Shown piece after piece: positions 1 to 64,000 of a stretch of DNA of 64,000 nucleotides. The stretch spans positions 37,386,001 to 37,450,000 of the forward strand of contig CM097886.1 in the NCBI GenBank assembly GCA_044892525.1, given 5' to 3'. The position numbers and the translations under genes were made by a program. A model generated the notes under the pieces. It worked only from the letters and a program-made list of their open reading frames with translations. It made no database searches and was not told the DNA's origin. Every line of letters begins with the position of its first letter. The stretch's first letter is position 1. Source of the stretch: Schmidtea polychroa. Its lineage: Eukaryota.

Positions 1-296
1 TGTTTTATTTGTTTTCTATTTTTCTGCGTGATTTTCTTAATTTGGTTGGTTTTTGGGTGTGTAGTGGCCCAATTTTTATTTTTTTTCAATTTTAATTATT
101 ATTTCGTGTTTTTTATTTATATTTTCTTATTTTTTAATTTTCTTATTTTTACCGCTCTTCCTATTTACTATTAAGTTTAATTATTTTATTTATTTTCCTT
201 TGTGGCTTTTCCCTCCTCCATTCAGTTCCCAATTTTCTCCGTAAGAGAATAAATAATGAAAATGATCCCAAATTCAAAAGTCTTAACAAGATAAAT

Positions 297-1415
297 GTGC
301 CTAATCAGTCAATGCTAGCTCATTTTAATTTATTAGACAATAGAGGGATTAAAACTCATCATTCAAATGCTACTTTTATTCAATATTCTGAAGGGCTCAT
401 GAAATCAATTGAACGGATTTTGTTGCTAGCAGATTGGATATATGTATTAGATATTCGGAAAAATATTATTAAAGTCATTCAAAGTCTCAATGATATGGAT
501 TCAAAAGGTACAAAAAATTTCCCAGCTTTTATGCACATGTTCAGTCGTTTCGGAACTGACATGGTAAAATTAGGAGAAATCTCAGGACAAAGACAAATGA
601 TTCTCAAAAATATTCAACACAGGTGCCTAGTATCTTTCATCCCGTCAATGTCAGAAAGAACCACTATGATGATTTTAGCTGTTTGGAAGGTCAATTTTAA
701 ACACAAATACTCCAAAATCAACTCTGCTACCTTGTTTCTCTTGTGCAAACAAAAATGCGTCAATGCGCACCATGCAAACCGAAATTGGCCAGTTGAAGAA
801 GTGAATCGATCACATGGGGGTACATGGTTCACCTTCGTCCAGATGAAAGACACCAATAAGAAAGTGCTCCGTCTCGAGGACTGCAGGTATAGGCTGCTGG
901 AGGACAATCGCTCTCAGCACACCCTCATTTGAGAGCAATTGAGAGCTTTTCATCAAATTAACACAAACTCAGAGCTCAGAAATCGTATCGCAAAATGTTC
1001 TGCCGAAGATCAAGTCAATATTTTCCCCAGTCACCATTTAACTGATGGTCCATGTTCGCCAAAACGATCTAAGTGTCAAGAACATGGGAAAAGTACTGTC
1101 ACATCGCCAGTCCCGGAGGTGATCTATGTCGGCACTAGCGTAGCCCCAGTGGCTACAGTAGCACCTGTCTCGACTCCGTCTCCATCTATCGCACCTGGAA
1201 AGCCGAAGCGAAAATCCCGCACTCGGGCGGGACGGACGCAGCGTCGTCGAGAAAAACAGGCAGGAGTGGAAGCCACTCATGCCAAAGCAACCGCCGATCT
1301 GATGGTTGCATTCGAAGCTTCAAAGCGTCCGTTGTACCGAATAGTATCCACCTCTGCTACTCAAGAGACGGAAGAAGGGCAATGTCATTTCGTCCTCAAA
1401 CAATTGCTACAATAG
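297..1415 (+). CDS. Orphan ORF (about 370 codons) interrupted by one in-frame TGA at 930-932; unknown product or pseudogene
   Basis: ORFs 297-932 and 939-1415 are in the same frame, separated only by TGA GAG CAA. Visibly more GC-rich than the flanks. C-terminal Pro/Thr/Val-rich stretch and basic motif KPKRKSRTRAGRTQRRREK. No family recognised. Confidence 0.4.
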
Positions 1416-2174
1416 GCAGAAAATAATGCGTTTTGAGAATCGTCCACTCCGAACCCAACCTAATTGTCTCATCTTTTCGATTCTACTCGCATGTAGTACG
1501 GACTAACTCCGTTAATTAACATTTTTCTGATTCTTCATTCCATTCACTAAAACTCAAGGTCAAAGGAGCTTGTGACGCACACATATTGGTAAAGTTATGG
1601 TGTAAAGATACAATAGAAAATGTAGAACGGGATTTTTGGGGTTGTGAGAAGAAATATTTCCTTGCCGTTTATCAAGTATTTGTATACATTGTTCTATTAC
1701 TGATACAACAAAACAAAATTACAAATAACAGTAGAGCAACATGATTTTCTTTAGCTTTACAAAAAAGGGCTTCAATTAACCTTAGCGCATTCTATAATTT
1801 TAAAAATTAATTTAATTCAAATTAGACATATTTACTTATGTCATATATCTGTGAACTATAAAATCAATAATTTTAAAAAAAGAAGCCTATTTAAAAATAC
1901 AAATTATTTAAATATAAATATTTCCCCATCTTGGTCTTGAAATTCATTGTTTTCCATTAACAATAATTTAAAAAACACTATGCATTTTATTAATAAATAA
2001 TATAAATTACACGATGTAAAATTAAATAAATTAAAATATTCTTGTTTGTTTTTGTACAAATTTAACGCTAATTTTTAAAATCTTAGTTTTTTTGAATTTT
2101 ATAATTATTATTGATCTTATTGCTATTATTTTAGTCGTCTTTTGTCATATTATTTTTACCGAATAATTGTAGAA

Positions 2175-2501
2175 ATGGATGCTCAATACGTTTTTTATAA
2201 AGATAGAGAAGAATGGAAAGACATAGAACCTATAAAACAGGATGAAAAAGGCAGGCTTGTAGCTAAAATTAACTACAGTGAAAAATTTGTTGATGTCTAT
2301 GATTACATAAGAGCTGTCATGGTCAAAGATGAGCGCTCAGAACGCGCATTACAATTGACTGAAGATGCTCTTGTGTTAAATGCAGCTAATTATTCAGTTT
2401 GGTATTTTAGACGAAATATTTTGAGTGAATTGAAAAGCAATCTCGATGATGAATTGAATTTTGTTGCAATGTGCATTAATGAAAACCAAAAGAATTATCA
2501 A
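2175..2501 (+). CDS. FNTA: FNTA exon 1
   Basis: MDAQYVFYKDREEWKDIEPIKQD...KNYQ, then donor gtatga at 2502. Confidence 0.9.
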
Positions 2502-5261
2502 GTATGATTAATTTAAATTTTACTGATTTATCTGAAATTAATTAAGGTTTGGTATCATAGACAATGGATCGTATCTGAACGATCTAAAATGACTGATGAT
2601 ATAAAGAAATTAATTGAAAATGAATTGGTCTTAACCGAATCGTTTTTGATGGATGACAATAAAAATTATCACGTTTGGCAATATCGTAATTGGATTGTAA
2701 ATACTTATAAAATGTGGGACAATGAATTATCATTCACTGATAAAATGCTAAATCAGGACTGTTTTAATAATTCTGCCTGGACTCATAGATTCTATGTCAT
2801 AGAGTCATTGTCGGGTTACACGGATATTGTTATCGATCAGGTTAGATGTGCACTTTTTTGTAATATTTATCAATTTATTTCGAAATTTAATTTATTAAAT
2901 TAAATATTTTGTAATTAATTAAAAGTTTTATCATTTTTAATAAATTGCTTAACATTTTGGATTTTGATCGGTATAGGAATATTAATTAAAATTAAAAAAT
3001 TAATTTGAAATATTGGCGTCTATAAAAGGTTAATAGGTCAACAGCTTCTTGACACAAAACACATTGCTATAAGGTTTGCTATATTATATCGAAATCCATA
3101 ACCTTGCCTGTCAATTTTTAATGATAAACAAATTAATTTTATTAATTAATTACTGACAATTTAAGAATTTATATTAATTTTGAAAATTAATTCTAAATTA
3201 AATGATTTAAGCACTTACTGAAATATAGATTTTATTCAGTTTTATCTTGATTTCGTTGTCATATTTTATTATTGCGAAACGTCTACGTTTTTTATTACAC
3301 TTGTACACTTTAATGCAAAACTTCAAAATCCATCATTCTATGGATATTCTTAGTTAATAATTTCAGCTTGAAATACTGCCAAATATTTTATAATTATGAT
3401 TGTAGGGTAATGCTAGTTCGAGTTTAATAGACCAATCTAATGTGAGAAACAATATGTTTCAGAAAGTCTAGAATTTTTAAAAGGGTTGCCATTTATTTGA
3501 TGTAATACTGCGTGAAAAGCATTGCCGGAAGCATTTTTAGTAAGTTGAAAATTTAAATGAAAGATCTGAAAATCCAGTGTTACCGACATGCAAAGTGAAA
3601 ACACAGGACTAACGTTTTCTCTATAAATTTTATTTTTGAGTGTTTAAGACCTATGATACATCTTGCAAGCTTAAATAAGCCTTCAAATAGATAACATTAA
3701 TAGATAGCTTTTCTTTCTCACAAAGTGGAACACATTTATTCATATAAAACGTCACAGCAATATTATCAAATCTTACCTTAGAAAAAAGGTAAAATTCAAA
3801 CAGTATGTTACGAATTTACATTTCCCAGTTGTTAACGACCAATACTATATTTAAGTCTAAGAAATAAAGTTTTTGATTCAATTTCCATTCTTCATAATCC
3901 AAAAATATTCCTTCACGCTTGGGTATTCCTTTTATAATTTAATTTTATATTTTTTTTGTACTGCAAGTTGATATTTTCCATCTGCCACCTTCCAAAGGTC
4001 AAAACTATATCCTTGCCATTATATAGAGAAAAACAAACTGGCCCCAAAGTATAACTTTTAGTAAAAAATCTATTTATAAAATAGGTAACTTCTGATAATT
4101 TGATTGGTTCAGTAAATTCAATTTCTTCAACTACTACACCTTGTTTGATTTCTGAAACAATGATCATTTATTTAAATAATTTTCAAATTTTGACTATTCA
4201 TAAGATATTTTCCTATAATTTTTAATGAGAAAAATTAATTTTTAATAAAATATTGTTACAAAAATCATGCATTTATTATTTCATTGTAAAAAACTGATTG
4301 GTTTCTTAATGTATACAATTTTCTATTCAAAGGACGTAAATTTTGTTACTTTCCTAGAGTGCAAGTTGGGATTGTCCCACCTCTGTCTAAAACAATCATT
4401 GTATTATGAGTTACTTTGCCAGGTAGCATGCCTATAATTCTAGAATTTCCTCCTCGACGGACATGAGTTTTCGCCAATAGTTCAGATACAAAATAAAGCT
4501 GTTATTTTCTAATTCCCAACATAAAAAGGAAGCAAGAAAATCCAAAAATTATATTCAAATTCATCCATGAAAAATAAGTACAATAATATCCCAAGATAAA
4601 TTTACAATCAGCTGATGAGAAAATTTAACAACATAACTGTTTAATTGAAAGATTGCAATAATATATATCGTTATTTCGGAGTTAAATTAAGATTTTATAT
4701 ACAATTTCCAATCTACTTTTATCCTGTCCGTTTAACTCCTATTTAAGCCATTTCGGAATTATAATAATAAATCTAAATTTAAAAAACTGTTTAAAAACAT
4801 CCATAATTTACTCTTATAATTACCAGGAAACCGAATACGTGTGTAAATTCATCAAAATTGCCCCCGAAAATGAAAGCTCATGGAACTACCTCGATGGCTT
4901 GTATAGAAATAAAGAATTATATTTACAAAACCATTTGAATGAATTCTGCCAACAATTACATTCCAATGAAAACGCCAATAAAAGCCCGTACTTGCATTCA
5001 TTTTCACTGGAGATCTGTTTGTCGAAGTTGAGAAATGTAAATAAGTACGAAGTGTATTGAAATCCCTACAGAATTTGAATTGCTAAACTATTTTTCAGAC
5101 TGTCCGGTGGCGACTCAAATAAGTCCAACATGATTAAAGAAGCAATCGACAAATGCAACTTGCTTGGTGAAAAGCTCGATCGGATTAGAATTAATTATTG
5201 GAAATATCGTATTCATAGGATCGCAATTGAATTCGGGTCTGAAGAGAGTGCTCCTCAGTGA
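2175..5261 (+). CDS. FNTA: Protein farnesyltransferase/geranylgeranyltransferase type-1 subunit alpha, spliced gene join(2175..2501,2547..2840,4827..5044,5099..5261), about 333 aa
   Basis: PFTA repeats NAANYSVWYFR, KNYQVWYHR, KNYHVWQYR, FNNSAWTHR, ENESSWNYL; C-terminal DRIRINYWKY. Three GT-AG introns (45, 1986, 54 nt) join in frame. Confidence 0.93.
2547..2840 (+). CDS. FNTA: FNTA exon 2
   Basis: Acceptor ttaag; VWYHRQW...IVIDQ; donor gttaga at 2841. Confidence 0.9.
4827..5044 (+). CDS. FNTA: FNTA exon 3
   Basis: Acceptor taccag; ETEYVCKFIKIAPENESSWNYL; phase-2 donor gtacga at 5045. Confidence 0.85.
5099..5261 (+). CDS. FNTA: FNTA exon 4 (terminal)
   Basis: Acceptor tttttcag; ...KEAIDKCNLLGEKLDRIRINYWKYRIHR...APQ, TGA at 5259-5261. 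Confidence 0.85.
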
Positions 5262-5557
5262 AGGAAAATTTACATAAACTATTTCGATTTTTGTCAATGA
5301 TTTTACTCTGTTTTCAAAAAATTATTTATATTCTTTGTTTTTAATTGCATTTTCTAAGTGTATTCGTATTATATCAGTTTTGTCTGCAATTGTTAAATAA
5401 ATATAAATAGCAAATTTCTATCAATACATCTTTTATATGATTATATATTTTGACTTTTAAATACCACTCGCATCTTAAACGATACAACCGTTAAAATCTG
5501 TAATTCTATATAAATATTTAAAATTTCCTGCAAAAGCCAATTTTTGAATCGCAGCTA

Positions 5558-5635
5558 CCGTATATACTCGCGTATAAGTCGAGTAAATTTTAAGAGGTTT
5601 TTAAGTCCTAAATTGGAAACTCGCGTATAAGTGAA
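5558..5635. mobile_element. Truncated pogo/Tigger-type MITE end
   Basis: TA+CCGTATATACTCGCGTATAAGTCG terminus with an internal repeat of ACTCGCGTATAAGT; same terminus style as the MITE at 13914; no partner end seen. Confidence 0.55.
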
Positions 5636-5679
5636 GTAACAAAAATAAAAAAAGGTTTAATGATTTTGAAGGAATAAAC

Positions 5680-6290
5680 ACTGATTACAATAAAATTATC
5701 GCGATTGAAAATTTCGAAACTCCAAAATGTGTTAAAAAATTACGAAGTTTTCTTTGATTAACAAATTATTATAGTTGATTTATAAATATGTATTCAAAAT
5801 TAATAATAATAAAATTAATTTATTAATATGTATTCAAAACCACTGGAAAATTGTGAGGTGTAAATCAGACAATAATTATGTGGACAAATGAGTGCGAATA
5901 GGCCTTTCAAGAATAAAAGAACTTTAGTAAAAACTCCAATTCTTGTATTCCATGACTTTACAAAGGAATTAATTATGGACAAATTCTAGTTTCGACAAAA
6001 TTGGAGCAGTTTTATCGCAGTTAGATGAAAATGACAAAGAAAGTAATTACATATCGTTTGCACACAATGAAAAAACACGAAGTAAACTATAGTAGCACTC
6101 AGAAAAAATTATTAGTCATAATTTATTTTACCGAACATTTCAAGCATTATTTAAAGACCACAAGACAATAGCGTTTATGTTGAAGAAGCTAATCACACCT
6201 CAATTTTAAAGATATATTAACCAATTAAGTGGTCAGAACATTGAAACGGAATACCGTAAAGGTGAAACGCATATTGTTATTGAAACAATA
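5680..6290 (+). mobile_element. Degenerate Ty3/gypsy pol relic (RT connection/RNase H)
   Basis: Broken frames read IENFETPKCVKKLRSFL*LTNYY, KTPILVFHDFTKE, IGAVLSQ, NYSSTQKKLL; many stops and frameshifts. Confidence 0.75.
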
Positions 6291-6514
6291 TATTATTATA
6301 AAATTGGTATTAGCTTATTTACATTTTATTTTTATCATATAAATATTGCACTAATGATATATTATTGCGTTTGTTTTAGTTGATTATATCATATAATTAT
6401 TCGTAATAAATTTAATTTGTTAATGTGATTTTTTACGACACTAGATTTAGCGTAATCGCTTTGATTAGATTTTTTAAAATTAACTCCTGAAATTATTTAA
6501 TTTAATCTCAAAAC

Positions 6515-6862
6515 ATGGAAGTTCTTCACTTTTATCAAATTGTTCCGTTTTCAAGCAAGCTTAAAAGAAATTTGACTGAGAATAACCTTTTGGATGACAC
6601 TATTATCCCAACTTCAGAAATATGCTATAATATTGAACTAAGAGGAGATGAACTTGACGATGATCAAATTCGAAGATTATTGTGGTTAATTACAAGATCA
6701 GATAATATTAACGATATATCTTCAAAACCAATTAATTTTCAGTTGAAGAAATATAATATGAGCATTGAGATTGGACCCAGATTAAATTTCTGTACTCCTT
6801 TAAGTACTAACGCTGTATGTATTTTGAAAAGTCTGGGATTTAATATGATAAATCGTTTTGAA
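6515..6862 (+). CDS. PFAS: PFAS exon 1
   Basis: MEVLHFY...[16 protein letters not shown]...RFE; donor gttagt at 6863. Confidence 0.85.
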
Positions 6863-9800
6863 GTTAGTTACGATTGATATTTAAATTCTTATTTTCCACA
6901 CATATTTAAAATTAATTCGGAGTTCCTATCATGCTATTTTATAAAGTTGTAAAAATGATAAATCAATTTTGAATTAGTGGATCTTTGAAACATTTGAAAT
7001 TGAATATTTTTATACTTTTGATATCGAGGATTTATTTTAGTCTAAAAATTATTTGAAACGTCCTGCANNNNNNNNNNNNNNNNNNNNNNNNNNNNNNNNN
7101 NNNNNNNNNNNNNNNNNNNNNNNNNNNNNNNNNNNNNNNNNNNNNNNNNNNNNNNNNNNNNNNNNNNNNNNNNNNNNNNNNNNNNNNNNNNNNNNNNNNN
7201 NNNNNNNNNNNNNNNNNNNNNNNNNNNNNNNNNNNNNNNNNNNNNNNNNNNNNNNNNNNNNNNNNNCTAACCCTAACCCAAAATACGAAATAAATTTATT
7301 TTTCCCCAACAATAATTATTAAGTGTAATAATGATCAAATTCACTTGAAAAAGGCAGTGCCGAAAATTCGTGAGTATCAACAAACATCGATATATTACTG
7401 ATTTATAGTCTTCAATATATATGCTGTGAGCTTATAGACTGTAATGTATTGACGTACTTGACTCCAGCAATGATTAATTACTTTAAATTTAGTTCTTCTA
7501 GGTCAGTGGTGTCAAACATACGGTACACAACAGACTTTAAAAAACACTTGAAATAATGTCAATATAATAAAAATATCAATGAATTTATCCTCGTAAATAC
7601 ACGCCTACACGTAATGTTTTGTCTGCAGTCTTTCTTGTATACGATGCTCCAGCCCATCAGTACTTTAAAGTTTGACCAACCTCATTAGTTCATGAAATGT
7701 GTCAAATTTGCCGTCCACACGTAATGTTTTGCATGACAAATGATCATGCAAGACTGTCGACAAATCATTAGTCGTGCGAACGGACCTTAGTGTACATATC
7801 TGATGATCAGACACCAGCAAACGATAATTCACTCGCACCTACGGCAAAGTTGTCGTAATTGTCTAATTTATTATTAGCCATTTATGAAAGTTTGTGGCAT
7901 TTAAGCGCTGTAACTTTTCCAGTTTTGATTGTGTTTATATCTATATTGTTTTTTTTCCTGAAATTATAACCATGTTTTTAATACAAAGAAAAGTTAACGA
8001 AGAGTGTCGGGTTTTGCAGAAAAACTGGAGACTATAGTATTTTTCGCTGGGCATTAATGGAAAGCCGACATGTTTAATTTGTAACAAACAGATTGCTGTT
8101 GCCAAAGATTATAATATTCGAAAACATTATGAAACAAACCATGATTCGAAGTTTAATAAATACAGTGGTAAGTTACGCGAAGATCAAGTTAAACAATTAG
8201 AACAGTCATTGAATAAGCATGGTTAATGAAGTCAGTGATGCTGCAGTTAAGGAAAGTTACAGGATTGCACATGAAATAGCTGTGTCATCGAAGCTTTTTT
8301 TAGAAGCGGACGTCATAAAGAAATGTATGTTGATGTCTTCAGAAGATATTTGCCCGGAAAAAACGTCCAGCTTTTTGCGAACATAAGCTTATCAAGAAAT
8401 ACAGTTGCAGAAAAAATTAATGAAATATCAGAGAATATTAATTGCCAACTTAAGGAGAAAGTTGGATGCTTTACTGCATTTTCAGTTGCGATTGATGAAA
8501 GTACTGATATAACTGATGTTAGCACAAAAAATAAAAAAATGGATAAAAAAATGTATTTAACAGAAGAGTTTGTAGAATTGGTACCAATGAAAGAAACAAC
8601 AATAGCTAGTGACATCTTTGAAAGCTTGATAGGGCACTTGATAAATTAGATGTTGATTGGCCACAACTTGTAAGTTTAACCGCAAATGGATCACCACAAA
8701 TGGTTGGTAGAAAAGCTGCAGTGGCAACAAAATTAAAGGTAAATCTGTTATCTGTGAATCCAAATCAGAAATTTTATAATCTACATTGCATTATACAAAG
8801 AGAAGTATTGTGCAGCAAAATATTAAAAATGAATCACATTATGGGTGTCGTTATAAAGGCAGTGAATTTCATTAGAGCGCGAGGCCTAAACCACAAACAG
8901 TTCAACTGCTTTATGGAGGAAACCAATATGTTGGGTTGCATTTCACAATGATTTTCACTGGTTAATTCGGGGAGTTGTACTGAAGCGATTTTATGAACTG
9001 CACAGAGAAATACAAATGTTTATGGAACTGCAAGACAATAAAGTGCATGAACTTAAAGATGATAAATTGATTCAAGATCTTGCTTTCATGGTTGATATTA
9101 CCGGAAAATTAAATTTTCTGAATACAAAACTTAATGACTCTTCGTACCTTTGAGATGAAATTACAGGTTTTTGAAATGTAGCTAAAAGAGAGTAATCTTG
9201 CACGCATTCCCACCCTGAAGTCCTCACTGAACTTCCAGCTGAAATCATCACAGGAACGTACCGCATCAATATTTCCAACTTGAAGAATGAGTCCTAATAA
9301 CGATTTGCCCAATTTAAATACCTTGAAAAGAACATTGCCATTTTTGAGAATCCGTTCTCGGTTAATGTTAATGAGGCACCAGATCTACTTCAACTAGAAT
9401 TAATTGAGCTCCAGTGTGATTCTGTTTTGAGGAACAAATTTTCCGATGTTGATATTGGCACATTTTATCAATATGCTGGACCAAATTATTCTATATTTAA
9501 ATGTTTAGTTTCAAAGATAATGACCATGTTCGGAAGTACATAAGTATGTGAACAGCATTTTTTCTGTAATGAACATAAGCAAAACTTGGCTTCGCTCGAA
9601 AGTTTCTAACGAGCACCTTGATTTGAGACTGAAGGTTGCTCAGTCATTGGTGATCAAACTTTGATTAACTTGTTAATAGCAAGAGGTGTCAAATGTCTGG
9701 AGGCAACAGTAGCAAGCACTAATGAAATAATAAATAAGAATATATACATCTGATAACGTGAGTAAATTAACTTTTTCTCTCTTATTAAATTTGGTCATCT

Positions 9801-12800
9801 GTATCAACTGAGTTTGACATCCCTGTTCTAGGCGAATCCTTGAAATACACCCGTTTGCACTGAATAAAGGCACCTATAATAAAAAACAAAAAATCAATAT
9901 GTGTATATTATAAAAACATACAAACTTACCTGTGTGTTGATTTTTATCGTTGCAATGAATAAACGCATTTAATATAGAAAGTGAGAAAGTGGTAGAAAAA
10001 ATAAACTGACACACACAAACACAACACATAGTAAAAAATGCATGCAAAATATATAATTTGTTTCAACTCCAATGATGCGAATCAATAATTTTGAATGTTT
10101 AACTTTTCGTTTAAATTATTGTGAAAGTTTACAAGTTTATCAAAATTCCAAAATTTGAAAGTGTAGAAAGAGACGATATTTGGCATGAACCTAGCAAGAC
10201 TAATAAGAAAATGTCAATTTTTAGGAACACTTTAAATATATGAGAAGTTTAACCTATAAAAAAATTATTATAACTAAATTGGATAACGAAATATGGCTAA
10301 ACGATACATATAAAATTTCTGTCAAAGAATAAGTAGTAATGGGTTGGCTGAATTATGTACAATTAATGATAGATAAATTTCTCCACTAAAATTGCCTTAA
10401 TTTCTTTACAAAATTATCATTCATAATATATAGGAAACCCACTTAAGCAATCACTTGTTATTATCTTGTTCTCGCCAAATGTTTAATTAATGATAATAAA
10501 AACTTTCCTTTTAAAAAGTCATGTAATGTGTTTTGATTCATTGCAGTTAAATGAAATCATACATTATTTTGTGATTTCATTTTTGAACTTATTTTTCGTT
10601 TTGACAAAGATTGTTTTTAGATTAATTATACCGTATTAGCCCGAATATAACGCGACAATTTTTAACATTTTATTTTTATTAAATTTTGGTTTAAATTAAT
10701 TAAATTTATTGTAATGAATATAACCTATGTATTACTTTTAATTACCTAACGAAACGCTTATCTGATTGAATTTCCCTTAATTTTAATTTTTTTATGAGTA
10801 TTTTTTTTCTAAATTCGGGGTCGCGTTATATTCGGCCTAATACGGTAGTTAACTTTATTTCAGCATTGAGTTATTCTATTGGTGATACATCCTTTCTGAT
10901 AATATGATCCAAAAACAGGTAAAACACACATTTTTATTTTTATTTTTTCTGTTACTCTTATTTGATTATATTCTAACCTAGCGTTTTTGGCTTAAGAACA
11001 TTAAAAACACTTTATTGTGTTACTTCAAAGTTCTTTGAAAAATAATAGTTTGACTTTTACTTAATGATTTTTATAGTCCCCTTAATTCTTCTACTCAAAT
11101 CCTAAATGCATTCTCAAACTTCCTGCTTTGTAGTGAAAAAATAATTTACAGAAATAATTTACCCTTTGAAATAATTTGGTTCAAATTATTCATTATTTCT
11201 CCCTATATCATCTGCATTTGCAGAACTTGTTCCTACCCGGCTTTTATCATTTTAATCTATGAAACGCCATTTTATCAACTAAAATGTTGCATTGGTAAAT
11301 AGATAAACTTTAAACTGATAATTTATAAAAAGAAAATATAATTCCGAGCAAGATTATACATACAGAGAGATACTATCAAAAGTTCCTTACATTCAATTAC
11401 CTCTGAAAATTAAAATTCCTTAAACCAAAATCAATTACCATCAACTGTCGAATGATGAATAGTTTTTTAAATCTTAATTATCCTTTTTAACAGAATTAAA
11501 AGAAAAAATGGTAGTGCTATCTTAAAGTCAGGTCTTTTCAATATCTTCCATTTGTTAAATATATTTGATAAATTTGATAAAGTCAGACATAACAATTATA
11601 TTTAGATATCTCATATTTATCATTTTTCTTCCGAAAACGACAATTTATTATCGAAAAGAACCGATATTATTAAAAATATTCATGATAAAATGACCGAAAT
11701 GGCTTATCCACATCAAATAAATTCATTCAATTTAAATGTGGTCCCCAGTCCCGTTTTTATTATTGATTTAATGAATGAAGGAATCAAAGCATTGGAAGAC
11801 GTATAAAATAATTTATTGTCTTTATTGATTGAGAATGGAATTTAACAGATCAATAAGTCAATGGGTTTGGCAATGGATGAATGGGATTTAATGTATTATT
11901 ATGATATTTTCGTCAATATTATGCACCGTAATCCTACAAATGTCGAATGCTTTGATCTTGCCCAATCAAATAGCGAACATTCCAGGCATTGGTTTTTTAA
12001 AGGACAAATGATAATAGATGATGTTGGAATGGTGAGTTATAAACAATTTCGAATCANNNNNNNNNNNNNNNNNNNNNNNNNNNNNNNNNNNNNNNNNNNN
12101 NNNNNNNNNNNNNNNNNNNNNNNNNNNNNNNNNNNNNNNNNNNNNNNNNNNNNNNNNNNNNNNNNNNNNNNNNNNNNNNNNNNNNNNNNNNNNNNNNNNN
12201 NNNNNNNNNNNNNNNNNNNNNNNNNNNNNNNNNNNNNNNNNNNNNNNNNACTGGCAATGATTTAATTATAAAAATCCATAAAGATGGTGTGCCTATTAAA
12301 CCTGTTTTATCCATGGTTGGCACTGTCCAGTATAAAATAGCCAAATTTTTTGATGGATTATTAAAACCATTAATACGATCAGAATTCGAATGTAAAGATA
12401 GTTTTGAATTTGTTTCCTGCATTGCACAATATGATAGATAAAGTGTGGATAAAATTATGGTTTCGTTTGATGTTTGTAGTCTGTTTACTAATGTACAATT
12501 GGTTGAAACAATTGAATTATGTTGCTTGTTATGGAATGAAAATATCTCTAAACATCATATTTTGTATGGAAGGGCATTTCGTGAACTTCTTGAATTTGCT
12601 ACTTCAAAAATCAATTTTCTTTTCAACTATGAATGGTATCAACAAATAGATGGAGTTGTTATGGGTTCTCAAGCACCAACGATGGGTTCGATTTTTTAGC
12701 AAGCTTAGAAAAGAAAATTGCATTTTTCCTATTTATGAAACCCACTGTTTATGAACGGTCTGTGGATGATATTTTTCTTATATTTGAAAATCAGAGGCAC

Positions 12801-15800
12801 ATTAATCCGTTTTTGCATTATATGAATAGTCTACATAAAAACATTGTATTCACATGTGAAACGGGGAAAAATCATCTCTTGCTTTCTTGGATCTGTTAAT
12901 ACAACGTAAAGAAAAACACTTTGAGACAGAGTTTTATAGAAAAACAACTGATACTGGTTTCTATACTTCATCCGAAAGTTTTTGTGAAGTTCATGGTCTT
13001 TGTCTTTTACTTTTGCATGTTCAGTAAAAAGTGTTGACAAATTAGTTGAATTGTTAATGAAGAATGGTTATTCAAAATTATTTTTATTAATTATGGTAAA
13101 AGAGACTGTTGACAAATTTATTAAAAATCCTAAGGATCCATGTTTGAGAAAATCTTGGTGTGATGTTGTTTGAGTGTGTGAGTCTGATGAGTTAAATAAA
13201 TTAATGTGAGTAAGGATGATGAGCTTAAATTTGTGTTAGTATTGCCGTACTCAGAACGTTTTAAGGATTATAAACGGAAGATAAGAAAGCAGTTAGGGAA
13301 TTTAAAATTTAATGAACATATTTTTACCAGTTTATTATTTTAAAATTTTCATTTATTTCAATTATTGACTTTAATTTTAGTAAATTTTGAATTAAAAATT
13401 TTTAAAATCTGAATCCTCACAAATTTTGCATATAAAAGCCAATTTTATTCCATACAGACAGGCGTAGCAGTTACATCTACGAATTAATTTTAAATTAAAT
13501 TTCAAGAGTAAAAAAATCAATGAAAGATACAAACACGTGTTTGTAATTTCTATAATAAAAAAAATACAGACAAGAGATAAAGTAAAGTTTTTTTATGAAA
13601 ATAATTCTTTTAATGAAAGATTTACTACAAGTAAACTTTCATTTAGGAAAAAGAAGAAAGAAATTCTTGAGTTTTAATTATTTATTATTAATTAAATTAT
13701 TTAAATTATATAAATTTTTTTTACAAAATCTTTGATAATGAGTGATTTGCTTAATAAATTTTTAAATCTTGTTAATATTTATTTAATTATTTAATAAATT
13801 TAGCAATTAAAATTAACTTTTTTTTGATAAAATTCACGCAGATAATCAGATAATAATTAAAAATGTGAAATTTTCTGGAAATTTTCTGGACAATAATTTG
13901 TTAGCAGTAATTACCGTATATTTCGGCGTATAAGACGACCCTTAAAGTCAAAAAAATCATCTTTACATAACCAATATTTCATAAGATACCGGGTGTTGCA
14001 ATCTCTAGCCTAGGCTAAACAAACATGGTTTCGTTATTTAGCAGTCGTCTTATACAACCGATATATGATAAATCATAAAAATTTGCTCTAATTTTGTACC
14101 TCGTCTTGTCTGACGGTCGCCTTATACGCCGAAATATACGGTACTCGTTTTTTTGGATGTAAATAATACAAACACACATTATAAAATTTTATATTTTGCA
14201 AAACAGTGTACAAGTTGTGTAAAACGTAGCTTGAAAATTTTAAAGCTATATAGAATCCGAATTTTTTAAAAATAAATTACCACATGAACATTTACAATTA
14301 TTTTGATGCTAAATAAAATCTCGTGCAATGATGCTAAAACAAAAACGAATGGTAATCGATGTTTAAATTGGAGTTCTTTCTGAGATGTAATAAAAATCAT
14401 TTTATTTTTCAAAGTAATGAGTTCTTTATTTTTTCAACATCTTAAATTCGATTAATCGATACTTTGGATGACTTTTTGAATTTTAAATATTGTTCCAAAT
14501 TCAAAAAATCAGACTTGTGTGAAAATAATTATTTCTGTTCTAAAAGTATGAAGTTAATATTTTGTTTTCATTGCAAATCTAATTCATCATTATGTAAAAT
14601 TTAGTACAAAATACTTTCCTCCGATTTCATTAAATGTATTAGAAGCTGCTAAAACATATTCTAAATTGTTTTTTAAATCCGGTTCAAAAGTTAAAGACTT
14701 AATTCCAAATATTTATTTAATAAAATATTGTATAATTTCCAAACAAATTTTCCGCGCTGAATAAAATATTTTCAAAACCATTTATCAAAATATTTCAATA
14801 TTTAAAACATTTTTTAAAAATTTTTCATTAATAAAACTTCTTTTTTAAAAAGCTATTTTACTTTTTAATTTAAAAATTTCAACTTAAAAAATCCAATTTA
14901 AAAATTATTTTAAGTTATTTTAATAGTCAATTATTTACAATTTAAAATTATTTTGATAAACCATTGAAATATTTAACTCTCAGCTGAAAACACCTCACAA
15001 AATGTATTTTATTAAAATATAAAAATTTCTCTTTTATGATTTCAGCTAATGATGGATTTAGATTTTACAGAAATCAATAACCAAGATAATTTCTTTTTTA
15101 AAATATTGGTGGAATGACTAATTTCAAATCATATTTTAAAAGCACTTTAATTAATCATTTTTGAGCATATACTTCAAGAATTCATTTAAATTTAATTTAG
15201 GAACAAAGTTTATTTGATATGCTCACTGAAACACAGAAATACTCTAACCCAAATAATGTTATTGCATTCTCAGATAATAGTAGTGCAATTAAAGGATTTA
15301 CAACTCCGATTCTGTATATAACGGATCCAGCTTATCCTTCAGTGTAAAAATATTTTATTTTATTTAAAATGCCTAAATTAATACAATTAATACACCAATC
15401 CCTCGAATTACGCGGTACCCATTTTACGCGGTTATTATAAATAATATTTTTTTAATGAAATCAAACATATTTAGTGGCAAGTGTCTCTTAAATAATGATA
15501 ATAAACCAAATAAATTTACGTGTTAAAGACATTTCTGAAATTTTACAATTGACCAGTAACTTAGAAAATAAGGTTTTGGCCACTGATCCTGATTATGCCC
15601 GTGCTGTTAAATTCCAGTGAGACATTAAAAGCCTTTGCTCGCAATACAGTGAAATTTACAAAGATTAAAAAAAACAAAACACAAAAATTGATTACAGACT
15701 ATTTAATAAGATGAGAAGAAGAGCACGCTGCTGGATTTGAATCCGATGATAGTAGCGATTTCGAGCCAATCAAAAAGAAAAAATTAGTTGAATTAGAATA

Positions 15801-18800
15801 TAGTAGTGAGGAGGCGGAATAATTAAGTTACAATTATTCATACATACCTTTAACTATGAACATGTTATAAATTTTACAATTTAAAATTTAAATGTCGATT
15901 TTTTAGATCTATTTCTAAATAAAATTGTATTTTTTATGCCTCGTTTTACGCGAGTTTCTGGAATCTATACTTTATATGAACTGGAAGTCTCGATTTACGC
16001 GGTTTCGATTTGCGTGTTATTTTCTCGGAACGTATCTACCGCATAAATCGAGGTATTGGTGTATTTGTAAATCAATTGATATAAATTATAAATAAATTTA
16101 CTAGTTTGATGGATGATTAAAATATTATTTTTTTATCTATTTTATTATGAAGATTTTTCAAAATTTTTAGAGGTTTTAAAATTATATGTTACAAGTAAGT
16201 TTCATACTATTCATTTTAAGTTTTATCATTATTTATATTGGAATAGTTGTGAAATTATGTTGTATGGAGCGACTAACTGTTACAGATCTTTTATATTTTT
16301 AAACATTCCGAATTAATTGAAAATCATAAATTTCAAACATTAAAGGTTTGCAATAAATATTTGCAATAAATATGAGCTTTTTATTATATATATTAAAAAG
16401 AAATCAGTGTTGAAATTGGAAAAAGAGTTCTTTTAATTTTTATTATATATAATGATAAATGAATATTGTCTGATAAATGCAAACGCGTTTCCAAAATATA
16501 ATCCGCGACAACTATTGTACAAAAAGTAGAGATAGAAAATAAAACAGAAGCATAGTTAAAATCAATAAAAACACCAAAATAGTGAAAGTGCAAAAATTAA
16601 TTAAAAATTTATAAAAATTTGAAAATTAATATTGATTGAGAAACAGGTATGATTGAACGCCAAATCATGGGACGAGTCCAAAAATATTAAAAAATATTTA
16701 GTGAAGGATCCCTAGAGAAAAATATAACGAGATAACAAACTAATTAAAATAAATTAATCGACTAATGGGAAATCTGAGCTAATGGGAAATCCGAATCAAT
16801 GGGAAACCTGGAATGTATAGAGAGCCGAACAGTAATGAAAGCTGGGAAATTATTAAATAATCTAACTGAATTTTAGATAAAGCATCAAAGGCGAGGCCGA
16901 ACAATTGACTTGTTGTAAAACCAATTAGACACGAATTTCGGGAATAATTGATTAGCAATAATTAAAATGTTTTCGGAAAGCTAGTATAAAACGAAAGCTG
17001 CAGAAAAGCTAGTCGTCAGTTGAGCGAAGAGAAAAAGATTTAAAAGAATTGTTTGAAGCGAATTAAGAAAGAATCAAACAGAGGTCAATGAAATGAAAGT
17101 AACAAACTTTGAAGGAAAACCTTGAATCATATTTCTTATACGTACCAGAAAAGGTGGGCACTCATTGAATCATCTGCCTTAACGTTAGTTAAATAAATAA
17201 ATAAAAGTGCAAATATTTGTGACGAGTTATAAATCGCATTGAGAATCAATAAATTTGTTTGTATTGGGTCTTAGTTATTTGATTTATAAAAAGGACTCGA
17301 AAAGTCAGAAATTAACCGACTTTATTGATCCATAATTCAACAAATCTTTTTCCAATTAAAATTTGTTGGTATTATTTTGAGAAATTAGAAAGAAGATGCA
17401 AATATAAAAAATGGTTTACTATTATTAAGAATTTCAATAATATTTAATTTCTCATCATATTGGAAAATTTTGAACTAAATTTTAATTAAATAAATAAATT
17501 TTATTTCAATTTTTAATTTCCAATAATGCTTATTCTTTCAAAATGTGCTATTTCAAGTGAGCACATGATATTAATTTTAATAATTTTATGATTTGGACTT
17601 GACAACATTCTACTAAAATAATTTATAAATAATTTTAAAAAATTAATCTTAATTTGTATTTCAATTTAAATGAATTTATATTTTGTACTCTTTAAATAAC
17701 TGAATATTTTGATACCTCTTTCATAACTGAATGCAAGATACACATTATTTTGTTGGTTCTGAGTTTTCCTAACTTACATTGAAGAAATTGAATTGCAAGT
17801 GCTAACAATTAAATTACAAATAATGTACAGCACATAGCCACCAGGTTAAAGTTCATAGTTTCATAAATTTTGTGTTTATTTTGTTTACATCTGTTGTCCC
17901 AAGCTTTTGTTTTATCATAAGCCATTAATTTGTAAATTATTTTTTTGAATCTTTATTAAGTAACGTGAATTTCTCCATTACACTTTATATTAAACATTTA
18001 ATTCGATGATGATAAAGATTCAAATTTTGATTTTTTCTTTAATTTTATCATCATTTTTTCGGTTAAATTTTATCCGTCTGCCTTTGTGTTCTATAAATAA
18101 AATTTTAATTACTTGAATTTAAAAATTTACATATACAAATTCAAAATTTAGAATTTCATCAAATAATTAATTTTCTCTTTGGTTTCATACATTTCATGAA
18201 ATTTTGTTTGAAGAATTTCCTTTACAAATAAAATGATGGATAAATATATATTCTTATACAAAATTTAAGTTTTAAATTTAGGTATGAAATAAAAGATTCC
18301 TTTCAAAATGTTTGTTTCACGGCTGAAACGCATAATTTTCCTACAGGAGTAGCGCCTTTTCCGGGCGCAGCTACAGGCACCGGTGGCAGAATTCGTGATA
18401 TTCAAGCAGTCGGAATGGGAGGATACGTTGTTGCTGGATCAGCTGGATACTGTTTTGGTAATTTGAGATTACCTTATTATCCACTTCCATGGGAAACAAA
18501 TCCATGCTTTGAATATCCCTCAAATTTTGCGCAAGCATCAAAAATAGCCATTGAAGCTAGTAATGGAGCTAGTGACTATGGTAATGAATTCGGCGAACCA
18601 GTTATTAATGGGTTTTGTCGATCTTTTGGCATGGTTATGCCTTCCGGAGAATGGAAAGAATGGATAAAGCCTATCATGTTTAGTGGCGGAATCGGGCAGG
18701 TAATATATTTCATTTTAAATAATAATAAATTTAATTGCTAAATAAATTAAATTTAAAAATAATAAAAATATTACAAATAATAATTATTATCAAATTATAT

Positions 18801-19205
18801 TTTGAGAGAATATTTTCACAGATTAACTTTCAGTTTCTGTTTATTAAAAACAATGATTATGTAACAATATGTGTAAAGTAAAACCAATGAAACTTAAATT
18901 CACAACAGCAGTCAGTAATTAAAAAAATTTAAATACTGAAGGTATGAATATTTTGTTAAATGATAAGATAATATTTCTTGTTATTTTTGGTGTAGGTATA
19001 TAAGACTAATTGGTAAAATACATTTATTGAATCCCACATCTTTGTACCAAAAGTATCTGGTATTTGCGAATTTAGGAATGAGATTTCATTGCATACAACT
19101 CTCCTGATTTTGGTTGTTTGGAAATTCAATTGTGATGGTGCAATCACAATTATCATAGCGTAATTGTTGATTTGGACTTGACAGATCCATTGAGTGCATG
19201 TTCAT

Positions 19206-19286
<81 letters not shown>

Positions 19287-22200
19287 CAGTTGATGAATTT
19301 GATGTTAAAATGTTATTCAAGGAAATGAATTGTTGTCATATTGGTGGTTTGTATAGAAATAAATTTTGTCGTAAATTAAATATTTAAATTAAACTATAAG
19401 TCGTTTTAATTATGGAACAGTTTTTTCAACTTGTAAGTAGTGTGACCACAACAGGAGTTTATTGTTTTAATCTTTATGTATGATTTCAAATTAATAGTTT
19501 GAAAGCTTTATGAAAACTAAATTAAAAATAAATTTATCTTTCATTCGAATTTTTCCTAAAAAATTAAATTTAAAATGTCTTCGTTCACTATTACAACTTC
19601 ATTTATGAAACATACCAACTTTTCAAGATAGATATAAACATTCATTACAATAAGCTTTCCATCAAAAAGCTCCGCTATTTCCCAATATTCACCTGCAATA
19701 CAATCACAATGTTTTTCGGATTTTTTAAACATAAATTATCATCCAATGAAATTAATTTAAAATATCAAATATTACTTTGTTAATATGTGTAAAATAAAAG
19801 GCAACACAAATCTGTTTAATCTAACTAAATCATAAATACCAGATCAAAGGCGAAGAATTTCGATTTTAATTACATTATGTTAATATGTTAATATATTCTG
19901 TAAAAAATTGATAATATCTAAATCGAAATGCCGCTTATATTACATAAGTAAGGAAGCTCAGTTTTGTCTAGAATTCTGCAACAGCCATCAACAGAAATTA
20001 TATTATGAATTGAATATCAGACTTATTTTCATAGACAAATCTAATATAAATTTTCAGACGATGTGTTATAATCTGACTCTTCTTTTAATTAAAATATTAT
20101 AGAATTACCAATGTTATGAATTCACATAAATCTCTAAGTCATATCGATATCGTAAATGTCAAATGATTCATTTCAGAATTTTATCGTCGTTTCAGTTTAT
20201 TTTATTTTGCCTTTGAAAAAGTTTGCTTTCTCAATACAAATTGCCGGTCTTTTATTTTCTGTTTCATTAAATTTTAGTTTACATTATAAAAATATTTTAA
20301 AAACATTTCATTATGACACATAATTGGATATAGTTTATTTTGAATTGCAAATTAAAATTTATCAATTGTGGAATCTATAGCATCTCATATTTTCACACGT
20401 TTTCTGTATTAGAATTCTTTATTTTTTAAAATAATTAAATTTTATACATGACAACCGCTTATTATATATAAAAAATAGAGACTTGCATTCATTCATGTGG
20501 ATTTTCCTTCTCAAATTCAATTAAATTCCATACTTGTTTAATATACAATTGCGTAATTATTAAGGAACTTTGAAACTAAATGATCAGCTTGTTCAATTTT
20601 ATATCTATCATTTTGACTTCTTACAACTTCTTGTATGTTTATGAAACTATTGAATTTTTGCTAACCCTGTTAATAATTTGTAACAAATTGTTTTAATCTA
20701 GTGATTCTAACAAATTATTGTTATCATAATTTTACTTCAACTTTCTTTTTGCATTTTTAAAATGCTGAAATTGTATGAAGTTATAAAATTACATAAAATT
20801 AAAAAATTTCTTAGATTCTAACTCATTTGAGATTTTTCATTTGAAATAAATATTTGTCAAAATAATATTTTTATAATCTGTAGATGGAATAGGATTTGTA
20901 GTTCTATAATAAAATTAATTACAGAAAAGTAAATAACGTTAGTTTAGTATTTTCATCAACAAATGTCGTTTTTAACACTGAATTTACGGACCAGTCTCTG
21001 ATAGATTTTAGAGTATATTCTTAAATCAGCGGTTCCCAAAGTGTGGGTCGCGACCCACTGGTGGGTCGCGAAGCTATTTTCGGTGTGTCGCCAAAAATTT
21101 AATATTTGTATTACTGAGCATATTAATTTGCTTTTACTTAACTTGTCACAATATTTATATATAAGTAGGTTTGCGACAAAAAATTATTGCATATTTTTAG
21201 GTGGTTTAAAAATTAAACTTCTTTTTAGCAAATTTTTGTATTTAGAACTTGTTTTTAATAATCGCATCATAGCAACCATTTTTCTACATTTTAACCAGGC
21301 AACCAAACACAAATAACGGTTAATTAGAAATTTAGGATTACAAACTTTAAATATTCAGACAACCAGTGCAAATTTTGTTTTGGACTAAGTACGGTGTTGT
21401 GTTGTTAATAAAAAAGTTTATATATATTGTTAATAAAAGTGTTTCGTTAATAAAAAAACATAATTTAAAATCAAATGTAAGTATTTTTTAAATTTAGTGC
21501 TATAGTATTTCATGTAATAAATAAAGTTCTTAATATTCTTATTTTTAAAGAACCATTGCTGCGATGGATAAGTGGTTGAAAAACACTCCTGGGAAAAATC
21601 AAACAATTGAAAATGAAAAAGAAAAAGAAGGTTCTGTAGCAACAAAAACAGATAATAAGAGAAAATTTGGTGAGAATCCTTCAACAAGTTCGCAATCATC
21701 AAAACGTGGCAAAAGAAAATATGATTCTGAATATCTAAAATTTGGATTTACATGGAATAGAAAAGAAGATGATCCACGCCCACAGTGTGTTATTTGTCAA
21801 GAAATTCTGGCTAATGAAAGTATGCGACCTAACAAATTAATACGACATTTTGAGACGAAACATTCCGATTTAAAAAATAAGCCTATTGATTATTTTAAAA
21901 CCAAATTACAGGAATTAAATAATTCAAAAAATCTATTTTCTCGCTTCATCAGCATTAATGAAAAGGCTATGTTCGCCTCGTATCTCATTAGTTTGCGAAT
22001 TGCACAATCCGGTAAACCGCACACTATTGGAGAGTCATTAGTACTTCCAGCTATAAAAGATGCTGTTGGAATTATGTTTGGAGAGCAGAGCTTAAAAGAA
22101 GTTGAATCAATTCCACTTTCTAATAACACAGTTGCTCGTAGAATTGATGAAATGTCCGAATGGGTAGAAAATAAGCTTATCCATAGAATTCAAGTTAGTG

Positions 22201-24588
22201 GACTTTTTGCGTTGCAACTGGATGAATCAACCGATGTACAAGGTTTGTCCCAACTAATTATTTTCATACGTTTTATATGGTGCAACGAGTTCTTTGAAGA
22301 CATATTATTTTGTGAACCAATCATTCGAGGAACTGGTGAAATAATTTTTGATACGCTCGACACTTATATAACATTGAAAAAACTGGATTGGAAAAACTGC
22401 GTCGGAATATGTAGCGACGGTGCAAAAGCAATGTGTGGTGCTGTGACACGTTGTCTTCAAAAATGTCCAAATGCAACGTGGACTCACTGCACTATTCATA
22501 GAGAAGCGTTAGTATCCAAAAATATACCAAAAAGTCTAAATACTGTTTTGACCACTGCTATAAAAATTGTAAATTTTATTAAGAGCAAACCATTACAATC
22601 ACGATTATTTCAAAAACTCTGCGAAGAGATGGGAAGTTTACATAAATCTCTTCTGCTGCATACAGAAGTCCGCTGGCTATCGAAAGGCAAAGTCCTGACA
22701 AGACTTGTTGAACTTCGCGAAGAAGTAGCAATATATTTACATGAACATAAACAAGATGAGTACACATCAAATTTGCGCGATGTGAAATATGTAGTTTTGC
22801 TGACTTATTTAGCAGATATATTTTCGAAATTGAACGATTTAAATTTACAATTACAAGGAACAAATGGAATTGATATATTTTCGGTTCATGGTAAAATAAA
22901 AGCTTTTACAAAAAAACTTATGTTGTGGAAAAATAATGTTCAAGAAAATAAATATGACTGCTTTGATACATTCCAAACTTTTATCATTGAAAATGAAGTA
23001 ACGCCCAATAACGATTTAATTTCTTTAATAATTGAGCATTTGGACAGACTTAAAGAAAATTTTGATTTTTATTTCTATGGAGAAATGAAAAATCTAGAAA
23101 AATATACATGGGTTCAAAACCCATTTCAAAGTGGTTTAGTTACCGGTATATCGACGATAGCGGATGAGGAATTAATTGAGCTATTCGAAGATAGTGTTGT
23201 TAAATTACATTTTGACGGTACGAAATTGTTACAGTTTTGGTTATCGGTGCAAAACACATATCCAACTTTACACACCGCAGCGTTAAAAGTATTGCTTCCT
23301 TTCACAACTTATTATCTATGCGAGGTTGCATTTTCGTCAATGATTGCAATAAAAAATAAATATCGCAACAAATTACAGCTATCAAACTCCGCTTAATAAC
23401 AACAAATATAAAAGTAGATGTCGAAGATGTTATTGCAAAAAATAGAAAGCAGGCTCATTCATCTCATTCATCCTATTAATTATTCTTAAATATGCGTGTT
23501 AAATAAATATGTAAATCAACATTTTTAGCTTTTTTCTTGTTTTATTTACAGGTGGGTCGCGAAAACTTTGCGGTCTAAATAGTGGGTCTCGACTGGTAAA
23601 AGTTTGGGAACCCCTGTCTTAAATTATGAAAATATTTATTTTTTATTATCTATTGGCTAGTGACTTGCTTTAATCCGAAATAGGATATATTTTATAAGTT
23701 TTTTATTAGATACATTTGAATTGAAACTTTAAAATGTAATAATTTACATTTGACTAGTATGCTTCCATTTTCGAATTATTGAACGTGGTTTTAGATCAGG
23801 ATTATTATCAAAAAATTGTTTTGTATACTTGGATTTTGCTTGCTCTGATTAACTTAATTAATTTTTTATCTAAAAACTTTTCATGATAAAACAAACTGAC
23901 TTTAGAAAAGTGTCGAAAGTTTTCCAGACTGTGCAAAGAACGCTCATTACGGCACACCATATATATTTTGAGGTCACTTTTATAAACTTTACCAATAGGT
24001 GGATGTGAGCACGGACGCTTTTGATTGGCTAAATAAAATTATGACTCATCCCTCTACTTTTTCAAAAATTTTCAAAGTATTTTGAATCATACAATTATTT
24101 TTCAAAATATGTTTTAACAGCAGTTTTTTTAAAAATTTTTGTAAGATTTACTTTAATGATCTCATTAGTCATTAAATTCATGCATATATTGCACATGAAT
24201 TTGTTAACTTATTCAACTTTAAAAACTTGTCAAAACTTTCAAATCAGGAAAAGCTAAGTATTATTAAAAAGAGCAACAAATTCTCTAAGATGGTATGTTT
24301 CAACATTATTAACAAAATTTTATAATTCAGAAATTCTTATGAAAAAATTAACTTTTATTATGTTATAGAGCAGCATAAGACGAGTATTTTTCAATAAGAA
24401 ACTATAACTTTAAAATCAATTTATAAAAAGTTATAGTTTTCAATGTCTTTGTTCATCATGCGTTTATATTGCACATGTTCTTGTTAATCATGTACCTAAA
24501 TTCCAATGTCTTTGTTAATCATTAAATCTCTATTAATTTCTTTTACATTATTATTTCTTTTATAATCATGATTGTTTAGTTATATGTA

Positions 24589-24647
<59 letters not shown>

Positions 24648-27600
24648 TATTATTATTATTAATATTATTTTTTTATTATTTTATGATTAATTTATTATTA
24701 ACATATTGATATACACAAGAACTTGAAGCTAGAAACACTTTAAAGTATATATAAAATTTCATAAAAACAAATACACTATTAAAAAATTTGTTTAAGAAAT
24801 TTGTTTAAGATTTACAAATAATTAATATGAATAATAATAATTAGTTTATTTTATAATTAAGCTGTCTTCTTTGCACGTTAACAAATCCAGTCCGAATGTT
24901 AATCAATTAGTTATAAAAATTGGCGGTCCAGTTTATCGAATTGGCGTTGGTGGTGGGGCTGCCAGTTCTGTCGAGATTCAAGGTGACAGTAAAAGAGATA
25001 AAGAATTAGATCTTGGTGCAGTTCAAAGAGGTGATGCGCAAATGGAAAATAAAATGAATCGAGTTATTAGAGGATGCATTGATCTGAGAGACCTAAATCC
25101 CATTAAATCTATACACGATCAAGGAGCTGGTGGAAACGGAAATGTTTTAAAAGAATTAGTTGATCCTCTTGGTGCTATCATTGATGCTTCTAATTTTACG
25201 GTTATAATTCTTTATTGATTTTGTTCATATCTAGTCTAACTTATTTTTTACATATAAACTTATTAAATTTTGCCATCATTAGTTATTCATAAATATTCTA
25301 AGATTCTTATTCAATTATAAAAATTGGTTTTAATGAGAACTAAGTGCACACGAAGAACTTTTCATAGTTTCATTAAATTTATGCACATAAGTAAAAAAAT
25401 GTATTCATGGAAAAAGTTAATTCACGATAAATATTTATTGACATTTTCCTAGTTACTAATATATCAACCGTTTATTCATTCCTCCCTCTTCTATATTGTA
25501 TTTGCTCATGGATTTGGAGAATACTTCACTTTGTATTTTGAGTAGTAATTCCATATACTTATCATTCTGTTTGATTACAAGGAAATAATTCGACTTATTA
25601 AAGAATAATAGTCATCTTCCATTACTATGTTAATAATTATTTTTAAAATATTTCATTACATTGTAGTTATTGTAAAACCCCCAAAGCCTCATTTTCGACA
25701 CAAAAAGACAAATTTTTATGAAGAGCCGATATAAGCTGCTCATTAAAAACAATGATTTGTTGAAATATCAAATCTAAATTCAAAGTACCGCCTGAACTTT
25801 CAACTTGCCCATTCATTATAAATATTCGTAAATTGTATTCTAAATATGCATTGGATGGCTCAGTTAAGACTGGAGAAAGTGCTTCGTATATTCTTGAAAC
25901 TAATTCAAATCTCTTATCCAGAGAAATTTCTTCAATCGTTTCCACTAACAAATCTACTTCATTATAATTCTTTCGATCATTAAGATAACACATTAAATCA
26001 TCCGTTGATTCCAAGCTGACCTTCATGAATTCCAACATCAAATTAAAACTAAAATATTAAAAAATCAAATTTTATTTGCAATCAAACAGTCCGACTTAAT
26101 AACTAATATTTTTAAAAAAATCAATTTATTTAAAATTTTTATTATATTAATTTTGCTCCAACTATTATTGAGTTTTAACAACTTTATTAACGACAGGAAG
26201 AATATTTATAATTCTTTGTTCTGACATTGTTGTCACATTATCGCCACTATCACTATGAACATTCTCGAAACTATGTGCTAGATTTAGTTGGATCAGGGCT
26301 AAGTTATTATTTCTCACTAAGGTCCGTATTGATAATCTCATGAACTATCACCAGCCACTGACTAACTAATGAAAACATATATAGCTCTTAAACGCTGCAG
26401 AGTGGTATATTTATTTATTTGAATTATGCTAATATGAAGAATTGAATGCAGATTTTCATTTCTGATCTTTCTGATATTGAAATTCTAATTTATTCGTAGA
26501 AAATGTTTTCATATGTACTTTGATTCCAGTATAATCTGTCTTGAACAGGTTCCGTTTTACATTTTTCTTTTACGAGATTCCCACATTGTAATTCAATGAT
26601 TTCTAATTGAGTATTCGATTAAGATTTCTTCGCATCAACATAAAAGTTGAACTGTAGTTTTAAAAAGTGAACTGTAATTTTAAAAATCTATTGTACTGAA
26701 GGTTTTATGTGATTTTTGCTAGTGTGGGGTTGTAGCTGTTGACTTAATTTCATCTACAAAAGTGTTCGAACATCTGAGTCGTTTCTATGACTGGAGTTCA
26801 GTCACAACTCCAAAACAATCCACAATATGGCCAAACCACATCCGTCACAAGTATAGTTGGTGCTGTGCAGCTTGCGTGAAACTCAAAAACAAATTTTATT
26901 AACCACAGGGCCTGTTAAGTTCCGGATTCCATGGGTACAGGATGCTGATAGAAGACATGATATTCACTATATTCACTAAATTCACTTGAAAAAGGCAGTG
27001 CCGAAAATTCGTGAGTATCTAAAAACATCGATATATTACTGATTTATAGTCTCCAAGCTCTCTTTTTAATAAATTCAATGGGAAAAATAATCAGTGGTGA
27101 AATTCGAAAAAAAATTTCTTATAATACTATATACAGTTAACCCTCCTACAACGCGGTAGATAGGTTCCTAAAAAATGGCACGTTGTAGGAAAATTTCCGC
27201 ATTTTAGTAATCGCATTGTAACGAAACCGCGTTGTAGGAGGGTTGCCTGTATATCGTTTATAATATTCATCCCAACCATCAATTATGCTTAATTTCTGTT
27301 TCATAATTTTATTCCCCCTAACTTGATAAATGAAAAAAATTCAATAAAAATTTAAAGTTATATAAACTAATTATACCCACCCCTCAGAATTACGTATTTT
27401 CGCAAATTTGGAAATTCAACCATTTCTAAAATTTTTATTGTTCAATTACATGCACCGACCTAGCAAACTTCCAATATTGTAAAAATGTTAATACATTTTT
27501 TGAATTTAAATTGAATATTTTTATTTTATGGTTAATTTAGCAAATTTGAAGATTGAATGGGGGTTACTCGTTCTTTTACGGACTCAGGTAAATTTTTTTT

Positions 27601-27719
27601 AAGTTCCAAAACAAAATTATCTGAAAACTATTTTCCGAAGTTCAACGAATCTCGTTATGTGGTAGTCAAAACTTATTTTATTTTTTATCGAGTTAATAAG
27701 AATGTTTAAATTTACTAGC

Positions 27720-27764
<45 letters not shown>

Positions 27765-30700
27765 GTGTGTATAAAAATGATCATTATAAAAATTTCAGCA
27801 TTGAAATTTTTAATTTAGGTCTATATAATCTATACTCGTATTAAAAAGCTATTTCTACATGACTCAAATTCATGTTTTAATTATATTAAAGACATTATAA
27901 TCCTAGAATATTCATCAAAGTTTTTAAAGTTTCATTTTTATTTCTAGTTTTCTTACACAATTCATGTTTTTTTAATAGTTAGGAGATCCAACAATTAATC
28001 TTCTTGAATTATGGGGTGCTGAATATCAAGAATCGAACGGTCTTTTAATTGATGAAAGACATTTAGATCAATTTAAAAAAATTTGTGATCGGGAAAGATG
28101 CCCAATAAATGTAGTTGGTAAAGTGACTGGTGATGGAAATATTCGTCTTATAAATTCTGTGGCACTAGAAGAGGAACTTGATCCATCTATTCCATACATA
28201 GTTGATCTGGATTTACGTGTGGTTCTTGGCAAAATGCCCAAGAAAATTTTTTATTTAAAGCACGTGGAGAAGATTTTATCTCCTCTTAAATTACCTTTAA
28301 ATCTTCAAGTAAGTTTATGAATTTTTAATTTAATCATCCTCAAAACTTTTTTTACAATGCACACAGTAAATTCAAATTTGCAGGTGTTTGTTAAAATAAA
28401 TATTCTGATTTTACACCATATCGGCTAAGTCACTGTTGAAATATATCGTTAAATTGTGTAAATTTTACTTATTGGTGTAAAAGTCTTGGTTGGCCTTGTC
28501 CCTATGTACTCGATGTTGGCTACGTCACTGATTTCTGTTGGTTTAATCCAAAATATTCAATTTACTAGTTTATTTTAGTCTCAAATTATGCAAATTTTGA
28601 TATTATCAATTTTCTGAGGTCTTTTGATCTTTCTGAATTATCAAGTTTTACTGTATGGTTAAATAATAAATCAATATAATTTTCTTTGTGACATATCGAA
28701 TTGCTAAGGGTATTACAGGGGTCATCCTCTGACCATTAGTTATACTGGGTTCTCTGAGTAGTGACTTTACTGCATTATTTAGTACATTAACATACAATCC
28801 ATATACAATCTAGAATACATATGTAAATTCAAATTACAAAGATTCGAGTGCAAAGCAATTAAAATTCAAAAAAACAGATTTTGAGCACAACACTTAATTA
28901 AAATCTTGTTTAAATGCAAGATTTAGAAAAATAATTACCATTTTTGGTGGAAATCAAATTTCAAAAAGACCCACAATAAATATTGAAAGGGTAGAATTCA
29001 CGTTTAAGTTAAAATTGAATATTGCTAATAAACATTTAAATTGTATTTATCAGATTACATAAATTTTTATAGAAATATTTAAATTAATAAATTAAAGTAA
29101 GTTTAAAATATAAAAATATATTAAATATTAAACTAAATGACACAAAAACATTAAAGCTTGAAATTTTATGTTTTTAAATCAAAATCTCAAATATTTTGCC
29201 AGTACACAAATACCCTTAAAACAATCCTACTATCAATAATCATGAAGTCAGATCATTTTATTTTACAGAATTTATTTTCTGTCGCTCACCTATTTTATAA
29301 CCAACATATTTTACTGAAAAATTCAGACATTCTTGCGAGGTCTTTTAAATAATGTATATTAAGTTATTATTGTATGTTGAAATCCTTATTTATTCATTAA
29401 TTATGATTCCAGAAAAACTAGTAATTAACAATTTGTTTAAATTTTATTATGATAAATGAACATTATTTGAATTAAGTTTATTTGATGGATTTTATAAATA
29501 CAAAAAGTGTTGTGTCTAATATGGAGACTACTATTGCAAATTTCATCAAACCGCCGGAAACATGACATAATACATGTGTATTTTGTTTTGAAAACAACAA
29601 ATATTGTTGAAGATTAGAGAAGCAAATTTGTCAAAGCCTTTCTTTAAATAAATGATACCAAGAAATATGATTACCTCTCTCGGTGATATCTTCATCTTTT
29701 CAAAATCATTAGATGAACACTAATATTATTTAAAAAGTTTCAAAAAATTAAGTTAGTACATCTTAAAATGTCATTTTACTACAAAAGAAGTAAAGTTTCT
29801 AGACCATATAATCATAAAAAAATACATTACATATGGACGAGATCATAACAGAAACAATTTAAAGTTTTAAACGACCGAATGTCTTCAAAAGTTTGAGGCG
29901 GTAATTCGCCCTAGAAGATCACTATTGCTGATTTATTGAATGATTATTAAGTATTAAACGCATAATGTGGAAGTAAACAAATGAAAATGATAAACAGATA
30001 ATTCTAAAATTTCATTTCGAAATTTAAAACTAAAATTGACATCTTTTTTTTATTAAAGTTTCCTGAGTTTGCTACATCTTTGATATTGAATACATATGCA
30101 AGCTTCATTTATATTATCGTGTATTTTCTCAAAAGAAAGAAATCAAGAAAAACGCATGAATAAACACGAATTAAGCTACTGTAAATAGTCATTATCTACA
30201 TTTTATTTTATGTATATGGTAAAAGGTTTATTATGAAGTGAATTCACTTGAAAAAGGCAGTGCCGAAAATTCGTGAGTATCAAAAAACATCGATATATTA
30301 CTGATTTATAGTCTTCAAGCTCTCTTCTTAATAAATTCAATGGAAAAAATGATCAGTAGTGAAATTGGAAAAAGGTTTTTATTAGGGTTGCCAACTGTAC
30401 GATTTTGAAGCGTAACCTACGCTTTTCGTGCAAAAAACAAACATGTATACGTTATACGCACGCTTTTCATAGATATACGAAAAAATGCGCTTTTAGCTTG
30501 CTGGGATAAAAATATCGTCAATTTTTGGTTCGATGGTGTAAAAAAAATTGCTTTCCAAATTGAAACGGCAGAATGTTTTCCAAATTCATATTTAAATTTT
30601 ATTAATTTATTTAATTTTTATTAATTATTAATTTTGTTTAAGTTTTATTAATTGTTGATTATTATTGCTCTCTATAACCTGTAAGTAAATTTATAATTCG

Positions 30701-33700
30701 AATTTCGAAAAGTAATTTTTAGGACAAAATGAAAATGGGTTGAACAACGAAGTTTCTTTGCCAGAATTGTACATTTATTTTGTACATAATTTGATGAATC
30801 TTTTCCAAAAGGAAATAAAAATAGTAGAAAGTAACTACATTCAAGCACCTCAGGTTTATCGTATTTTCGATGATTTAAGAAAGGAATTAATCTGTCGTAG
30901 AGACAAGCTGTTTTTTGAATTTAAAGTTCACCAAAATATACGACACTTAAGCACATCAGAAAGGAATAAACTAAATACAGAAGGAGTAGAAATTTACAAT
31001 AAAATGCTAACATATTTAAGTAAATGGTTCGATTTTAGCACAGATTCCTTTCTTAATATTTGTAGTTCATTCAACTTGGATGAACAACTATCACTGGAAC
31101 AAGTATCCAAAGTAGCAACTCTGTTCGGAGTAGAATTTGATGGCGATAAACTTTTTTCTGAAGTGCGAATTTTAAATGAAACTATTCCAATATTAACTGG
31201 TACTTGCGTTGAAAAATGGATACAATATTTTAAAATTAACAAAGATTCTTCAATATTGCTTAAACTGTGCAAATATTTATTTGCTGTTCCACTAAACAAT
31301 TGTTACGTTGAACGTATATTTAGCGTAATGGGAAATATTTGAACAAACGAGCGAAATAGACTCCAAACAGATATGGTCAAAGCAGAATTATTAATCAATT
31401 TCAATTTTGGGATTACATGCAGTGAATTTGCTACTTTTATAAAAAAAACACAGATTTAAATAAAAAATTAATCGAGGCAGCTAAATCCACGAAAAAATAT
31501 AAATTTAAAACTAAAAATTAAAAATTATTTCAGTATTTTAGTATGTTTATTTACCTACATTTATAAAAAATATTTGTTTGTTTTTTTATAATAAGAGTTT
31601 TGTTATTTTATCTCAATTTTTATTTATTGCAATTATTTGTCATTTTTGTTACTATATGGTTAAAAGAAATTTGAATGCGCTTTTGGTCGAATCAAAAGTT
31701 GGCAACCCTAGTTTTTATGATATATATGAGAAATTTATATTTCTTTAAACCTTCTTGAAAAATGAATTATTTTTTTTGTTTAGTAAATCGAATAGAGAAA
31801 TTTGCTAAATTTTCAAATACCTCGAAACAATTCATATTATTGAGAATGATATTTAGAAGCAAAGATTTTGCATGTGTTCTCATCTTTAAATATTAATTAT
31901 TTAAAATATCTTTCATTTTTAATTTCATTGTATGAAATAGGTTGAAGATGCTCTTTCACGTGTTTTAAGATTGCCATCAGTTGGAAGTAAACGGTTTTTG
32001 ACAAATAAAGTAGATAGATCTGTTACTGGATTGATTGCTCAACAGCAGTGTGTCGGACCACTTCATACTCCTCTTGCTGACGTAGCGATTGTTGCTTTGT
32101 CATATTTTGATATTGTCGGTGCTGCTACTGCTATAGGAGAGCAACCTATCAAAGTAAAGAATAAAATATTTCTCATTCTTAAACATACAACTATATAGAT
32201 GTTAATAAATGTGAAAGAAGGTGCAAAGTTGTGTGTTATCGAAGCCTTAACTAATTTATGCATGATTCCCATTACGTCATTTGAAGACATTAAGGTTAGT
32301 GGTAATTGGATGTGGCCTGCTAAATTACCAGGAGAAGGTGCTGCTTTATGGGATGCCTGTAATGCATTTTGCAGCTTGCTCAAGGATCTTAAAATAGCAA
32401 TTGATGGCGGTAAAGATTCTTTGAGTATGGCAGCCACAATCAACGATAATACCGTGGTAAAGTCTCCAGGCTCCCTAGTAGTATCTGCATATGTTTGTTG
32501 TCCAGATATCCGACTTGCTGTAACTCCTGATTTAAAAGGAGATGGGTCATTAATATGGATACGGGTGAATAATAAATGATGTATTTGTATTACTTTTATA
32601 TAGATGAATAATCAATATCGCCTTGGAGGAAGCGCATTGGCTCAGGTTTATTGTCAATTAGGAGACAAATGTCCTGAATTTAATAATGTGGAATTATTTA
32701 AAAAGTCATGGAACTGTTTACAGAAAATATTTACGGAAAAGTTGGCGTCAGCAGCTCATGATATCAGTGATGGTGGATTAATCGGATGTATCCTGGAAAT
32801 GGCATTTGCAGGTTTATTTAATTTATTTTCATTTTATTATAAAATACTAAAACAAATTAAGTCCAGAATTTTTAGACTGATAATTAAAAAAATTATTTAA
32901 TTACTTTTAGGCAATGTTGGAATTGATGTAAAAATTAATGCATCTATATCTGATAATGATATCCACAGTTACACTGCAGAAATTTCAATTTTGTTTAATG
33001 AAGAAACCGGGTGGATTATTGAAGTTCCTAAAAATTATTTATCTAGTGTAATCAAAGATTTGGAATCAAACGAATTATTATTTTCTATTATCGGACATTC
33101 ATGTAAACGGTATGAAGTAACTCCGACAGTTTCTTTAACGGTGAATGAATTAAATATATTTACCAATTTTAAAGTAAGTTTTAAACGCCTTGTGTAAGAT
33201 ATATTTATAAATATTAATAAATTGGGATATTTATGGTATAGGGTTTTTAGTTTAAATAGATTTTTTTTTAATTGATGAGTGTTTTTTTTTAATTTATGAA
33301 TATTTTTTTTTAATTGATGAATATTTATAAAAATATTTATTTTGAATTCATTTTTGTAAACACGAGTAAAATGTATATTAACGATAAACCAACAAGATTC
33401 GGTAAATAAATAAAGTTAAAATGAAAATATTTATTCCTCGAATACATTTATACCACCCAAACATTTTATAATATTGTTTGTAACATGCCTCACATAATTT
33501 TCGCATTGTTCTACCGTTAGGATGTTTTTAAAATCATCGATAATTCTCAAAAGCTCGACATCAGTATTTAGTTTTCGTGATCTTACAATACCTTTCCATT
33601 GAGAAAACATGAATTCAATGGGATTGAAAAATGGACTATAGGGTGGTAGAAACTTGTTTTGGTGTCCTTTCGATTCAATAAAGGTTGAAATTTCACTACA

Positions 33701-36700
33701 CTTATGAAATGAGACATTATCCATAACTATTGTCACATTCGTTAAGTTTTCAAAAGTTAAAATTTCACATAGTGTTTCCCTGAATTTCAAACAAGAAACT
33801 CGATTTCCAGCTGTATTTAAAGCTGCATAATGGATTAGCCCGCCTTTCCACATACAAGCCATAACGGTTTTATTTCCTGATTTGATTCCTGGAGCTATCT
33901 CAATGGCCTTCTTCCCTTTTTTTGATCTTCCATAATGTTTCCTTCATTTACTTTCTCGAGGAACCAGCTACTGTATGTTCTTCGTTCTGCAACCAATGTC
34001 TCTGTAATTGCTGCATTTGAAATCTTTGAAATTCTCTTAATTGAAAAATTAAAACTTTCAATATAACTCGATATTGTTGCCTCGCATACCGACACTGCAA
34101 ACCTCTCGAATACTTTTAACTTGATTTCATTTAGGGTTAAACTGCAATTCTCAAGCAACAAATCTTTTATAAACGTTGTTTTCCACAGATAACTTTTTTG
34201 GTTTCCTTCCGCCTACCTTTAATTTTTCAACTTTGCCCGTTTTGCAAAAATCCCCATATATCTTCACTACACTCGAATATGACACATTAAATGTCTTGGC
34301 TACCGAAGTACGAGTAAGATTCCCACCTTCTAACACTTGAATTATATCAAGACGTTTTTCATCTGAGATATTTTTGGACCTTCTGTCCGGTATACAAGTT
34401 GGTTGGTCCATAAAGGGTTCACAGAAAAACATTCATTAATTAAAATAAAACATTCATTAATTAAAATAAAATATTCATCAATTAAAAAAAAATATTCATT
34501 AATTAAAAAATTATGTTCATTAATTAAAATTATGTTGAAATTGAATGATAAAATTGCTCAGAATATTATTCATATTTAATTAACTTCTCCACATATATTA
34601 TTTGGAAATTGTTTTGTTTCTGACACATTGTATTAATCATAATTGAAAAACATTGCAATTTTATTGATTTTTAATTCGATATTGGTCTAAAAAATGTAAA
34701 ATTAGTATAAAACAGGAATGGTTAGATTTTTTAAGATTATTAATTCTAACGACGATTATAAACTTATATTTTTATATTTGTTAATATTTCTTTATAACAG
34801 AAACCTTTTGTGCGGTGTTTTCAGCTGAGAATTAAATGATAAATAATGGAGTATTAAAATAACTTTTAAAATAATTTTTAAATTGAATTTTTTAAATTGA
34901 AAAATTGAAAAATTAAAAAAAGCTTTTTAAAAGAAGTTTTATTAGTAAAAATTTTTAAATAAATATATTTTAAATATCGAAATTTTAATAAATGGGTTTG
35001 AAAATATTTTATTCAACGCTGAAAACTTGTTTGAAAATTATACAATTTTTCATTTAAATAAATACTTGGAATTATGACGTTAACTTTTGAACCGGATTTA
35101 AAAAATAATTTAGAAGATGTTCTAGCTTCTTCTAATACCTTTAAAATTAGTTTATCATTGATTGAATAAAAATTTTATTTCTAATTTCTTGTTTTAATGA
35201 CAGTTAATCAATTAAGTTTATTTGAGTTTAGATTGAATTGATCAAGTGTGATCAAAAAAGAATGGAAAGAATAAATGCTATCATTATAGTTATTTAACTT
35301 AGACTATTGTCATCATTCAGAAACCCTTATTCTCGATATGTGGTGTAAATTTAAATTAAATATTTCCTAATAAAGAAAATAAATTTCAGATTGATAATAT
35401 AAGTTATTCCGACATTTTTTACTCATCTTTTTCTCGAATGTTGCTTTTAATTAATGTATAATGGATAACTTTTTATAATATATTTTTATTTTTTGTAAAA
35501 ATATTGTTTTTTTGCTTTTGTCCAATTTTTTTACAACATATAATTTTTCAAAAAGTTAAGTTTCAATGTTATAATTTTAAACGGCAATTCCTATCAAAGT
35601 TTTTGGACAAAATTTCAAAATCAAAATGACTGGTTTTAATTTAGAATAAATTTTCTTTGATTTTGACTGATTGGTATTATTGCACCAGTCAAAATTAGTA
35701 TAGAAATCAATGTCAATAGAAATATATGGTTTTTTACTAATATGTACTTTAACAATGAAGTCTTAAGTTTCTGAATAGGTAGTTGATATTTTTCCTATAT
35801 TAATTATACTTTATTCATAATTGCAACTCTAATGTATATTATTAAATTAGTTAGGCGAATTTCGTACTATGTGGGAAGATACAAGCTACCATCTTGAAAA
35901 ATTACAATGTAATGTAGAATGTGTTAATAAAGAATATCAGTTTTACGGAAACCCTAACATTACATCAAATCCATTTGTAATTAACGATTCTTGGTCACAA
36001 CCATATAACAAAATCACTTCAAAAGTTTTCCGTGTAGCTATTTTGCGCGAAGAAGGAAGTAACGGTGATCGTGAAATGGCTGCTGCTTTTATAAAAGCTG
36101 GATTTGAATCTTGGGATGTTACAATGCAAGTTGGTTATCTACAAAGATTAACATTGTCTTCACTTCGTCTTTAGGATTTATTATCTGATTTAATTACTCT
36201 TGATGAATTCAATGGACTAATATTTGTTGGTGGCTTCAGTTATGGTGACGTTCTTGGTTCTGCCAAGGGCTGGGCAGCTTCAATTAAATATAATGAGAAG
36301 ATAAGAAAAAAATTTCAAAATTTCAAAAACCGAAATGACACATTTTCGTTGGGAGTTTGCAACGGTTGTCAATTAATGACCTGGCTTGGTTAGTTTAATA
36401 ATAATAAAATATCTGGATAATAGCGAAATAAAGGAAATTATATATTACTAGCTGTTGTACCCGGCTTCGCCCGAGTTTACATTTATTTAAATAATTCATT
36501 TAAATTAATTTTTTGTTTAATGATGTTTAATTCACAATAAGAAAAGCTTTCAAACTAAATTTCAATTTGTAAAATCGAAAATGCACTCCAATTTAAATCG
36601 AAAAATAACTGGCAATATTTTTCCAATTGCAAACTGGTTCACTAATCAAATAAAATTCAAATTCTCCACGCTTGAATTCTGCTTTGAAAACTTTTGACTA

Positions 36701-39700
36701 AATTATATTACTTTCAACTGCAAGTAGGAAGCCTATAATAAATTATTATTTGTATGGTAAATTGCTGACCGGACAGACAAAAAAAATCGACTAAGAGTAC
36801 CCTAGGGGTGGTCACCTGGGGTGAAACATAGCCTATGACCTGTACCTAGTCAAATGAGGGTCACATGCAAAATTTCAGCACCCTAGGTCCAATGGTGGGG
36901 AATTCTATAGAAAACAAACAAACTTTCATCTTTATATATTAGATTACTAAAATTCAATTGTTAAATTATACAAAAAAATAATTTATTTCTTTATTTTTAT
37001 AATTAATATTGATCCATTTTTAAGTTTCTTTATTTCATTTTATTTTTCTTTACAAAATATTGTTTTTATGTTAATTTTCTAAAATTATCATTTTTATTTT
37101 TTGGAAATCATGGTTTTGATGTTTAAATCAACCAATTTAATTAATTGGTCGAAGAGCAAAATGATTTTGTTAAAAGATTTTTGGAATTTATATCTATTTT
37201 CAATAATGAATGATGCCACAGTTCAGATTGAAATAAAGGTGTTAGATTGTGTGGACCGCGTGTTGATTGTATCCATTTAATTTAACTAAAAAGTCAGTAT
37301 TCAAAAATTTATTATTATTTACAAGATTCAAAATTTACGCCAACAATATCTTGAGCAAGAAAACATCAGACACTTCATTCTACAATCATTCTATTCATTT
37401 AAATTATATAAATATATTATAATTATATTTACATTTAAATTGTTAATATGTTATTTAGAATCATTATTTACATACCATACTAATTAAATTATAAATTAAT
37501 TTATATGCAATATTTAAATTAGTTAATTAATTAAGTTAAATAATGTCCCTCGTTTTACTTATTCCTTACAAAACGAATGCACGATAATGGAAAAAAAGAG
37601 AGAACTGTTGAGACGAATTTACTATTTGACGATCCGATTGATAAAACAAATCATGATGATGAGAACTTGAATGTTAATAGCTCAAAACAAAGGAAAAAGA
37701 AAGAATTTAGAAGTGGAAACAGTGAGTTTAGATGAAGATTGTAGTTTTCCTTATTCATTATGAAAAGTCAACTTATTCTGAAATATATGAAATTTCTACC
37801 CAGTTAGCTCAAACAAGAAAGACTAGTAAAAAGGTCTAAATGTGAAAATATTATTAAACCTTATCAATAAGCTGTTTATACTTTAAATAATTCAATAAGT
37901 CAACTAATACAGAGCCTGAAAATCAGAGCAAACCAGCATTTGGCTAAAGCTAGGGACAAGAAGAAACTGAGCTTAGGATAATCAGAAAGTTAGGGAAACG
38001 AACGGATAGAGTTAGGAAATAATTGAGACGTGAGAAGAAAATTGAATTGGAAGCGGACCAGATCAAATAGGAAAAGTTTGATTATGATTATTTTATATCT
38101 GCTGTTGACACTGTCAAAAAAATTTTTAAAAATCTCTCTAAAATTTTTTACTACTAAGATGTTATTAGTATTCTCTAACTTTGAAAATAACCAAGTAATT
38201 TTGATTAGTTGGGAAATAGCAATTCCATTATTTCAGAGTTTTCAATATTTTTATTTGGTTGTTTTGTGAATTCCAATTTATTTAATAACCAAATTTCGAA
38301 ACCTTTATTAAAACTAAAATGAATATTTGATAAATCACATTTTCATTCTTATAACTACTATTTAAATCATTTTCAAATAAATGTTTTTGATTTGAAGCCC
38401 AATAATATGAAAAAATTAATTTTAACAATGTTTAAAAATTATTTTAATGATAATTGTTCTGATTAATAAAATATAATGAATTTTGTTTGATCACTAACGC
38501 AGTACTGACTTAAACATCGCGCATGACAATATTTGACAATTTTCCAGCGAATTTTTTCGAATGTTTATTTATCATTTTTAATTATTTCTATGAAAATATA
38601 ATTGAAAACTATTTCAATTAGTCATCTATTTTAGGTTGGCTTAATGATTCAAATGGTTTGGATAACTGTGAAATGAAGCGAGATGTTACTTTGTCATACA
38701 ATGATTCAAACCGATTTGAATCTAGATTCAACATTGTTTCGATTCCAAAAAATACTACATCGATGATGCTTTCAAGATTGCTCGGTTCCCGTTTAGGAGT
38801 TTGGGTTGCTCACGGTGAAGGCAAATTCGAATTTAACAATAAGGTAATATAATTTCTTATAAAAATATTTTTTAAAATTTCAATCATTTTATATAAATCA
38901 GGGACTATAAATTTATTAGCTGTGGTCTTTGTAATCTTGACTTGTTTTCCTAAGTTTATATGGTTTTCATTCTACACTTTAAGTTAGGTGTTCGTTTACA
39001 TTAAAGAAATCAGTTTTGACATTCGTATGATTCATCACAGATACAAGCTTAAAATGAATTTTTTTAATGGATATACTGATGCTAAATGAACCTTGAAATT
39101 CCAAGAAAAAATAAAAAATTCCACGGCCAAAGTGAAGAATTTTACAGATTTCCGCAACAGTAAGCGGAATTTCGTAACATCACCAAACGAATGACAAAGA
39201 TTGGCTTTAATTTTATTTATTTGTTCTGAAACATTGTTTATTTGTGTTTAAACGCTTTATTTTAATAAATGAATTGAAATTTAAGCGAAAAATGCATGTC
39301 ATTTAATATACAAATGTCAGAGCAGTGGCTCTTAAACTTTTTATGGACTATGCGTTAAAAATCTGAAATCTGCGGACCACCAAATAAAATTACGACTTTA
39401 TTAATAGTGGAATAACAAATTCCCAAAGATTTAATTTCTTCAATTTTAAACACAATTTAACATAAAACAAATTCTGGATCATGAAAAAAAATGACCCGTA
39501 AATAGATCATGTAAAAAAAATATAAATTTTAAACCATATTAAAATTGTTATTCAATTGCTACCTATAATGTTAATCATTTTCAAATATGAATCATCTTTA
39601 AACATATCCAAGAACACAAATTCTAGGAAAAAATTTATCCTTCCTTCTTCATTTAAACCTTTCATTTCTTTGATTTTAAGTTTCAACTTGTTGTTATAAC

Positions 39701-42700
39701 TTTCAACATATTGAGTATGGACGGGTGAAAATGGACAAACAAAATGATGGCTTTTAACTTTGTGGTTGAGCATCACTTCATCGCATTGCACCAAAGTTCC
39801 CGGCCCGCCTAATCTATTGGAAATTGCAAGTAATACATTTCAATTTTTTTAATAAATAATTTTCATATTTTCCCCAAGGTTGGTCTTGACACATTAACAA
39901 ATCTACAAATTTCCGCTTGGTTAAGGCCTTGTGACCAATAACATCAAAATTTTTAAAACTATTTTAAAGATACTGTTAATGTTTCTAAACAACTTACTTT
40001 ACGCAAGTTGAGGCCACTCATGACCAATTCATTTATCTTTACTATTTTTTAAAAGCATGCCAAGGTTACGTGTTTTACAAACTACAACTTCGTTTATCCA
40101 CTTGTTGATGAAAAGCCATGTAAAGAGTTGCTCATTTGTCATGATAGTAATCTTTTCAATTTCATTTTCAAAATTCATGGATTATCTAAATTAATTAATT
40201 ATTTAATTGAATTAAATAACATGTAAAAAATGACCTTGATTCATGATCCAAAATTTTACATTACACTAACTTAGAATAAAAATTAAACATGAAAATTTTA
40301 TTCAAATTTAAATTATTTCATCGCTAGTTGTTGATCTCGGTTTTACGGGTGGAAAGTTTCGTGTTTCTAAAGCATCTCATTTTGAGAGATGACTTTCGAA
40401 AGATTTTAAGAATCTTTCTAACTTTTCTAATAATTGTTCCTGTGATATCCAAAAATTCTACATTATCAAATGGATCTATCTGCAGTTCGTCATCGGCAGA
40501 ACAGGAACTCAAATCTTAGTCCGAATCTTGGTCATAATGGTTATCTTCTTCTATTTCATCTTCAGATGTATCCAAATTTCTTTTTATAAATAACATTCAC
40601 TATAGAAATTTTAATTGCAAAACATTAAATTTTTTAGCAAGGTAAAGATCTACCAACCTTCTGCATCATAGATGCGCCGTCAGTCCCATTTCTAATCCGA
40701 CAGCCTACTATTCTCTGGAATCTGAAGACGAAGAATCATATTATGCTAGAGCTTTATCACCTGAACTCTCAACACCAGAATTTCTGATATAGCCTCACTA
40801 GACCCACACAAGATTACATAGAATGAATTAAGTGATCTGATCAGAAACTTGGATTTGTCAAAAAGCAAAGCAGAAATTTTGGCCTCTAGACTACAGCAAT
40901 GGGATATACTGCAGGAGAATGTAAAAAATTCAGTATATCATGACCGCCACGGGGACTTAACTCTGTTCTTCGAAATGAAAAATAACAAACCTGAAGAATG
41001 GAGAATCTTTATTGACGCTTCAAAGCTAAGTTTAAAAACAGTTATATTACATAATGGGAATGAACTACCATCAATTCCTGTTGGATATGCTGTTATGCTG
41101 GAGTCTTATGTCAACATGCAATTTCTGCTTGACTTTATTAACTACAATGGCCACCAGTAGCTGATCTATGGAGATCTAACAGTAATTGCCATCTTACTGG
41201 GAATGCAACTGAGACTCACCAAATTTTGCTGCTTTTTATGTGAGTGGGATAGTAGAGCACGGTCTGAACACTATAAAACAAAATTATGGTCCTCATGGAA
41301 GTCTCCGGATCTAGGAACTAAAAGTATGCAGCACAGCCTACTAGTGGACCCAAGAAGGTTTTGTTACCACCATTACATATAAAGTTGGTACTTTTAAAGA
41401 ATTTTCAAAGGCAATGAATCGAGATGGTGAGGCTTTCGAGTACCTCAAAGAAAAATTTCCAAGACTGAGTGTGGTCAAAATAAAAGGTGTGTTTATTGGT
41501 CCACAGATACGTGAGCTTCTGAAAGATGAACATTTTGACCAGATCCTCTGTCGTTTTGAGAATGCCTCGGAATCATTCAAACTTCTGGCTGGTAAGTTTT
41601 TGGGAAACAAAAAAGCAGATGACTATAAAAAACGTGTGACGAGATTTCTCTTAACATACCAAAAATTAGGCTGCAACATGTTATTGAAGATTCACTTCCC
41701 GTACTCTCATTTCAATTTCTTCCATGGTAACTGTGGTGCAATTAGCGATGAACATTGTGAACGTTTCCATCAGAACATATTGACGATGGAAAATAAATAT
41801 TGATGAAAATGGAGTCCTGTCATGCTAGCAGGGTACTGCTGGAATATTTTGAGAGATGCCCTAGATGTAGAGTACAAGTGACAGGCAAAAAAGAACGGTC
41901 TGATGCAGAGGAATTATGTTTCAGTCAAATAAATAAATATATGTATATAATTTAGAAAATTTCTAGTAATGTTCTGTCAGAATAATGTCAATTTAGGTTT
42001 CGAATTTAGCGAAATATAATAAAAACAATTTTTGACAATATTTTCAATACTAGAGCTAATTTATCTTATAATCTTTTTGTAGTCACAGCATTGTTATACA
42101 TAGAAAAAAAGCATGAAAATCAAAGATACAAAAAAAATTTTTAATTTGTTAATTATCGTTTCCCAACTTATTTCTAAGTGAAGTAAAATCCGAAAAATCC
42201 GAAATTCAATACTTTGTCTTTTTGTAGTCTTGTTAGCGTTTCTAAGTCGATATCATTAGCTTGTTTTAGAAATTTAACTTGAGTTTCCTGTATTAGTTGA
42301 ATCGATTGGCTTTTGAATCATCGTTAAATTTTTCTGTTGACATTTTTTTTACATTAATTGAAGATGCGACCGATTCTTTGTGATGTTTATTTGCGGGTGC
42401 TCATTTCATCATTATGAACATCAATTATTTTTAGTCAATCTTGTGTAGGTGCTGCTGATTTCGCACCACTTCTATATCAAAATGATTGAAATCGTAGAAA
42501 TGTCTATATTTAAAATATAATTTTTTTGGTCCTGGTTCTGGGTTCTGCATCAATTATTCTCTTTTCTATTATCTGTCAATGGTGTTGCCAGCATGTCTCA
42601 AACTGTTCTTATTATTCGTTCAGCTAAACCATTTGATTGATGTTGGCATGGTGAACTGAATTCTTGTTTTATGCCAAATTTTTTCATCCAATCACGAAAC

Positions 42701-44069
42701 ATTGATTCTTCAAAAATTCTTCCTCTATCTGTAAGAATGCGTTTTGGTCTACCAAACCAATATACCCAATTATTCAAAATGACATTAGTAGATGGATTGG
42801 ACAAAAACGTTGATTCATCCTGTTTACTTGTTGCTGATAAACTGACCAATTTACTAAAATGATCTATTATCACTATCATATATTTCTTACTTGCTTTTGT
42901 TTCCATATATGCAATATCCACTACTATCTGTGCTGAAGACCGTTTTCCTGTTCTTGGCAATAAGATTTTCTTTGTTCTTCCTCGATCAATCTTTCTACTT
43001 ACACAGGTCTTGCACTTATTAATACATTCCGTAATACTCTGATTCATGGATGGCCAAAAGAAAAAATCTTTTAAATAACATAAGGTTTTCTTAATGCCCA
43101 GATGGCACAATTCAATATGAAAATAATTTACCAATGTTTTTACGTACGTGTCAGGTACTACAACTGCAATTTTTCCATCTTTATTAACATTAATTGCATG
43201 ATATTTTTTATTTAGTTTGAATAAAATAAAATAACATTCCTTTGACTGAATTATAAAAATAATTTTAAAAAAATTGAATGTAAAAGTTAAAATCCGTTAA
43301 ATTCTGGTATGTTGTAAATTTTCTACACAATGCAATTAAGGGTTCATCATCAATACGTCGTATTGTATCTGTAATATTTTTAAATGCTTGGAAATAAATA
43401 TATACTTATTATTGTTTCATAAGATATATGAGCCTCATTCCCATTAAGATGTGATATGGATTTCTGAAATAATTTTGTCATCGTTTTGCTTCTGCTTAAT
43501 AATTTCTATAATGTTTGAACTTCCTTGCAGACTATTTATGTACAGAGTTCTACAATTTGTTTCTTTGGCGTCCTTGTGTTTCATCTTATCATTTAAACTA
43601 GACATACCATCCGCATTTCCATGTTCTTCTCCGTTCCTATATTGTAGCTCAAAATCGTATTCAGATAAATTTGCCATCCATGTCTGAAACTGTGGGCTTA
43701 TTGGTTTCTTTGTCGTGTTCATAAATATGCCTTGTGATCTGTTCTAGCTACAAATCTTCTTCCATATAAATATTGTCTGATATGTACAATAAACTCATGG
43801 AGAGCCAGCAACTCTTTCCTAATAACATCATATCTCATTTCATGTATTGTCAAATGTTTTGAACCATATGCTATCACTCCTTCAGTACCGTCTTCCCTAA
43901 TCTGAGATAAAACTACACATATTGCTCCGAAAATAGCATCCGTATCAAGGATGCTATAGTCGATCTACCATTGGAAATTCTGATATTTGTACTTCACACA
44001 AAAGTTTCTTTAAATCAGTGGCGTACCGTGAGGTTCTTGCGCCTGGGGGCAACTGAGAAATTAGCGCCC

Positions 44070-44136
<67 letters not shown>

Positions 44137-47100
44137 ATTTAATTTTTTTAAAGAATATTAATGACGAATAACGAAACAGGGTTAACAGATTTTAATAAGC
44201 GTATAAATAATATTTATTGACTTAGACAAAATACAGTTTAACATTAAATATTAATTCTTCTGGCTTTTGTCGTGGCAAAAATATCTATAATCTCATTAAA
44301 ATCAATTTTTTCAAACATTTCTGAATGCACACACATCTATTCTAAGAAACTAATGAAATAATAAAAAATATATTAATCTCTTAGATCTTAAGAATAATTT
44401 ATTACTTAATTTTTGTTCCAAATTGGCTTCCCTAATTTTGGCGCCCGGGGACAAATGTCCCCCTGCCCCCCCCCTAGTTACGCCACTGTAAATGTAACCG
44501 AACCAAAAAGTGTCACAGAATTGAGATCATTCTTAGGTTTAACGAATTATTATCGACGGTTTATCAAGAATTATTCAACGATAGCAGCACCTTTGTATAC
44601 AGCAATGACAGACAATCATCTTATCATTGTCTGTCATTGCTGTATACAAAGGTGCTGCTATCGTTGAATAATTCTTGATAAACCGTCGATAATAATTCGT
44701 TAAACCTAAGAATGATCTCAATTCTGTGACACTTTTTGGTTCGGTTACATTTACAATTTCTGAAATCTTTCTTTTATTTGTTTGAATTCCCTTTTCACCG
44801 ACTGTATGGCCAATAAAATTTAATACACTTTTACAGAACCAGCATTTTTCAGGATTAACTTTCAAACCGGCATCTCTAATTCGTGTAAATACTTCAAATA
44901 GAAGTTTATCATGAGTTTCATTATTTTTCGTATATATTAAAATGTCATCAAGATATACAACCACTCCTATGAATATTAATCCTTCCAATATCTGATAGAT
45001 AAGTTTCTGAAAAGTGGTGGGGGCTGTTGACAAACCAAATGGCAACCTGTTAAAACAACTGTCTCTCTTTTGTTCTAAATGCCGTCTTGGTTTGGGATTT
45101 TTCATGCAACTCTACCTGATAATAAATCAATTGATGAAAATATTTTTTGACTTACCGAGACAATCTAATAACTATCACTAGTGGTGTGTTCCACGGACTC
45201 TGACATTTTCTCACAACTCCAGCTTCTAAAAAATTCTGTGTTAACTCTTCAATTTCGTTTTCTATATCCATGGGTTGTCTTCTGGGATTTTGTAAAATTG
45301 AAGGGCCAGAAGTCGTTATTTCATGTGTTATTAGTTTTGTATGGCTTAAGTCAAAACAGGTTGCCATAAAAAAATTGCTAAACTTAGATATTAAAGTACC
45401 CAACTTCGAATTTCTGTCCAACTTGAGCGTCGATAACGCAAACTCTAACCGTTCAGAATCTGTAAATCTCTTAATAACTATCGCGGTATCAATATTATTG
45501 ATTAAAAAACGATTAAAATATTTAAAATTATTTAATATATAAAAGAATAATTACCTTTAAATGTTTATTATATAATCTCTAAAAAAAGTCGCACCTAAAT
45601 ATTATTTAATTTTTTCACTTAAAAAATCAAAATGCAGAATAAGAGATTTAATATTACAAAACTAAAAATAAACCTATTTTCTGTTTTTGATTTTTCTTAA
45701 AAAACCGGCTAATTTTTTGTTTCTCCTAACTGGTTCAGCGGAATCCTACTTTCGAGTCATATGGTGCTTTTAATTAGTTAAAAACGGGAAATCCAATTAT
45801 ACGTGGTGCGTTCAAGAAGTACCCGGACTAATTCATAAATTAATAATACCACTTTAACCATATTCTAGTGAAATCATTATCTATGATTACAAACATATAA
45901 TTTGTTTTAATATTCACTTACATAGCATCTTGAGGGGCGGCATTTCTAGTTTATTTGTCAAACCATTCTACATCCCGCGAGTATTTAAGCGTGATTAAAT
46001 TATTTGTTTTGCGTGGTAATAACAGCCAGCAAATATGGAATCAGTTGCAGATGATTTATGGCAATATATGCCATAAATCGTACAACAATTTAAGATTAGA
46101 TTAACCAATTCAAATATGGTCGCTAGTCAGAATTTGATGATGAGAAAGTTGATCGTCCTTATGAAATATCAGACCCAAAAAGAGAAATCTTTTGCAAATT
46201 GTGAATGAAGAACTCCGATTTACTGTCAAAAATATCTTGGATAATATTCTGAATGAATATGGCTTGAGAAAAGTGGCATCAAGTTATTCCCATGTTTTCT
46301 TTCCTTAGAGATGTGTGAAATTTACACATTGACAACAAAATTTAATCACACACTGAAGTGGTATTTTTTCCGGTCATAACTTAAATTGTACACATTGTTA
46401 AATACGTATTACATGCAGAATCGTAAATAAGCCGTTTTTCCATCAAAGGAAGCCATGCCCGTAAACCAATGTTTTGTTTTAAACCTAAACATTTAGTTCT
46501 AACTGTCAATATAGTGTTTACACAATTTATAACTAAAAATAAAAAAATGGTGCAGCGTAGGATTAATTCATTTTTAGCAATTTAATTCTTTGGTGATTAT
46601 CTTTTTTGGTTTGTTAATAAATTATAGTGTAAATTACTTTTAATCCAAAATTAGAAATGCTGAAAAGTAATTAAAATTAATTGAAATGGAAATTTTGTAT
46701 AAAATTAATTATAAATTATCTGAGCTTGAATAATGATCTCATCATTATGGAATCAAAATTCAAGCCTCAAAATATACTTTTTTTTCTCTTACTCGACGGT
46801 CATTTCCAAAATTGTTTCCAAAAATTCATAAATACAAAGAAATAATAACAAAAATAATGATTTATACAGTTGGTTTACACACTAACCTGTATTATAGATT
46901 GTTTTATTCCATGCAAACAGGTGTGGTGTAAGTTCTCAATTTGCACACCGACAACTATAAAAAATATCTCTTATTCGAGGTTATAATTAATTTTTAGCAA
47001 TTTAGTTCGTTTAAATTATGTTTGTCGTGTTTTTCTATTTTTTCAATCAAATTTTATTCTTAAATATCGACTTTTATTTCAAATTTTTCCTTACTATTTC

Positions 47101-49055
47101 TTTTTGCTACTGTATATTATGTTGGTACCGTAGGTTTACTCACTTGATGACTAGCTTACTATGCTGAATGACTTTTGGACAAAATATAATTACGTCATTG
47201 ATTTTTATTGCCCATCATTCGAACCCTGGGCGTTTACGATAAACCACTGGTTTTATCGCTCCGTGAGGAACCTTAACCAAATTTAAACACGTATAGTACT
47301 CATCATTACAAACAAATTTACAAACATAAATGAAACTACCATAATAAAAATTTAGTAAATAAATTGTAAAAAAATAAAATTGAGTTTCAAAAATAAATAA
47401 TACTAAAAAAATTATGACATTCTAATCTGAACTGAAAAATTGAACAAAAATCAGTTTTTCATAATATTTTATTAATATTTTTAAACATTATTTCATGTAC
47501 TTACTTGAATTTATTTATGTCTAGAGTTTTGGTTTCAAACTTTAATAATTGTAACGACTCTTTGTAAAAACAAATTTTCATATGAATTTTAGGTTAGTTT
47601 AAAGTACGAGCTACTTATATACTGCACGTGCTAACAGTGAGTTGCATATACTACACTGGAGTGACAGCTCTCGATTGTCGCTTCGTAAATAAAACGAGCC
47701 ATTGCGTCAGTATGTTACCCCCACGGTAAAATTTTAAGCGGGAATATGTTTAACATGCATTTTTTTTGGAATTTAACAATAGTTTCAATCAGTAATAACA
47801 AAAAAGAACAAATTAGAATTTACCCGGCGGGCCTGATAAATGTCTTCGGTGGGCCCTTGTTCTATGAATTTGTCATCCATTTATTTTATTGATTTTAATG
47901 TTCGAATTTTTATTTTTTGTATCTTACTTGAATTATTCGTCAATCATTTTAATGCACATATACACTAATAATAAAACTTAATAATAATTACTGGATTGTG
48001 AACTATGCGTTGTCATTTGATATTAAATGAAAGCTGTCTTTTTATTATGCTGTGGCAGGCGACATCTAATATCTTGTTTTTGATAGACGATATCTATTGA
48101 GTTTGAGACAATTCCGCAGTTTATTTAGTATTCATGATTAGGTCTCTAATGATTTCCTTGAAGGCTATATTACTATACTCTGACGTAGTCTTAAAGCTTT
48201 TGATTGTTTTGCTCCACTGAAACTACTTTTGAATGTGCTACAAAAGTTTAGTCGAAATTTTAACTTTAAATGATTTAAAATTTAACTTAGAAAAAATTAA
48301 ATAAAAACATAAAGAAAACATCATGATAATTGTCATAAAAATTTAATTAAAACTTAATAAATTACAGAAAATTACTTATAATTTACATAAAACTTTTTGT
48401 GCAGATATGCATAAAAGTTGAAAAAATTTAGCATATAATTTTACTTAATTGTGATCAAAATCCGTTTGTATATATAGCCTGATTTAGGTATACTAGTTGG
48501 TGTGTATGCATTAGTGTATTTAAACAAATTCAAATACTTTCAAATCAATTTTTTAATTTAGTTTTCGTCATTTTAGGAGCTATTTTTTATTTTTATTATT
48601 TATTTTTTTTCTCAATTATAATATTTTATTTTATTTTTATTGATTACGACTCCATGATGGATAATCATATCGGACTCCTGTTAAACAATTGTTAAACAAT
48701 TGAATCAAAAATTGAATAAATTGATAGCAAAATTTGAATCAGGTGAAGAAACAGAAGCTCATATAATGATGGGGCGAAAGTTGAGGGGAAATGAATTAAA
48801 ACTTGATGTTACAAAAAAGAGTTAAAACTGATATGCCTAGGGTTAGTGGTGAATCAAATGTGATGAATTAAATATAAGGGAAAATAAGAATAGAATAAAA
48901 TACAAAATTAAAAATATATTCATTAAAACAGACTATGCACATATTCATTAAACAGAGTAGGCGAAATCAAAGTAGCATCAAAACCAATATAGCAGAATAG
49001 GATTATTATTATACTGCTATTATTTTTGGCATTTCATGAAATATCATTATTACTA

Positions 49056-49141
<86 letters not shown>

Positions 49142-49293
49142 CAGTAATAAATTATTATTGGTGGTATCATTATTTGTATAATTGTTATAATTATGATAGG
49201 AAAATAAAATAAAATTGTTATTATTATCATTATGTATATTATTATAATTCTCATTATTATTATTGTGGTAGTTATTATTAATATTATAATTAC

Positions 49294-49374
<81 letters not shown>

Positions 49375-52300
49375 CAAAAATAAAATTTTACTTACATTTT
49401 CATAATTCATTCAAATAAATTTCCATAGTTCATAATCTTCACTAGCTCACCGAGGTGCATATCTGAACACATTTTCTCAAATTTTATTAAAAAATATTTT
49501 CACGTAATTAAATACTGGATTAAGTCTTCGGATGAAGAAATTGCTCATCAAGTTTCCTGTTATATTTCGTTAGAAATCTATCTTCTCTAAATGTACCTAT
49601 TCCATGTTAGTCACAACGCAATCGATTCCGGTCTTGTCTCCGATAAACGTTTCAACCTTATCGACTTTTCCACATGCAAAGCATTGGTTCCGGTTCCTAA
49701 ACTCCATAAATCATCCGTCAAAAGACCAGCAAAAATAAATAAAAACCCACCAAAAATTAGACCAACGCCACACTTGCTGTCTCGCGGAGCGCGCGATTGG
49801 GAGTTCCAACCGTGTCAGCGACTGCATATTGCCTCTGAGTTCTAGAAATAAAATTCGTTAAAGAAGAGTGATAATTTCGATTAATGTTTGTTAGAGGATA
49901 ATAAAACAAAATAATTGATACGTAAAAGTGAATATAAGAAATAGATTTGGAAAGTTTTATTAGACCCGAAATTCTTTTATTGGGCCAATTAGATTTCGTG
50001 AGGGGAAAAATCAGTGTGTGTGTATTAGGGCTTGCAAATTTACCGACTTTTTCAATTACCGGTAATTCGGTAATTTATGTGGAAAAAACCGGTAAACCGG
50101 TAATTTACCGGTAATTTTGAGAGTATTTTAGTTAGTTGATATTTTATTCAAACTAATTACTTATAATATGTTTTATAAAATTCAAGTCAGTTATTTTATT
50201 AATTCATTCTTTTATTTTATTAATTCATAATCATAACATTATAATATATAAAAAAAAGTATAAACGCAAATTAGAAAAAAATTAAAACTTCATTTCAACT
50301 CTTGTTTTTGATTGAAATACTGCCTTAAAAAACACATTGTGTTTAACGTGTTATCATTTAAGCTCGACCTCAACTTGGTGCAGATCAGACCGGCTGCTGA
50401 AAACGCGCGCTCCGATTCGACACTTGTCGGTCGAACAGTCAACAACATTTGAAATGCTTTCTCTAAATATTTACCTCGGATGTTCTGTTCTTGGAAAAAG
50501 TCCATTTCCTTTTTAATAATGTTTGCTAATCCTTTACCTTTAGGTGATTTTGGGCGAGTACTTTCCAAATTCGATTTATTCATCTTCTGCTGAATTGTAA
50601 GTTGCAGCTTTTCTTTCATTGTTAACGCTGGCGATGCCGATGTTGACGGAGTTGCACGCTCATCTGAAGTACATGTTTCTGAATCTGAAATTTCAGTTTC
50701 AGACTCTTCATTTAACGTAAACCGTTCAATTAATTCAACGATTTTTTTTATTATCAATGGTTTTGTTGTTTTATAGAATATTTCATAATTATCATCGTCA
50801 TTTCTTATTCTTACATTAATTACATTTGGATCATGGAGATAGTGCAAAATATCTGCACAAATGTTTCTCCTTTCTTTAATACGTATAATTAGAGATTCTT
50901 TAAGTTCTTTACTTAGAAGTGTGTTTTGCACACTAAGCTCATCTAACATAAATTTCATTGTTATATCTGAAACATATAAATTAACGTCTTCTCGACATAG
51001 TGCTTCCACAGCAAGTTTTACTGGTTGCAATGATGCAATTATATTTTTAAGTAAAACAACTTCATTTTCGCTGAAACTTAACTCGGATTTAATGTCGATT
51101 AAACTTTTTCTTATTGCACTTTCAACTTCGCAGAATCTCTCTAGCATTGCACAAAGACTATTCCATCTGGTTTTTGAGTCTATGATCAAGGATAGCTCTT
51201 TGTTAAATTCTTCCTTAATATGCTTCTGTAAATTGTCGTTCTTTGTAGGGGATCTGCGAAACAATACAACAACTTTTCTAATTTTTGTTATTAGAGGACT
51301 TATTTCTTCATGTTGAACATCAATACAAGTGGGTACCGTATTAATTACTTCAAAGCCCACTTCATCTTCTTCGGAAATGCCTTCTTCACTTTCTAAATCG
51401 GTTTCTGTTTCATCCACAATACTTACTTCCTCTATATGAATATCGCTCATGTCTTTTTTACGATATAAAACATTAATGACGGCTAGCTGAATGCCGTGTG
51501 CTAAACACAATTGATGATTAGCATTAATCAACGAACCTACTTTCTTCATCACCGAAGCACCATCAGTTGTTATTGAAAAAATGTTGTCTAAAGTTAGTTT
51601 GAACTCATTTAACTTATTTTGCAACAGCGTTATACATTTATCAGCTGGCATCGAACCATGTACTCTCACAAGACCCAAGTTCCAAAAGCGGTCATTTACA
51701 TGAACGTTTATGTTCATATATCGTCGATTCTTAACAGACGTCCACTCGTCAAACGTCAAACTGAATACACTATTATTAGATTTTCGGTTGGATAAATCTT
51801 CAACCACTTGTTTGCGAATTTTATCCCCATAGTCCATTACAATTTTTTTGATCGTATGGGAAGATCTTGGTACTTCTTTATAATATTTAGCTTTAATTAG
51901 TACTCGGATATCGTAGGATGTGGCAACTCTATAAAACGGTATATTATCTTTTGCTGTCAAACGCGCGAGAACAGCTGGAAGTGAATCATCAACCTTTTTT
52001 ATAAAGAAATTTGATATATTATTGTTTGTAGTGCTAGCGATGACTTTGTTTGTAATTTGACTAGATGATGCCATATCACTCTCGTCATCTTTTCTCTTCA
52101 ATAGATTAATTTTATGCTGAGATTTAAGATGGGCATGCAAACCGCTAGTGCTACCACCAACACATTTAATCGGTTTCGCACAACTATTGCAGACGGCTTC
52201 ATTCTTATTTGTTTCTTTGAAATAGGTCCATATTAAATTTTTACGCATGATGGCTAAAATATTTTTTGGTTTTAAATAACGAATAAATTAGTATTTTTTG

Positions 52301-53198
52301 TATTACCTTACCTTTATTAAATTTTATGAGACGTTCTATTATATTAAAAAAAAATTGATATATTTATTATAAATTATATACTGCAACAATTTATGTATTT
52401 CAATTTTAACAGTTAAAATTGTTCAATATTTCGAAATTCCACGAAAAACATTCGTTTCTGTCAGTATATAACTTGAATATTACAAACAGATAAAAAATTT
52501 CTACTTCGGTTTGAGCGAGCACTTAACATATATATGATAGAATAATAGAATATTAAGCATGAATATTTCACGCATTTGCATACACAACAAGAAACAAAAA
52601 TTTGTTTTATATTTACGTAGGTGCGAGTGTGACTTGTGACCACTGAACAGAAGTGTGAAACTTTTTATATTTTACAATATTTTTCGTTTTGTTCCGTACA
52701 TACTACTTTATAAATAAAGTCGAATTTCTTTATTATAGTATAATTATTAATTTTAAATATTAAATTCAACTATTTACTTATAAAATAGTATGCACAGAAC
52801 GGAACAAAACGATAAATATTGTATAATATAAAGTTTAAATTTTTACCGAAAAAACCGGTAAAAAATAATGAATTTACCGGTTTTTCGGTAATGAATTTTT
52901 TAGCAATTTACCGGTTAACCGGTAAATCGGTTAATCGGTATTGCAAGCCCTAGTGTGTATCGATGGCAGTTACCGCACATTCAATTGATGAAGATGCAAT
53001 AAATAAATAATAGTGAAGGCACAGAGTGCCGCTGGTTCAAAGTGGCGCCAAGTGCTCAATCTGATAAATTTTGTTATTTGGATGTGTGTCCAGATAATGG
53101 TTAAAATGAAAGGCACAAAGTGCCGAAAAATGTAAACAATTTGTAAAGCACATTGATGCTAATTATTATTATATTTATTAATATTATTATTTTTATTA

Positions 53199-53248
<50 letters not shown>

Positions 53249-56200
53249 GTTGTTGTTGTTGTTAGTATTACAAATAAGTACAAATAAGTATTATTTTCAA
53301 TATTATTATGAGTATTAGTATTGTTAGGACTGTTAGTATCAATATTTATTTAATACAGTCACCAAAATACATAGGATATTTCATGAGTTAAAATAACAAG
53401 GGAATTAATACAATGTACATTACAATAGAATCCATTAGAACGGGATAATTATTTATTTTTGGATTTTAAAATGAAAACTAATAAAATAACTAAAAATCAA
53501 AATTTTAATTAATTTCGAGGACGAAATTTTTTTAAAGGGGGAAATATGCTAAGGATATTTAAATAATAAATAACTTGGAGGAAGATCGTCATGACAAACG
53601 GGACCATCTATAGGAACTCAGAAAAGAAAACGAAGTAAAAAGAAATGAAAAATGAGAAACAGAAATCAAAGAAAAGAAAACAAACAAGAAATTTAAACAA
53701 AGGTCATTGTTAATTAAGAAGTACAAATGAAGGTGGAATTCCAAATTCCAGAAAAACAAAAATATGGGGAAAGCCGTATCTTGACAGCTTATCAAAGATA
53801 GCGAAAGTCGGCACAACATGAAAAAAAGAAAAACATCTTGATATCTTTCAGAGATAAGGCTGACGCAGAGGAAAAGGAAAATGGAAAACAGAATCGGTCG
53901 CCAGTGCCACAAATGAAACAGACTAAATTAAGGGGAACAGTTGACCGAGAAAGCAGAACAAAAAGTAGAATAAAATTAGAGACAAAAGCCGAGACAACGA
54001 GAGTTAAAAGGACAATTAAATTTTGAGAGTTAAAAAGAGAATTAAATGGAGAATTTAAAGGTACAATTAAAAAGGAGAATTAAACAGAATTCAGAACAGA
54101 GTGAAACGAGAAGTAACGAGAATCTTTTGTAAAAATTGATTATAAAGTGAAAGTGGAGTAAATAAATATGGTGGTCAAACAAATAGAACAATCAATCAAT
54201 GTACCCTGTAATTGAGTGATTGACGGCTAGTGATTATTGTTGTAGTTACAGAAAGGGCTATTCTTCACGTAGTGTCGATATAAGCTCTGTGTGATAAATT
54301 GGTTTATAGTTAATTGGTTGTAATTGAAATTTGTACAATTCCGTGTGGATATTAATAAAGCGTATCGTGTTCGTGAGTGTTGAATTGTGAATTAATAAAC
54401 ACGCTTTGGAGTCAGAGTAAAAGTTTGAATTTACAAACATTGTCACCCACTCAATAACCCAACACATATCTCGACAGCTGTCATAGATAATAAAAGACCT
54501 AGAGATGATCAAAGGAAGTATACGAGATGAATGAATCTAAACTAAAGTCAATATCAGTAAGTGTTATTAAACTGCAGACTATAAAAAGGAAACACCACTT
54601 GTATCAAAACAGAAGTTGCAAAAGTTGGAAAGTGAAAACAGAAGTTTAAAGAAGAAAAATAGATGGAGTTTGCAAACAAAAGACGAAGACAGAAGTTGTA
54701 AAGAGAAGGAAAATAGAACCAGGAAGAAACCCTACGATAACAACATCAAACATTTGGAGAAATCGTGTTGTGGAAGCAGAAATCAAATTGAAATTAAAGG
54801 AACCCATCGGAAATACAAATATATCGTGTATGTTGGATTAAACAAAGATTTTTTAGGTTATTAACTAAATTTTTAGAGTCTAGGACATTTCCCCCATTAT
54901 CGTTTACTCACATGAAACCGACATATTATTATTATTATTATATATAGTCAGAGTTTATCCGACAAGATATTTTATCCCCCTATTAGTCGCAAGGGTACTG
55001 GTCATACTCAACATGTCGCACGAGTAAAAAAGACAATGAAACATATTAGTACATTTATTATTAACTACTGAACCCGGAGGTAGAGTTTGGGTGTCATGTA
55101 CTTCACCAGACACAAAGTATCTCTCGCGAAATTGGGCAAGGGATCTCTTGTGAGCCTCCACGTTCCAACCCCATGATACAGGATCTCAATGCCAATAAAA
55201 CAGTGTTCTCCAAACTTTTTTCGATGGCGACACCCCATTCACTTAAAAAAAATTTCGAGACACCCCTGACAAATATTTTCGATATAAAATTTTGCATCAA
55301 ATTTTATGAAAGTTTAATACCGTTTAACTTGCAGGTTTGAGAAAAAAAATTAACACAAATTATTTTTATTTTACGTATTCTTATTTATTTTTTTCCTTCT
55401 CAAACTTCAATATGATGAATGTGCTTGATGTTCCGAGCAAACAACGTTGAAACTATGCGAGAGCGACGACAAACTAACTCGCATTTCTTCATCAACTGTC
55501 TGCAGTCTTTCATGTTTCTTTGATTTGATCTCAGCCAGTGCCGAAAATCCAAGTTCACATAAGTATGATGTATAAAACGGAAGCAATAATTTTAACGCTT
55601 TGATGCTCAACTCGGGATAATCCTTGCCTAGAAAAATCCAAAACTCTACCAGTCATTTTTGTTCAAAATTAATTTTGTTGACCATGTCGTTTTTCAAATC
55701 AATAAGCTGTTCTTCTTTCGTGGAAAATTCAAGACATTCGTTTGTTCTAAATGGATTCAAAATCCACTGATAAAGATTGACGTTTAAGGAGGGGAAATAA
55801 TTGTCGAGTGCCTTCAAAAGCATTTCCATGGTTTGGATAGCAAGCTCAGAAATTTCATCCTTATTAGTGAATTTATCAACGGTGGGAAGAAAATCAAAGC
55901 TTTTTTCCTTGATTTTTCTGATGAACAAGTGAAGTTTTTCTTTGAATAAAAGAAGATTTAATGTTTCCGTCATAATATTTTCAGCTGATAGCTGAAGATT
56001 CTTATTAAGAACATTGAGTCTGTTGAAAAGATCATTAAGAAATGATACCTTCATCCACCACTCACTGTCTCGAAAATCAAAATCGAGTGTGATATCCTCA
56101 ACTTCAAGAAATGAAATTATTTCAGTTTTGAGGTGTACAACACGCTCAAGAACTTTTCCTTTGGAAAACTATCGAACTTCTGTGTGGTAGAGCAGAGTTT

Positions 56201-59200
56201 TGAAATCAGAATCCATCGCATCGCGAAGGTCGAAAATTCTGGAGTTCAAAGGCTTTGACTTGATAATGTTGACGATCGAGACGACTTGGTTGATGACAAT
56301 AAGAAGCTGCGAAGGAATTAACTTTGAAATTAAAGCTTCTCGGTGAATCATACAGTGTGTGATGGTGACTGAAGGGCTAACAAGACGAACCAAGGCCGCG
56401 AGTCCTTTCAACTTTACTTGCATACTTGGAGCGCCATCTGTACAAACTACGGCGCATTTCAGCCATTGAAGTTGATATTTCTTCACATTGTCATCAATCA
56501 AGTTGAAAATATCTCTTCCTGTGGTTGTATCAACTCCTGGCAAAACAAATATTGGTTCATTACTTCTATACCGTGAACGAACCTGGTGAATTTAATGAGC
56601 TATGCTTTCCCGCTGAGATCAGCGGTTTCATCAGCTTGCAGTGATCATAATTTAGAAAAACCCTCCTCCGAGCTCTGAAAATTCTCGATGATTTGAGATT
56701 CAATGTCGATTGATAGGTCTTGAATCCTTATTGTAATTGTGTTTGCTGACAATGGCACATTCTTCACATCCCATCATTGTGCTAACAATAATCGAAACTG
56801 CAGGAGCAGTAATTATTTCAGCTTCTGTGTGTGGTTTTCTTTTTTTCGTGAGTAAATAAGCTACTTGGAATCTTGCAATCTGAGCCTTTTCAGGAATCTT
56901 GCAGATATTTTTCATCTTAAACGCTTGTTTTTCGCTTTGTGCTCGCAGAGTTTCAAAATACTGTTTTGATTTTGAAGAGAGCTCCGTATGCTTAGTCTCC
57001 TTGTATCTAATCAATTTGTTGGGAACAATTGACGCATTTGACAATGTCTCATTACATTCCTGTCCATTTTCTCAGTCGCAAAGAATCCAAATTCGATGAA
57101 GTCTTCAGCATATTTTCTTTTATTTCCGATTTTTTTGATCACTGAATTTGGTGCTTTAACTGATTTTTTTGAACAAAATTTTATCCATCCTAATAAAAAA
57201 AAACTCGATTATATTTATTATTTACAATTTATAGAATAAAACTTACTTAAAACATGCAATTTTTCACTTGATAAATGACACAAATTGGAGGTTACTTCTT
57301 TACCTTAATGAAATAATGTTTTTTTTTGCATTTTTTAATCAAATTTATTGTTTCTTTTGTTTATGTTGTGTTTAAAATGACAATTTACATTTTTTGCAAA
57401 GTTTTTTTCCAAAATACAAGTTAAACAACTTAGAGAAAGAGAATATTTTTCTAGTCGCTTTCAATCACTTAAAATCACTTTTTGAAAATAAAATGAACGT
57501 TGAGATTAATAAAAAACAATCTCAGAGGAAGTTCCTGAGATTTTTTATCTGAAATTTTTGAATTTGTTTTAAAATCGGTAAAACGTAAAAAATATATAAA
57601 ATGTGGTTTGGAAAAGTCCGCAAATATTTTTTAAAGTAAAATTTTGATAAATAATTTGTTGAGACGTTGACTTATAAAGCATTTTGCTGGTTTACTCAAT
57701 CAATCAGGATCGATAACGCCTACGCGTTTTGGTTAATGTGTAATTTTATATTTTTGATTTAAATTCCAATTAATTTTATTGATCTATTTTTTGTTTTAAT
57801 TGTTCGTTTTTACTTCTATTTTTTCTGTTTTCTTCATTGACTGAACAATCGCCTTTTATATCAATCTTACCTCTTGAATAATTTGATATTTTTTGCTATT
57901 TGTGTCTTTGGCTATATTTTTGGAATATTCTGCATAAAATAGGTTTCTTGTGTAATTGCTTGGGCATATAAATACATTATTTTTGTTTTACTTTTTATTT
58001 AATTTTTTGTCATATTTATTTTTGTTTTTACTTGGTGTTTTTATTAAACTTAAATAATCTTAATGCGATTCCTATGTTGTATTGCTTCGTCACGATTATT
58101 CTCGATTTTATTAATAAGTTAATCTTTTTATGATGATTTTCTCCTAAGATTCTAATCATCATTCGCACGCTTCAGTCCAACACATTCAAGGGCTGCGACT
58201 GTAAGAAATAATCAAATCAAATGTATTGTAAATATTGATTAAATTCTGAAATTTATTAAAAAATACCCTTAAAAAATTTATAAAATATGATATTGATTCG
58301 AACATTGGACCAAGTATTATCACTAATCCAGGTGAAATTTTACCTTAAATTATGACTGAAATGGAAAATGCTACAATATGCGTAGCGTACTTGATACCAA
58401 GCAGCGATGAGACTCTGGAATCGAATGATAGAATTTCTTGCATCATCTGTTTCGTTGCTAACCTTTTCTACAACTTTATTTTAGTAAGCCGGAATCATCA
58501 TTATTGATTAGCATACTTTCTGTCATAGAATATTGATGTCTATCTGATGTGGCAATATTAATTAACTAGGTTTTTCTCGGGCGCCTACGGCGCCATTTTT
58601 CTTCAAAATCCGAAGTCCTTCACGTGAATCTTATTGCATGCGTTCGAATCAGTGTTTTCGAAAACCAAAAATTGGTATTAGTTCAGTAAAAAGAATGAGT
58701 AATTAATTTTCAGTTCAAAAGAATGATTTATTTATTACAAAATTTCTCTACACAATATTGCGCGTGAAAATATATGTGACTGTTTGAATTTCGAATTCCT
58801 TACGTTAGATAATAAACTAATAATAACTACTTATAATTGTTAATAATATAATTATAATTTTTTAAACATTGAGCGTTACAGAATTGGTGAGTGACTGACA
58901 TGGGCTTTTATATATAAGATAATCTACTCACTCTTGGTTTTTTGATATTCAATTATGATTTACAATAAATTTCAAATTTTCCGTTGGCGATAATAATGAG
59001 ACAGTTTAAAATTTTCAGCATAATGCTAATATAATGAAGTATATAACGAAAATGTTCTGAACACGACATTAATTTGATCAAATGAGAATCAAACACTGAA
59101 TTTGGATTGGTGATTCTTGAATCGAGTATCCAACTATGTATCCAACTATCATTGTTATCCAGATATCAGCCATTATGTGTTATTTGACTGCCAATAAATA

Positions 59201-60204
59201 AGTCAGATGAAAATGAAATGACTGACAGTAGAAACCCATTATTATGTGAAAATTAATAAATAATTGATGAATCACAAAATATGAATAATAAACCCATTAA
59301 TTATGTGAAGCGATAAAATCCCATCATTGAAAAATTTTCAAAATTTTTTTATATAAAAGATATAAAAAGAGGATTTCCTCTAAAATATTAATTAATTAAT
59401 TTTTTTAACAAATTAATAAGAAGCCTCGAAAAGCTAAGTAATTATTAATGAATTCACAAAATTCTTTATTAGAACGATTCATAACACTAAAGATATGAAC
59501 AAAATCTCAAATCCACATAAAGCTGAAACAAAATAGCTAAACAAAATATAAAGTCTTCAAAAATATATAATTTAAAATGGATGAGAGCTTCCTAGGAGAG
59601 TCTAGAAGCGAAAATTAAATAAAGTTAATTAATTAACCTCAATAATAATTCAATAATCTCGGGAATGTCAGTCAAAGTGAGTTGTAAAGGGGAGATTTTT
59701 TTACCGAAATTATATTAAATCATGAACTACTTATTTTACTTTTTTAAAATAGCCTGATAAAATGACTTTAAACTTTAAATTGATTCAACTCAACACAAAC
59801 TACAAAAATGTTACAGTGTAACAGTTGGTGTTCGGAGTTTTTGTATTGAAAGTCTTGTCATAGTTTTTAATTGTTATTTATTACGGCGTTTATTTTGTTA
59901 ATGAATTTAAAATCAGGAATTTGGCTCTCAAGCCCTCAGTGATGGTAGAATAGCGCTATATTACGCGAACTTGGATGCAAAAAATGATGAGGCAGTTAAC
60001 TATCCATTCAATCCAAATGGCTCAGTTGCCAATATTGCAGGATTATGTTCCAAAGATGGTCGGCATTTAGCAATTATGCCCCATCCTGAACGCAGTTTCC
60101 TGTGGTGGCAATGGGCATATACGGGAGATTTGGATCTTTCTACTGAAGTTTCACCGTGGATGTGCATTTTTAATAGTGCTTATGAATGGGTTGAAAAGCT
60201 TTAA
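6515..60204 (+). CDS. PFAS: Phosphoribosylformylglycinamidine synthase (FGAM synthase), 15-exon gene, about 1331 aa
   Basis: All exons join in frame through GT-AG introns. Motifs [112 protein letters not shown]; glutaminase GVCNGCQ and MPHPER. Length matches eukaryotic large-type PurL. Confidence 0.96.
7068..7266. other. Assembly gap (N run)
   Basis: Run of N. Confidence 1.
7339..7375 (+). ncRNA. Minimal type I hammerhead ribozyme motif, copy 1 (Penelope-like-element type)
   Basis: AUUCAC-UUGAAAA-A-GGC agu GCC-GAA-AAUU-C-GUGAGU: 6-bp stem I, 3-bp stem II, palindromic stem III, predicted UUC cleavage triplet ending at 7369. Confidence 0.65.
7504..9825 (+). mobile_element. hAT DNA transposon, SPIN/GTF2IRD2-like, degenerate transposase
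   Basis: TIRs CAGTGGTGTCAAAC / GTTTGACATCCCTG; 8-bp TSD ttctaggt/ttctaggc (7/8). Broken ORF from about 7972 with [54 protein letters not shown]-like remnants. Confidence 0.9.
10631..10845. mobile_element. pogo/Tigger-type MITE (215 bp)
   Basis: About 26-bp TIR CCGTATTAGCCCGAATATAACGCGAC / GTCGCGTTATATTCGGCCTAATACGG, flanked by TA on both sides. Confidence 0.85.
11606..11800 (+). CDS. PFAS: PFAS exon 2
   Basis: ISHIYHF...[17 protein letters not shown]...KALED; missed by the ORF track. Confidence 0.85.
11849..12031 (+). CDS. PFAS: PFAS exon 3
   Basis: [14 protein letters not shown]...[15 protein letters not shown]; donor gtgagt. Confidence 0.92.
12057..12249. other. Assembly gap (N run)
   Basis: Run of N. 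Confidence 1.
12250..13320 (+). mobile_element. Penelope-like retroelement reverse transcriptase relic
   Basis: [74 protein letters not shown] across frameshifted ORFs. Confidence 0.88.
13914..14141. mobile_element. pogo/Tigger-type MITE (228 bp)
   Basis: TIR CCGTATATTTCGGCGTATAAGACGACC / GGTCGCCTTATACGCCGAAATATACGG with TA TSD. Confidence 0.87.
15201..15343 (+). CDS. PFAS: PFAS exon 4
   Basis: [32 protein letters not shown]...; phase-2 donor at 15344. Confidence 0.88.
15393..16061. mobile_element. Tigger-like non-autonomous element (669 bp)
   Basis: TIR CACCAATCCCTCGAATTACGCGG / CCGCATAAATCGAGGTATTGGTG, TA TSD, repeated subterminal CGATTTACGCG motifs, internal transposase-tail-like remnant. 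Confidence 0.8.
18282..18699 (+). CDS. PFAS: PFAS exon 5
   Basis: [28 protein letters not shown]...[11 protein letters not shown]. Confidence 0.93.
19209..19281. repeat. (AT)n microsatellite
   Basis: About 36 perfect AT units. Confidence 0.98.
21027..23616 (+). mobile_element. hAT transposon, Buster/ZBED5-SCAND3-like, full length (2590 bp)
   Basis: TIRs CAGCGGTTCCCAAA / TTTGGGAACCCCTG; perfect 8-bp TSD TCTTAAAT on both sides; subterminal GTGGGTCGCGA repeats. Confidence 0.95.
21564..23396 (+). CDS. hAT (Buster-type) transposase, 610 aa, C-terminal frameshift near 23390
   Basis: BED-like CVIC...[42 protein letters not shown]. The expected tail ([24 protein letters not shown]) continues in another frame to about 23478. 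Confidence 0.9.
   Translation: MDKWLKNTPGKNQTIENEKEKEGSVATKTDNKRKFGENPSTSSQSSKRGKRKYDSEYLKFGFTWNRKEDDPRPQCVICQEILANESMRPNKLIRHFETKHSDLKNKPIDYFKTKLQELNNSKNLFSRFISINEKAMFASYLISLRIAQSGKPHTIGESLVLPAIKDAVGIMFGEQSLKEVESIPLSNNTVARRIDEMSEWVENKLIHRIQVSGLFALQLDESTDVQGLSQLIIFIRFIWCNEFFEDILFCEPIIRGTGEIIFDTLDTYITLKKLDWKNCVGICSDGAKAMCGAVTRCLQKCPNATWTHCTIHREALVSKNIPKSLNTVLTTAIKIVNFIKSKPLQSRLFQKLCEEMGSLHKSLLLHTEVRWLSKGKVLTRLVELREEVAIYLHEHKQDEYTSNLRDVKYVVLLTYLADIFSKLNDLNLQLQGTNGIDIFSVHGKIKAFTKKLMLWKNNVQENKYDCFDTFQTFIIENEVTPNNDLISLIIEHLDRLKENFDFYFYGEMKNLEKYTWVQNPFQSGLVTGISTIADEELIELFEDSVVKLHFDGTKLLQFWLSVQNTYPTLHTAALKVLLPFTTYYLCEVAFSSMIAIKNKYRNKLQLSNSA
24589..24644. repeat. Compound (AC)n(AT)n microsatellite
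   Basis: Directly visible. Confidence 0.95.
24862..25200 (+). CDS. PFAS: PFAS exon 6
   Basis: [18 protein letters not shown]...[15 protein letters not shown]. Confidence 0.93.
25667..26041 (-). CDS. Unknown antisense ORF / exon-like segment in PFAS intron 6 (124 aa)
   Basis: Open frame with acidic, helical-looking composition, preceded by a plausible tttttag acceptor near 26050; no family recognised. Confidence 0.3.
   Translation of the reverse strand: MMLEFMKVSLESTDDLMCYLNDRKNYNEVDLLVETIEEISLDKRFELVSRIYEALSPVLTEPSNAYLEYNLRIFIMNGQVESSGGTLNLDLIFQQIIVFNEQLISALHKNLSFCVENEALGVLQ
26980..27115 (+). ncRNA. Minimal hammerhead motif copy 2 (26980-27016) heading an about 135-nt dispersed repeat
   Basis: The 37-nt motif is identical to copy 1; the downstream 100 nt is near-identical to copy 3. 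Confidence 0.65.
27134..27249. mobile_element. Tigger-type MITE (116 bp)
   Basis: TIR CAGTTAACCCTCCTACAACGCGG / CCGCGTTGTAGGAGGGTTGCCTG, TA TSD. Confidence 0.85.
27723..27763. repeat. (AT)n microsatellite
   Basis: Directly visible. Confidence 0.95.
27979..28308 (+). CDS. PFAS: PFAS exon 7
   Basis: [20 protein letters not shown]...VLGKMPKK...; donor gtaagt. Confidence 0.92.
29600..30100 (+). mobile_element. Highly degenerate Ty3/gypsy RT relic
   Basis: Remnants resembling (Y)[14 protein letters not shown] and KCHF..KEVKFL(G)HII. Confidence 0.55.
30242..30375 (+). ncRNA. Minimal hammerhead motif copy 3 (30242-30278) heading an about 135-nt dispersed repeat
   Basis: The 37-nt motif is identical to copies 1 and 2. 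Confidence 0.65.
30383..31710 (+). mobile_element. Internally deleted hAT element with TAGGGTTGCCA termini (1328 bp)
   Basis: TIR TAGGGTTGCCAACT / AGTTGGCAACCCTA; perfect 8-bp TSD GTTTTTAT. Retains only the transposase C-terminus (30740-31342, [22 protein letters not shown]). Confidence 0.92.
31941..32153 (+). CDS. PFAS: PFAS exon 8
   Basis: [41 protein letters not shown]...GEQPIK. Confidence 0.93.
32199..32564 (+). CDS. PFAS: PFAS exon 9
   Basis: [14 protein letters not shown]...[10 protein letters not shown]...VTPDLK. Confidence 0.92.
32604..32811 (+). CDS. PFAS: PFAS exon 10
   Basis: [11 protein letters not shown]...[20 protein letters not shown]. Confidence 0.92.
32911..33173 (+). CDS. 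PFAS: PFAS exon 11
   Basis: GNVGIDVKI...[12 protein letters not shown]; donor gtaagt. Confidence 0.88.
33260..34530 (-). mobile_element. IS630-Tc1-type (DD34E) transposon relic with inverted subterminal repeat arrays
   Basis: Three consecutive minus ORFs: HTH (34432-34151), 34161-33895, and DDE_3-like VMDNVSFH...[12 protein letters not shown] (34 residues between D and E). About 20-nt ATTCATYAATTAAAA units on the right, inverted copies on the left. Confidence 0.85.
35851..36129 (+). CDS. PFAS: PFAS exon 12
   Basis: [19 protein letters not shown]...[15 protein letters not shown]...WDVTMQ. Confidence 0.92.
36175..36388 (+). CDS. PFAS: PFAS exon 13
   Basis: [19 protein letters not shown]...[10 protein letters not shown] (catalytic Cys); missed by the ORF track. 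Confidence 0.92.
36446..36944 (+). mobile_element. Helentron-associated non-autonomous element (HINE/DINE-1-like)
   Basis: 5' ACTAGCTGTTGTACCCGGCTTCGCCCG, internal CGGACAGACA, 3' AAACAAACAAACTTTCATCTTTATATATTAGAT. Confidence 0.7.
38635..38843 (+). CDS. PFAS: PFAS exon 14
   Basis: [10 protein letters not shown]...[12 protein letters not shown]. Confidence 0.92.
39476..40249 (-). mobile_element. Merlin/IS1595(ISXO2)-like transposon, internally deleted
   Basis: TIR GGATCATGAA / TTCATGATCC; flanks caaattct/aaaatttt (6/8). Minus [18 protein letters not shown]...[13 protein letters not shown] carries the D(E) and HTQ-ES motifs. Confidence 0.8.
40600..42160 (+). mobile_element. Chapaev3-like (CMC) DNA transposon relic
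   Basis: [88 protein letters not shown] in broken frames; family assignment from memory of the motif set. Confidence 0.7.
44016..44488. mobile_element. hAT-type MITE (473 bp) inserted in the gypsy relic, with an internal (TA)n array at about 44074-44133
   Basis: TIR CAGTGGCGTA / TACGCCACTG, GC-rich subterminal GCGCCYGGGG motifs; no intact 8-bp TSD. Confidence 0.82.
44487..44755. repeat. Foldback inverted duplication: 130-bp arms, 9-nt loop
   Basis: 44487-44616 is the reverse complement of 44626-44755; loop CATCTTATC. The ORF track shows mirror-image peptides. Confidence 0.95.
45802..46290 (+). mobile_element. mariner relic (left TIR and degenerate N-terminal transposase)
   Basis: TA+CGTGGTGCGTTCAAGAAGTACCCGGACT terminus; remnants like [13 protein letters not shown] and [12 protein letters not shown]. 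Confidence 0.6.
49057..49374. repeat. (ATT)n microsatellite cluster (49057-49138 and 49294-49374, degenerate between)
   Basis: Directly visible. Confidence 0.95.
50026..52952 (-). mobile_element. Apparently intact autonomous hAT transposon (hobo/Ac-like), 2927 bp
   Basis: TIRs TAGGGCTTGCAA / TTGCAAGCCCTA; perfect 8-bp TSD GTGTGTAT; clusters of ACCGGT/TTACCG subterminal motifs at both ends. Confidence 0.96.
50290..52248 (-). CDS. hAT transposase, 652 aa, uninterrupted
   Basis: BED finger CNSC...[38 protein letters not shown]; ATG to stop with no break. Confidence 0.95.
   Translation of the reverse strand: MRKNLIWTYFKETNKNEAVCNSCAKPIKCVGGSTSGLHAHLKSQHKINLLKRKDDESDMASSSQITNKVIASTTNNNISNFFIKKVDDSLPAVLARLTAKDNIPFYRVATSYDIRVLIKAKYYKEVPRSSHTIKKIVMDYGDKIRKQVVEDLSNRKSNNSVFSLTFDEWTSVKNRRYMNINVHVNDRFWNLGLVRVHGSMPADKCITLLQNKLNEFKLTLDNIFSITTDGASVMKKVGSLINANHQLCLAHGIQLAVINVLYRKKDMSDIHIEEVSIVDETETDLESEEGISEEDEVGFEVINTVPTCIDVQHEEISPLITKIRKVVVLFRRSPTKNDNLQKHIKEEFNKELSLIIDSKTRWNSLCAMLERFCEVESAIRKSLIDIKSELSFSENEVVLLKNIIASLQPVKLAVEALCREDVNLYVSDITMKFMLDELSVQNTLLSKELKESLIIRIKERRNICADILHYLHDPNVINVRIRNDDDNYEIFYKTTKPLIIKKIVELIERFTLNEESETEISDSETCTSDERATPSTSASPALTMKEKLQLTIQQKMNKSNLESTRPKSPKGKGLANIIKKEMDFFQEQNIRGKYLEKAFQMLLTVRPTSVESERAFSAAGLICTKLRSSLNDNTLNTMCFLRQYFNQKQELK
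53203..53263. repeat. Compound (ATT)n(GTT)n microsatellite
   Basis: Directly visible. Confidence 0.93.
55201..57250 (-). mobile_element. Degenerate hAT Buster/SCAND3-like transposon, one end retained
   Basis: Terminus CAGTGTTCTCCAAAC at 55201. Broken transposase from ATG 57188 to about 55407: [54 protein letters not shown]. Confidence 0.88.
58563..58920 (+). mobile_element. Second HINE-like non-autonomous element (different family)
   Basis: 5' ACTAGGTTTTTCTCGGGCGCCTACGGCGCC hairpin; 3' GTGAGTGACTGACA...TTTTATATATAAGAT. Confidence 0.6.
59917..60204 (+). CDS. PFAS: PFAS exon 15 (terminal)
   Basis: YPFNPNGS...[20 protein letters not shown]...SPWMCIF; TAA. Confidence 0.93.
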
Positions 60205-61539
60205 AGTAGAATATTTTTTTTATTAGTCCAGTCTATTAGTCAAATTTTCTATGTATTTTCCTATTTATTACATTCTTTTTATGAATGTTTTGATTTTTAA
60301 TAAAGTATTCTTGAGTTCTGAAATGATTTTATTATGTTTTTCACACTTTGTTTGGAAAATTTTCAAGTGATAGGATAAACTAAATTAATGGTGTATAATT
60401 AATTAATATGAAGACTATAAAATGTTTTGGGATATTTTGAGATACATAAATAATTCAGCTTTTCATTTTTTAAGATGTGTGAGATAGCGTTGAGTCGCAG
60501 ATACTCCATATTTTACTTTAACGAGTTATAAATAATGCAACCCAGAATACAATGATTGCTGTCATTCGACACCCCTTGAATGATCAATGTTGGAACTTTA
60601 TCTGATTTGTGATTACTCGGATGGCGTCCTTTGTTGACTTAACTGCTTGTGTTGAAACCTAACTATTTGAGATTCTCAACGTTGCACTGGTGACTATATA
60701 GGTCTATCTAATATGAAAGCAAAGTCGGGTTAGTAAAATATTTATTTCAAAACACAAAATATATACCAATATAAACATCGTTTAAAAATGATTCCACTGA
60801 AAAGAATGATGCGTGTAATATGTTATGTATGTGTGTTGTGTTGCTTGTGGAGTTTGAACGATTCTGTTGTGTCTTGTTCGATATTAAAAACTAATAAGGA
60901 TTTTCCTTTTTTAGTTTACTGTAGAAGTGGTAAAGATTTTTGAGCAACCACTACTGATTTTAGGTCCCTATTTATAATATTTTTCATGTGCGTTAACATG
61001 TGGAAATTTTATTTATTTAAAGCATTAACATATGTCGTTGTATTGATTAATTATTTTGCTGTTATTTTTTCTACTATTATTATTACTATAAAAAATTAAT
61101 AAAAATTTAATTATTATTATTATTGTCAATACACCTGTTACATTCAAATTTTTGCTCAATCCGAGCTGTTATTTACCTTATTCCTAAAGATTAAAAATTG
61201 TTTAAAGTTATTATTATTTTATAAATTTAGTCTTGAACTTTCCCTTTTTAAAATATATAATTAAGTGTTCACTGATAAATATATTAAAACAAAAAAATAA
61301 ACCACCGATAAATAAAGTATTTACAATAAAATGGTAAGGACATCGATATTATATCCATGAAATAGATTGTTCATTAATATCACATATTATACATGAGTTA
61401 ACACGAGTTAATACAAATAAATTGTTTATTGAATAGATTTGATGCTGTGATTGAATTGGATGGATTGGATTGAATTGCCTGCTTCTGCCATTTTTTTCAT
61501 CTGCATTCCGCATATATATTTACTCTGTATCTACACCTA

Positions 61540-61761
61540 ACTGCGAAATATAACATTATCTATAATCTAAAAAAAAATCAATAAATATATATTATAGGAA
61601 CACACAAACTTACCTGTGTGTAGAAATTTAATGCTGCGAATTTTAACATATTTATTATAGGAATCTAAAAAGTGAGAGAAAATAATTAAGCATACAAGCA
61701 CAGCACACATAATGAAAAATACATACAAAATTAAGTAGTGTTTTTCATGCGAAATATACAT
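61540..61761 (-). CDS. Candidate small hydrophobic-peptide exon with a downstream mini-intron; diverged copy at about 9830-10060
   Basis: YLILYVFFIMCAVLVCLIIFSHFL... ends at CACACAG|GTAAGTTTGT; a homologous exon and intron occur in PFAS intron 1. Confidence 0.3.
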
Positions 61762-63599
61762 TGATTAACATATAATTAACATATCAATATTTTCAAATTA
61801 TTTAAAAAGTTATGTGCAAAAAAACTTTTGAATCAGATTCTGACTGCTCTACCTTGAGTTTTAGGGAAAAAGAAGTAAATACATCGTAAGATTTAATTAT
61901 AAAATAATTTAGAATATAAAATTTCTTTAGATTTACAGATATTGAAGAAGATCCTTCGACATCTTTGAATTTGCAGGAACAAAATCGCAAATCGTAAATT
62001 TTAATAAATTATTTTAACAAATTAATATTTTCATAGAATTACAGAAAAAGACAAAATTCGAAAGAAGATTACAAAAACTTAAAAAATATTTTATCCATTC
62101 TTTACTAAATGTCTTTAAAAAATAAATGTTTGGTGATTACTTTACTTATTTATAATTATAAAAATATCTAACTTACATTTTTACGAAATAAATCCAAATA
62201 AATCCAAATAAAATACCATAAAATTCCTAAAAAAACACCTGAAATTTAATTATCAATGTTATATATTATCAATATTATAAAGCTGACTAACAGTAATATT
62301 TAAGAACTTGAATAATGATCTCATAATTATATAAAATCAAAATTCAAGTCCTAAAAATTACTTAAATTCAAAAACTTACCTTAAAACGATTTTTGAAAAA
62401 TTGAAAAAATGAAATTAAGTTAACATTGTCATATAATTGGTGACTCACCTCAGGTGGTGTGCACACCAACGTATATTATAGACAATGTTAACTTTCGCAG
62501 TTAGGTGTATTAGCTCCTGTTCTGTAACACTTTGTGAGCTCGAAATTTTCGATGACTCTCCCTCTGTCATTCAACACTTGCATTTGTGTCAGTAGTGCGT
62601 AGTGCAGAGTGGGTTTCTCCTTTAAGACTGTCATGGGTAGCCCTCTTGTTGGGTTGATTCTGGTACACTGATTAGCTCCACCGTAACGGTTTGTCATATT
62701 TACGCGGTATCAGCGATTTCGGACATTGATTCACACTTTGCCACACACGATGGTCCACTGTGACTCTTATTGGTCTTGTTCGCCAATCTACCTTTCTATC
62801 TCAAATTCAATTCTCCTCTTCACACTTGCACATTGTTCATTCATCGCTTCTTCATTCACCCATCACAACGATCCATCGACTCACTCAGTCATATCACATC
62901 GCCCTCTCTCACCGAGTTTCACCCATGGATGACTCGCCCCTTGACTCTGAAGATTTTTAATTTATTTTATGTACTCGTTCATTCTGGACATCGACATCAT
63001 TACATATGCTCGATCAAATCAATTTTCTTGAGATATTTTGGATAATAAAATCTTTGAATTTAAAATAATGCTGTATCCTAATGCAATATCATACACAAAC
63101 ATGCTGAAAGATATATTTAAAATGCATTATCCGTGAATTAAGAAAATTAATTTAATTAAAAACAGGCCGATGAATAAATTAATGTTTAAATATTAGACCA
63201 CATTTTATTTTTTGGATGATGATTGCTTTTTTAGTTCGAGCAATTTAAATGGTCTTCTTTAGCTTCACTTGTATTCCTAAATTGATTGTGATTGTTCAGT
63301 AATTATAGACTTGAAGTGTTTGGATCTACGAATTCAACACGCGTGATTACCTAATCACCTAATTTCCGAATCTAAATCACTTGAAATACTATTAGATTGT
63401 TTAAAATTTAGCCGACACGATTTTTTATGTTCTCTGAAGAGCTTCAACTGCAAAATTTTCAAAAGTAAGTCCTCGGCATGAAATATGAACTAGCAATATA
63501 TGTACCGTTCATTGCTAGTTATGGCAGAACCGGACAAAAACCAAGGAGAGAAGTGTTAGAAAATCAACATACTATCGACAACGCCTTCTGAATCTTCAT

Positions 63600-63730
63600 G
63601 CACCGATTTCGAGCATGAGACCAAATAGCTTGGCAGTATATTAGTAATAAGTTCCCCTTTTCCTAATCTATTCGAGGCGTCAGACGGTTGCAGCTTATTC
63701 GTGACGCTCCCCTATAATGCATGTATTAAT
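63600..63730 (+). mobile_element. Possible non-LTR (RTE-like) RT fragment
   Basis: CGAGGCGTCAGACGGTTGCAGCTTA resembles RGVRQGCSL with a 1-nt loss; short and degenerate. Confidence 0.3.
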
Positions 63731-64000
63731 TAAAGTTGAATTTGGTTAAGAGGATAATATCTAAACCTACGCCGGATTAATTCTTGTTTCAGGCATTTCG
63801 ATTCTTGATTTTCTAGAACTTGTTATGTTGTCTTTATTTTATTATACTGAGTTTAGTGTGGTTTAACCGAGACTATTATAGTTTATGTTTTACGGGTACC
63901 CAAATTCAGCAAATTATCTCTAGACGTATTCAACGTCGATATAATATACTGTTTTACAAAATCATTAAATATTATTGTTTTCGAGGAATTTATCAAAACG

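Follow-up and report, generated by a model that had tools for sequence, protein, structure and literature searches.

A U3-A8 minimal hammerhead motif, very probably part of a high-copy Penelope-like element, in PFAS introns of Schmidtea polychroa

Introduction

In the window, that is, the whole 64-kb stretch of Schmidtea polychroa DNA analysed here, one 37-nt sequence occurs three times in introns of PFAS and can be read as a minimal hammerhead ribozyme (min-HHR), which raises the question of whether it truly belongs to this class and whether it serves the host gene or a mobile element. The answer reached below is that the 37-mer is very probably the min-HHR motif of a high-copy Penelope-like element (PLE) family, designated family A, and that the copies in the window are dead fragments. 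The min-HHRs of PLEs are hallmarked by a base between A9 and position 10.1, a G10.1-C11.1 pair, a palindromic 15.2-16.2 segment, H17, and a helix I of 4-6 bp; their helix II is typically 6-8 bp long without any stated requirement, and their cleavage in vitro is poor (PMC4209133). In addition, U3-A8 has been reported by Cervera & de la Pena in 2014 as a natural variant in the Cercyon PLEs of Schistosoma mansoni, and helix changes that compensate one another are a further trait of min-HHR families, both inside one genome and from genome to genome (PMC4209133).

Position and predicted fold of the motif

An exact-match search recovers the 37-mer at three sites in the window, all on the + strand, namely 7339..7375 (copy 1), 26980..27016 (copy 2) and 30242..30278 (copy 3), and no match was obtained in 100 shuffles. 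The exons of PFAS, a purine-synthesis gene, were placed by Pfam on the + strand in open stretches at 6506..6874 (FGAR-AT_N, PF18076, E = 5.2e-6), 27979..28317 (AIRS_C, PF02769, E = 9.7e-6) and 32199..32576 (FGAR-AT PurM_N-like, PF22689, E = 3.5e-27), so that all three motif copies are intronic and sense to PFAS. The three identical positions and the sense orientation given by an earlier sequence-only reading are therefore confirmed, and its mapping of the 37-mer onto a type I hammerhead proved correct as given.

In copy 1, helix I is formed by 7339-7344 paired with 7370-7375 (6 bp), and the core from U3 to A9 occupies 7345-7351 and is followed by an extra A at 7352. Helix II pairs 7353-7355 with 7359-7361, leaving a 3-nt loop, after which come GAA (7362-7364), the palindromic helix III AAUU (7365-7368) and C17 (7369), with the predicted cut between 7369 and 7370. 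The corresponding cuts are predicted at 27010/27011 in copy 2 and at 30272/30273 in copy 3. All three copies were recovered by both the exact match and a descriptor scan, and copies 1 and 2 also by folding. The minimum free energy fold of a 42-nt stretch consists of exactly helix I (6 bp) and helix II (3 bp) with the core open, at -8.5 kcal/mol (z = -2.1).

A relaxed hammerhead descriptor matched only the three 37-mer sites in the window. In 12 Mb of simulated sequence searched on both strands it matched twice, in neither case with a helix I of at least 6 bp, and the resulting chance rate is about 0.01 matches per 64 kb. No hammerhead match was returned by Rfam for the whole window at the gathering score or for 181 nt around copy 2 at E <= 10, and RF00163 gave nothing above cut-off among the 73 candidates scored out of about 61,000 in the whole genome, which makes this last result a weak negative. 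Such an absence is expected because the motif is devoid of a closed helix III; given the missing Rfam match, the motif has no curated-model endorsement.

Agreement with published hammerheads

The core of the window motif reads UUGAAAA ... GAA, which conforms to (C/U)3 U4 G5 A6 N7 (G/A)8 A9 together with G12 A13 A14. The extra base is A7352, G7353 pairs with C7361 in the position of G10.1-C11.1, and helix III is open, its AAUU palindrome being flanked by A15.1/U16.1 and followed by a non-G (C) at 17, while the 6 bp of helix I fall within the published 4-6 bp. Apart from the length of helix II, the predicted motif carries all the published features of PLE min-HHRs.

With the min-HHRs of Cercyon and metazoan PLEs, the motif has in common the type I topology, the sense pseudo-LTR position near the 3' end of an element encoding RT and GIY-YIG, the open helix III with palindromic 15.2-16.2, the unpaired base before 10.1 and the short helix I. 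The Cercyon elements of Schistosoma mansoni also replace C3-G8 by U3-A8, as family A does, and metazoan PLE min-HHRs, like family A, occur as thousands of mostly solitary copies per genome. Family A differs in having a helix II of 3 bp, closed by a 3-nt loop, where 6-8 bp are typical, and in having A as N7. Canonical type I hammerheads in animal satellite and retrozyme repeats (Rfam Hammerhead_1, RF00163; PMC7229834) likewise share the type I topology, the dimer-dependent weak helix III and the association with retroelements, whereas family A displays no Rfam match, no loop-loop tertiary contacts and no tandem arrays in the window, and has a U3-A8 core. A dimer helix III of the window motif would comprise four A-U pairs and be very weak.

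The Penelope-like element and its fragments in PFAS

The 37-mer stands at the beginning of a PLE's terminal ~155 bp. Longer family A copies harbor, upstream of the motif and on the same strand, an RT piece with YIDD and a GIY-YIG endonuclease; the latter is matched by Pfam PF01541 (E = 3.6e-7), and the RVT_1 match is weak. At 29 of 30 loci, found with the family A endonuclease protein as query, the unit lies about 180-470 nt (typically about 250) 3' of the endonuclease match on the same strand. The motif is thus situated on the sense strand in the 3' pseudo-LTR/tail region, about 250 nt past the stop of the RT/GIY-YIG open reading frame (ORF), which is the position published for PLE hammerheads.

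Family A insertions stop either at unit position ~92-100 or at ~150, two alternative 3' ends separated by about 55 nt, so that an insertion terminates about 60 nt (short) or about 118 nt (long, the PLE 'tail') past the predicted cut site. Likewise, the PLE 'tail' is delimited by a pair of RT start sites (PMC11167929). Moreover, inverted 5'-truncated partial copies adjoin the 5' end of family A insertions, and the insertions lie beside (AAT)n or (TA)n repeats; PLE insertion beside such simple repeats has been described (PMC8557442). The canonical hallmarks of a PLE are accordingly present in family A, that is, RT followed by GIY-YIG, inverted 5'-truncated copies and two 3' ends with a tail.

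Several other element types were considered and ruled out. A SINE with a pol III promoter was rejected since there is no A or B box, and a Helitron end since there is no CTRR terminus. A MITE or foldback element was dismissed because the ends are not mutual inverted repeats, the inverted pieces being copies of part of the 5' end that vary in length and join point, and a minus-strand element with the 'head' as its 3' end because the ORF is on the + strand.

The fragments in the window all lie on the + strand. Fragment 1 (7280..7415), delimited by blastn of the pseudo-LTR plus unit, by its sequence and by alignment to longer copies, consists of about 57 nt of pseudo-LTR followed by approximately the first 79-88 nt of the terminal unit, stopping near the 'short' 3' end. 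Its upstream edge adjoins two telomere-like CCCTAA units and a run of N (7069-7266). Fragment 2 (26978..27133) is a solo terminal unit, measures about 155 nt and has the 'long' tail; it ends in ...TTCTTATAAT, and its first 7-8 nt recur 5' of it as two short tandem repeats. Fragment 3 (30240..30389), recognized by blastn, is a solo terminal unit whose long tail has decayed. All of them are dead, 5'-truncated insertions into PFAS introns: fragment 1 is a strongly 5'-truncated copy, and the other two are solo terminal units.

Copies across the genome

A 33-nt core of the motif has at least 1171 exact copies in the 781-Mb genome, 626 forward and 545 reverse, and the reversed control has none; a search with a 148-nt unit gave more than 1000 candidates at 92-96% identity. 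The motif is therefore not specific to PFAS: the three copies are ordinary transposon insertions among more than 1000, and their location in PFAS is incidental. A pattern search of the genome for the 3..8 states within family A returned T..A about 1140 times, C..A 13 times, T..G 17 times and C..G once. A C3-G8 subfamily sought within family A was not found, the single double variant comparing with about 0.2 expected, and there is no covariation within the family.

The observation that the 37 nt are invariant while the downstream sequence varies turned out to be a small-sample effect, as the divergence from consensus across 39-80 genomic copies is 2.7-4.2% in the motif and 4.2-6.1% in the next 59 nt. 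The excess in the flank derives mostly from two subfamily-diagnostic sites at unit positions 45 and 80; without them motif and flank decay nearly equally in dead copies, which provides no evidence either way. As for the further statement that stem I marks the exact beginning of the homology, copies 2 and 3 and about 22 of 30 sampled genomic copies agree with it, but copy 1 and the remaining ~8 of 30 do not and extend 5' into the pseudo-LTR of the element. Most family A copies have a sharp 5' edge at the first base of helix I, often accompanied by a snapped-back inverted partial copy or by stuttered first bases; this edge may be where transcription begins.

The commonest variant within the motif is G to A at 27015, which converts a G-U wobble of helix I to an A-U pair. 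It is carried by 9-10% of the sampled copies, and in the assembled contigs of four public sequencing runs it accounts for about 19-67% of contig depth. The repeat also occurs in contigs assembled from public runs presumed to be RNA, contigs that carry no RNA-end information.

Comparison with related elements

The same genome contains a second PLE family, whose endonuclease is 32% identical and which bears a canonical-core min-HHR about 190 nt past the ORF stop. Seven loci representing six related PLE families from other assemblies (33-47% protein identity) were also compared; P0004 and P0006, which are related proteins without accompanying DNA sequence, and L083, which is without sequence 3' of the ORF, were left out. 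The motif is located 24-150 nt past the ORF in all seven, each of which has the extra A. Helix II is paired over 3 bp in six of the seven, including L080, L081, L084, L086 and L087, and is decayed in L085. The core pair is U-A in L084, L085 and L086, and C-G in L087, L080 and L081/L082. Since the 3-bp helix II and the extra A are common to families of other assemblies, they look like a trait of the lineage.

In a 12-row alignment, pair 3-8 is C-G in six rows and U-A in six, never unpaired and never mixed, the extra base is present in 12 of 12 and G10.1-C11.1 in 11 of 12. The relatives' helix III is AAUU, AUAU, ACGU, AUAUAU or AUUAAU, every one palindromic. Helix I varies among CAC/GUG, GUA/UAC, CCC/GGG, UCU/AGA, UCA/UGA and AGA/UUU, and helix II among GGC/GCC, GCU/AGC, GCC/GGC, GAYAG/CURUC and GACUAU/AUAGUC, where both sides change. 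Paired cells amount to 95.8% against 73.7% in shuffles, with none of 500 shuffles reaching the observed value, and sliding the helix partners lowers them to 25-52%; these figures are partly circular because the descriptor that retrieved 10 of the 12 rows demands pairing both at 3-8 and in helix II, only L085 and L087 having been found independently of it. Meanwhile, U4, G5, A6, A9, G12 to A14 (except for C at 13 in the decayed row L087) and a non-G at 17 are kept across the related PLEs. On this alignment, changes in the predicted helices I and II compensate one another across related PLEs.

Both the PLE context and this comparison support the proposal that the 37-mer is a PLE-type minimal hammerhead of the dimer-dependent kind with a compensated U3-A8 core. 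Judging from the protein tree, which is too poorly resolved for counting independent C-G/U-A switches, the U-A state of family A, P0001 and P0007 may go back to a single event. GGC/GCC, the extra A and AAUU are common to family A and L080, which differ at 3-8.

Possible function and alternative explanations

PAc, a Poseidon element of Anolis (Frangieh et al. 2024), is the one PLE studied biochemically; its hammerhead cleaves only with the PLE protein present, and its C3-G8 pair is essential but replaceable (PMC11167929). Like PAc, family A has the motif shortly 5' of two internal RT start sites, with insertion ends about 60 and about 118 nt past the predicted cut. The difference is that PAc has a canonical C3-G8 core and demonstrated cleavage, whereas cleavage in family A is predicted.

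By analogy with the literature, helix I, helix II and the core would form when the motif is present in transcripts of an active element. With nothing more than the AAUU palindrome as helix III, the motif would reach cleavage competence only upon pairing with a second copy, through a 4-bp intermolecular helix III, and/or upon binding of the PLE protein, and would then cut after C17. Reasoning from the known systems, we would give about an even chance that the U3-A8 version cleaves at all in vivo.

A serious, if tentative, alternative to a working ribozyme is that the motif derives from a hammerhead and is catalytically dead here, with U3-A8, A7, a 3-bp helix II and a helix III of four A-U pairs, and that active elements retain it for another task, whether as a site bound by the PLE protein, as a mark of the promoter or transcript start, or as a structured end used in reverse transcription. 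It accords with the PAc work, where the hammerhead is dispensable for insertion in vitro, hammerhead mutants leaving insertion unaffected, and where cleavage left no RNA-seq ends at the cut site (PMC11167929), as well as with the Naiad PLEs, which thrive without hammerheads (PMC8557442). That about 22 of 30 sampled copies have the first base of helix I as their start points the same way, for the motif then coincides with the template's 5' end. Even so, the positions relevant to catalysis are kept across the related PLEs and the 3-8 pair switches on both sides together, and a pure protein-binding or promoter role does not obviously need the 3-8 tertiary pair. A further proposal is that the U3-A8 hammerhead with a 3-bp helix II marks a distinct PLE lineage whose ribozyme lies at the very 5' end of the transcript, and that the more than 1000 solo units (100-155 bp) are a self-contained short mobile RNA, composed of hammerhead and RT entry site, copied from its own 5'-proximal priming site as a SINE-like retrozyme precursor, with the hammerhead active only in the company of a second copy or the PLE protein. 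This proposal appears improbable; if it were true, sense copies sharing one pre-mRNA, as in PFAS, could occasionally cut it.

It is very unlikely, and already close to refuted, that the 37-mer resembles a hammerhead by chance, as an AT-rich transposon end whose small GC hairpin fits a relaxed hammerhead pattern. The missing Rfam match would suit this reading, as would the looseness of the pattern, the core differing from CUGANGA at two positions plus an inserted base, and the chance rate, which extrapolates to the order of 100 descriptor matches per 781-Mb genome. Against it, the match sits on the PLE sense strand where PLE hammerheads sit, with a chance of about 4e-5 of falling within ~500 nt, at least seven other PLE families show the same architecture with other helix sequences at the same position, and pair 3-8 is never mixed there. 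We regard as exceedingly unlikely a regulatory ribozyme of the host, in which the copies in PFAS introns were co-opted to cut the pre-mRNA, for instance by pairing of 26980 with 30242 at a distance of 3.26 kb. The shared sense orientation is compatible with such a role, and two copies in one pre-mRNA are what a dimeric min-HHR needs; nonetheless, one shared orientation for all three copies would arise by chance with P = 0.25 (either orientation), they belong as ordinary members to a family of more than 1000 split evenly by strand, dead copies decay nearly neutrally, and nothing ties these copies to PFAS. The reading preferred here remains the min-HHR motif of PLE family A.

Significance

The motif class, including the U3-A8 core, was already described in 2014 (PMC4209133), so the present result is a sound annotation rather than a discovery, by which the repeat is assigned as the hammerhead-bearing end of a Penelope-like element, and it leaves the knowledge of how PLE hammerheads work unchanged. 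The addition to ribozyme biology is a second, independent group of PLE lineages whose C3-G8 pair has given way to U3-A8 with the remaining architecture kept. Such switching supports structural selection on minimal motifs, and family A and L080 constitute a natural sequence pair for probing the 3-8 pair.

The motif and its setting in PFAS

The 37-mer recognized in the sequence-only reading was recovered as three zero-mismatch copies at 7339-7375, 26980-27016 and 30242-30278, all on the + strand, and was matched in none of 100 dinucleotide-preserving shuffles. Its claimed placement also held, since the PFAS exons detected by Pfam (FGAR-AT_N at 6506-6874, AIRS_C at 27979-28317 and a PurM_N-like domain at 32199-32576) are all on the + strand, so that the three copies are intronic and sense to PFAS; there is no special link between them and this gene. 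A hAT dimerisation domain (PF05699, E = 2.5e-4) was also observed in a 615-aa open frame at 21549-23393 (+), which is likely a hAT transposase within a PFAS intron.

The type I hammerhead layout that had been proposed proved arithmetically correct. Helix I comprises 6 bp including one G-U, the core UUGAAAA is followed by one extra A, and helix II (GGC/GCC) encloses AGU, with GAA, AAUU and C17 on its 3' side. The cut in copy 1 is predicted between 7369 and 7370. The MFE fold of a 42-nt stretch (ViennaRNA) forms precisely helices I and II and leaves the core open, at -8.5 kcal/mol; it accounts for 59% of the ensemble (z = -2.1 vs shuffles). Directly after the predicted cut, the 3' strand of helix I reads GTGAGT (7370-7375, 27011-27016 and 30273-30278), which is a perfect 5' splice-site consensus; an intron adjoins the hammerhead in Drosophila virilis Penelope (PMC4209133).

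The homology common to the three copies spans ~90 nt and starts 2 bases 5' of the motif, while copies 2 and 3 share ~150 nt. Copy 1 (7280-7415, +) keeps 57 nt of pseudo-LTR and ends near the short 3' end of the repeat, and copies 2 (26978-27133, +) and 3 (about 30240-30389, +) are solo units with a long tail. Two CCCTAA (telomere-type) units at 7267-7279 adjoin the truncated 5' end of copy 1, with an N run at 7069-7266 alongside.

The carrier element

The repeat represents the 3' end region of a Penelope-like element (PLE), termed family A, whose ORF runs in the same direction as the motif; this assignment follows from RT and GIY-YIG ORF pieces upstream and the terminal unit downstream on the same strand. 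The unit, ~155 bp in length, starts with AAATTCACTTG and ends with ...GTTCTTATAAT. A search of the window's own genome (781 Mb) with 148 nt of it returned >1000 candidates, the scored ones being 92-100% identical, and a 33-nt core pattern gave 1171 exact matches genome-wide (626 forward, 545 reverse; reversed control 0). About one quarter of the sampled copies extend 5' into further repeat, and walking upstream led to same-strand ORF pieces, one being an RT segment that carries a YIDD motif and the other a GIY-YIG endonuclease; the Pfam matches were PF01541 at E = 3.6e-7 and, weakly, RVT_1 at E = 0.0026. The endonuclease piece found 5584 candidates in the genome, and in 29 of the 30 loci listed among them the unit is located 3' of the ORF end by roughly 180-470 nt (typically ~250) on the same strand.

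Three other PLE hallmarks were seen. The insertions have two alternative 3' ends, at unit position ~92-100 or ~150, matching the pair of neighbouring internal sites at which reverse transcription starts, and the optional 'tail', in the Anolis element PAc (PMC11167929). In many copies the 5' end abuts an inverted, partial duplicate of the copy's own 5' part (31-105 nt, with a variable join point), like the 'inverted 5'-truncated copy' described as typical of PLEs (PMC8557442), and many 3' ends pass into (AAT)n or (TA)n, in agreement with the PLE insertion bias toward microsatellites (PMC8557442). At locus L068 a fragment of another PLE of this genome, family C, lies within ~50 nt beyond a family A 3' end, and at L077 fragments of the two families stand tail-to-tail, an arrangement suggestive of PLE insertion into or next to the AT-rich ends of other PLEs.

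Identity as a minimal hammerhead

The minimal hammerheads that Cervera and de la Pena (PMC4209133) defined in metazoan PLEs are devoid of a closed helix III and possess a short helix I, a conserved base that separates A9 from 10.1, the pair G10.1-C11.1, a palindromic 15.2-16.2 segment and a usually long helix II. The window motif departs from this definition only in lacking the long helix II, and its U3-A8 core is that found naturally in the Schistosoma Cercyon elements (about 1300 hits; PMC4209133). No Rfam hammerhead model matched, even at E <= 10 on 181 nt, as expected for a motif without helix III; the hammerhead call hence rests on a descriptor and on comparison. The relaxed descriptor, which allows either core state, an optional inserted base, a helix II of 3-9 bp, a helix I of >= 4 bp and a palindromic helix III of 2-6 nt, matched only the three known sites when both strands of the window were scanned. 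On 12 Mb of second-order Markov sequence of the window's composition it matched twice, neither time with a 6-bp helix I, corresponding to a chance rate of ~0.01 per 64 kb and ~4e-5 per single strand of a 500-nt PLE tail.

The strongest evidence for hammerhead identity is the comparison with other PLEs, both in this genome and in other assemblies. From other assemblies, a 350-aa RT-endonuclease query retrieved PLE proteins at 27-47% identity, besides three short partial matches at 68-75%, and the motif was present on the sense strand, 24-150 nt downstream, in every relative with contig DNA beyond the ORF. The U3-A8 core occurs in L084 (helix II GCU/AGC, helix III AAUU, helix I UCAC/GUGA), L086 (GCC/GGC, AUAU, UUGUA/UACAA) and L085, which was found without the descriptor and has a decayed helix II, AAUU and a helix I starting CAC/GUG. 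The C3-G8 core occurs in L080 (GGC/GCC, AAUU, UCUCU/AGAGA), L081/L082 (GCC/GGC, ACGU, UCA/UGA) and L087 (GCC/GGC, AUAUAU, GCCC/GGGC; A13 to C), the last again found without the descriptor. The extra A is present in all seven outside loci. A paired 3-bp helix II occurs in six of them, that of L085 being decayed, so the shortness of helix II in the window motif is best read as a lineage trait, not a defect. The interpretation as a PLE minimal hammerhead is supported as to identity.

Other hammerhead families in this genome

Three further motif families came to light when the descriptor was applied to ~300 kb of flanking loci. The core of family C is canonical (CUGAUGA), and the family also has an extra U, the palindrome AUAUAU or AUUAAU, a 5-bp helix II (GAYAG/CURUC) that is compensatory between copies, and the same helix I start, CAC/GUG, as the window motif; at L077 it is located ~190 nt 3' of the stop codon of another PLE, of which the C-terminal part is intact and whose endonuclease shares only 32% identity with that of family A. 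A family C fragment at window 12981-13310 (+) matches the region just 5' of the GIY-YIG domain at 81-83% identity, with no hammerhead motif adjoining it. Family D, after family A the second with a U3-A8 core (UUGACAA), has an extra G, a helix II of 6 bp (GACUAU/AUAGUC) and AAUU, and was found at L002 (minus strand, ~30 nt after a family A tail), L029:1106-1142 and L047:674-712; the element ends ~60 nt after the motif in (AAT)n, and no ORF was found for it. In family B, a stretch resembling the U1 snRNA 5' end (..ATACTTACCTGGCG..) is joined to a canonical-core minimal hammerhead (CUGAUGA, helix II GAGC/GCUC, palindrome ACUAGU, C17, 6-bp helix I), with six copies in tandem or dense repeats at L031:187-2721 and others on the minus strands of L011 and L072.

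Covariation and decay

In a 12-row alignment of related motifs, positions 3 and 8 form C-G in six rows and U-A in the other six, with no mixed state; of the three outer pairs of helix II, two vary with changes to both partners. Paired cells amount to 95.8% vs 73.7% in shuffles (0/500 reach the observed value; slid partners 25-52%), a figure to be read with the fact that 10 of the 12 rows, all except L085 and L087, came from a descriptor demanding these pairs. Since the protein tree groups family A with the related proteins P0001 and P0007 (support 91/91), all U-A, and does not resolve the remainder, the sample contains somewhere between one and three independent C-G/U-A switches.

Within family A no covariation was readable, the variants being scattered singletons, and the C..G double variant was seen once vs about 0.2 expected. 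In dead copies the motif decays at 2.7-4.2% per site, about as fast as the flank (4.2-6.1%), most of whose excess is attributed to two subfamily-diagnostic sites. The sole frequent variant within the motif, G to A at 27015, turns the G-U of helix I into A-U.

Proposed mechanism and the 5' edge

A structurally conserved minimal hammerhead is carried by a PLE end. Its helix III consists of nothing but the palindrome AAUU, so that one copy on its own would be unable to close it; under the dimer model (PMC4209133), two copies would form a 4-bp intermolecular helix III, and a dimer held by four A-U pairs would be weak. The PLE protein may also be required, as with PAc, which cleaved only when the protein was present and did not need cleavage to insert in vitro (PMC11167929). 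The chance that the window version cleaves in vivo is put at about even.

In about 22 of 30 sampled copies the 5' end lies no more than three bases from where helix I begins, some family A copies have snapped-back inverted copies at this edge, and copy 2 has two stuttered repeats of its own first 7-8 nt. Such edges, snap-backs and stutter are what a reverse transcriptase would leave on running to the 5' terminus of its template, so the first base of helix I is probably the transcript start. The solo 100-155-nt units would probably stem from priming at whichever tail site is closest to the 5' end.

Known and new features

The window motif is a member of the published PLE minimal hammerhead class, including its published U3-A8 variant (PMC4209133), the only source in the literature searched to use 'U3-A8' as a hammerhead term. 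What is modestly new is the U3-A8 state in two families of this genome and in several related PLEs elsewhere, its co-occurrence in this lineage with an extra A and a helix II of 3 bp, and the existence of near-identical architectures with either core state, as in the window family (U3-A8) and L080 (C3-G8), which have GGC/GCC, the extra A and AAUU in common.
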